A stretch of DNA of 13,639 bases, from the NCBI GenBank assembly GCA_049968235.1, contig JBMFRC010000036.1, positions 1 through 13,639 of the forward strand. The letters run 5' to 3'. The number at the start of each line of letters is the position of its first letter. Position 1 is the first letter of the stretch. The notes beneath the pieces were generated by a model. The model had not been told where the DNA came from. It was given only the letters and a program-made list of their open reading frames with translations, and searched no databases. The position numbers and the translations under genes are program-made. Positions 1 to 13,639 of this stretch are shown here, piece after piece. The stretch is from Candidatus Hydrogenedens sp. Its GTDB lineage: Bacteria > Hydrogenedentota > Hydrogenedentia > Hydrogenedentales > Hydrogenedentaceae.

Positions 1-1
1 A

Positions 2-394
2 GAAAAAACAAAAGAAAAACCTGAACCCGAAAAAGAACAACCACCTAAGCCCGAACCTATATCAGTATCTTCTGCCCCTAAAGCACAGGTAGCAAACCCC
101 TTACCTCCAGAATTGGAATGGTGGGCAAAACAGGTGCAGAGAAAAATAGAATCCGCTTGGGACATTCCAAGTGGCGTAAAGATTGATAAGGAAAATAATG
201 TTGCCGAAGTTTCCTTCTGGGTAAATAGGAATGGGGAACTGATTGAACAGCCAGTAGTTACAAAAGAAGCCAGTGACCCCGAATTGGGGGAGTCGGGGAT
301 AAGGGCAATATTACTTGCAGCTCCTTTTCCTCGTTTCCCGGATGGCTTCAATAAAGATGAACAACTTGTTGTTTATGCCTTTTCTCTGGAATAA
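2..394 (+). CDS. TolA/TonB C-terminal domain protein, 5'-truncated by the window edge. The reading frame is open from base 2; the ORF track lists only the part from the first Met at 113.
   Basis: Frame 2 is open from position 2 and translates to EKNKEKPEPEKEQPPKPEPISVSS..., a Pro/Glu/Lys-rich linker typical of TonB/TolA. It is followed by a ~90-aa C-terminal globular domain. The gene sits directly upstream of tolB, so it is in the tolA position of a tol cluster. Stop codon at 392-394. Confidence 0.55.
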   Translation, partial: EKTKEKPEPEKEQPPKPEPISVSSAPKAQVANPLPPELEWWAKQVQRKIESAWDIPSGVKIDKENNVAEVSFWVNRNGELIEQPVVTKEASDPELGESGIRAILLAAPFPRFPDGFNKDEQLVVYAFSLE

Positions 395-418
395 GTAAGA
401 GGTTGCGGGATATAAATC

Positions 419-452
419 TTACATGTAAACAGTGTTTATTTTTCGATATAAT
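419..452 (+). promoter_or_regulatory. Perfect 10-bp palindrome TTACATGTAA (419-428) followed by a consensus TATAAT (447-452) in the tolA-tolB intergenic region. Candidate operator / internal promoter for tolB.
   Basis: Read directly from the sequence. The palindrome is its own reverse complement. TATAAT lies ~48 nt upstream of the tolB ATG. The -35 is weak (TGTAAA). Confidence 0.2.
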
Positions 453-499
453 ACTTCTAAAATAAGAGTTTTTATTATATTAATTTAAAGGAGTTATAA

Positions 500-1828
500 A
501 TGGAAAAGAAGCAAGTTTTTGCCATAATGTTATTATCTTTTTTATTACTTGGAATATTAATTGATGCAGTGGCACAGGACGCAATTCGTCTTCAATCTGT
601 AAGGGGAATAGATAGAAGAATTTTAATTGCAATCCCTCCTTTTTGCCCGGATACTCCTGATTTGAGTGGTGTTGCTGTAGAGTTAACCGAAGTAATGGCT
701 TATGATTTGGAATTTTCAGGACTATTTATTTTATTACCACGTGAACGCTATCCTATTGGATTTATTGCTCTGGATAAAGATGTAGCGAGTATTAACTTTG
801 AAGCATGGCGTGCTACAAAGGCAGAGTTTTTATTATATGGGCTAATAAAGAAAGAAGATGGGAAATATGTTTGTCAGTTCCGATTGTTGGACCTTCTTTC
901 GAGTAATCAAGTGGTTGGGAAAGAAGTGCGTGTAGATATTTCGAATTCTCGTTTAGCCTCACATAGATTCTCTGAGGAAGTAATCGCTTTTATTGATGGA
1001 ATTCCTGGAGTAGGAACAAGTCAGATTTGTTTTACAGGTATTGTGGGGAAGAATAAAGAGTTATTTATTGCAGATTATGATGGTGCGAATGTGAAACAAA
1101 TTACCGAACATGGCTCTATTTCAATAAAACCCAAAGTTTCTCCTGATGGGATGAAGATAGCATACCTGTCCTATAAGGACCGTTATTCCTTTTTATATGT
1201 TTTTGACCGTTTAACAGGTAAGGTAACACCATTATCAAAAGAAGTGGGATTAAATTCCGCTCCCGCATGGTTTCCTGATGGAAATCGGTTGGCGATGACT
1301 TTAAGTAAAGATGCTAATATGGAAATCTATATCCGTAATATGGACGGAAGCAATCCTGTTCGTATCACAAGGAATAAAGACGCAGATACATCTCCATGTA
1401 TATCTCCAGATGGTTCAAGAATAGCATTTGTAAGTGACCGGGGGGGCAATCCACAAGTTTATATTATGAGTATTGATGGTAACGATGCTCGTCGTGTTTC
1501 ATATCAAGGGGGAAATTCGTATGACCCGGCATGGTCCCCAGATGGGAAAATGATTGCCTATGTTGTTGAACAAAGGGGAGAAGGTTTTGAAATCTATGTA
1601 ATGGACGCAGACGGCTCTAATTCGCGAAGATTAACAAACTCTTATGGTAATAATGAATCTCCTACATGGTCGCCCGATTCTCGACATGTGATGTTTTGTT
1701 CTACGAGAAATGGACGATGGGAATTATGGACTGTAAATGTAAAAACGGGAGAAGAACGACGTGTCCCTAATTTAAAGATAGAATCTCAGGGACCTTCCTG
1801 GGGACCCCGTATGAAGAGCGATAAATAG
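500..1828 (+). CDS. tolB: Tol-Pal system periplasmic beta-propeller protein TolB
   Basis: 442 aa with an N-terminal signal peptide (MEKKQVFAIMLLSFLLLGILIDAVAQ). It has a TolB N-terminal domain followed by repeated PD40/WD40-like beta-propeller blades (SPDG..IAY/IAF, WSPDG, WFPDG motifs recur 5-6 times). There is a strong RBS (AAAGGAG) 8 nt upstream of the ATG. Confidence 0.9.
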   Translation: MEKKQVFAIMLLSFLLLGILIDAVAQDAIRLQSVRGIDRRILIAIPPFCPDTPDLSGVAVELTEVMAYDLEFSGLFILLPRERYPIGFIALDKDVASINFEAWRATKAEFLLYGLIKKEDGKYVCQFRLLDLLSSNQVVGKEVRVDISNSRLASHRFSEEVIAFIDGIPGVGTSQICFTGIVGKNKELFIADYDGANVKQITEHGSISIKPKVSPDGMKIAYLSYKDRYSFLYVFDRLTGKVTPLSKEVGLNSAPAWFPDGNRLAMTLSKDANMEIYIRNMDGSNPVRITRNKDADTSPCISPDGSRIAFVSDRGGNPQVYIMSIDGNDARRVSYQGGNSYDPAWSPDGKMIAYVVEQRGEGFEIYVMDADGSNSRRLTNSYGNNESPTWSPDSRHVMFCSTRNGRWELWTVNVKTGEERRVPNLKIESQGPSWGPRMKSDK

Positions 1829-1867
1829 AATATTACAAGAAGATAATTTAAATTAAAGGTTCAAGTT

Positions 1868-2335
1868 ATGCTACGGCATAGTGGAGAAAAATTAATTGTT
1901 CAAAATCGCCGTGCTCATTTTGATTATGAAATATTTGAGCGATATGAAGCAGGGATTTCATTAAAAGGGACAGAGGTAAAGTCACTGCGAACTTCAGGTA
2001 GTATGTCCATACAGGATGCCTATGTGGATTATGAGGGAGGAGAACTATTCCTTGTGAATGCATATATTCGTCCTTATGAGCAGGGGAATATCTTGAATCA
2101 TGACCCCCATCGTGAAAGAAAATTATTACTTCATAAACGCGAGATAATCCGATTGGGAAAAAGGATTGAAGAAAAGGGTTTAACTTTAATTCCGTTACGG
2201 GTTTATTTTAAGAATGGTCTGGTAAAAGTGGAAATAGGATTGGGTCGTGGTAAGAAGGTTATAGATAAACGAGAAGATATAAAAAAGAAGGAAACACAGA
2301 GAGAAATTGAACGGGTTGTAAAAAGATTCCGATGA
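1868..2335 (+). CDS. smpB: SsrA-binding protein SmpB (trans-translation)
   Basis: 155 aa. It contains NRRAHFDYEIFERYEAGISLKGTEVKSLR (E. coli SmpB has [28 protein letters not shown]), DPHRERKLLL (E. coli DPTRTRKLLL) and GKKVIDKREDIKKKE (E. coli GKKQHDKRSDIKERE), plus the basic C-terminal tail typical of SmpB. Confidence 0.93.
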   Translation: MLRHSGEKLIVQNRRAHFDYEIFERYEAGISLKGTEVKSLRTSGSMSIQDAYVDYEGGELFLVNAYIRPYEQGNILNHDPHRERKLLLHKREIIRLGKRIEEKGLTLIPLRVYFKNGLVKVEIGLGRGKKVIDKREDIKKKETQREIERVVKRFR

Positions 2336-2373
2336 ACACTTGTCTATTATTTATGAACCGATGGAGATAGATT

Positions 2374-2742
2374 ATGGAGATGAATGAACAAAAAAGAAGA
2401 AATCCGATAAAGTGGGAACCTAAAGATTTCTGGCTACAGTATATCGGCTCTATGACACCTTCGGCATTTTTAAAAATTTCTGGTGTTTATAGTCCTTATA
2501 GAGCAGTAGAAAAACATTTACAAAAATTATCTACCTTTTACGGTATTGTTCGACGAAATACATGGAAGGAAACATTTGGAGAACCTTTACAATTTAGTTA
2601 CGAAGAGGTATATTGGGGGATTATTGCCTATTTGAAAGAAACCGAAAACGAATGGAAACAGGAATGGAGAGAATTCTGGCTTGCTAAGGATGATGAGGAC
2701 CCATTAGACGTAAACGATATTTCTAAACCATCAGAGAATTAA
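2374..2742 (+). CDS. Hypothetical protein (122 aa, Trp-rich, acidic C-terminus)
   Basis: Clean ORF with a GGAGA RBS 6 nt upstream of the ATG. It has short gaps to both neighbours (38 nt and 20 nt), so it is probably co-transcribed with smpB and the downstream NYN-like gene. I recognise no known family; the sequence is W-rich (WEPKDFW, EWKQEWREFW). Confidence 0.55.
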   Translation: MEMNEQKRRNPIKWEPKDFWLQYIGSMTPSAFLKISGVYSPYRAVEKHLQKLSTFYGIVRRNTWKETFGEPLQFSYEEVYWGIIAYLKETENEWKQEWREFWLAKDDEDPLDVNDISKPSEN

Positions 2743-2762
2743 TAAATATTGCAAGTTTAAAA

Positions 2763-3485
2763 ATGAGCCGTCAACGACATCGGGGAAAGAACCCGGAAGA
2801 TGAAAAACTGTTTACCACAGAACAGATGGTACTGTTAAGAAAAGCAGTTGAAGACCTTTCGTATCTTTATACACGAGGTTATTCAGAAAAAATAGCGTTG
2901 AAAATGGTCGGTGACCATTATCAATTAAAAAGCCGACAAAGACTTGTAATTCAAAGGGCAGTATGTTCAGATACCTCTTTGGAAATTCGCAAAAAGAATG
3001 AGGTTGGTGAGTATATAAAAAAAGGAGAGCAATTTTTCATTGATGGATACAATATTTTAATTACTGTGGAAAGTCTATTATCTTGCGGTGTATTAATTTG
3101 TGGGAGAGATGGTTGTATTCGTGATATAGCCAGTTTGCATGGTACCTATCATAAAGTTGAAGAGACTGTTCCTGCAATTTATTGGATAGGTGAACACTTA
3201 TCTAATCTTGAACCTTCGGAGGTAATCTGGTTTATGGACAAACCTATATCTAATAGTAAAAGGTTAGCTCAATTGATTGAAATGATTTCTAAAGAACGAG
3301 AATGGAACTGGAGAGTAGAAGTCGTTAAGAATCCGGATTCTGAAATTGTGAAAAGATGTGGTATTGCTATCTCTTCAGATAGTTGGATTCTTGACAGAGT
3401 TCCCCACTGGTTAAATTTTGTCTCGCGGAATATAAAAGATTCATGGGAGAAATTGAAAATACTCGATTTTTCAGGTAGTGTCTAA
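2763..3485 (+). CDS. Two-domain protein with a C-terminal YacP/Rae1-like NYN (PIN-like) ribonuclease domain; architecture resembles DUF434 + DUF5616 proteins
   Basis: 240 aa. The C-terminal half begins FFIDGYNILITVESLL. (h)DGYN(V/I) is the hallmark first beta-strand motif of NYN/YacP nucleases, and the domain ends ..CGIAISSDSWILD, matching the C-terminal (V/I)x(T/S)SD motif of Rae1/YacP. Conserved acidic residues sit between them (GRDGCIRD, FMDKP). The N-terminal ~90 aa contains an RGY motif, as I recall for DUF434. This assignment is from memory and not verified by a search. Confidence 0.6.
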   Translation: MSRQRHRGKNPEDEKLFTTEQMVLLRKAVEDLSYLYTRGYSEKIALKMVGDHYQLKSRQRLVIQRAVCSDTSLEIRKKNEVGEYIKKGEQFFIDGYNILITVESLLSCGVLICGRDGCIRDIASLHGTYHKVEETVPAIYWIGEHLSNLEPSEVIWFMDKPISNSKRLAQLIEMISKEREWNWRVEVVKNPDSEIVKRCGIAISSDSWILDRVPHWLNFVSRNIKDSWEKLKILDFSGSV

Positions 3486-3499
3486 ATAAGGATGGATTA

Positions 3500-6154
3500 T
3501 TATAAATAGTTTTTTAAATTTTTAATTAGTGTATTAATATTATAGGGTTTTGTTAAGAAACCTTGAATAGGAAAGTCTATGTCATTTTCGCTGAAGGTAT
3601 GTTGTAAAAATCCTGTGCTGAGGAAAATAGGGAGATTGGGAAATTCGGAACGAATGATTCGTGCAACATCTGTCCCATCTAAATGAGGCATTGTTATATC
3701 TAAAATAATAGCAGAAAATTTATTTTTATGTTCGTTAAAGAGTTGAAGAGCCTCCCGACCATCCTTGGCTGTAATTACTGTAAACCCGAGTTTTTCAAGC
3801 ATCTTTGTGGTAACCTGAAGGACAACAGGTTCATCATCCGCAAAAAGAATGAGCCCCTTTCCTTTCCATGAGGATAAATTGTTGATTTCACGGGGCTGTT
3901 CTTCTATTCCATGGATTGCGGGGAAGAATAATTTAAATGTGGTTCCTTTTCCTACTTCACTGTAAACTTTTATTGTCCCACTATGTGCCCGGATAATGCC
4001 CATGATAGTGGCTAATCCCAAACCTCTACCGGTATCTTTTGTAGTGAAAAACGGGTCAAATATTTTTGACATCGTTTCAGGGGGCATACCACAGCCATTG
4101 TCAGACACTTCCATGTAAATATATTTTTTCTTCTCTATTCCTTCCTGAAACCATGTTGTCCGTATATAACTCTCTGTAAAATCTACTACCCCTGTTTTTA
4201 TACGAATAACACCACTTCGATTGCCTATGGCATCAGAGGCGTTGATAACAAGATTTACAAGCACAGAACGGAGTTGCCCTATTTCTCCGTTGATAAGTGG
4301 AAGTTCAGGGTCAAACTGGAAATCTAATAATATTTTTTTAGAGATACTAACCTTTAATAAATGCTCTGTTTCTTTAATAATGTGATTTAAATTACAAGGT
4401 TGATAAGGTTGTTGCTTTTTTCCGGCAAAAGTGAGTAACTGCCGGCATAATTCTCCGGCATCCTTAATGGTTTCTTCTATATTCTGCAGATAATTTGCTA
4501 TAGCAGATGGTTTATTTATTTCCGCTCTGGCTAATTCCGCATGTCCCATAATTGCCATAAGGTAATTATTAAAATCGTGGGCTACTGAACTTGAAAGTAC
4601 CCCTAAACTTTCTAATTTTTGTATATGTTGAATTTGTTTCTGGAATTGTTTTTTCTCTTCTTGAACTTTTTTTATTTCTGAAATATCTCGAAACAGAATA
4701 AGAATTAAGGGAATTCTATTTGAGAAACGAACAAAACGGTGGATGACCCGTAAAGTTAATGGATTTCCTTTCTTGTTTTTCTCTATGATTTCAACTTCTA
4801 TTAAGGGGTGTGTATCTTCGCTTTGAGAAATTTTTTTATTTAATTCGGGAGCGAAGTTTTCTATTGGTTTGAAGAGGACTTCATCAATGTCCCATCCTAA
4901 TATTTCTTCACTGGTTTTATTCCAGAATTCAATGTTACCTTCTTCATTAATTGCGATAATTCCAATGGGGGCTGAATCAATGAGAGTTTTTAACAAAGAC
5001 ATAGTTTCGTTAAGGGTATTAATCAATGATTTTAATTCGGTAATATCTTCATACATTCCTAACACACCATAAGGGACACCCCCAGGACCCATAAGGGGTA
5101 TTTTGCTTGTCCTTAGCCATAGTTGTTTACCATCAGGGGTCGTTTGTGGCTCTTCATAAAATATTTTAGGTTTTCCCGAAGTAATCACTTCACGGTCATC
5201 CTTACGATAAATCTCTGCTTCAGATTTCCATGGCAGTTCGAAATCTGTAGTCCCGATAACTTCCTCAGGACTATTTTTGCCAGCATCTTTTGCAAAAGCA
5301 AGATTACAACCTAAATAATGAAGATTTTTGTCTTTCCAGAATACACGGACAGGTAGTAAATCAAGGACAATCCGCAGAAACTTCATTGCTTTTTCTTTTT
5401 CCTCGTCTTTTGCTTCTCTTTCATCTAAGTTCTCGATATGAACGAAGAAACCATAAAGGGAATCCGAATTATTTTCTGGAATTGGAATTAGATGAACAAG
5501 AGCCCTAAAAGTAGAATGGTCTTTTTTTATGTAAATTTTCTCGAATACAAAAATTTTATTAGTGGATGAAAACGGTTGCTTTAATACTTCATTGAAAAGA
5601 GTTAATTCCTGGGCAAGATTTTCATATATGGTTAAGTCCTGCCATGTGAGTTTTAGTAATTCATCTCTGGTAAAGCCCAAAAGGGAGCATAAAGCAGGGT
5701 TTGCTTCAACCCAATAGCCTGCTATATTAGTAATACCTATCGGGATTTTGATTTGCTGTATGAAATTGTATATGAGAGGATGTTGATAAAAGGGGCTTTT
5801 CGGTTCAGGGAGTATATGGGTGTAGTCATACAAAGTAAGAATATCGTTTTGAGGATTTAATTCAGATTTTTCGATGGTTAGATGACACCAGAAATATTTG
5901 TTTTTTCTGTTATTGAGCCAGAGTTTAAAATGGTTATCCGATGTAATAATATTATTTCTGTAATGTTGTAGAAATTTTCTGATAGATTCCTTTTGAGGTT
6001 CAAAAATCCAATCTATAAAGTAAGTATTTTCAAATTCTTTAAAGTCTAAATCTAGGAAATCAAGTTCGTCGGATTGAACCCGTTCTATTTTTCCTTCCTG
6101 GTCTAATAATATTGTAAAGACTTTTGGTAAAAACGATATTTGCATGAAAACCAC
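3500..6154 (-). CDS. Hybrid sensor histidine kinase: cytoplasmic, multiple PAS/PAC domains, HisKA + HATPase_c, C-terminal CheY-like receiver
   Basis: 884 aa with no obvious TM segments. There are repeated PAS-like blocks. The H-box is [21 protein letters not shown]. The ATP-binding G-boxes are DNGCGMPPE...FDPFFTTK...[11 protein letters not shown]...[12 protein letters not shown] receiver domain follows ([11 protein letters not shown]...[14 protein letters not shown]...IFLSTGF, with the phospho-acceptor Asp inside ILDITMP). The track start is a GTG at 6154; an in-frame ATG at 6145 (MQISF...) is an alternative start. Confidence 0.9.
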
Positions 6155-6243
6155 TTTTTATTTATATATGACACCATTATATATTATATATTAGTGAGTG
6201 GAAGAAATTATAATTTTATATTCATTTGGAATTGTTATTTATC

Positions 6244-7545
6244 TTAACTGTTTACATAGGTATCAACTGTTTGTCGGAGGGTTTTCATTATCCAGTTACG
6301 TTTGGTATCATCTGTTTCCAATAATGTTATTCGGAATCCCGGATAATGGGATTGGAAACCACTAAGGGGAACGACTACGATGCCTGTTGAACCCATAAGA
6401 TAGTAAACAAATCGTTTATCAGGAGGTGCGTTTACAACTATACTCTCGATATATGCTTTAATTTTTTCATTTTCTATGGGTAGTGTTTGATGGTTATTCA
6501 GGACATTCTCTTTGAACATAATTGTTGCATAAAATGCCCCACCTGGTCGGTTCAAAACAATATAAGGACAACCGCGAAAGGTGTCCATTAGTTCATCCGC
6601 TCTACTGCTAAATATGGATGCCCGCTGGCGGAGATGTTGAGGGTATCTGGAATCACCCATAATTTTAGGAATGACCATTTGAGGGAATGTTGTTGAACAG
6701 ACTTCTAATCGTTTCGCAGCAAGTAAACTATCTATATATTCAGAAAAATTGGGGTCCTTTTTACGATTTAAAACTTCAATCCATCCACAACGTGCACCCG
6801 GCCATGGGAATTCTTTACTTATTCCTCGCATGGCAATTCCTGGAACATCTTCAATCCACTGACTTAAATGAATTTTGGGATAGCCTGGAAAAACAATATG
6901 GCTGTAAATTTCATCGGTAATAATAAATAAATCATATTCTCTGGCAATTTTCAAGATTTCTTCAAGTACACTACGAGGATAGACAGCCCCTGTAGGATTG
7001 TCCGGGGATAGAAGTAAAATACCCGCAATAGAATCATTATATTTTACTTTGTTTCGTAAATCATATAAATCCGGCATCCAATTATTATAGGGGTCTAATT
7101 TATAAGTTAGGTGATTATAGCCGGAATGTGCCGCTTCTGCGGATGAATGTGTACTATAGGCAGGAGAAGGTCCTAAAACCCGAGCCTCTCTTTTTAAGAA
7201 ACCATAAACTTTGGCTACTGCATCACCAATTCCATTAAAAAAGATAATATCATCCGGAGTAATTTTTGTGCTACCACTTCGCTGGTTTACCATTTCTGCA
7301 AGAAACATTCTTGTTTCAGGAACACCTGCGGTATCGCAATAACCATAGGTTCGAGAATCATCAATGGTTTCATGAATTATCTCCTTAATCCACGGTGCAA
7401 TTTCCTCCCCTTTTTCAATAGGGTCACCAATATTTTCCCATGTGATAGGTTGTCCCAATTCTTTTACTTTATTCGCAATAGCAACGATTTCTCGGATTTC
7501 ATAACTTAAATTACGAGAACCTTCATGAACAATGTTTCTACGCAT
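6244..7545 (-). CDS. PLP-dependent class I/II aminotransferase, alanine-aminotransferase (AlaA)-like
   Basis: 433 aa. The motif LLLSPDNPTGAVY matches the AlaA family INPNNPTGAVY. The PLP-lysine motif is SKEFPWPGARCGW (SK..G.R.G). The N-terminal region NLSYEIREIV resembles the AlaA YDIRGPV region. An RBS-like GTGAGG lies upstream of the ATG. Confidence 0.85.
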   Translation of the reverse strand: MRRNIVHEGSRNLSYEIREIVAIANKVKELGQPITWENIGDPIEKGEEIAPWIKEIIHETIDDSRTYGYCDTAGVPETRMFLAEMVNQRSGSTKITPDDIIFFNGIGDAVAKVYGFLKREARVLGPSPAYSTHSSAEAAHSGYNHLTYKLDPYNNWMPDLYDLRNKVKYNDSIAGILLLSPDNPTGAVYPRSVLEEILKIAREYDLFIITDEIYSHIVFPGYPKIHLSQWIEDVPGIAMRGISKEFPWPGARCGWIEVLNRKKDPNFSEYIDSLLAAKRLEVCSTTFPQMVIPKIMGDSRYPQHLRQRASIFSSRADELMDTFRGCPYIVLNRPGGAFYATIMFKENVLNNHQTLPIENEKIKAYIESIVVNAPPDKRFVYYLMGSTGIVVVPLSGFQSHYPGFRITLLETDDTKRNWIMKTLRQTVDTYVNS

Positions 7546-7651
7546 ATAAGCCTCACTTTAGATAAAAATAATAATTGAATAGATTTATAAGATTTCTATT
7601 GGTAAGAAATGATTAAAGAGTATAATAGTTTACAACTTTGAGGGGTAAAAA

Positions 7652-8998
7652 TTAAAATACACATGCAAGAAATTTATCTTCTATAATTTGAGCAGGATGA
7701 TTATCCATAAAAAAATTATTACCTACACCGGCTTTGTTTATTATGAATTCGTCCCTTTGAGTTCCTTCCATATCAAAAGAACGATATATCAGCCGATTAC
7801 TTATACCTTTTTCTATAGTAATAATTTGGTAAGTGGGAATTTTCTCAAATGCTATTTCAATAATTTCTGTTTTCTCTTGTTGCTCGTAGGATTTTGTTCC
7901 TGAAAAGGATATTACATAATAAGTGCCCTCTGTGGGAGAAACTTTTTGGTTATTTTTTAATGGATATGTTCGCCAATAAGAATGGTCATGCCCTTGAAAT
8001 ACTATATCTACATGATATTGGTCTATTAATGGAAGCCATGCGTCCCTTAAATGTTTGTTATCTCTTCTTGGTGCGGAACTGTAGAAAGGTTGATGAAATA
8101 ACAAGAATTTCCAGAGAGACGAAGACCCTGAAAGTTGATGTTCCAACCAGGGGACTTGCTGTTCTGGATTATGGTTGGCGTTTAAGATTATAAACTGTGC
8201 ATTTAGGTATTTGACTGAATAACAAAATTCGCTGGTGATGTTTGCGGGTCCGTTTGTGGGCAGGACAAAGAAATCGAGATACATCTTAGGTAAAAGAGGA
8301 TTTGATTTATATTCATGGTTACCAATGGTCGGAACTATAGGATATTGGGCAAAGATATTATCTGCATAATGGAAAAAGGCATCCCAATCATCCCTTTCAT
8401 TCCCTCGATTTACAAGGTCGCCTGCCATTAAAATAAAGGAACAATCCGGACATTTTTCAATAGATTTTTTTAACAATTTTCCCCATTCTTCCAGACCATT
8501 TTGGGCATCACCTAAATAAATAAAAGAAAAAGTTTTTGCCTGAGTAGGTTCTGTTTTAAAGGTGTACCAATCACTCCATATTTCTAAATTGGGATTTCCT
8601 ACACGATATTCGTAATTTGTATTGGGTTCTAATGAATTGAGTGTAACAAACCAACGATAAATTTCCGGATTATTCTTTAAAGAAGGGTCGATAATAGAAA
8701 TGAACTTTGCAGATGTTCTTTTCGTCGATTCCTTATTTTGTTCTGTTTTCTTGTGCCATTCCACAATGCCTTCTTTGACTTCCGGCGATGTACTCCACTG
8801 AATTGTCATAGAAGTTGATGGAGTTTCTGTAAGGGTGAGTGTGATTTGTGCTGGAACTTGAGTAATAGGGAAGGGTGTCTCTCTATCTGGAGGGGTTTTT
8901 ACATCAGCAAATATGGGAGCGATAGCAGTTAGAAGAGTTATAAAGAAAATGAGGGTATAAACAAAAATACTAACATTTAAATTTTTGACTCTTATCAT
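7652..8998 (-). CDS. Secreted purple-acid-phosphatase-like calcineurin-type metallophosphoesterase with an N-terminal FN3-like domain
   Basis: 448 aa with a signal peptide/TM segment (IFVYTLIFFITLLTAIAPIFA). The ~100-aa N-terminal region resembles the PAP N-terminal domain (QWSTSPEVKEGIVEW...NTNYEYRVG). The metallophosphatase motifs are YLGDAQNG, AGDLVNRG, IGNHEY, LLFHQPFY and FQGHDHSYWR (the GHxHxYER type of purple acid phosphatases). AAAGGA RBS. Confidence 0.85.
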   Translation of the reverse strand: MIRVKNLNVSIFVYTLIFFITLLTAIAPIFADVKTPPDRETPFPITQVPAQITLTLTETPSTSMTIQWSTSPEVKEGIVEWHKKTEQNKESTKRTSAKFISIIDPSLKNNPEIYRWFVTLNSLEPNTNYEYRVGNPNLEIWSDWYTFKTEPTQAKTFSFIYLGDAQNGLEEWGKLLKKSIEKCPDCSFILMAGDLVNRGNERDDWDAFFHYADNIFAQYPIVPTIGNHEYKSNPLLPKMYLDFFVLPTNGPANITSEFCYSVKYLNAQFIILNANHNPEQQVPWLEHQLSGSSSLWKFLLFHQPFYSSAPRRDNKHLRDAWLPLIDQYHVDIVFQGHDHSYWRTYPLKNNQKVSPTEGTYYVISFSGTKSYEQQEKTEIIEIAFEKIPTYQIITIEKGISNRLIYRSFDMEGTQRDEFIINKAGVGNNFFMDNHPAQIIEDKFLACVF

Positions 8999-9069
8999 GT
9001 TTAATCCTTTTCAGTGAAGGTGAGAAGATAAATAAGAAATAACTTATCTATTAGATAAAGAATAATTTA

Positions 9070-9083
9070 AAAAAGTTTCAAAA
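9070..9083. repeat. Exact 14-nt direct repeat AAAAAGTTTCAAAA, copy 1 (copy 2 at 9457-9470). Together the copies bracket the G-rich island.
   Basis: Both copies were read directly from the sequence. Copy 2 is part of a tandem CAAAAAGTTT-CAAAAGTTT (9456-9474). A fourth CAAAAAGTTTA occurs at 9629-9639. Confidence 0.5.
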
Positions 9084-9208
9084 ATTAATATGCTAACTGA
9101 AACTGTACATGAAAAGAATGGGGAAAGTAATTGTTAAAGGGAAATTTTAAATTATTGTAACTTTTTTTTAATATTGATTGTTGTATTTTTTTTCCCTATT
9201 TAAAAAAG

Positions 9209-9401
9209 ATGCGCACGGGCATTACTATCGGAACAGGCATAGGAGGGGGGGATAGGAGCCCGTGCGCTGGGGAGGGTACTGTGCAGGGTAGTGAGGGCTG
9301 TGTGTGTGGTAATAAGTTAATTGTACCTGTGGTCTGGGTTGGGAGGAAGGCCAGATTTAGCAGGGCAACGTTTGTTAAACTTACCTCACTTTCTTCACAG
9401 G
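9209..9401 (+). ncRNA. Candidate structured RNA or regulatory element: a G-rich island inside a ~1-kb AT-rich intergenic region. Class unknown and strand uncertain.
   Basis: There is an abrupt composition shift to G-rich sequence. A 10-bp perfect inverted repeat GCGCACGGGC (9211-9220) / GCCCGTGCGC (9258-9267) encloses a 37-nt loop. G-tracts lie at 9269-9297, a G7 run at 9245-9251 and (TG)5 at 9299-9308. Secondary pairings are CCTGTG 9326-9331 with CACAGG 9396-9401 and TCTGG 9333-9337 with CCAGA 9351-9355. The overlapping 69-codon ORF has no RBS and a codon usage unlike the rest of the window. Confidence 0.3.
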
Positions 9402-9456
9402 AAAATATTCAAATTTAATAGAGCAATTATCTATTTTATTTATACTATAAACGCCC

Positions 9457-9470
9457 AAAAAGTTTCAAAA
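9457..9470. repeat. Exact 14-nt direct repeat AAAAAGTTTCAAAA, copy 2. It is embedded in a tandem CAAAA(A)GTTT x2.
   Basis: Read directly from the sequence. See the copy at 9070-9083. Confidence 0.5.
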
Positions 9471-9982
9471 GTTTACAATTCTTTTGTGTAAAAATCTATA
9501 AAAATTAAATATCATTAAATTTTATATAACTTTCACTCAATATTATAGCACAAAAAATTCATAAAATCAAATTTTTTAACAAAAATTTACATATCAATTA
9601 TAATAAAATAATTTGGTCTTTTATTCCTCAAAAAGTTTATATTTATTTAAAAATTATTGGAAATAGATTCACAAAATTTGTTTTTGACTATCCACTCGTT
9701 GAATAAAATCCAAAAGATTTTTTAGTTGTTTTGAAAGGATTTAAGAATAAATTATACAACAAAAAATAATGATAATTTACGATGAATGTTCGAAAGACTA
9801 TTTCAAAGATAGGAATTTAAATAATTTATTTTAATTTTGTAGGTGATATGCTATTACTACCCTTTAATATTAAAGTATAAGGGATAATGGATATAATAAA
9901 AATAATCGACATTATAGTGGCTATATTTTTTATAATCAATTTTATCTCAGTGATTTATTTCAAAAACAGGTAAGTTTTTAGT

Positions 9983-9988
9983 TATAAT
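9983..9988 (+). promoter_or_regulatory. Candidate sigma-70-type -10 hexamer TATAAT, ~20 nt upstream of the fliM start region
   Basis: Perfect TATAAT at 9983-9988. Only a weak -35 is found (TTCAAA/TCAAAA about 17-19 nt upstream). The AAAGGA RBS at 9994-9999 and the fliM ATG at 10009 would give a very short leader. This is a sequence-only call and is weak because AT-rich DNA makes chance TATAAT common. Confidence 0.2.
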
Positions 9989-10008
9989 CAAATAAAAGGA
10001 TTGTAGCG

Positions 10009-11013
10009 ATGGCAGATATTTTGAGCCAGGAAGAAATAGATTTATTATTAGGTTCTGTTACAACGGGAACTGTTGATACAGTCAAAAAAGAGGAACAAGA
10101 GGGCGAGCAAAAAGTTAGTGCTTATGATTTTCGCAGACCGGAACGTATTTCTAAAGAGCAGTTAAAGGGTTTACAAAGTATTTTTGAGTCCTTTGCCCGT
10201 GAACTTACAATAGTGCTCCCTCCATATTTTCGGACTATAGTCCGTGTTGACCTTATATCTATTGACCAATTAACTTATGATGAATTCATTCTTGCAATTT
10301 CCAGACCTACCTGTCTTGTCGTAGTTAATATGTCTCCATTAGATGGAGCGGGAATTTTAGAATTAAGTCCAACTGCTATTTTCCCAATAATTGACCGTGT
10401 ATTAGGGGGTAAAGGAAAGATATTACCTGAATTGCGAGAATTAACAGAAATAGAAGAGAGAATTATCGGGCGTATCGTAGAAATGATGTTGAGTTGTCTC
10501 AAAAGGGCATGGGAACAGGTTATCGAATTGAACTCTCGCGTTGAATCAATAGAAAGTGACCCGTTGATTGTTCAAATTGTTGCGGGTAGTGAGATGACTA
10601 TTCTCGTCAGTTATGAAATTCATGTTGGCGAAAACACAGGGACTATTAATTTTTGTATTCCTTTGATGGTAATGAATCCTCTTTTAGACCAGATATCCAA
10701 AATGGCTCATTATGCCCATCGAGTTAGTCCTGAAGAGGCAGAGTTAACACGTATTATGTTATTAAAACTTTTATTGAATGCCCCGATTAAATTGGATACA
10801 ATTTTAGGACGAGTAAATGTTGAGATGAGTGATTTAGTCGATTTGAAAGAGGGGGATGTTTTAGTGTTGAATAGAAAAATTGAAGAGCCTATTGTTGTTG
10901 AGATTGAAGGTTTACCAAAACTAAAAGGAACCATTGGTAGAAGAGGAGAAGAAATGGCATTGCGTATCTGTTCCATAATTCGGGATGAAAAAAATCCTGA
11001 AAATTATCTGTAA
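10009..11013 (+). CDS. fliM: Flagellar motor switch protein FliM
   Basis: 334 aa. The N-terminal CheY-P-binding peptide is MADILSQEEIDLLLG (LSQxEIDxLL). It is followed by YDFRRPERISKEQLKGLQSIFESFAR, which is FliM family. It has a CheC-like middle domain and a C-terminal FliN-like region. AAAGGA RBS 9 nt upstream. Confidence 0.93.
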   Translation: MADILSQEEIDLLLGSVTTGTVDTVKKEEQEGEQKVSAYDFRRPERISKEQLKGLQSIFESFARELTIVLPPYFRTIVRVDLISIDQLTYDEFILAISRPTCLVVVNMSPLDGAGILELSPTAIFPIIDRVLGGKGKILPELRELTEIEERIIGRIVEMMLSCLKRAWEQVIELNSRVESIESDPLIVQIVAGSEMTILVSYEIHVGENTGTINFCIPLMVMNPLLDQISKMAHYAHRVSPEEAELTRIMLLKLLLNAPIKLDTILGRVNVEMSDLVDLKEGDVLVLNRKIEEPIVVEIEGLPKLKGTIGRRGEEMALRICSIIRDEKNPENYL

Positions 11014-11026
11014 AGGAAGATGTTCG

Positions 11027-11965
11027 ATGAGATTAAACGAAATAATTGATTTGTTTTTCAAAGGTCTGGATGATGTTTTGTTATCTTTAGGAATAGGGGG
11101 AAATAAATATAAGATTCATGCAACAAAAATTATTGGGATAGAGGATATTCAATCTACCTTAAATGAGCAAAGTATTGTATTATGGGGAAAAGTTGAAAAA
11201 AATCAGGGTATATTGTTGTTATGTATGAACAGTGATGATGTCCGTGCATTAGTAGGGGCTGTTGAAGGAACAGTTCCTGAAGAAATAAATGAGACTGTTA
11301 TAAGCACATTGAAGGATTTGGGAGATGCATTTTTAGGGGGTGCCTTGAGTTCTCTTGCACAGTCTGCTAAAAAAGGTGTAGTACAGTTTGAACTTACAGG
11401 AATCCGGAAAGGGGAAGAAATATTTGACGCATCGTTTTATTCCCAAATTCAAGAGCCGGTCATATGTGGCTCCGTTGCGGTAGAAGGTAATATAAACTTT
11501 TCGTTCCCATGGATAGTAGTATTAGATAATCTTCTGAAAACATGGTTTCCCATAGATGAGGAAAAAGCAGGTGTAGAAGAGACTATGTTGACACAGGAAG
11601 AAATAGAATCGTTTATTAACAATGAAGTAATAAAACCAGAAACAAAGAAAGAAGAACAAACTACAGGAGCAAAACCCGTGAGTAAAAAATCAATAGATTC
11701 GGGTTACCGTAATTTGGATGTTATCTTGGATATTCAGGTGGAAGCCACAGCCCGATTGGGGAGTGTGCAAATGCCTCTAGCAACAGTGTTAAGTTTAGGG
11801 CCCGGTTCTGTAATCAATGTCGGACATGAGGTTGACAATCCCATTGAATTGTATGTGAATAATAAATTAATTGCCAAAGGCGATGTGGTTATCGTAGATG
11901 AAAAATTTGGTATTCGAATAACAGAAATTGTAAGTCCCCAGGAACGGATAGAGAGTTTACAGTGA
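11027..11965 (+). CDS. fliN: Flagellar motor switch protein FliN/FliY-like: an extended N-terminal domain plus a C-terminal FliN (SpoA) domain
   Basis: The C-terminal ~80 aa (LDVILDIQVEATARLGSVQMPLATVLSLGPGSVINVGHEVDNPIELYVNNKLIAKGDVVIVDEKFGIRITEIV) is the FliN/SpoA surface-presentation domain. I prefer the ATG at 11027 because AAGGAAG lies 7 nt upstream and it is just after the fliM stop. The longest ORF starts at 10985 and overlaps fliM by 29 nt, but it has no RBS. The N-terminal ~220 aa may have a degenerate CheC-like fold (EEIN is present but the full D/S-x3-E-x2-N-x22-P motif is not). Confidence 0.8.
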   Translation: MRLNEIIDLFFKGLDDVLLSLGIGGNKYKIHATKIIGIEDIQSTLNEQSIVLWGKVEKNQGILLLCMNSDDVRALVGAVEGTVPEEINETVISTLKDLGDAFLGGALSSLAQSAKKGVVQFELTGIRKGEEIFDASFYSQIQEPVICGSVAVEGNINFSFPWIVVLDNLLKTWFPIDEEKAGVEETMLTQEEIESFINNEVIKPETKKEEQTTGAKPVSKKSIDSGYRNLDVILDIQVEATARLGSVQMPLATVLSLGPGSVINVGHEVDNPIELYVNNKLIAKGDVVIVDEKFGIRITEIVSPQERIESLQ

Positions 11966-12720
11966 GTATCAGCGAAGAAAAAATATTATGGCAAAGATAT
12001 AAAGAAGAAAATGACGAATCTGCACGTGAGGAATTAATATACAAATATATGCCTATCGTTCGATTCATTGCAGGTAGAATTGCCATTCATGTTCCTCCCT
12101 CCATAGAGTTAGACGATTTGATTGGCTGGGGAATTGTAGGGTTATTGGATGCGATGGAACGGTATGATTACAAGCAGGATACACGGTTTAATACTTATGC
12201 ATCTATCCGTATACGCGGAACTATTTTAGACCAGATACGCTCTCTGGATTGGGCTCCCCGTTCTTTGAGAAGTATGGCTCGGAGAGTAGGTGCTGTTTCG
12301 GAGAAGTTGAGGCATCAGAAAGGGGGAGAACCTACAATTCATGATATTGCAGAGGCTTTAGGTGTAAGTTCGGAGCATATAGAAGAAACGGTGGCTAATT
12401 TACAAACGGTTCAGATGCTTTCTTTAGACCATTTTGCTATTTCGGAGGATGATGGCGCCGGGCGGACAAGGGAAATTAATACTGACGCATTCTATCCTTC
12501 TCCAGAAGAGGTGGCTCGTCAAAAAGAATTGCAAGAATTGCTTGTAGAAGCAATTATGAAACTGCCAGAACAACAGCAAAAAGTTCTTCATCTATACTAT
12601 TATGAAGAGTTAACATTAAAGGAAATCGGTGAAGTTCTTCAAGTTTCCGAATCACGGGTTTGTCAGATTCATGCCAGTGCTATTAAAACATTACGCGAAT
12701 TGGTAAAGTCGTGGGTATGA
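11962..12720 (+). CDS. fliA: Flagellar sigma factor sigma-28 (FliA/WhiG/SigD family)
   Basis: 252 aa. Region 2 is YMPIVRFIAGRI...ERYDYKQDTRFNTYASIRIRGTILDQIRSLDWAPRS (FliA-type LDWAPRS). The region 4 HTH is LTLKEIGEVLQVSESRVCQIHASAIKTLR. The GTG start at 11962 overlaps the fliN stop (GTGA), indicating translational coupling. Confidence 0.92.
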   Translation: MSISEEKILWQRYKEENDESAREELIYKYMPIVRFIAGRIAIHVPPSIELDDLIGWGIVGLLDAMERYDYKQDTRFNTYASIRIRGTILDQIRSLDWAPRSLRSMARRVGAVSEKLRHQKGGEPTIHDIAEALGVSSEHIEETVANLQTVQMLSLDHFAISEDDGAGRTREINTDAFYPSPEEVARQKELQELLVEAIMKLPEQQQKVLHLYYYEELTLKEIGEVLQVSESRVCQIHASAIKTLRELVKSWV

Positions 12721-12723
12721 TTT

Positions 12724-13053
12724 ATGCCGATGCCTATTGACCCAAATACTGAAATCTTGCGGGTAAATCTCGCGGAACGAATTCAACAAATTTCGGACAG
12801 GGCTTCTTTGTTAGGACAGGTTCGTCAATCTTTGAATGAGGAACAGCAACGGGTTGTTGATGAAACACAGGTAAAAGAAATGCAACAAAAGAGTGAACAG
12901 GTTGAGACCGAACTTAAAAGAAAGAATCCTTTTTTAGGGCGTAGGCGGAAGCCACAAAAGGAAGAATATAAAGAGGTATCTTCGGATGAAGAAATTAAAG
13001 GAACTTATGAAGATACAAAAGATGATGGTTCTCATCTGGATTTGCAAGCATAA
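12724..13053 (+). CDS. Hypothetical highly charged (K/E/Q-rich), probably disordered 109-aa protein, translationally coupled to fliA
   Basis: The ATG lies 3 nt after the fliA stop (TGATTTATG). The composition is low-complexity and charged (EEQQRVVDETQVKEMQQKSEQVETELKRK...) with no TM segment. I recognise no family. Its size and position are reminiscent of FlgM-type anti-sigma factors, but I see no FlgM sequence similarity. Confidence 0.5.
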   Translation: MPMPIDPNTEILRVNLAERIQQISDRASLLGQVRQSLNEEQQRVVDETQVKEMQQKSEQVETELKRKNPFLGRRRKPQKEEYKEVSSDEEIKGTYEDTKDDGSHLDLQA

Positions 13054-13083
13054 TTATAAAAAATAAAAAACGAGTTGGTTAAA

Positions 13084-13639
13084 ATGACATTACTGGTTAT
13101 AATCACATGGTTGGGTGTTCTCCTTATTGTGTTGTGCTTATTTTACTATGTATGGGATGACCGTAATAAAAGAAAACTTCATGAACATCGCCGGGTAGAA
13201 ATCAGTGAATTAGCCATGGTCTTTCAAACTTTGAGGGATGTTGTTTCAGAACAGAAAATACTGGCGAAAGAATTCAATGAACAGGTAGAAGAAAAAATAA
13301 CATTAATTCGTGGTATTGTAAATGAAGCCCAGAATAAGGTGAAGCAGATACAGCAGGAAATATATGAGCAATCTAAAAAACTAAACGAATTACAGGAACA
13401 AATGGATAGGATTATATGTCAAAAGAATGCCTTAAATGCTTCATCTACAAGTGATATTTATTCCATAGGAACAGTCTCCATTATAGAAGCAGAATCTATA
13501 TGCGAAAAATTAAATGAAAAAATGGAAGGTAATAAGAATATAATACAAGAAATGCCATTGGAAGAAATTAAAGAAATAAGTAAAACAGAAGATGAAAAAC
13601 TTTTAATAAATTTAGGAGAGGAACAGAAAAATATACGAG
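13084..13639 (+). CDS. Hypothetical membrane-anchored coiled-coil protein, 3'-truncated by the window end; not in the supplied ORF track
   Basis: The ATG at 13084 opens frame 1 with no stop to the window end (185+ codons). There is an N-terminal TM helix (MTLLVIITWLGVLLIVLCLFYYVW) followed by heptad-like coiled-coil sequence rich in Q/E/K (NEAQNKVKQIQQEIYEQSKKLNELQEQMDR...). It runs in the same orientation as the flagellar genes, 30 nt after the preceding ORF. Confidence 0.5.
   Translation, partial: MTLLVIITWLGVLLIVLCLFYYVWDDRNKRKLHEHRRVEISELAMVFQTLRDVVSEQKILAKEFNEQVEEKITLIRGIVNEAQNKVKQIQQEIYEQSKKLNELQEQMDRIICQKNALNASSTSDIYSIGTVSIIEAESICEKLNEKMEGNKNIIQEMPLEEIKEISKTEDEKLLINLGEEQKNIR

What the first reader, a model, noticed from the sequence alone, without database searches (positions are those of the whole stretch)
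2374..3485. smpB is followed by a two-gene module ending in a Rae1/YacP-like NYN ribonuclease
Directly downstream of smpB (gaps of 38 and 20 nt, so probably co-transcribed) lie an unclassifiable W-rich 122-aa protein and a 240-aa protein. The C-terminal domain of the 240-aa protein begins FFIDGYNIL and ends IAISSDSWILD, which are the first-strand and last-strand signature motifs of YacP/Rae1-type NYN (PIN-like) endoribonucleases. Rae1 is known to cleave mRNA in the ribosomal A-site. Such cleavage would create non-stop mRNAs, which are the substrate of the SmpB/tmRNA ribosome-rescue pathway encoded by the adjacent gene. Genomic coupling of an A-site-type RNase with smpB, plus an unknown partner protein, could represent an uncharacterized translation-surveillance or toxin-like module. 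The N-terminal domain of the 240-aa protein (RGY motif) looks like DUF434, which is itself uncharacterized.
Basis: partly seen in the sequence, partly recalled or inferred. Interest (0 to 1): 0.6.

Follow-up and report, generated by a model that had tools for sequence, protein, structure and literature searches.

The report
Known-family PIN-like nuclease beside smpB
The gene after smpB is an ordinary member of an already classified but never experimentally studied family of predicted nucleases (DUF434 + DUF5616, COG2454). It sits next to smpB in only one narrow bacterial lineage, so nothing found here shows that it works with the ribosome-rescue system.

Summary

**Not a YacP/Rae1 member.**
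- Pfam NYN_YacP gives no hit.
- Profile-profile alignment covers only the 10-residue IDGYN motif.
- The Rae1 crystal structure is missing from the listed fold matches.

**smpB adjacency.** It occurs only in a Hydrogenedens-level clade: 5 of 80 genome loci, where the whole tolB-smpB-122aa-DUF434 block is inherited together. The other 75 loci lack it.

**The 122-aa protein.** It belongs to an unannotated orphan family of about 100 clusters. It pairs with DUF434 in 8 of 80 loci. Elsewhere it sits beside a heptosyltransferase gene with no DUF434 gene nearby.

**Other context.** The only widespread RNA-related neighbour is a tRNase Z homolog in Planctomycetota (38 of 80 loci). No mobility or defence signal was found.

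**Verdict.** This is a new member of a known kind, probably a housekeeping RNA-processing nuclease. The ribosome-rescue reading stays untested and unlikely.

The parts
500..1828 (+). tolB-like gene. It is upstream on the same strand (39-nt gap to smpB) and is part of the block that is syntenic in the Hydrogenedens clade.
   Evidence: Pfam TolB_N + PD40. It is co-conserved with smpB, the 122-aa gene and the DUF434 gene in L001-L005, L081-L083 and L096-L102.
1868..2335 (+). smpB (SsrA-binding protein), full length
   Evidence: Pfam SmpB E 3.9e-59 over 1-142 of 143. NCBIfam equivalogs score above their cut-offs.
2374..2742 (+). 122-aa orphan protein. It has a conserved, mostly helical core (about residues 14-100) and a short acidic tail (103-122, net charge -5).
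   Evidence: - No Pfam, NCBIfam, PADLOC, PHROGs or PDB relative.
- About 100 representative clusters in an exhaustive HMMER search.
- Found directly upstream of DUF434 in 8 of 80 loci.
2763..3485 (+). 240-aa DUF434 + DUF5616 protein (COG2454 family), a predicted metal-dependent PIN-like nuclease
   Evidence: - Pfam matches to both domains.
- At least 164 homologs; all 120 listed carry the same two domains.
- AlphaFold pLDDT 91.8.
2835..2996 (+). DUF434 domain (residues 25-78). It lies in the helical, basic N-terminal module (residues 1-84, pI 9.5), which is the presumed substrate-binding part.
   Evidence: Pfam E 4e-20. Helices at 19-37, 42-52, 57-66 and 70-79. Invariant H6, R7, Y40, R58, R60 and R76; nearly invariant R38. 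pI.
3021..3422 (+). DUF5616 domain (residues 87-220), the PIN-like catalytic core. D94, D159, D192 and D206 sit at or just after the ends of successive beta-strands. Further invariant residues are E103, D116, D121 and E134.
   Evidence: Pfam E 6.9e-48. Invariant columns mapped onto the predicted strands 90-94, 153-159, 183-188 and 201-203.
3500..6154 (-). Convergent hybrid PAS histidine kinase/receiver gene, 14 nt after the DUF434 stop codon. It closes the same-strand cluster.
   Evidence: Pfam PAS, HisKA, HATPase_c and Response_reg. ORF coordinates.

Best explanation
The 240-aa gene encodes an ordinary member of the COG2454 family. It has a basic helical DUF434 module fused to a DUF5616 PIN-like catalytic domain.

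**How it most likely works**
- It is most likely a Mg2+/Mn2+-dependent nuclease. Its metal site would be built from Asp residues at the ends of successive beta-strands (D94, D159, D192, D206), helped by E103, D116, D121 and E134.
- The basic N-terminal module would hold a structured RNA substrate.
- Its most probable role is housekeeping processing of structured RNA, such as tRNA-like or rRNA precursors. A role in ribosome-dependent mRNA cleavage is much less likely.

**The genes around it**
- In the Hydrogenedens lineage the gene lies last in a same-strand cluster, tolB-smpB-122aa-DUF434, and is probably co-transcribed with it.
- The smpB adjacency is a lineage-specific arrangement inherited as a block. 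It is not evidence of a shared pathway.
- The 122-aa protein is an orphan small protein with an acidic tail. It accompanies the nuclease in part of the phylum Hydrogenedentota and may modulate it.

**Shown:** family membership, fold class, residue conservation and synteny pattern.
**Inferred:** nuclease activity, RNA substrate and co-transcription.
For: - **Family.** Pfam DUF434 + DUF5616 score above their cut-offs. All 120 listed homologs share this architecture. The family is published as COG2454 in the NYN group, with a proposed role in tRNA/rRNA maturation (PMC5499597).
- **Active site.** Eight acidic residues are invariant in 40 sequences of 42-87% identity.
- **smpB synteny.** smpB is present only in L001-L005 of 80 genome loci, together with tolB (plus the convergent kinase gene in L001-L003). 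The same block recurs in L081-L083 and L096-L102.
- **RNA-processing hint.** A full-length short-form tRNase Z homolog (PDB 7xgt E 2.6e-38; 1ww1 E 4e-12) lies divergently upstream in 38 of 80 loci. These span Planctomycetia and Phycisphaerae, and the link holds even where another gene is inserted between the two.
- **Housekeeping character.** GC content matches the surroundings. PADLOC and PHROGs give no hit. The gene is absent from phages and viral contigs and is found on only 5 of 72,556 plasmids, all 147-640 kb. In annotated isolates it stands alone among unrelated genes.
Against: - No member of the family has been tested biochemically, so the substrate is inferred.
- tRNA genes lie within 5 kb in only 2 of 80 bacterial loci, so the archaeal proximity to tRNA operons does not carry over.
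- The tRNase Z link is largely confined to one phylum and could be retained synteny.
- Across the 15 Hydrogenedens-clade loci the smpB-122aa-DUF434 order is kept while DUF434 identity falls to 60% and the outer flanks are rearranged (one search compared with the window). This leaves some room for a real functional link to smpB.
Confidence: 0.6

Rival explanations
1. **Rae1/SmrB analogue.** The nuclease, perhaps with the 122-aa protein, binds stalled or collided ribosomes. It cuts the mRNA and so creates truncated messages that tmRNA-SmpB rescues. The smpB adjacency would then reflect a true functional module.
For: - The genes run in tandem with 38- and 20-nt gaps and no terminator-like signal.
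- The domain is a PIN/NYN-group nuclease with a DGYN motif like YacP.
- The block is kept throughout the Hydrogenedens clade.
- Rae1-dependent trans-translation is now documented in B. subtilis. Those authors note that phyla lacking Rae1, SmrB and HrpA may use another nuclease (PMC13622287).
Against: - smpB is absent within 5 kb in 75 of 80 DUF434 loci, including seven other Hydrogenedentota.
- Pfam NYN_YacP gives no hit, and profile alignment covers only 10 columns.
- Rae1 structures 5MQ8/5MQ9 are not among the listed fold matches.
- The family is abundant in Archaea, which have no tmRNA/SmpB (PMC5499597).
- No ssrA gene lies near any locus.
Confidence: 0.08
2. **Toxin-antitoxin-like or defence pair.** The PIN-like nuclease is a toxin. 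The upstream 122-aa protein neutralises it, for example with its acidic tail mimicking nucleic acid on the basic DUF434 module.
For: - A small upstream gene is followed by a PIN-like nuclease gene across a 20-nt gap.
- The pair is kept with unrelated flanks in L007, L008 and L014.
- Tails in the 122-aa family are uniformly acidic (net -1 to -26), and the DUF434 module is basic (pI 9.5).
Against: - 72 of 80 DUF434 genes have no such partner.
- Twelve of 19 metagenome loci with the 122-aa family lack DUF434. In six checked by Pfam or sequence identity the downstream gene is a GT9 heptosyltransferase, and two more have an unchecked ORF of similar size.
- PADLOC and PHROGs give no hit.
- The gene is not on phages or viral contigs and is rare on plasmids.
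- Composition is native.
- Synteny is stable at phylum level in Planctomycetota.
Confidence: 0.05
3. **Structure-specific DNA nuclease.** The protein is a FEN-like 5'-flap or 5'-3' exonuclease acting in DNA repair or replication rather than on RNA.
Against: - Pfam finds no 5'-3' exonuclease, XPG or H3TH DNA-binding domain; only DUF434 and DUF5616 match.
- The published classification puts the family in the NYN group, not the FEN group.
- The recurrent neighbour is a tRNase Z homolog, and no DNA-repair neighbours recur.
Confidence: 0.15

Closest known systems
COG2454 family (Pfam DUF434 PF04256 + DUF5616 PF18481), classified in the NYN group of PIN-like nucleases by Matelska et al. 2017 (PMC5499597)
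   Same: - Same two-domain architecture; both Pfam models score above their cut-offs.
- Conserved Asp-rich predicted active site.
- A long helix after the first strand, followed by a short second element.
- Mostly solitary genes in bacteria.
   Different: Nothing in the protein itself differs. Only the gene context is unusual: it follows smpB and an orphan 122-aa gene in the Hydrogenedens clade. That context was not described in the paper, which reports tRNA and ribosomal operon contexts in Archaea.
Rae1/YacP (Pfam NYN_YacP PF05991; PDB 5MQ8/5MQ9), the ribosome-associated mRNA endonuclease of B. subtilis
   Same: - [IV]DGYN motif at the end of the first strand.
- In a low-confidence extended alignment the acidic motifs fall in the same order: IDGYN/VDGYN, FMDKP/VFDAH, ISSDS/ATSDY.
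- Same fold class, PIN-like NYN group, according to the literature.
   Different: - No PF05991 hit.
- hhalign probability is only 9-39% over 10 columns.
- An extra N-terminal DUF434 domain and a conserved beta-hairpin insert (GRDGCIRD, 111-121) are present.
- Rae1's long basic C-terminal helices are missing.
- The family occurs in Archaea, which lack trans-translation.
FEN-like 5' nucleases of the PIN superfamily (Exo1 5uzv, GEN1 6grb, XPG 6tus, ExoIX 3zd8, T5 exonuclease 1ut5, FEN1, Xrn1)
   Different: - Sequence identity is 6-15%.
- No H3TH/H2TH DNA-binding module and no Pfam 5'-nuclease domains.
- The protein is much smaller.
- Substrate is unknown.
SmrB (E. coli) and the Rae1-dependent CART pathway: nucleases that cut mRNA at collided ribosomes and hand them to tmRNA-SmpB
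   Same: Only the idea is shared: a nuclease encoded next to smpB could supply substrates for trans-translation (PMC13622287).
   Different: - No homology to SmrB (SMR domain) was seen.
- There is no evidence of ribosome association.
- The adjacency is confined to one clade.
VapBC-type PIN toxin-antitoxin pairs
   Same: A small upstream gene is followed by a PIN-superfamily nuclease gene across a short gap.
   Different: - The pairing is not obligate in either direction.
- There is no defence or mobile-element signal.

Membership tests
COG2454 (DUF434 + DUF5616) | N-terminal DUF434 (PF04256) match above the Pfam gathering score | tested here: met
   71.7 bits against a cut-off of 27, residues 25-78
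COG2454 (DUF434 + DUF5616) | C-terminal DUF5616 (PF18481) match above the Pfam gathering score | tested here: met
   162.9 bits against a cut-off of 27.6, residues 87-220 covering 5-138 of the 140-position model
COG2454 (DUF434 + DUF5616) | [quoted passage not shown] 2017) | tested here: met
   D94, D116, D121, D159, D192 and D206 are invariant and D211 is at least 90% conserved in 40 homologs
PIN-like superfamily | Alpha/beta core with a parallel sheet, similar to solved PIN-like nucleases, with acidic residues at the C-terminal ends of the strands | tested here: met
NYN_YacP / Rae1 | Match to Pfam PF05991 | tested here: not met
   No hit at E<=1. The control YacP sequence scores E 2.5e-60.
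NYN_YacP / Rae1 | Domain-wide profile-profile homology to YacP proteins | tested here: not met
   hhalign probability is 8.9% (single sequence), 30% (24-sequence profile) and 39% (C-terminal domain only). Each aligns only 10 columns, and the global alignment fails. Caveat: the YacP profile is shallow (67-99% identity).
NYN_YacP / Rae1 | GYN motif directly after the first catalytic Asp | tested here: met
   D94-G95-Y96-N97. D94 and N97 are invariant and G95 is at least 90% conserved.
NYN_YacP / Rae1 | Two long C-terminal helices rich in basic residues after the nuclease core | tested here: not met
   After strand 201-203 the model has only short helices (207-210, 219-223, 225-230). By my count from the translation, residues 207-240 hold 5 K/R against 4 D/E, so the segment is near neutral.
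NYN_YacP / Rae1 | Closest structural similarity to the Rae1 crystal structure (5MQ8/5MQ9) | tested here: inconclusive
NYN_YacP / Rae1 | Translation-dependent mRNA cleavage at stalled ribosomes | not testable with these tools
   This needs in vivo or in vitro assays.
FEN-like 5' nucleases | H3TH/H2TH DNA-binding module and 5'-nuclease N/I domains | tested here: not met
   Pfam reports only DUF434 and DUF5616 at E<=1
Type II toxin-antitoxin (VapBC-like) or defence system | Obligate pairing of toxin with a cognate upstream partner, and a defence or mobile-element association | tested here: not met
   The partner is present in 8 of 80 DUF434 loci. The partner family occurs without DUF434 in 12 of 19 loci. 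PADLOC and PHROGs give no hit. Phages and viral contigs give none, and only 5 large plasmids carry the gene.
smpB-linked functional module | Adjacency to smpB conserved across independent lineages | tested here: not met
   5 of 80 genome loci, all in one clade with tolB upstream also syntenic. Neither the 12 divergent loci of the 122-aa family nor the annotated isolates show it.

The most novel reading that the evidence does not exclude
In Hydrogenedens and its relatives, the DUF434/DUF5616 nuclease, possibly guided or restrained by the orphan 122-aa protein, has been recruited as the mRNA-cutting enzyme that feeds stalled or collided ribosomes to tmRNA-SmpB. It would then be a functional analogue of Rae1 or SmrB in a phylum where this study did not test for those enzymes. 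The 2026 CART preprint explicitly predicts that such unknown nucleases exist.
Probability: 0.07. Interest if true: 0.75.

Novelty: new member of a known kind. Interest (0 to 1): 0.25.

Why it matters
If the smpB link were functional, it would identify a third, unrelated nuclease class that couples ribosome stalling to trans-translation. It would also give a first function to a widespread family (COG2454) that nobody has characterised.

The evidence here points the other way. The protein is a routine family member, and its smpB neighbourhood arose once in a narrow lineage.

Three results are useful for later work:
- The family's PIN-like assignment is confirmed with a confident structure model.
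- A recurring tRNase Z neighbour in Planctomycetota fits the published tRNA-maturation hypothesis.
- A previously unannotated small-protein family of about 100 clusters is now defined.

Tried and rejected
- **PDB by sequence, 240-aa protein.** Single-sequence and profile searches found nothing meaningful.
- **Foldseek against the PDB, full-length model.** Only generic Rossmann-like noise appeared.
- **YacP kinship.** Pfam, hhalign against one sequence, hhalign against a profile, and relaxed and global modes gave only the 10-column DGYN motif. YacP membership was rejected.
- **PDB and Pfam with the 122-aa family.** The PDB profile search and the per-member Pfam scan both found nothing.
- **First metagenome scan.** The 40-sequence alignment of the 122-aa family had no conserved stretch to search with. 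A 12-sequence subset worked.
- **tRNA or tmRNA proximity in bacteria.** Two of 80 loci have a tRNA gene and none has a tmRNA gene, so this was rejected as a general feature.
- **Rfam over the window.** Nothing was found.
- **Promoter and terminator scan.** Counts did not exceed shuffled controls, so it says nothing about operon structure.
- **A 'DUF434' literature hit on gene essentiality.** It was actually DUF4340 and is irrelevant.
- **Mobility and defence checks.** All were negative.
Full report
**1.

The window carries smpB (1868-2335), a 122-aa ORF (2374-2742) and a 240-aa ORF (2763-3485). All three are on the + strand, with gaps of 38 and 20 nt.
- SmpB is full length and scores above the curated cut-offs.
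- The 240-aa protein contains the quoted motifs RGY (38-40), FFIDGYNIL (91-99) and IAISSDSWILD (201-211).
- An exact copy of the 240-aa protein is recorded from a Candidatus Hydrogenedens sp. MAG on a contig of 13,639 bases, the same length as the window.
- The cluster is preceded by a TonB_2-type fragment and tolB. It is closed by a convergent PAS histidine kinase gene 14 nt after the stop codon.
- GC content across the three genes (0.35-0.40) matches the rest of the window.
- A consensus scan finds no promoter or terminator signal above chance between the genes. Co-transcription is therefore plausible but rests only on spacing.

**2. What the 240-aa protein is**

Pfam assigns DUF434 (residues 25-78, E 4e-20) and DUF5616 (87-220, E 6.9e-48). 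It reports no NYN_YacP, NYN, PIN or 5'-nuclease family at E<=1. NCBIfam, PADLOC and PHROGs give nothing.

The large protein search returns at least 164 relatives. All 120 listed have the same two domains and are annotated only as 'DUF434 domain-containing protein'.

This architecture is the COG2454 family. Matelska et al. 2017 (PMC5499597) already added it to the PIN-like superfamily. They placed it in the NYN group, 'more related to NYN_YacP', with at least five conserved Asp. They described it as mostly monocistronic in bacteria and as lying next to tRNA or ribosomal operons in Archaea, and proposed a role in tRNA/rRNA maturation. No experimental work on the family turned up.

**3. Fold and active site**
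- An AlphaFold model built from a 40-sequence alignment is confident (pLDDT 91.8, pTM 0.89). It shows a four-helix N-terminal module and an alpha/beta C-terminal domain.
- In 40 homologs of 42-87% identity, D94, E103, D116, D121, E134, D159, D192 and D206 are invariant and D211 is nearly so.
- D94, D159, D192 and D206 sit at or just after the ends of the predicted strands 90-94, 153-159, 183-188 and 201-203. That is the usual PIN arrangement for metal ligands. This mapping is my inference from the secondary structure; no superposition was possible.
- The N-terminal 84 residues are basic (pI 9.5), with invariant H6, R7, R58, R60 and R76. This fits a nucleic-acid-binding role.

**4. It is not a YacP/Rae1 family member**
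It matches Pfam NYN_YacP at E 2.5e-60 and is 99% identical to an annotated Rae1/YacP protein.
- hhalign of the DUF434/DUF5616 profile against this sequence aligns only QFFIDGYNIL with ILLVDGYNMI. The same holds against a 24-sequence YacP profile and with the C-terminal domain alone. Probabilities are 9%, 30% and 39%.
- A relaxed alignment puts the acidic motifs in the same order, but with no statistical support. The global alignment fails.
- The protein also lacks Rae1's long basic C-terminal helices. It carries an extra DUF434 domain and a conserved GRDGCIRD hairpin.
- In short, it resembles Rae1 in fold class and in one motif, but it is not a YacP family member.

**5. smpB adjacency is a single, narrow event**

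A scan of one genome per species found 576 confirmed relatives, and the best 80 loci were fetched.
- smpB lies within 5 kb only in L001-L005. These are the five closest relatives (60-87% identity), and tolB upstream is also syntenic in all five, as is the convergent kinase gene downstream in L001-L003.
- The same block recurs in L081-L083 and L096-L102.
- Seven other Hydrogenedentota loci lack smpB. So do all Planctomycetota, Bacteroidota and Acidobacteriota loci and the annotated isolates.
- No ssrA gene is near any locus.
- The family is also common in Archaea, which have no trans-translation.
- The adjacency is therefore not unique to this genome, but it is unique to one genus- or family-level clade. 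It carries little weight as evidence of function.

**6. The 122-aa protein**
- It has no relative in Pfam, NCBIfam, PADLOC, PHROGs or the PDB.
- The word-indexed search found only 10 Hydrogenedens-type clusters.
- An exhaustive profile search found about 100 representative clusters. They share an N-terminal core of about 85 residues with invariant W20, G57, W64, F68 and W94. Variable Ala/Pro-rich acidic tails follow, with net charge -1 to -26.
- The gene lies directly upstream of DUF434 in 8 of 80 loci: the five Hydrogenedens-type loci, two other Hydrogenedentota and one MAG labelled Nitrospirales. In the last three the flanks are unrelated and smpB is absent.
- In 12 of 19 metagenome loci the family occurs with no DUF434 or smpB gene within 4 kb. 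In six of these loci the next gene is a GT9 heptosyltransferase (four by Pfam, two by identical matches). Two more have an unchecked same-strand ORF of similar size.
- The pairing is real in part of one phylum, but it is not obligate in either direction.

**7. Other context**
- In 38 of 80 loci a roughly 284-aa metallo-beta-lactamase-fold gene lies divergently upstream of the DUF434 gene. Thirty-six of these carry a planctomycete label, spanning Planctomycetia and Phycisphaerae. The link sometimes holds with one gene inserted between the two.
- This neighbour matches RNase Z models, though below the curated cut-offs. It aligns over its full length to the short-form tRNase Z structures 7xgt (E 2.6e-38) and 1ww1 (E 4e-12).
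- It is the only widespread RNA-related neighbour. It fits the published tRNA-maturation idea, but it may partly reflect retained synteny.
- tRNA genes themselves are near only 2 of 80 loci.
- The DUF434 gene is absent from phages and viral contigs. It occurs on five large plasmids, four of them non-mobilizable.

**8. Comparison with current Rae1 knowledge**
- Rae1 is now reported to cut 12 nt upstream of the A-site codon, at the tail of the stalled ribosome, not in the A-site (PMC12407103).
- Rae1 is also reported to generate substrates for trans-translation at collided ribosomes (PMC13622287).
The evidence that this particular protein plays that role is limited to one lineage-specific adjacency.

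**9. Verdict**
- Best explanation (confidence about 0.6): a routine COG2454 PIN-like, metal-dependent nuclease, probably acting in housekeeping processing of structured RNA. It lies at the end of a lineage-specific tolB-smpB-122aa-DUF434 cluster.
- Rivals: an FEN-like DNA nuclease (0.15), a Rae1/SmrB analogue (0.08) and a toxin-antitoxin-like pair (0.05).
- Novelty: a new member of a known kind.
- Interest: 0.25. The fold assignment is already published and the comparative test does not support the proposed module.
- What remains open is the orphan 122-aa family and the untested family function.

Noticed in passing
L010:1705-2553 (-), and the equivalent position in 37 other loci (for example L016:3923-4810, L021:4025-4873, L029:4017-4886): In Planctomycetota (both Planctomycetia and Phycisphaerae) the DUF434/DUF5616 gene is divergently paired with a full-length short-form tRNase Z homolog (PDB 7xgt E 2.6e-38; 1ww1 E 4e-12). 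Its scores on NCBIfam RNase Z models are far below the cut-offs. The pair is found in 38 of 80 loci, sometimes with one gene inserted between the two.
   Followed up: yes
window 2374-2742; L084-L095: The 122-aa protein defines an unannotated family of about 100 representative clusters. It has an 85-residue Trp-rich core and acidic Ala/Pro-rich tails of very variable length. It has no Pfam or PDB relative and no significant fold match. In six high-GC metagenome loci the next gene is a GT9 heptosyltransferase (four by Pfam, two by identical matches); two more loci have an unchecked ORF of similar size.
   Followed up: partly
window 9205-9405 (inside the ORF-poor stretch 8999-10008): A G-rich island of about 200 nt sits in a very AT-rich intergenic region of about 1 kb upstream of fliM. 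It folds better than shuffled controls on both strands (z -2.98 on +, -4.64 on -) and matches no Rfam family. It may be an undescribed structured RNA. The 69-aa ORF at 9209-9418 lies in this G-rich stretch and may be spurious (not tested).
   Followed up: partly
window 9501-10000: GC content falls to 0.19, against about 0.36 elsewhere, just upstream of the flagellar switch genes. No ORF of 60 aa or more lies there.
   Followed up: no
window 10009-12720: A flagellar cluster holds fliM (FliM + FliMN_C), a 326-aa FliN/FliY-like protein (FliMN_C) whose ORF overlaps fliM by 29 nt, and a sigma-70-family factor with regions 2, 3 and 4 that is probably FliA-type. A 109-aa ORF with no Pfam match follows (12724-13053).
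   Followed up: partly
L081-L083 compared with window 6244-8998: The aminotransferase and purple-acid-phosphatase genes lie downstream of the kinase gene on the minus strand in the window. In a related Hydrogenedens genome they lie upstream of the TonB_2/tolB genes on the plus strand. The outer flanks are therefore rearranged while tolB-smpB-122aa-DUF434-kinase stays intact. A Cas6 gene lies about 4 kb downstream in L081 and L083.
   Followed up: no
window 2763-2801 (residues 1-13 of the 240-aa protein): The extreme N-terminus (consensus MPxxQxHRGxHPxD) holds invariant H6, R7 and D13 and nearly invariant G8. It is predicted to be unstructured (mean pLDDT 67 for residues 1-10) and lies before the Pfam DUF434 match. 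Its role is unknown.
   Followed up: no
L104:4250-4717 (Treponema saccharophilum pTS2): The annotated CDS is called 'DUF5616 domain-containing protein' and covers only the C-terminal part. The tblastn match, however, spans the whole 240-aa query from locus position 4001. This suggests a mis-called start codon or a disrupted gene in that record.
   Followed up: no

What the first reader, a model, noticed from the sequence alone, without database searches (positions are those of the whole stretch)
8999..10008. Unusually long (~1 kb) extremely AT-rich divergent intergenic region with recurring CAAAAAGTTT motifs between the phosphatase and flagellar operons
The phosphatase gene (- strand, start 8998) and fliM (+ strand, start 10009) are separated by 1010 bp of non-coding, A/T-tract-rich, probably intrinsically curved DNA. 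This is far longer than the 20-110 bp gaps elsewhere in the window. The exact 14-mer AAAAAGTTTCAAAA occurs twice (9070-9083; 9457-9470) and brackets the G-rich island. The second copy is part of a tandem CAAAAAGTTT-CAAAAGTTT, and CAAAAAGTTTA recurs at 9629-9639. This pattern suggests multiple binding sites for a nucleoid-associated or flagellar/phosphate regulator, or relic terminal repeats of a small inserted element carrying the island. The usual fliL gene upstream of fliM is absent and is replaced by this region.
Basis: seen in the sequence. Interest (0 to 1): 0.5.

Follow-up and report, generated by a model that had tools for sequence, protein, structure and literature searches.

The report
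Unannotated small RNA beside fliM
The long AT-rich gap upstream of the flagellar gene fliM holds an unannotated small RNA gene on the opposite strand, with its own alternative-sigma-type promoter and terminator, and this arrangement is kept next to fliM in about half of the sampled genomes of the uncultured phylum Hydrogenedentota.

Summary
Its interpretation mostly fails. GC outside the island (17-22%) matches other intergenic DNA in the window (21%). An exact repeat of 14 bases or more occurs in 8% of local shuffles. A/T tracts show no helical phasing. The G-rich island is not an insertion.

The island is the 3' core of a minus-strand small RNA gene (about 9444 to 9202). A two-block promoter, TGTAAAC-N17-CGTT (9477-9450), matches the ECF sigma pattern (AAC / CGTT). 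A strong hairpin plus U6 terminator sits at 9267-9202.

GT[CA]A[AT]C-N17-CGTT has 39 matches in 637 kb; 37 sit at one syntenic site, facing away from fliM. Of 32 members outside the window's own clade, 29 have a hairpin of at least 10 bp 46-74 nt downstream. The left-hand neighbour gene varies.

The RNA is C/U-rich with unpaired CCUCC motifs and has no Rfam match. I infer, without a test, that it represses translation by pairing with ribosome-binding sites, probably within flagellar regulation. No transcript data were available.

The parts
9202..9444 (-). Predicted small RNA gene, about 243 nt. The 5' end is inferred at 9444 +/- 3; the 3' end lies in the U-run.
   Evidence: Bounded by the promoter motif and the terminator. 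82-89% identical in L003, L004 and L006, while the flanks do not align. The 3' 110 nt is invariant in 10 distinct clade sequences. Not coding: the 69-aa plus-strand ORF is frameshifted in L003 and interrupted by a stop in L006. Minus-strand fold -53.7 kcal/mol, z -4.43, against plus strand z -2.83. No Rfam family and no tRNA or tmRNA.
9450..9477 (-). Alternative-sigma-type promoter: -35 TGTAAAC (9477-9471), then 17 nt, then -10 CGTT (9453-9450).
   Evidence: GT[CA]A[AT]C-N17-CGTT matches 39 times in 637 kb x 2 strands; 37 matches are at the syntenic site upstream of fliM, facing away from it. The logo from 42 distinct sites is tGTCAACc-N16-CGTTt. A PWM scan of about 100 kb of clade DNA finds it only here. 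No -10 box follows GGTTGACA on the plus strand (1 of 33). The ECF consensus is AAC at -35 and CGTT at -10 (PMC7083833, PMC8103513).
9202..9267 (-). Intrinsic terminator: stem GCGCACGGGC (9267-9258) / GCCCGUGCGC (9220-9211), a C-rich 37-nt loop with an inner CUAUC/GAUAG stem, then AUC and U6 (9207-9202).
   Evidence: -25.5 kcal/mol, z -6.5. The equivalent hairpin sits 46-74 nt after the promoter in the 32 members outside the window's clade (182-186 nt in the clade), found in all 36 loci tested. 21 of those 32 have at least 10 bp plus at least 5 T in the next 10 nt, against 11 of 600 control windows. A-U to G-C and other compensatory changes occur. G.U pairs occur on the minus strand only.
9268..9279 (-). 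Unpaired C-rich linker GUACCCUCCCCA, a candidate anti-Shine-Dalgarno seed.
   Evidence: Invariant in the clade. An equivalent CU-rich stretch (CCUCCCC, CCUUCCUC, UCCUCCCU and others) lies directly 5' of the terminator in most members. Its function is inferred.
9331..9352 (-). Conserved CU-rich motif GGCCUUCCUCCCAACCCAGACC, predicted to form a hairpin loop.
   Evidence: Conserved in 10 of 10 clade sequences and duplicated in L090. Lies in the loop of the UCUGG/CCAGA hairpin in the MFE structure.
9279..9400 (-). Long-range helix: CUGUG..GUGAGG (9400-9380) pairs with CCUCAC..CACAG (9297-9279). It encloses the clade-specific insertion and a variable (CA)n run at 9299-9308.
   Evidence: RNAalifold consensus on 10 sequences; both sides are nearly invariant, with one C-G to U.G change. 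In distant relatives the homologous 3' arm (CUACCCUG) closes a short hairpin whose stems covary: GGUAG/CUACC, CAGGUG/CACCUG, GGCG/CGCC, CAUG/CAUG.
9457..9479 (+).
   Evidence: Its reverse complement, TTGTAAACTTTTGAAACTTTTTG, is the -35 box plus spacer of the RNA promoter. Conserved in all clade members.
9533..9620 (.). Clade-conserved block with two near-consensus sigma-70-type hexamer pairs, back to back: minus strand TTGATT-17-TGcTATAAT (9570 to 9542) and plus strand TTAACA-17-TATAAT (9576-9604).
   Evidence: 10/12 and 11/12 matches. Conserved in L003, L004, L006, L083, L085 and L088. Its role is uncertain: a second promoter for the RNA, a distal fliM promoter, or both.
9626..9921 (.). Non-conserved AT-rich spacer.
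   Evidence: No blastn alignment to any relative. 22% GC. No conserved small ORF. The contigs of two MAGs with identical FliM end inside it.
9959..10008 (+). fliM-proximal promoter-like site TTCAAA-18-TATAAT (9959-9988) and ribosome-binding site AAAGGA.
   Evidence: The last 80 nt or so before fliM are 79-89% identical in L003-L006 and align in L085 and L088.
9070..9083 (+). Left copy of the 14-mer. On the minus strand it reads TTTTGAAACTTTTT, a -35-like TTGAAA upstream of the phosphatase gene.
   Evidence: Present at variable distance in 4 of 8 clade members. No CGTT at the right spacing (read from the sequence). Its role as the phosphatase promoter's -35 box is only a guess.

Best explanation
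The gap contains an independent small RNA gene on the minus strand, pointing away from fliM.

Transcription is proposed to start about 6-9 nt downstream of a two-block promoter, TGTAAAC-N17-CGTT (9477-9450). Elsewhere in the phylum the promoter reads TGTCAACC-N16-CGTT. This matches the AAC / CGTT pattern of ECF-type alternative sigma factors. Less closely, it also resembles sigma-28 (TAAAcTTT-N12-GgCGtTtA).

Transcription is proposed to stop at a GC-rich hairpin followed by U6 (9267-9202). The RNA is about 243 nt in this genus and about 85-115 nt in other Hydrogenedentota.

The shared core is a 5' hairpin with a CCCUAC loop, an unpaired C/U-rich stretch, and a terminator hairpin with a C-rich loop, often followed by a CCUCCUUUU tail.

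Shown here: conservation, promoter and terminator architecture, strand, non-coding status, and linkage to the fliM-fliN-fliA operon rather than to the left neighbour.

Inferred: the unpaired CCUCC-type motifs pair with Shine-Dalgarno regions (GGAGG) of target mRNAs and block translation, as C-rich motifs do in RsaE/RoxS. Because the gene is locked beside the operon that encodes FliM, FliN and FliA, the RNA probably belongs to the flagellar regulatory circuit.
For: - Conserved block 9200-9625 among relatives, while the flanks diverge.
- The phosphatase protein is 85, 76 and 69% identical in L003, L004 and L006, while the RNA core is almost invariant.
- Reciprocal nhmmer hits link the window clade and distant members: E 6e-6 to 2e-5 one way and 4e-7 to 2e-6 the other, always upstream of fliM in the same orientation.
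- Promoter motif: 37 of 39 matches at one syntenic site; 34 of 72 loci with at least 400 nt upstream have the strict motif 132-484 nt from the fliM ATG.
- Terminator: 29 of the 32 members outside the window's clade have a hairpin of at least 10 bp 46-74 nt downstream. 21 of 32 also have a U-rich tail, against 1.8% of control windows.
- Strand: G.U pairs inside the stems break the plus-strand helix in 15 hairpins, against 5 the other way. The 5' region has mean z -1.30 on the minus strand (p 4e-7) against -0.56 on the plus strand. The whole RNA has z -4.43 against -2.83. No plus-strand -10 box.
- Compensatory changes in both hairpins.
- Not coding.
- The left neighbour differs outside the genus.
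- FliA/WhiG sigma in the adjacent operon.
- ECF promoter consensus: PMC7083833, PMC8103513.
- C-rich sRNA seeds that target ribosome-binding sites: PMC6158497, PMC5419742.
- Flagellar sRNAs driven by flagellar sigma factors: PMC10578931, PMC11187230.
Against: - No transcript data; the 5' end, 3' end and expression are all inferred from sequence.
- The sigma factor is unidentified. [quoted passage not shown]
- No other copy of the promoter was found in about 100 kb of clade DNA, so no regulon supports the assignment.
- No target was found. An RNAduplex scan of 22 translation-initiation regions gave nothing beyond background.
- Within the genus the RNA varies too little for covariation: 2 of 40 pairs.
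- The hairpin finder was run on the minus strand first, which slightly favours that strand.
- About half of the sampled genomes (those with the most divergent FliM) lack the strict motif.
- The sequences are phylogenetically related, so the p-values are optimistic.
Confidence: 0.7

Rival explanations
1. The functional strand is the plus strand. On this reading a G-rich RNA, or a long fliM leader, carries many GGA / GGAGG motifs in loops. It titrates a GGA-binding protein such as CsrA, in the manner of CsrB/RsmZ, or forms G-quadruplexes.
For: GGA occurs in the plus-strand version of the terminator loop in every member inspected, and in most linkers (read from the sequences). The orientation relative to fliM is constant. 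The plus strand also folds better than shuffles, z -2.8. CsrA-FliW circuits control flagellin in several phyla (general knowledge; see also PMC11905337).
Against: - No conserved sequence lies upstream of the island on the plus strand to act as a promoter.
- No U-run follows any plus-strand hairpin; an A-run precedes it instead.
- G.U pairs that hold on the minus strand become C.A mismatches on the plus strand in 15 hairpins.
- The plus-strand z-scores are weaker.
- The two-block motif at fixed 17-nt spacing only makes sense as a minus-strand promoter.
- No Rfam CsrB/Rsm hit.
Confidence: 0.07
2. There is no stable RNA product. On this reading the conserved block is DNA-level regulatory architecture for the fliM operon: the two-block motif is an operator or a divergent 'decoy' promoter, and the hairpin merely insulates the left neighbour from divergent transcription.
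For: The motif keeps a fairly constant distance to fliM, 132-240 nt in most loci. Other conserved motifs lie between it and the fliM promoter. No target or regulon was found.
Against: - The transcribed part, not only the promoter, is conserved; it is nearly invariant over 110 nt in the genus.
- It is recognisably homologous across the phylum.
- Compensatory changes occur in two hairpins, and the 5' region has an excess of structure.
- An insulator would not need conserved C-rich loops and linker.
Confidence: 0.12
3. One reading: an AT-rich curved region with repeated CAAAAAGTTT sites for a nucleoid-associated, flagellar or phosphate regulator, or the relic terminal repeats of a small mobile element that brought in the G-rich island.
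For: The 14-mer occurs twice and brackets the island. AAAAGTTT occurs four times, all in one orientation. A left copy is present in 4 of 8 clade members.
Against: - A repeat of 14 or more arises in 8% of local shuffles.
- The 9629 copy and, in half the relatives, the left copy are not conserved.
- No A-tract phasing.
- The AT content equals that of other intergenic DNA.
- The island is syntenic across the phylum and single-copy in every locus fetched.
- No inverted terminal repeats or target-site duplication were found around it.
Confidence: 0.04
4. The RNA is real but acts by binding a protein or the ribosome rather than mRNAs. For example, it could mimic the 16S rRNA 3' tail (hairpin followed by CCUCCUUU-3').
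For: In L008, L012, L037-L039, L043, L054 and L057 the sequence after the terminator stem is CCUCCUUU(U). L058 and L068 have the variant GCCUCCUUCC. The first form is identical to the anti-Shine-Dalgarno end of 16S rRNA (the 16S sequence is from general knowledge). The window-clade RNA carries several C-rich motifs.
Against: The window clade's own tail is AUCUUUUUU, without CCUCC. C plus U runs are expected next to any terminator in a C-rich RNA. There is no evidence for a protein partner.
Confidence: 0.07

Closest known systems
RsaE / RoxS (Rfam RF01820) and other C-rich-motif sRNAs of Firmicutes
   Same: A stand-alone sRNA gene with its own promoter and intrinsic terminator. It has several unpaired C-rich motifs (CCCC / CCUCC) in loops and linkers that could pair with G-rich Shine-Dalgarno regions (PMC6158497, PMC5419742).
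   Different: No sequence or structure match (Rfam). Different phylum and a different promoter type (RsaE/RoxS are controlled by SrrAB/ResDE and Rex, from general knowledge). The genomic partner here is a flagellar operon rather than redox or central metabolism. The function here is untested.
Flagellar-hierarchy sRNAs: E. coli sigma-28-dependent FliX, MotR, FlgO and UhpU, and C. jejuni CJnc230 (FlmE) and CJnc170 (FlmR)
   Same: Small RNAs wired into flagellar gene expression and transcribed by alternative sigma factors of the flagellar cascade (PMC10578931, PMC11187230). The RNA here is locked beside fliM-fliN-fliA.
   Different: The E. coli RNAs derive from UTRs of flagellar mRNAs. The RNA here is a separate divergent gene. 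Its promoter does not match TAAA-N15-GCCGATAA. No homology, and a flagellar role here rests on synteny only.
ECF-sigma-dependent sRNAs (E. coli sigma-E-dependent MicA, RybB and MicL; V. cholerae VrrA and MicV)
   Same: Short sRNAs with a Rho-independent terminator, expressed from an AAC / CGT-type ECF promoter (the promoter pattern is from PMC7083833 and PMC8103513; the examples are from general knowledge).
   Different: Those RNAs repress outer-membrane protein mRNAs through Hfq, with A/U-rich or 5' seeds. Here the sigma factor is unknown, the seed candidates are CU-rich, and the context is flagellar.
sRNAs encoded divergently from their own regulator (OxyS-oxyR, GcvB-gcvA, SgrS-sgrR)
   Same: A conserved head-to-head arrangement of an sRNA gene and an operon that encodes a transcription factor, here the sigma factor FliA. 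By analogy FliA could drive the RNA.
   Different: This is an analogy recalled from general knowledge, not a test. FliA is the third gene of the operon, and the promoter departs from the sigma-28 consensus at the key CGA of the -10 box.

Membership tests
Any Rfam 15 RNA family (including RsaE, CsrB/Rsm, 6S, tmRNA, SRP, RNase P, riboswitches such as c-di-GMP) | Score at or above the family's gathering threshold with its covariance model | tested here: not met
   No hit at gathering thresholds in the window or in 16 distant loci. At E<=10 the region gave only noise hits 25-160 bits below threshold. ARAGORN found no tRNA or tmRNA.
Stand-alone bacterial sRNA gene (promoter + short non-coding transcript + intrinsic terminator) | Conserved promoter-like element upstream at fixed geometry | tested here: met
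   tGTCAACc-N16-CGTTt logo from 42 distinct sites. 37 of 39 regex hits are at the syntenic site. Recognition by RNA polymerase was not tested.
Stand-alone bacterial sRNA gene (promoter + short non-coding transcript + intrinsic terminator) | GC-rich hairpin followed by a U-run at the 3' end | tested here: met
   Window: 10-bp stem, -25.5 kcal/mol, then U6. 21 of 32 members against 11 of 600 control windows.
Stand-alone bacterial sRNA gene (promoter + short non-coding transcript + intrinsic terminator) | Not protein-coding | tested here: met
   The plus-strand 69-aa ORF is frameshifted in L003 and has a stop in L006. No minus-strand ORF of 20 aa or more lies inside the RNA.
Stand-alone bacterial sRNA gene (promoter + short non-coding transcript + intrinsic terminator) | A discrete transcript is actually made | not testable with these tools
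   No transcriptome data are accessible. This needs RNA-seq or a Northern blot.
ECF (group 4) sigma-dependent promoter | AAC in the -35 box, CGT(T/C) in the -10 box, 16-17 nt spacer | tested here: met
   GTCAAC or GTAAAC-N17-CGTT in most members. 9 of 42 have GTCATC instead. The spacing from AAC to CGTT is 17. Consensus from PMC7083833 and PMC8103513.
ECF (group 4) sigma-dependent promoter | A cognate ECF sigma / anti-sigma pair and further regulon members with the same motif | tested here: inconclusive
   No second site in about 100 kb of clade DNA, nor in the +/-4 kb flanks of 80 loci. Whole genomes could not be scanned. No ECF sigma gene lies within the window.
Sigma-28 (FliA) dependent promoter | TAAA-N15-GCCGATAA with the conserved CGA in the -10 box | tested here: not met
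   The window reads TAAACTTT-N12-GGCGTTTA: 7/8 and 5/8 matches, but CGT rather than CGA and a spacing one nt off. Elsewhere the -35 box is TCAAC. No canonical sigma-28 site at a conserved position in the loci held. FliA/WhiG is encoded next door, so an altered specificity is not excluded.
CsrB/RsmZ-type protein-sponge RNA | Multiple GGA motifs in hairpin loops on the transcribed strand | tested here: not met
   The GGA motifs are on the plus strand, which lacks a promoter and terminator and has C.A mismatches where the minus strand has G.U.
Mobile element / MITE with terminal repeats | Terminal inverted or direct repeats, target-site duplication, several genomic copies, presence/absence polymorphism among relatives | tested here: not met
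   The only 'terminal' repeat is a 14-mer with P=0.08. It is absent or displaced in half of the relatives. The island is present in all relatives at the same site and once per locus.

The most novel reading that the evidence does not exclude
This would be a phylum-wide regulatory RNA family not described before. In this reading it is made from a dedicated alternative-sigma promoter placed head-to-head with the fliM-fliN-fliA operon. Its exposed CCUCC motifs (in many members a 3' tail CCUCCUUU identical to the 16S anti-Shine-Dalgarno end) act as an anti-SD mimic. That mimic would couple flagellar assembly to the translation of a set of mRNAs. Possibly it is transcribed by a FliA with altered -10 specificity (CGTT instead of CGAT).
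Probability: 0.2. Interest if true: 0.75.

Novelty: new member of a known kind. Interest (0 to 1): 0.55.

Why it matters
Hydrogenedentota has few or no cultured representatives as far as I know. Full-text searches found no described regulatory RNA for the phylum. This locus gives a concrete candidate that can be tested. It has defined ends, a sharply defined promoter motif that could identify its sigma factor, and a conserved partnership with the flagellar switch and sigma-28 operon.

It also shows that, in AT-rich genomes, a GC-rich island inside a long 'empty' intergenic region is a good marker for a structured RNA gene. It shows too that a repeated AT-rich word can be a promoter element read on the wrong strand.

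If the flagellar link is real, it adds a third, independent lineage, after Enterobacteria and Campylobacter, in which small RNAs are built into the flagellar hierarchy.

Tried and rejected
- Rfam at gathering and permissive thresholds on the window and on distant members: nothing.
- tRNA/tmRNA search: nothing. SmpB in the window made tmRNA worth checking.
- The simple terminator scan missed the terminator because its loop is 37 nt.
- Protein-coding reading of the island (69-aa ORF at 9209-9418) and of the 28-aa hydrophobic ORF at 9887-9973: rejected. The first has frameshifts or stops in relatives; only the promoter-overlapping half of the second is conserved.
- Plus-strand sigma-70 reading of GGTTGACA: rejected, no -10 box.
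- Sigma-54 and canonical sigma-28 readings of the promoter: no match (by eye).
- Target prediction on the 22 translation-initiation regions available: all within background.
- MAFFT/RNAalifold across subfamilies misaligned the 5' hairpin, so only the terminator pairs could be counted formally. I did not build a covariance model because MAFFT put one arm of that hairpin out of register.
- Curvature proxy (A-tract phasing): not significant.
- Searching for further promoter copies to define a regulon: none in the DNA held.
Full report
**What is at the coordinates**

The window comes from a close relative of Candidatus Hydrogenedens terephthalaticus (Hydrogenedentota, formerly NKB19). FliM is 94% identical to AWNW01000018, and 80 related loci all carry Hydrogenedentota or unclassified-MAG titles.

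The gap 8999-10008 lies between a purple-acid-phosphatase-like gene (7652-8998, minus strand) and fliM (10009-11013, plus strand). fliM is followed by fliN/fliY-like and FliA/WhiG genes.

**Is it more than chance?**

- Composition: outside about 9202-9444 the gap is 17-22% GC. The other intergenic stretches of the window pool to 21%. The AT-richness is therefore the genome's normal non-coding composition; the 45-53% GC island is the exception.
- Repeat: I shuffled the left AT part, the island and the right AT part separately, preserving dinucleotides. 8% of 2000 shuffles contained an exact direct repeat of 14 or more.
- Curvature: AAA/TTT tracts are not phased at 10-11 bp beyond shuffles.

So the repeat and curvature arguments are weak by themselves.

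**Comparison with relatives**

Blastn and MAFFT against the three genus-level genomes in the species collection show one sharply bounded conserved block, 9200-9625, at 82-89% identity. The last 80 nt or so before fliM are also conserved. The rest does not align, apart from the left flank in the closest relative, L003. The phosphatase protein is only 85, 76 and 69% identical in the same genomes, so the block is under stronger constraint than its coding neighbour.

A pattern scan of the metagenome collection added six further distinct genus-level sequences. All have the order phosphatase, then island, then fliM.

The 69-aa plus-strand ORF over the island is broken by a 1-nt deletion and a 2-nt insertion in L003 and by a stop in L006. 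The island is therefore non-coding.

**Deep conservation and strand**

An nhmmer profile of the genus block finds the island's core upstream of fliM in distant Hydrogenedentota whose FliM is 55-59% identical. The hits are L012, L016, L008 and L027, with E from 6e-6 to 2e-3. A profile built from seven distant copies finds the genus copies in return (E 4e-7 to 2e-6) and ten more loci. All lie 250-450 nt upstream of fliM and in the same orientation.

Read on the minus strand, every copy has the same layout:
- a short 5' hairpin;
- an unpaired C/U-rich stretch;
- a 10-15 bp GC-rich hairpin;
- usually a U-run.

Upstream on the minus strand there is a two-block motif at fixed spacing, tGTCAACc-N16-CGTTt; in the window it reads TGTAAAC-N17-CGTT at 9477-9450. 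The regular expression GT[CA]A[AT]C-N17-CGTT has 39 matches in 637 kb on both strands, where about 5 are expected for uniform composition. 37 of them are at this one syntenic position, facing away from fliM. 34 of 72 loci with enough upstream sequence have the strict motif, 132-484 nt from the fliM start codon; a few more have a one-off spacing.

On the plus strand the first block reads GGTTGACA, a perfect sigma-70 -35 box. Only 1 of 33 loci has a TAnnnT 16-18 nt downstream of it, and no other column there is conserved. That reading is rejected.

The pattern of AAC at -35, CGTT at -10 and a 16-17 nt spacer is the published signature of ECF sigma factors (PMC7083833, PMC8103513).

Downstream of the motif:
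- 29 of 32 non-genus members have a hairpin of at least 10 bp starting 46-74 nt later.
- 21 of 32 also have at least 5 T in the next 10 nt, against 11 of 600 random 150-nt windows from the same loci.

Strand evidence:
- G.U pairs inside the stems break the plus-strand helix in 15 hairpins, against 5 the other way.
- The 5' region folds better than its shuffles on the minus strand: mean z -1.30, p 4e-7. On the plus strand the mean z is -0.56.
- The whole predicted RNA of the window has z -4.43 on the minus strand and -2.83 on the plus strand.

Compensatory changes:
- Terminator stem: G-C to A-U in 5 sequences, C-G to U-A in 2, G-C to C-G in 1.
- 5' hairpin: GGUAG/CUACC, CAGGUG/CACCUG, GGCG/CGCC, CAUG/CAUG, GGAGGAGGGCG/CGCCCUCUUCU against GGAAGAAGGCG/CGUCUUCUUCC, and GGCGCC against GGUGCC/GGCACC. 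These surround a conserved CCCUAC-type loop.

Outside the genus the left-hand neighbour is a different gene. The RNA therefore travels with the fliM-fliN-fliA operon, not with the phosphatase.

**Anatomy in the window (minus strand)**

- Promoter: 9477-9450.
- Inferred start: about 9444.
- 5' hairpin: about 9435-9416.
- Long-range helix: CUGUG..GUGAGG (9400-9380) pairs with CCUCAC..CACAG (9297-9279). It encloses a genus-specific insertion that contains the conserved loop GGCCUUCCUCCCAACC (within 9352-9331) and a variable (CA)n run.
- Unpaired linker: GUACCCUCCCCA (9279-9268).
- Terminator: stem 9267-9258 / 9220-9211 with a C7-containing loop (-25.5 kcal/mol, z -6.5), then U6 at 9207-9202.

The RNA is about 243 nt here, against about 85-115 nt elsewhere in the phylum. 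The extra length is an insertion into the 5' hairpin plus a 5' extension.

That explains why it is the only conserved copy.

Further right, 9533-9620 is conserved within the genus. It holds two near-consensus sigma-70-type hexamer pairs back to back: minus strand 9570 to 9542 with an extended -10, and plus strand 9576-9604. They may be a second promoter for the RNA and a distal fliM promoter; I could not decide.

9626-9921 is unconserved filler. 9959-9988 is a conserved fliM-proximal promoter-like site.

**Mechanism**

Shown: a conserved, non-coding, structured unit with promoter and terminator geometry on the minus strand.

Inferred: it is a trans-acting small RNA. Its unpaired segments are C/U-rich in every member (CCUCC, CCCUCCCC, CCUUCCUC, and a C-rich terminator loop). 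In ten members the 3' tail is CCUCCUUU or a close variant. Such motifs are complementary to Shine-Dalgarno sequences. They are the working parts of RsaE/RoxS-type sRNAs (PMC6158497, PMC5419742). The most likely action is therefore translational repression by occluding ribosome-binding sites.

The fixed head-to-head position with the operon that encodes the flagellar switch and sigma-28 suggests a role in the flagellar hierarchy. sRNAs driven by flagellar sigma factors are known in E. coli and C. jejuni (PMC10578931, PMC11187230).

I found no target: 22 translation-initiation regions scored within background. I found no second copy of the promoter. The sigma factor, the regulon and the targets therefore remain open.

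**Comparison with known families**

No Rfam 15 family matches, for either the genus form or the short forms. Full-text searches found no paper on regulatory RNAs in this phylum.

The unit works like a stand-alone sRNA with C-rich seeds, but it is not a member of RsaE/RoxS, CsrB/Rsm or any curated family. The promoter meets the sequence definition of an ECF promoter; the sigma factor itself was not identified. It fails the sigma-28 consensus at the -10 CGA, although the window's version is close: TAAAcTTT-N12-GgCGtTtA.

**Verdict**

The region is long because it houses an unannotated small RNA gene with its own promoter or promoters, plus the promoters of the two flanking genes and about 300 bp of filler.

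This is a new family of a known kind. Interest is moderate to fairly high, because the RNA is conserved across an uncultured phylum and tied to a flagellar operon. It still lacks any expression evidence.

Noticed in passing
window 9851 and 9895 (ends of L002 and L001): Two NCBI MAG contigs with a FliM identical to the window's (GCA_049971155, GCA_049969095) both end inside the unconserved AT-rich spacer, 116-160 bp upstream of fliM. L005 ends 237 bp upstream. This suggests assembly breaks caused by low coverage or strain variation in about 20%-GC DNA. It also means the RNA gene is missing from, or separated in, those assemblies.
   Followed up: partly
L008, L012, L016, L017, L018, L026, L028, L036, L037, L040, about 40-130 nt upstream of fliM (locus coordinates about 3870-3960): The fliM promoter region is conserved across the phylum: cTTGCG-N17-TGnTATACTCGCGCC. 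About 40 nt further upstream lies another conserved motif, GTATCT-(N)-CTCAAAAtAAA-(N)-CCTTA. The window's ACTCAATATTATAGC (9535-9549) resembles its middle part. It may be a site for a flagellar regulator.
   Followed up: partly
window 9299-9308 and 9243-9249: Two simple repeats inside the RNA vary in length among close relatives. The (CA)n run has one extra unit in L003 and L090. The C run in the terminator loop is C6 in L003, L004 and L085 and C7 in the window and the other relatives. This may be assembly noise or slipped-strand variation.
   Followed up: no
window 13084-13639 (partial) = L001 3192-3989: Downstream of fliA and a 109-aa ORF with no family hit lies a 265-aa protein. It matches DUF6115 and DUF2802 and has a C-terminal sigma-70 region-4 / LuxR-like helix-turn-helix. 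It is a possible additional flagellar transcription factor encoded in the same operon.
   Followed up: partly
window 10985-11013 and 11962-11965: fliM overlaps the 326-aa FliN/FliY-like gene by 29 nt, and that gene overlaps fliA by 4 nt. This suggests translational coupling of switch proteins and sigma-28 in one operon.
   Followed up: no
window 1868-2335: SmpB is encoded here, but no tmRNA gene lies anywhere in the window (ARAGORN and Rfam both negative).
   Followed up: yes
L058 about 2600-2650 and L068 about 3630-3680 (minus strand, just 3' of the RNA's terminator hairpin): In these two members the tail is GCCUCCUUCCCCAAC without a U-run. It is followed by a second very strong hairpin (GAGGAAUCCCG.../GUGUGGAAUCCUGG...). 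The RNA may be longer there, or be terminated differently.
   Followed up: no
This is a -35-like TTGAAA, 18 nt upstream of TATCTA and about 70 nt before the phosphatase start codon. It could be that gene's promoter, which would explain its recurrence at variable distance.
   Followed up: partly

What the first reader, a model, noticed from the sequence alone, without database searches (positions are those of the whole stretch)
9209..9401. Sharp G-rich island with a long perfect hairpin inside a 1-kb AT-rich intergenic desert: candidate structured RNA or riboswitch
The surrounding ~1 kb is extremely AT-rich, yet ~190 bp switch abruptly to GC/G-rich sequence. The 10-bp perfect inverted repeat GCGCACGGGC/GCCCGTGCGC (9211-9220 / 9258-9267) encloses a purine-rich 37-nt loop, and further pairings exist (CCTGTG 9326-9331 with CACAGG 9396-9401; TCTGG 9333-9337 with CCAGA 9351-9355). 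In AT-rich genomes, GC islands in intergenic DNA are the classic signature of structured RNAs such as sRNAs, riboswitches, SRP RNA or 6S RNA. The overlapping 69-codon ORF (Gly-rich, no RBS, GC-rich codons unlike every other gene here) argues for RNA rather than protein. It lies between the divergently transcribed phosphatase gene and the flagellar fliM operon, so it could control either. I could not match it confidently to any known RNA family by eye. I checked c-di-GMP riboswitch, tRNA, tmRNA and SRP domain IV; the last shows only loose GGAGGAAGGCCAG resemblance.
Basis: seen in the sequence. Interest (0 to 1): 0.65.

Follow-up and report, generated by a model that had tools for sequence, protein, structure and literature searches.

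The report
Ultraconserved small-RNA gene candidate in Hydrogenedens
The G-rich island is real and is almost base-for-base identical in every related Candidatus Hydrogenedens genome found; it does not code for protein, matches no known RNA family, and is most likely an undescribed small RNA gene read from the opposite (C-rich) strand, not a riboswitch for the flagellar or phosphatase genes.

Summary
Window 9209-9401 has 53% G+C (37% G) against 20% in the surrounding spacer, and all stated pairings sit at the stated coordinates.

The island is the core of a roughly 420-bp conserved block (9197-9617). The block occurs once, always beside the purple-acid-phosphatase gene, in 16 sequence variants from Candidatus Hydrogenedens relatives. 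Positions 9258-9298 are invariant in all of them, while neighbouring genes are only 70-90% identical in DNA and the adjacent spacer about 35%.

The 69-codon ORF is broken by indels in relatives, so it is not coding. Rfam, ARAGORN, plasmid, phage and viral searches found nothing.

No base pair covaries on either strand, so no fold is proven.

The strand is inferred as minus, from four points:
- A promoter TTGATT-17-TGYTATAAT is invariant in 16/16.
- The 10-bp hairpin is followed by U6 in 13/16, and conservation ends there.
- Folding z-scores are better on the minus strand in 12/12 homologues.
- The plus-strand fliM promoter lies downstream of the island.

One lineage lost the fliM cluster but kept the island.

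Best reading: a 230-335 nt C-rich trans-acting sRNA that displays CCUCC-type motifs. It would be a new RNA family of a known kind. Transcription and function are untested.

The parts
9197..9617 (.). Whole conserved block: G/C-rich island plus about 215 bp of AT-rich DNA carrying promoters. Flanks on both sides are unconserved.
   Evidence: Alignments. Per-segment identity is: 9166-9196 about 35%, 9618-9650 27-70%, and 64-100% in the named conserved segments inside the block (18-90% in its variable stretches 9306-9320, 9353-9381 and 9477-9538).
9542..9570 (-). Promoter (a): -35 TTGATT (9570-9565), 17-nt spacer, extended -10 TGCTATAAT (-10 at 9547-9542). Predicted start is about 9535, giving a transcript of about 335 nt.
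   Evidence: Found by the scan. TTGA(T/A)T-17-TG(C/T)TATAAT is present in 16/16 variants while the spacer sequence varies. It is retained where fliM is lost (L014).
9439..9468 (-). Element (b): TTGAAA (9468-9463), 18 nt, TATAAA (9444-9439). It is a possible second promoter (start about 9432, transcript about 230 nt) or an operator. GTAAAC and CGTT are invariant around it.
   Evidence: My regular expression matches 10/16 variants; the other six were not parsed. It shares the 12-mer TTTGAAACTTTT with the phosphatase promoter at 9071-9082; those are the only two exact copies in the window.
9406..9416 (-). Invariant AAAUUUGAAUA just 5' of the C-rich domain (minus-strand reading).
   Evidence: TATTCAA is invariant in all variants.
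9279..9400 (-). Long-range helix P1, 9384-9400 pairing with 9279-9296. It encloses a variable apical region (9353-9381), the H2 hairpin and a variable AT linker (9306-9320).
   Evidence: Predicted in MFE folds of all homologues and in RNAalifold. 95% of cells are paired, but only one-sided changes occur and none are compensatory.
9333..9355 (-). H2: UCUGG/CCAGA stem presenting the loop CCUUCCUCCCAAC (GGAGGAAG is invariant on the plus strand).
   Evidence: The stem register is ambiguous and is not supported by covariation.
9258..9298 (-). 41-nt stretch invariant in all 16 variants. On the minus strand it reads GCCCUCACUACCCUGCACAGUACCCUCCCCAGCGCACGGGC.
   Evidence: The overlapping segment 9268-9305 is 100% identical in 13/15 relatives and 95% in the other two, whose only differences lie in the (TG)n tract beyond 9298, against 70-90% for neighbouring coding DNA.
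9299..9308 (.). (TG)n / (CA)n microsatellite, 3-6 units among relatives.
9211..9267 (-). 3' hairpin: 10-bp GC stem, an inner 5-bp stem (9225-9229/9251-9255) and an invariant 21-nt loop. On the minus strand the loop reads CCCCCCUCCUAUGCCUGUUCC, with a C-run of 6-7.
   Evidence: All stem positions are invariant.
9202..9207 (-). U6 tract 3 nt after the hairpin, completing an intrinsic-terminator-like 3' end. Conservation stops here.
   Evidence: U6 in 13/16 variants, U4 in L021 and L022, none in L016. The terminator scan missed it because its loop limit is 8 nt.
9576..9604 (+). Neighbour, not part of the RNA: plus-strand promoter TTAACA-17-TATAAT, back-to-back with promoter (a). It probably serves the fliM operon.
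   Evidence: Best consensus match in the whole window at 11/12. It is conserved in relatives and degenerate (TTATCA..TATTTT) in L014, where fliM is absent.
9052..9081 (-). Neighbour: the phosphatase gene's own promoter-like motif, TTGAAA(C)-18-TATCTA(AT).
   Evidence: Read by eye from the sequences. It is conserved in window, L004, L006, L009, L012 and L014 with variable spacers, and is weak in L016.

Best explanation
The island is the body of a previously undescribed small non-coding RNA gene on the MINUS strand of Candidatus Hydrogenedens and close relatives.

Proposed anatomy:
- Transcription starts at the invariant extended -10 promoter at 9570-9542, and possibly also at a second promoter-like element at 9468-9439.
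- It runs leftward through an AT-rich 5' part and the C-rich domain.
- It ends at the hairpin 9267-9211 plus U6 (9207-9202), upstream of the phosphatase gene's own promoter.

The product (about 230-335 nt) is C-rich and G-poor, so much of it cannot be base-paired. It would display three invariant C-rich segments:
- CCUUCCUCCCAAC in a hairpin loop.
- CCCUCACUACCCUGCACAGUACCCUCCCCA.
- CCCCCCUCCUAUGCC in the terminal hairpin loop.

These contain CCUCC, the anti-Shine-Dalgarno word. I infer that the RNA acts in trans by pairing these segments with G-rich ribosome-binding regions of mRNAs, as RsaE/RoxS and 6C do.

Shown: extreme conservation, non-coding nature, single syntenic copy, conserved promoter and terminator-like signals.
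Inferred: transcription, strand, ends, fold and the base-pairing mechanism.
For: Conservation:
- One copy sits at the same position in every locus whose phosphatase is at least 61% identical.
- 9258-9298 is invariant in 16 variants. Neighbouring genes are 70-90% identical in DNA and the adjoining spacer about 35%.

Not coding:
- 1- and 2-nt indels change the frame, and ORF length ranges from 14 to 136 codons.

Minus strand:
- Promoter (a) TTGA(T/A)T-17-TGYTATAAT is present in 16/16 variants with a varying spacer sequence.
- The hairpin is followed by U6 in 13/16, and conservation ends exactly there.
- Nothing upstream of the island on the plus strand is conserved except that A-run, which is a poor -10.
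- MFE z-scores are -2.9 to -5.5 on the minus strand and always lower than on the plus strand (+0.4 to -4.4) in 12/12 homologues.

Independence from neighbours:
- The L014/L037 lineage lost the fliM-to-flhB-like cluster but kept the island and promoter (a).
- The phosphatase gene has its own conserved promoter motif downstream of the terminator.

Precedent for C-rich loops pairing with G-rich ribosome-binding sites: PMC2790875 (Rsa RNAs, UCCC motif) and PMC6486639 (6C sRNA).
Against: - There is no expression data of any kind.
- There is no covariation: 0 compensatory pairs, and observed values equal the shuffles on both strands. The fold and the strand therefore rest on indirect evidence.
- The z-score asymmetry may partly reflect G-rich shuffles folding well through G-U pairs.
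- The terminator is atypical: a 37-nt loop region and a 3-nt gap before the U-run. The U-run is only 4 in L021 and L022 and is absent in L016.
- Sigma-70-like matches are at chance frequency in this AT-rich window, 44 against 52 expected. Only their conservation counts as evidence.
- Invariance of whole stems and loops over about 95 nt exceeds what seed pairing alone would require.
- No target was identified. Pairing with the phosphatase translation-initiation region is not significant across 8 species.
Confidence: 0.45

Rival explanations
1. Cis-acting 5' leader or attenuator of the phosphatase mRNA on the minus strand. Transcription from promoters (a) and (b) would read through the C-rich domain, and the hairpin plus U6 would act as a regulated terminator controlling the downstream purple-acid-phosphatase gene.
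For: - The island is always immediately upstream of the phosphatase gene and co-oriented with it in all loci.
- In L016 the U-tract is missing and the gene starts only 136 nt downstream, so read-through is likely there.
- Element (b) and the phosphatase promoter share TTTGAAACTTTT.
Against: - The hairpin-to-gene spacer is unconserved and ranges from about 130 to about 390 nt.
- A separate conserved promoter motif lies about 75 nt upstream of the start codon.
- No conserved alternative (anti-terminator) pairing exists. The only candidate partner, 9363-9369, lies in the variable region.
- There is no Rfam riboswitch or leader match.
Confidence: 0.2
2. The functional RNA is the G-rich PLUS strand. 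It would be either a structured RNA with a G-quadruplex-capable core (GGGG-A-GGG-N9-GGG-N6-GGG, 9270-9297), or a protein sponge presenting 8 GGA/SD-like motifs, in the manner of CsrB/RsmZ.
For: - The plus strand folds to -69.5 kcal/mol with z = -2.5 to -3.0 in the window.
- Some one-sided changes are G-C to G-U on the plus strand, for example the 9395 C/U position.
- The UGGUCU/AGGCCA register of H2 contains a U-G pair that would be an A-C mismatch on the minus strand.
- The G-tracts and GGA motifs are invariant.
Against: - No conserved promoter lies upstream of 9209. Only TTTAAAAAAG is conserved, and it is absent in L016.
- There is no terminator after 9401 on the plus strand.
- Plus-strand z-scores are near zero in L022 and L016 and are weaker than the minus strand in 12/12 homologues.
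- Other one-sided changes are A-C mismatches on the plus strand but G-U pairs on the minus strand.
- Csr/Rsm sponges conserve only their GGA loops, not every nucleotide, and there is no Rfam hit.
Confidence: 0.15
3. A DNA-level element rather than an RNA, such as a nucleoprotein binding platform, a recombination or attachment site, or a replication-related sequence.
For: - Stems and loops are equally invariant, which no RNA fold requires.
- It lies in a long AT-rich spacer between divergent genes.
- Metagenome contigs often break at the block.
Against: - Ninety-five invariant nucleotides is far longer than known binding sites.
- There is no DnaA-box cluster and no GC-skew switch.
- It is a single syntenic copy with no integrase or mobile genes nearby.
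- It is absent from plasmid, phage and viral collections.
- The contig breaks are explained by the block being identical among co-occurring species.
Confidence: 0.07
4. A small protein is encoded: the 69-aa Gly-rich ORF, or another short ORF on either strand.
For: The first codon is ATG, GTG or TTG in all variants, and gene callers sometimes call an ORF here.
Against: - The frame is not conserved. G-run length varies by 1 nt, there is a 1-nt indel near 9222, and (TG)n varies by 2-4 nt. Products range from 14 to 136 aa with different sequences.
- There is no Pfam hit.
- Only 2 trivial database hits were found, and none for the other frame.
- DNA is more conserved than any reading frame would require.
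Confidence: 0.02

Closest known systems
6C sRNA of Actinobacteria (Rfam 6C; PMC6486639, PMC5014011)
   Same: A highly conserved, chaperone-independent sRNA whose hairpin loops carry runs of six or more C. Those loops pair with G-rich mRNA regions. Here the terminal hairpin loop carries C6-7 followed by UCC, and a second loop reads CCUUCCUCCC.
   Different: There is no covariance-model match at E<=10. The candidate is three to four times longer, comes from a different phylum, has an additional long-range helix and an invariant single-stranded C-rich core, and has no known target.
RsaE/RoxS and other C-rich-motif sRNAs of Bacillota (PMC2790875, PMC6158497, PMC5419742)
   Same: A stand-alone gene with its own promoter and intrinsic terminator, and unpaired C-rich (UCCC/CCUCC) motifs complementary to Shine-Dalgarno sequences.
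   Different: There is no sequence or model similarity. The candidate has much stronger nucleotide-level invariance, and its regulon and regulator are unknown.
GC-rich islands as ncRNA markers in AT-rich genomes (approach of Klein, Misulovin and Eddy 2002; cited from my own knowledge, not checked here)
   Same: The signature is the same: a sharp GC-rich island (53%) in a 20% GC spacer of a 35% GC genome.
   Different: That is a detection principle, not a family. Here the composition is strongly strand-skewed (G 37%, C 17%), unlike typical well-paired structural RNAs.
CsrB/RsmY/RsmZ protein-sponge RNAs (plus-strand reading)
   Same: There are multiple GGA motifs, several of them in predicted loops, next to a flagellar operon.
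   Different: No model hit was found. Conservation is not limited to the GGA motifs. No plus-strand promoter or terminator exists. The island persists where the flagellar cluster is lost. The presence of csrA was not examined.

Membership tests
Any Rfam 15 family (4227 models, including SRP, 6S, RNase P, tmRNA, riboswitches, 6C, RsaE, CsrB/Rsm) | Covariance-model score at or above the family's gathering threshold | tested here: not met
   There were 0 hits at gathering score in the whole window. Only chance eukaryotic or CRISPR hits (17-21 bits against 37-54 needed) appeared at E<=10 in 9000-10000. Nothing overlapped the island in five divergent homologous loci.
tRNA / tmRNA | ARAGORN detection | tested here: not met
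   0 genes were found in the window.
Riboswitch or cis-regulatory leader of fliM | Lies within the 5' UTR, between the promoter and the regulated ORF, and co-occurs with that gene | tested here: not met
   The conserved plus-strand promoter 9576-9604 is downstream of the island. The island is retained where the fliM cluster is deleted.
Riboswitch or attenuator of the phosphatase gene | Aptamer followed by an expression platform with mutually exclusive terminator and anti-terminator pairings close to the regulated ORF | tested here: inconclusive
   The island is co-oriented with the gene, always adjacent to it, and carries a hairpin plus U6. However, no conserved anti-terminator was found, the spacer is unconserved at about 130-390 nt, and a separate promoter motif precedes the gene.
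Structured RNA (generic) | Base pairs supported by compensatory substitutions | tested here: inconclusive
   There were 0 pairs with changes on both sides on either strand, and observed values equal the shuffles. The stems are invariant, so the test has no power.
Stand-alone bacterial sRNA gene | Own promoter, no conserved ORF, and an intrinsic terminator at the 3' end | tested here: met
   The promoter is present in 16/16 variants, the ORF is not conserved, and a GC hairpin plus U6 is present in 13/16. Whether it is transcribed cannot be tested with these tools.
Stand-alone bacterial sRNA gene | A discrete transcript is detected | not testable with these tools
   No RNA-seq data are accessible.
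6C / RsaE-type C-rich sRNAs | C-rich motifs exposed in loops or single strands | tested here: met
   Minus-strand MFE and centroid folds leave CCUUCCUCCCAAC, UACCCUCCCCA and CCCCCCUCCUAUGCCUGUUCC unpaired. This shows analogy only.
6C / RsaE-type C-rich sRNAs | Homology to the family model and the family's taxonomic range | tested here: not met
   There is no model hit. The host is Hydrogenedentota, not Actinomycetota or Bacillota.
Small protein gene | Reading frame and product conserved among relatives | tested here: not met
Repeat or mobile element | Multiple copies or varying genomic context | tested here: not met
   There is one copy per locus, always syntenic, in 397 kb of fetched DNA. No viral, plasmid or phage match was found. 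Whole-genome copy number was not testable.
Replication origin | Cluster of DnaA boxes and a GC-skew switch | tested here: not met
   No DnaA-box match lies in 9000-10000, and the window total is at chance. Cumulative skew rises through the region.

The most novel reading that the evidence does not exclude
The RNA is not an ordinary seed-pairing sRNA but a new class of functional RNA. About 95 consecutive invariant nucleotides, conserved at rRNA- or tRNA-like levels and including loops, a C7 run and CCUCC words, would reflect intimate contact along its whole length with a conserved machine. One possibility is an anti-Shine-Dalgarno mimic that competes with 16S rRNA for mRNA ribosome-binding sites. 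Another is the RNA subunit of an unknown ribonucleoprotein specific to Hydrogenedentota.
Probability: 0.1. Interest if true: 0.75.

Novelty: new member of a known kind. Interest (0 to 1): 0.5.

Why it matters
Hydrogenedentota is an uncultivated phylum common in anaerobic digesters, and I found no paper describing a regulatory RNA from it in two full-text searches. This would be a lineage-specific RNA gene defined purely from comparative genomics. It comes with clear, testable boundaries, promoter and terminator. Its level of conservation implies an important role.

It also has two practical uses. First, it explains why MAG contigs of these organisms break at this locus: the block behaves like a repeat shared between species. 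Second, it gives a 41-nt invariant tag that could serve as a probe for the clade.

Tried and rejected
- **Repeat or mobile-element idea.** Two MAGs of the same species break their contigs at 9211 and at 9849/9893. I rejected this: every copy found is single and syntenic. The breaks fit a sequence that is identical among co-occurring species.
- **oriC.** There are no DnaA boxes in the spacer and no skew switch.
- **Known RNA families.** Rfam at gathering score and at E<=10 on the window, and on five divergent homologues, plus ARAGORN, gave nothing.
- **Covariation to fix fold and strand.** RNAalifold and pair counting on both strands had no power and found 0 compensatory changes. The two variable regions, 9306-9320 and 9353-9381, pair in the window (UAAGUU/AACUUA), but by eye on the alignment that pairing is not maintained in relatives.
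- **Phosphatase mRNA as a target.** The window gave z = -3.45 in a first scan of 21 translation-initiation regions. Species-by-species tests gave z from -1.07 to +1.19, so I rejected it.
- **Fishing for more copies through spuriously called ORFs.** This gave 2 hits and then 0 hits. The only gain was the L037/L038 loci.
- **More distant phosphatase homologues (46-49% identity).** Synteny is lost and no island is present.
- **The genome contigs protein-anchored scan.** It returned only 11 loci.
- **Literature.** I found no paper on Hydrogenedentota or Hydrogenedens ncRNAs.

Full report
**1. The observation**

The sequence is as described. Positions 9209-9401 are 53% G+C with 37% G, inside a spacer that is 20% G+C.

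The 10-bp arms 9211-9220 and 9258-9267 are perfect complements. The three smaller pairings are at the stated coordinates.

A GC-rich 10-bp inverted repeat with a loop of 60 nt or less never appeared in 300 composition-preserving block shuffles.

The flanking genes are a secreted-type purple-acid-phosphatase-like metallophosphoesterase (7652-8998, minus strand) and fliM-fliN-sigma (from 10009, plus strand). Source names of homologous proteins and loci place the window in Candidatus Hydrogenedens, phylum Hydrogenedentota.

**2. What relatives show**

I fetched the phosphatase locus from relatives whose phosphatase is 85% down to 61% identical. I also scanned metagenome contigs for a 25-mer of the island.

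Every such locus carries the island once, at the same place and in the same orientation relative to the phosphatase gene. That gave 16 distinct sequence variants.

The conservation is striking:
- 9258-9298 is identical in all variants.
- 9268-9305 is 100% identical in 13 of 15 relatives; the other two differ only in (TG)n length.
- The aminotransferase, phosphatase, fliM and smpB genes are only 70-90% identical at the DNA level.
- The spacer just left of the island is about 35% identical.

The conserved block is larger than the finding. It runs from 9197 to 9617 and includes about 215 bp of AT-rich DNA to the right of the island.

Loci with more distant phosphatase homologues lack both the synteny and the island. 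These were Sumerlaeaceae, Alcanivorax and other Hydrogenedentota at 46-49% identity. The core is absent from the viral, plasmid and phage collections.

Two MAGs of the window's own species break their contigs at 9211 and near 9849/9893. Other assemblies break inside the block. I first read this as a sign of a repeat. The better explanation is that the block is identical in co-occurring species and confuses metagenome assemblers.

**3. Not a protein, and not a known RNA**

The 69-codon ORF starts with ATG, GTG or TTG in all variants. However, 1-nt and 2-nt indels shift the frame: the G-run is 6 or 7, there is one extra T near 9222, and (TG)n has 3-6 units. The 'product' is therefore 14-136 residues with unrelated sequences.

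Pfam finds nothing. Database searches with two of its frames were essentially empty.

Rfam 15 gave no hit at gathering score in the window. It gave only chance hits at E<=10, and nothing over the island in five divergent homologues. ARAGORN found nothing.

**4. Structure**

Both strands fold better than shuffles. Every stem is invariant or changes on one side only. There are no compensatory substitutions, and pair statistics equal the shuffled controls on both strands.

The fold is therefore plausible but unproven. Covariation cannot pick the strand either: one-sided changes include some that are G-U on the plus strand and A-C on the minus strand, and others the reverse.

**5. Which strand**

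Four independent observations favour the minus strand.

(i) A near-consensus extended -10 promoter on the minus strand, TTGATT-17-TGCTATAAT (9570-9542), is present in 16/16 variants while its spacer sequence varies. Promoter-like matches in general are at chance frequency in this AT-rich window. The conservation is the evidence, not the match itself.

(ii) On the minus strand the 10-bp GC hairpin is followed, after 3 nt, by U6 in 13/16 variants, and sequence conservation stops exactly there. The remaining variants have U4 in two cases and none in L016.

(iii) On the plus strand nothing upstream of 9209 is conserved except that A-run, and no terminator follows 9401.

(iv) MFE z-scores for the minus strand are -2.9 to -5.5. 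They are lower than the plus strand in all 12 homologues tested, where the plus strand ranges from +0.4 to -4.4. One caveat applies: G-rich shuffles fold well through G-U pairs, which may inflate the asymmetry.

A second promoter-like element, TTGAAA-18-TATAAA (9468-9439), is less strictly conserved. It shares the 12-mer TTTGAAACTTTT with the phosphatase promoter region; these are the only two exact copies in the window.

**6. Relation to the neighbouring genes**

The best sigma-70 match in the whole window is TTAACA-17-TATAAT on the plus strand at 9576-9604. It lies back-to-back with the minus-strand promoter and downstream of the island, so the island is not in a fliM transcript started there.

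In the L014/L029/L037 lineage the seven-gene fliM-to-flhB-like cluster is precisely absent. The plus-strand promoter has decayed there, yet the island and the minus-strand promoter are intact.

Toward the phosphatase gene, the hairpin plus U6 is followed by an unconserved spacer of about 130-390 nt. A conserved motif, TTGAAAC-18-TATCTAAT, then lies about 75 nt before the start codon (read).

This architecture fits an independent gene placed in tandem upstream of the phosphatase gene better than a leader. In L016, which has no U-tract and only a 136-nt gap, read-through is likely. A cis role therefore cannot be excluded.

**7. Proposed mechanism**

The minus-strand RNA is 37% C and 17% G over the island, so much of it must be single-stranded.

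The MFE and centroid folds leave three invariant C-rich segments exposed:
- CCUUCCUCCCAAC, in the H2 loop.
- UACCCUCCCCA, with the adjacent CCCUCACUACCCUG.
- CCCCCCUCCUAUGCCUGUUCC, in the terminal hairpin loop.

All contain CCUCC-type words complementary to Shine-Dalgarno-like G-rich sequences.

The nearest functional analogues are C-rich-loop sRNAs that pair with ribosome-binding regions without a chaperone. These are the 6C sRNA (PMC6486639, PMC5014011) and RsaE/RoxS and related RNAs (PMC2790875, PMC6158497, PMC5419742). This is an analogy only; the homology tests failed.

I looked for a target among 21 translation-initiation regions available for this species. The phosphatase gene scored z = -3.45, but the signal did not hold in eight species tested with their own sequences.

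Invariance of whole stems and loops is more than seed pairing needs. That leaves room for a protein- or ribosome-bound RNA, which is the novel case.

**8. Verdict**

The finding is real and worth recording. The strand, the riboswitch suggestion and the link to fliM are probably wrong.

I rate it as a new family of a known kind, a stand-alone bacterial sRNA candidate, in a phylum for which two full-text searches found no described regulatory RNA. Transcription, fold and function are all still to be shown.

Noticed in passing
L014:5148-6000, L037:4884-5737; compare L002 and window 10009-13639: One Hydrogenedens lineage lacks exactly the seven-gene cluster fliM-fliN-sigma-hyp-DUF6115-hyp-flhB-like that lies between the island and ygbB in the others. 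The flanks are otherwise collinear, and the fliM promoter remnant is degenerate (TTATCA..TATTTT). This suggests a clean deletion and possibly loss of motility.
   Followed up: partly
window 9052-9082 (minus strand) and 9458-9469 (minus strand): The phosphatase gene has a conserved promoter-like motif, TTGAAAC-N18-TATCTAAT. Its extended -35 word TTTGAAACTTTT recurs exactly in element (b) upstream of the island. The AAC...TCTAA layout loosely resembles ECF-sigma promoters, so the two units may be co-regulated.
   Followed up: partly
L001 end = window 9211; L003 start = window 9849; L002 start about 9893; L007, L008 and L011 ends inside the block: Metagenome-assembled contigs of several samples terminate at or inside the conserved block. 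The locus therefore behaves like an inter-species repeat in assembly, as rRNA operons do.
   Followed up: yes
window 9243-9250 (G-run) and 9299-9308 ((TG)5): There are two simple-sequence tracts inside an otherwise invariant element. Their length varies among relatives: G6/G7 or GGGGAAG, and (TG)3-6. This may be slippage-prone, but no function is known.
   Followed up: partly
L014:5617-5695 (also L015, L035): The roughly 60-nt insertion in the L014 lineage is a partial internal duplication of the GGAGGAAGGCC...CCAGA hairpin region. It gives a second nhmmer hit to profile positions 137-213.
   Followed up: partly
window 9003-9030 (minus strand) and the equivalent regions of L004, L006 and L009: Phosphatase 5' UTRs carry a C-rich word (CUCACCUU, CCCACCU or CCCCCCCU) 8-12 nt upstream of the AAAAGGA Shine-Dalgarno sequence. 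It could fold back on the Shine-Dalgarno sequence.
   Followed up: no
L019 and L021 record titles: Two MAGs are titled 'uncultured Nitrospirales bacterium'. Both carry the Hydrogenedens-type gene order and the island, with phosphatase identity of 69% and 62%. The titles look like mis-assignments.
   Followed up: no
L009:8925-11577 versus L010:5758-8409: The PAS-histidine-kinase/receiver hybrid gene is called as two ORFs (680 + 195 aa) in one assembly and as one 883-aa ORF in a near-identical contig. This is a likely frameshift or assembly error.
   Followed up: no
window 10985-11013: The longest fliN ORF (start 10985) overlaps the end of fliM by 29 nt. Gene calls in identical contigs start fliN 14 nt after the fliM stop instead.
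   Followed up: no

What the first reader, a model, noticed from the sequence alone, without database searches (positions are those of the whole stretch)
12724..13639. Two uncharacterized genes translationally coupled downstream of fliA: a disordered charged 109-aa protein (FlgM-analog?) and a membrane-anchored coiled-coil protein missed by the ORF track
The 109-aa ORF starts 3 nt after the fliA stop. It is extremely K/E/Q-rich with no predicted structure or TM segment, the same size class and intrinsic disorder as the anti-sigma-28 factor FlgM. I cannot see FlgM sequence motifs, so it may be a functional analog or something new. It is followed 30 nt later by an ORF that has no stop before the window end, so it is not in the supplied track. 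That ORF has one N-terminal TM helix and a long Q/E/K coiled coil. Both are candidates for novel flagellar regulatory or assembly components in the same operon as the sigma factor.
Basis: partly seen in the sequence, partly recalled or inferred. Interest (0 to 1): 0.5.

Follow-up and report, generated by a model that had tools for sequence, protein, structure and literature searches.

The report
Conserved sigma-28 partner gene plus SwrB-like gene
Right after the flagellar sigma factor gene of this Hydrogenedentota bacterium lie a small, strongly conserved protein with no known relatives, which may regulate that sigma factor, and a membrane protein that belongs to the SwrB family known from Bacillus flagellar assembly.

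Summary
Both ORFs are real genes at the stated coordinates. They belong to a seven-gene operon, fliM-fliN/Y-fliA-orf109-orf2-fliK-flhB(C)-like. This order holds in all 36 species-level Hydrogenedentota genomes recovered, wherever the contig is long enough.

ORF2 is cut by the contig end and is 265 aa in the closest orthologue. It is not novel. It belongs to Pfam DUF6115, the family of B. subtilis SwrB. It has an N-terminal membrane helix, a long coiled coil and a C-terminal sigma-region-4/LuxR-type HTH. [quoted passage not shown]

ORF109 founds an orphan family of 102 clusters at 50% identity. Every named member is from Hydrogenedentota. None of the 78 members scanned matches any Pfam or NCBIfam family, FlgM included, and the family profile has no PDB sequence match. 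It is not structureless. It has a confident 60-residue helix, a basic RRNPFxGRRRR motif, an acidic disordered tail and a conserved C-terminal HxLDVxI. dN/dS is 0.01-0.07. Its start lies within 9 nt of the fliA stop, or overlaps it by 1 nt, in 25 of 36 genomes.

My best guess, which is inferred and untested, is a sigma-28-binding regulator that works like FlgM. It is not a FlgM homologue.

The parts
10009..11013 (+). fliM, first gene of the operon (context)
   Evidence: PF02154 FliM E 3e-59 and TIGR01397 at 294 bits.
10985..11965 (+). fliN/fliY-type switch protein with a long N-terminal extension (context)
   Evidence: The FliMN_C domain lies at residues 247-316 (E 1.5e-21). TIGR02480 scores 86.7 bits.
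11962..12720 (+). fliA (sigma-28, FliA/WhiG family)
   Evidence: TIGR02479 scores 252 bits against a cut-off of 189.6. Sigma70 regions 2, 3 and 4 are present.
12718..12726 (+). fliA stop / ORF109 start junction (TGA TTT ATG)
   Evidence: The gap is 3 nt here. Across 36 genomes the gap is -1 nt (stop overlapping the ATG) in 12, 0 to 9 nt in 13, and 20-24 nt in 7.
12724..13053 (+). ORF109, founding member of an orphan Hydrogenedentota family
   Evidence: 102 clusters were found in an exhaustive profile search. There is no Pfam, NCBIfam or PDB match. dN/dS is 0.01-0.07.
12742..12924 (+). ORF109 residues 7-67: long helix preceded by the near-invariant N-terminus MPxPID
   Evidence: The AlphaFold2 helix H7-67 has block-mean pLDDT of 90-95 for residues 11-60. 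D6 is invariant and E10, R13, R19, R26, R34 and E47 are at least 90% conserved in 78 sequences. Conserved residues lie all around the helix.
12916..12960 (+). ORF109 residues 65-79: basic motif (K/R)RxNPFxGRRR(K/R), net charge +8
   Evidence: Column conservation and charge count.
12961..13032 (+). ORF109 residues 80-103: variable acidic tail
   Evidence: pLDDT is below 50 for residues 75-103. Net charge is -7. Length and sequence vary between species.
13033..13050 (+). ORF109 residues 104-109: conserved C-terminal motif H-x-L-D-(V/I/L)-x-(I/V/A)
   Evidence: D106 is present in 77 of 78 sequences, L/F105 in 72 of 78, and V/I/L107 in 78 of 78.
13054..13083 (+). 30-nt spacer between ORF109 and ORF2
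   Evidence: Read from the sequence. The spacer is 24-192 nt in relatives.
13084..13639 (+). ORF2, the N-terminal 185 codons of a SwrB-family (DUF6115) protein, cut by the contig end
   Evidence: It is 78% identical over 185 aa to the 265-aa orthologue in L001. That orthologue hits DUF6115 at 30.4 bits against a cut-off of 27, and 17 of 17 orthologues hit it. The window fragment lacks the C-terminal domain, so it gives no hit on its own.
13090..13155 (+). ORF2 residues 3-24: single transmembrane helix, predicted N-out/C-in
   Evidence: A hydrophobic run is followed by DDRNKRKLHEHRR, which fits the positive-inside rule. This is the topology shown experimentally for SwrB (bioRxiv 10.1101/2021.04.30.442225).
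13186..13296 (+). ORF2 residues 35-71: near-invariant juxtamembrane segment HRRVEISELAMxFQTLRDVVSEQKxLAKEFNExVEEK
   Evidence: Most columns are invariant across 17 orthologues.
13297..13452 (+). ORF2 residues 72-123: variable coiled-coil continuation of the same helix
   Evidence: The AlphaFold2 helix spans residues 2-123.

Best explanation
Shown:
- The window ends inside a conserved flagellar operon, fliM-fliN/Y-fliA-ORF109-ORF2-fliK-flhB(C-terminal domain)-like. This operon is found throughout the phylum Hydrogenedentota.
- ORF2 is a SwrB/FlgW-family protein (Pfam DUF6115).
- ORF2 has an N-out/C-in membrane helix, a conserved juxtamembrane helix, a long coiled coil, a variable linker and a C-terminal three-helix HTH of the sigma-region-4/LuxR type.
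- ORF109 is a separate, strongly constrained protein family with no detectable relatives outside the phylum.
- The ORF109 start codon abuts or overlaps the fliA stop codon.

Inferred for ORF2: like B. subtilis SwrB, it acts at the inner face of the membrane and promotes activation of the flagellar type III export apparatus once the basal body and C-ring are in place.

Inferred for ORF109, with less certainty:
- It is made in step with sigma-28 and binds it.
- Its long helix folds onto a partner.
- It holds or chaperones sigma-28 until the export and hook checkpoint is passed. That checkpoint would be run by the SwrB-like, FliK and FlhB-like products of the same operon.
- This makes it a functional analogue of FlgM, not a homologue.
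For: Operon and synteny:
- All 36 GTDB species loci show the same gene order wherever the contig allows.
- The 403-aa downstream gene is fliK. PF02120 hits 9 of 10 orthologues, 3 of them above the cut-off.
- The last gene matches TIGR00789 flhB_rel at E 2e-28.

ORF2:
- DUF6115 hits 17 of 17 orthologues.
- Authentic B. subtilis SwrB (P0147) carries the same Pfam family.
- hhalign of the two families gives probability 88% and E 3e-6 over the C-terminal HTH. L253 of the 265-aa orthologue aligns to SwrB L155, and L155P inactivates SwrB (bioRxiv 10.1101/2021.04.30.442225).
- swrB directly follows sigD in B. subtilis.
- The HTH superposes on RcsB, DesR and sigma region 4 structures at 0.6-0.9 A over 42-47 residues.

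ORF109:
- dN/dS is 0.01-0.07.
- Median identity of the N-terminal 70 residues across the phylum is 54%. This is close to FliA (60%) and FliM (57%), and far above FliN (33%), ORF2 (28%) and FliK (22%).
- The fliA-ORF109 gap is 9 nt or less, or a 1-nt overlap, in 25 of 36 genomes.
- Conserved residues lie on all sides of a low-hydrophobicity helix, as expected for a segment that is wrapped by a partner.
- The size and the disordered tail resemble FlgM.
- From established knowledge: sigma and anti-sigma genes are commonly adjacent and co-translated, and sigma-28 release is normally tied to the FliK/FlhB export switch.
Against: - No binding to FliA has been shown or modelled.
- ORF109 has no sequence similarity to FlgM or to any anti-sigma factor.
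- In FlgM it is the C-terminal half that is conserved and binds sigma-28. Here the N-terminal 70 residues are the conserved part.
- A comparison of evolutionary distances gave no excess co-variation between ORF109 and FliA. The partial r was 0.03.
- I could not check whether these genomes also carry a canonical flgM elsewhere. If they do, the case weakens.
- For ORF2, the SwrB transmembrane histidine (H13) is absent.
- For ORF2, the similarity detected by hhalign is confined to the C-terminal HTH.
Confidence: 0.4

Rival explanations
1. ORF109 works with the SwrB-like protein or the export gate (FlhB, FliK, or the FlhB-C-like product), not with sigma-28. For example, it could be an adaptor whose conserved termini dock on the membrane-tethered HTH or on the export apparatus.
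For: The order ORF109-swrB-like-fliK-flhB-like is invariant. ORF109 has conserved extreme N- and C-termini separated by a flexible acidic linker, which suits a two-point tether. The weak residual distance correlation is highest with the FlhB-like protein, at r 0.21.
Against: The tight start/stop junction is with fliA, not with ORF2, where the spacer is 24-192 nt. B. subtilis SwrB works without any such neighbour, because swrB directly follows sigD. The correlation of 0.21 is too weak to count as evidence.
Confidence: 0.22
2. ORF2 acts like FipA of gamma-proteobacteria. Its C-terminal domain would recruit FlhF, or another placement factor, to the membrane and set flagellar position. It would not activate export as SwrB does.
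For: The architecture is the same as FipA: a transmembrane helix, a coiled region and a C-terminal domain (PMC11620751). All 17 orthologues give sub-threshold DUF2802 hits, best E 1.8e-5. The invariant residues G234, E250 and L253 have the same spacing as the FipA residues G110, E126 and L129. Of those, G110 and L129 are needed for FlhF binding (PMC11620751).
Against: DUF6115 (SwrB) scores better than DUF2802 and passes its cut-off. DUF2802 scores 14.4 bits for the L001 orthologue against a cut-off of 33.5. No flhF or flhG lies near the operon, and their presence elsewhere in these genomes was not tested. No FipA sequence was available for a direct alignment.
Confidence: 0.2
3. ORF109 is a small nucleic-acid-binding regulator. 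For example, it could act on flagellar mRNAs or on DNA through its arginine-rich helix and RRRR patch.
For: R13, R19, R26 and R34 are near-invariant, and there is a +8 basic motif. A conserved structured RNA-like element lies upstream of the same operon.
Against: ORF109 shows no similarity to any known RNA- or DNA-binding family. An acidic tail and a conserved C-terminal peptide are more typical of protein-protein regulators. Nothing links ORF109 to the RNA-like element except that both are in the same locus.
Confidence: 0.08
4. ORF109 is an export chaperone or an exported early or late substrate of the flagellar type III system, with no regulatory role.
For: It is small, helical and partly disordered, and it sits in a flagellar operon beside fliK.
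Against: No member hits the FliJ, FlgN, FliS or FliT models. Such genes are usually next to their substrates or next to fliI. Export signals are not normally conserved at the sequence level, whereas MPxPID is near-invariant.
Confidence: 0.08
5. ORF109 is a chance ORF or an annotation artefact in the fliA-ORF2 spacer.
For: None was found.
Against: dN/dS is 0.01-0.07 with saturated synonymous sites. There are 102 sequence clusters of constant length, about 100-126 aa. The position is conserved in 36 species.
Confidence: 0.01

Closest known systems
SwrB of Bacillus subtilis (Pfam DUF6115; equated with Campylobacter FlgW in PMC9321776)
   Same: ORF2 orthologues hit the same Pfam family above its cut-off. 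They share the single N-terminal membrane helix with a cytoplasmic bulk, the conserved juxtamembrane helix, the poorly conserved middle and the conserved C-terminal HTH. The leucine equivalent to SwrB L155 is present. The gene lies just downstream of the sigma-28 gene.
   Different: ORF2 is longer, 265-300 aa against 167 aa, because of an extended coiled coil. The transmembrane histidine needed for SwrB puncta is absent. One extra gene (ORF109) sits between the sigma gene and ORF2. It comes from a different phylum, whereas SwrB was described as narrowly distributed (bioRxiv 10.1101/2021.04.30.442225). hhalign detects similarity only over the last 37 residues or so.
FipA of Vibrio, Pseudomonas and Shewanella (Pfam DUF2802), the FlhF partner
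   Same: Both have a membrane helix, a coiled region and a C-terminal domain. The gene sits at the end of a fliA-containing motility operon. The spacing G-x15-E-x2-L matches that of the conserved FipA residues (PMC11620751).
   Different: DUF2802 hits are only sub-threshold. The link to FlhF is untested. The FipA authors state that FipA homologues are absent from Bacillus, so the relationship between DUF2802 and DUF6115 is my inference from weak HMM cross-hits.
FlgM, the anti-sigma-28 factor
   Same: ORF109 has a similar size and is partly disordered. It is encoded in a flagellar operon whose other products (FliK, FlhB-like) run the export switch that normally controls FlgM.
   Different: There is no sequence homology: none of 78 members hits the Pfam or NCBIfam FlgM models. 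The conserved part is N-terminal rather than C-terminal. flgM is not usually placed directly after fliA. Binding and secretion are untested.
RsiG, the helical c-di-GMP-dependent anti-sigma factor of WhiG in actinobacteria
   Same: RsiG is a helical coiled-coil-type partner of a FliA/WhiG-family sigma factor. This description rests on my own knowledge. The only tool evidence is that the PDB entry 7LQ4, an (RsiG)2-(c-di-GMP)2-WhiG complex, appeared as a match to the ORF2 HTH.
   Different: The ORF109 profile gives no hit to any PDB sequence at E up to 10, and that set includes the RsiG chains. I also did not find the RsiG motif E-x3-S-x2-R-x3-Q-x3-D in ORF109 by eye.

Membership tests
SwrB / DUF6115 (PF19610) | Match to the family HMM above the curated cut-off | tested here: met
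   The L001 orthologue scores 30.4 bits against a cut-off of 27. All 17 orthologues hit, best E 5e-9. The window copy lacks the C-terminal domain because the contig ends, so it does not hit on its own. It is 78% identical to the L001 orthologue over all 185 residues present.
SwrB / DUF6115 (PF19610) | Authentic SwrB belongs to this Pfam family | tested here: met
   B. subtilis SwrB (P0147 and many others) carries PF19610. NCBI uses the names 'SwrB' and 'DUF6115 domain-containing protein' interchangeably.
SwrB / DUF6115 (PF19610) | Single N-terminal membrane helix with the bulk of the protein in the cytoplasm | tested here: met
   The hydrophobic residues 3-24 are followed by a +5 cluster. The AlphaFold2 helix spans residues 2-123. 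The topology is predicted, not measured.
SwrB / DUF6115 (PF19610) | Conserved C-terminal HTH, including the leucine whose mutation (L155P) inactivates SwrB | tested here: met
   hhalign gives probability 88% and E 3e-6, and L253 aligns to L155. L253 is invariant in 17 orthologues.
SwrB / DUF6115 (PF19610) | Histidine within the membrane helix (SwrB H13), needed for puncta | tested here: not met
   No histidine occurs in residues 1-24 of any orthologue. W9 is invariant instead. In SwrB this residue is only conditionally required.
SwrB / DUF6115 (PF19610) | Gene placed after the sigma-28 gene | tested here: met
   swrB follows sigD directly in B. subtilis. Here the gene follows fliA with ORF109 in between, in all 36 genomes.
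SwrB / DUF6115 (PF19610) | Needed for hook assembly and activation of type III export | not testable with these tools
   This needs genetics in a cultured or surrogate host.
FipA / DUF2802 (PF10975) | Match to the family HMM above the curated cut-off | tested here: not met
   The L001 orthologue scores 14.4 bits against a cut-off of 33.5. All 17 orthologues hit below threshold, best E 1.8e-5.
FipA / DUF2802 (PF10975) | Co-occurrence with FlhF/FlhG and binding to FlhF | not tested
   No flhF or flhG lies within the loci fetched. Whole genomes could not be searched.
FlgM (PF04316 / TIGR03824) | Sequence match to the FlgM models | tested here: not met
   None of the 78 ORF109 family members hits at E up to 0.1 in Pfam or E up to 1 in NCBIfam.
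FlgM (PF04316 / TIGR03824) | Small protein, largely disordered when free | tested here: inconclusive
   ORF109 is 109 aa and its tail (residues 75-103) is disordered. Residues 7-67 are predicted as one isolated helix. Such a prediction is compatible with folding on binding but does not show it.
FlgM (PF04316 / TIGR03824) | Binds sigma-28 and is exported after hook completion | not testable with these tools
Sigma-70 region 4 / LuxR-GerE HTH fold (C-terminal domain of ORF2 orthologues) | Three-helix HTH that superposes on solved members | tested here: met
   In Foldseek, RcsB, DesR, TraR and sigma region 4 chains match at rmsd 0.6-1.3 A over 42-48 residues with probability 0.99-1.0. Sigma70_r4 hits 17 of 17 orthologues, best E 1e-6. 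BLASTP against the genome's own FliA finds nothing.
FliK (PF02120), the gene after ORF2 in relatives | C-terminal Flg_hook domain | tested here: met
   Nine of 10 orthologues hit at E up to 0.003, and 3 of them exceed the 29.8-bit cut-off. This gene lies beyond the end of the window.

The most novel reading that the evidence does not exclude
ORF109 is a new kind of anti-sigma-28 factor, unrelated to FlgM. It would switch partners between the region 4 of FliA and the region-4-like HTH that the SwrB-family protein holds at the membrane. When the basal body is complete, the membrane-tethered decoy would capture ORF109 and free sigma-28. [quoted passage not shown]
Probability: 0.08. Interest if true: 0.8.

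Novelty: new variant of a known kind. Interest (0 to 1): 0.45.

Why it matters
How flagellar gene expression is tied to assembly is known in detail only for a few model bacteria, where FlgM is the link.

ORF109 is a phylum-wide protein with no known relatives. It is as conserved as FliA itself and its gene abuts the sigma-28 gene. That makes it a concrete candidate for a second, independent solution to the same control problem. It is small enough to test directly for binding.

ORF2 extends the SwrB family, which was described as narrowly distributed, to a distant and uncultured phylum. It also places the gene in one operon with fliA, fliK and an FlhB-like gene. This fits the proposed role of SwrB at the export-activation checkpoint.

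The weak but consistent cross-hits between DUF6115 (SwrB) and DUF2802 (FipA) suggest that these two separately studied proteins share a common C-terminal module.

Tried and rejected
ORF109 homology searches, all negative or uninformative:
- Pfam and NCBIfam scans of ORF109 and of 78 family members gave only noise, such as ATP synthase b and other long helices.
- A profile search of all PDB sequences at E up to 10 gave nothing.
- A Foldseek search of the ORF109 model against PDB gave nothing usable, as expected for a single helix.
- hhalign of ORF109 against ORF2 showed no relation.
- I looked by eye for the RsiG c-di-GMP motif E-x3-S-x2-R-x3-Q-x3-D in ORF109 and did not find it.

Other tests of the ORF109 and ORF2 hypotheses:
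- A comparison of evolutionary distances between ORF109 and each operon partner, controlled for FliM distance, was uninformative. The partial r was 0.03 with FliA and 0.21 with the FlhB-like protein.
- BLASTP of the ORF2 HTH against the genome's own FliA found no alignment. The 'region 4 mimic' idea therefore rests on fold and profile similarity only.

Sequence-level ideas rejected:
- fliA and ORF109 are in the same frame in this window, separated by TGA TTT, which raised the idea of stop-codon read-through. I rejected it as a conserved feature, because in 12 relatives the stop overlaps the ATG, which puts the two genes in different frames.
- A sigma-28 promoter consensus, TAAA-N14-16-CCGATA, has no match in the window.

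Searches that could not be run or found nothing:
- The broad 78-sequence alignment was too divergent for the genome scan. The scan was run with the 19-sequence alignment instead.
- A literature search for flagellar regulation in Hydrogenedentota found nothing specific.
Full report
**Source and setting**

The window is an entire 13,639-nt contig of a Candidatus Hydrogenedens sp. metagenome-assembled genome. GenBank already lists the two ORFs as hypothetical proteins ACP5UA_14035 and ACP5UA_14040 (partial).

On the + strand the window carries these genes:
- fliM at 10009-11013.
- A long fliN/fliY-type gene at 10985-11965.
- fliA at 11962-12720. It scores 252 bits on TIGR02479 against a cut-off of 189.6.
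- The two ORFs of the finding.

**Check of the observation**

ORF109 runs from 12724 to 13053. The fliA stop codon TGA is at 12718-12720, so 3 nt separate stop and start. K+E+Q make up 33% of its residues, and it has no hydrophobic segment.

ORF2 starts at 13084, 30 nt after the ORF109 stop. It remains open for 185 codons to the last base of the contig. Residues 3-24 form a hydrophobic helix followed by a positively charged cluster.

No other ORF of 60 aa or more overlaps the region on any frame. The description is therefore correct, with one exception covered under ORF109 below: the protein is not structureless.

**Both ORFs are real, conserved genes**

A word-seeded search found 19 relatives of ORF109. 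An exhaustive profile search of 1.84 billion representative proteins found 102 clusters, nearly all 95-126 aa long. Every member that carries a taxon name is from Hydrogenedentota.

A scan of one genome per GTDB species returned 36 loci. All are Hydrogenedentota by title or by content. Some 'binchicken' MAGs carry the label 'uncultured Nitrospirales' but hold the same operon.

In every locus long enough, the gene order is fliM, fliN/Y, fliA, ORF109, ORF2 orthologue, a protein of about 400 aa, and a protein of about 100 aa.
- The 400-aa protein is FliK. PF02120 hits 9 of 10 orthologues, 3 of them above the curated cut-off.
- The 100-aa protein is a free-standing FlhB C-terminal domain (TIGR00789 flhB_rel, E 2e-28).

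Selection on ORF109 is strong:
- For the first 76 codons, dN/dS between the window and four relatives is 0.01-0.05, and 0.01-0.07 over all pairs that could be computed. Synonymous sites are close to saturation.
- Across the phylum, median identity of the N-terminal 70 residues to the window copy is 54%. This compares with 60% for FliA and 57% for FliM. It is far above FliN (33%), ORF2 (28%) and FliK (22%).

**The junction with fliA**

Across 36 genomes the distance from the fliA stop to the ORF109 start is as follows:
- -1 nt in 12 genomes. The last base of TGA or TAA is the A of the ATG.
- 0 to 9 nt in 13.
- 20-24 nt in 7.
- 67 nt in 1.
- An apparent 53-nt overlap in 3.

Tight coupling to fliA is thus a conserved feature. 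The spacer between ORF109 and ORF2 is looser, at 24-192 nt.

**ORF2 belongs to the SwrB family**

The window fragment alone hits no family, because the diagnostic domain lies beyond the contig end. The 265-aa orthologue in L001 is 78% identical over all 185 shared residues. It hits Pfam DUF6115 at 30.4 bits against a cut-off of 27, and all 17 orthologues hit it, best E 5e-9.

I suspected that DUF6115 is the SwrB family and tested this in three steps.
1. A SwrB sequence recalled from memory hit DUF6115.
2. A database search with that sequence returned authentic B. subtilis SwrB at 99% identity, carrying PF19610. NCBI uses the names 'SwrB' and 'DUF6115 domain-containing protein' interchangeably.
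3. A profile-profile comparison of the Hydrogenedentota family with a SwrB alignment gave probability 88% and E 3e-6 over the C-terminal 37 residues. L253 aligned to SwrB L155.

L155P is a loss-of-function allele of SwrB. SwrB is an N-out/C-in single-pass protein whose critical residues flank a poorly conserved middle region (bioRxiv 10.1101/2021.04.30.442225). The Hydrogenedentota proteins have the same layout:
- An invariant juxtamembrane segment.
- A variable coiled coil and linker.
- An invariant HTH, ELTPVQKMVLEYHxAGMTTxEIAKELGxxKGEVRLILSLA.

The AlphaFold2 model gives one helix over residues 2-123 and a three-helix bundle over 222-263 at pLDDT of about 90. That bundle superposes on LuxR/GerE-type and sigma-region-4 structures at 0.6-1.3 A over 42-48 residues.

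In B. subtilis, swrB directly follows sigD. SwrB promotes the step from basal body to hook by activating the flagellar type III export apparatus, and it thereby indirectly raises sigma-D activity (PMC4526659). The literature equates Campylobacter FlgW with SwrB (PMC9321776; bioRxiv 10.1101/2021.04.30.442225). ORF2 is therefore a new member of a known family in a new phylum.

Its differences from SwrB are:
- Greater length, 265-300 aa.
- No transmembrane histidine.
- One extra gene between it and the sigma gene.

**A possible link to FipA**

All 17 orthologues, and SwrB itself, give sub-threshold hits to DUF2802. DUF2802 is the domain of FipA, the membrane-anchored FlhF partner of polar flagellates. 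FipA has the same three-part architecture, and its conserved residues are G110, E126 and L129 (PMC11620751). The invariant G234, E250 and L253 of ORF2 orthologues have the same spacing.

The FipA paper states that FipA homologues are absent from Bacillus. The relationship is therefore my inference from weak cross-hits, not an established fact. It keeps open a rival function for ORF2: recruiting a placement factor rather than activating export.

**ORF109 is an orphan family**

None of the 78 diverse members scanned hits any Pfam family at E up to 0.1. None hits any flagellar NCBIfam model at E up to 1. The models with no hit include FlgM, FliJ, FlgN, FliS and FliT. The family profile matches no PDB sequence at E up to 10.

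The protein has five parts:
1. A near-invariant N-terminus, M-P-(Q/M)-P-(I/V)-D.
2. A helix over residues 7-67, predicted at pLDDT above 90 for most of its length. E10, R13, R19, R26, R34 and E47 are near-invariant, and Q21, Q32 and V50 are strongly conserved. These conserved residues are spread all around the helix rather than lying on one face.
3. A basic motif, (R/K)R(R/K)NP(F/Y)xGRRR(R/K), with net charge +8.
4. A variable acidic tail with pLDDT below 50 and net charge -7. About half of the sequences carry a (T)FYxA motif here.
5. A conserved C-terminus, H-x-(L/F)-D-(V/I/L)-x-(I/V/A).

A low-hydrophobicity helix conserved on all sides, with flexible charged regions and conserved end peptides, is the pattern expected of a protein that folds onto, and is wrapped by, one or more partners.

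**Most likely mechanism**

What is shown is the gene content, the family assignment of ORF2, the constraint on ORF109 and its coupling to fliA. The mechanism below is inferred.

Adjacent, co-translated sigma and anti-sigma genes are common. Release of sigma-28 is normally tied to the FliK/FlhB export switch. This operon encodes sigma-28 together with a SwrB-like export activator, FliK and an FlhB-like domain.

I therefore rate a sigma-28-binding regulator, functionally like FlgM, as the single most likely role of ORF109. I give it roughly 0.35-0.4 on its own. It fails the membership test for the FlgM family, so the claim is 'works like', not 'is a'.

Points against this reading:
- Binding is untested.
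- The conserved half is N-terminal, unlike FlgM.
- A distance-correlation test showed no special co-variation with FliA.
- I could not check whether a canonical flgM exists elsewhere in these genomes.

The rivals are:
- A partner of the SwrB-like protein or of the export gate.
- A nucleic-acid-binding regulator.
- An export chaperone or exported substrate.

**Novelty and score**

ORF2 is ordinary once identified. It is useful mainly because it extends the range of SwrB and shows SwrB, FliK and an FlhB-like gene in one operon with fliA.

ORF109 is a new protein family of unknown function in an uncultured phylum, with a clear and testable hypothesis. A specialist would find it worth a binding experiment but not startling. 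I score interest at 0.45.

The most novel reading not excluded is this: ORF109 shuttles between region 4 of FliA and the region-4-like HTH tethered to the membrane by the SwrB-like protein. I give that about 0.08.

**Seen in passing**

The 1-kb AT-rich spacer upstream of fliM contains a G-rich segment at about 9206-9420. It is 82-89% identical in genomes whose synonymous sites are saturated.
- One- and two-nucleotide indels between close relatives rule out the 69-aa ORF called at 9209-9418.
- Rfam and ARAGORN find nothing there.
- A covariance model of the first 125 nt finds the element in 12 sources, namely the window and 11 loci. It is always on the fliM strand and upstream of fliM: 199-336 nt from the element's end in the five more distant genomes, and 300-1,000 nt in the seven it was built from.
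- Its 10-bp GC-rich hairpin has compensatory changes at 4 pairs.
- G-U pairs favour the + strand.
- The hairpin loop and the 3' flank are rich in GGA and GGAGG.

It looks like a conserved structured RNA, either a leader or a small RNA, associated with this operon. Its function is unknown.

Noticed in passing
window 9206-9420 (+); core 9206-9330; also L001 3388-3511, L005 2545-2668, L007 2109-2233, L009 2824-2945, L012 2861-2970, L013 2964-3072, L017 2999-3097, L011 2956-3060, L029 673-787, L035 3019-3113, L038 3034-3131: A G-rich, highly conserved non-coding element lies upstream of fliM. It has a 10-bp GC hairpin (GCGCACGGGC...GCCCGTGCGC) with a GGA/GGAGG-rich loop, followed by GGGGAGG and a long-range helix. 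It is 82-89% identical between genomes whose synonymous sites are saturated. Four hairpin pairs show compensatory changes, and G-U pairs favour the + strand. Neither Rfam nor ARAGORN finds a match. It is probably a structured leader or small RNA tied to the flagellar operon.
   Followed up: partly
window 9209-9418 (+): The 69-aa ORF listed here is almost certainly spurious. It lies inside the conserved G-rich element, and close relatives differ from it by 1- and 2-nt indels.
   Followed up: yes
window 9576-9604 (+): A promoter-like TTAACA-17-TATAAT (11 of 12 consensus positions) sits about 400 nt upstream of fliM. It is conserved in L001, L005, L007 and L009, and is a candidate promoter of the fliM-fliA operon. 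By eye, TTGATT (9174-9179)-17-TATTTA (9197-9202) could drive the G-rich element.
   Followed up: partly
L001 8063-9274 and 9271-9573 (beyond the end of the window): The operon continues with a divergent fliK and a free-standing FlhB C-terminal domain gene (flhB_rel). This pairing is conserved in all loci long enough.
   Followed up: yes
window 11962-13053: In this window fliA and ORF109 are in the same reading frame, separated only by TGA TTT. Read-through of the stop would give a FliA-ORF109 fusion. The arrangement is shared by the closest relatives (gap 3 nt). It is not shared by the 12 genomes where the stop and the ATG overlap.
   Followed up: partly
L007, L008, L013, L017, L018, L021, L026, L028, L031, L032: Ten MAGs titled 'uncultured Nitrospirales' or 'uncultured Nitrospiraceae' (eight from the binchicken or SRP co-assembly series) carry the Hydrogenedentota-type operon, including ORF109. 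Their record titles look like wrong or placeholder taxonomy.
   Followed up: no
DUF6115 versus DUF2802 (SwrB P0147; ORF2 orthologues in A2): SwrB and all 17 Hydrogenedentota orthologues give weak hits to the FipA domain DUF2802 over the same C-terminal HTH. This suggests that SwrB/FlgW and FipA share a homologous module. The FipA paper does not mention such a link.
   Followed up: partly
window 10985-11965: The fliN-type gene encodes 326 aa. Only the last 80 or so residues match FliN/SpoA, and the long N-terminal part matches no CheC-type or other family. It is the least conserved of the switch genes, with a median identity of 33%.
   Followed up: no
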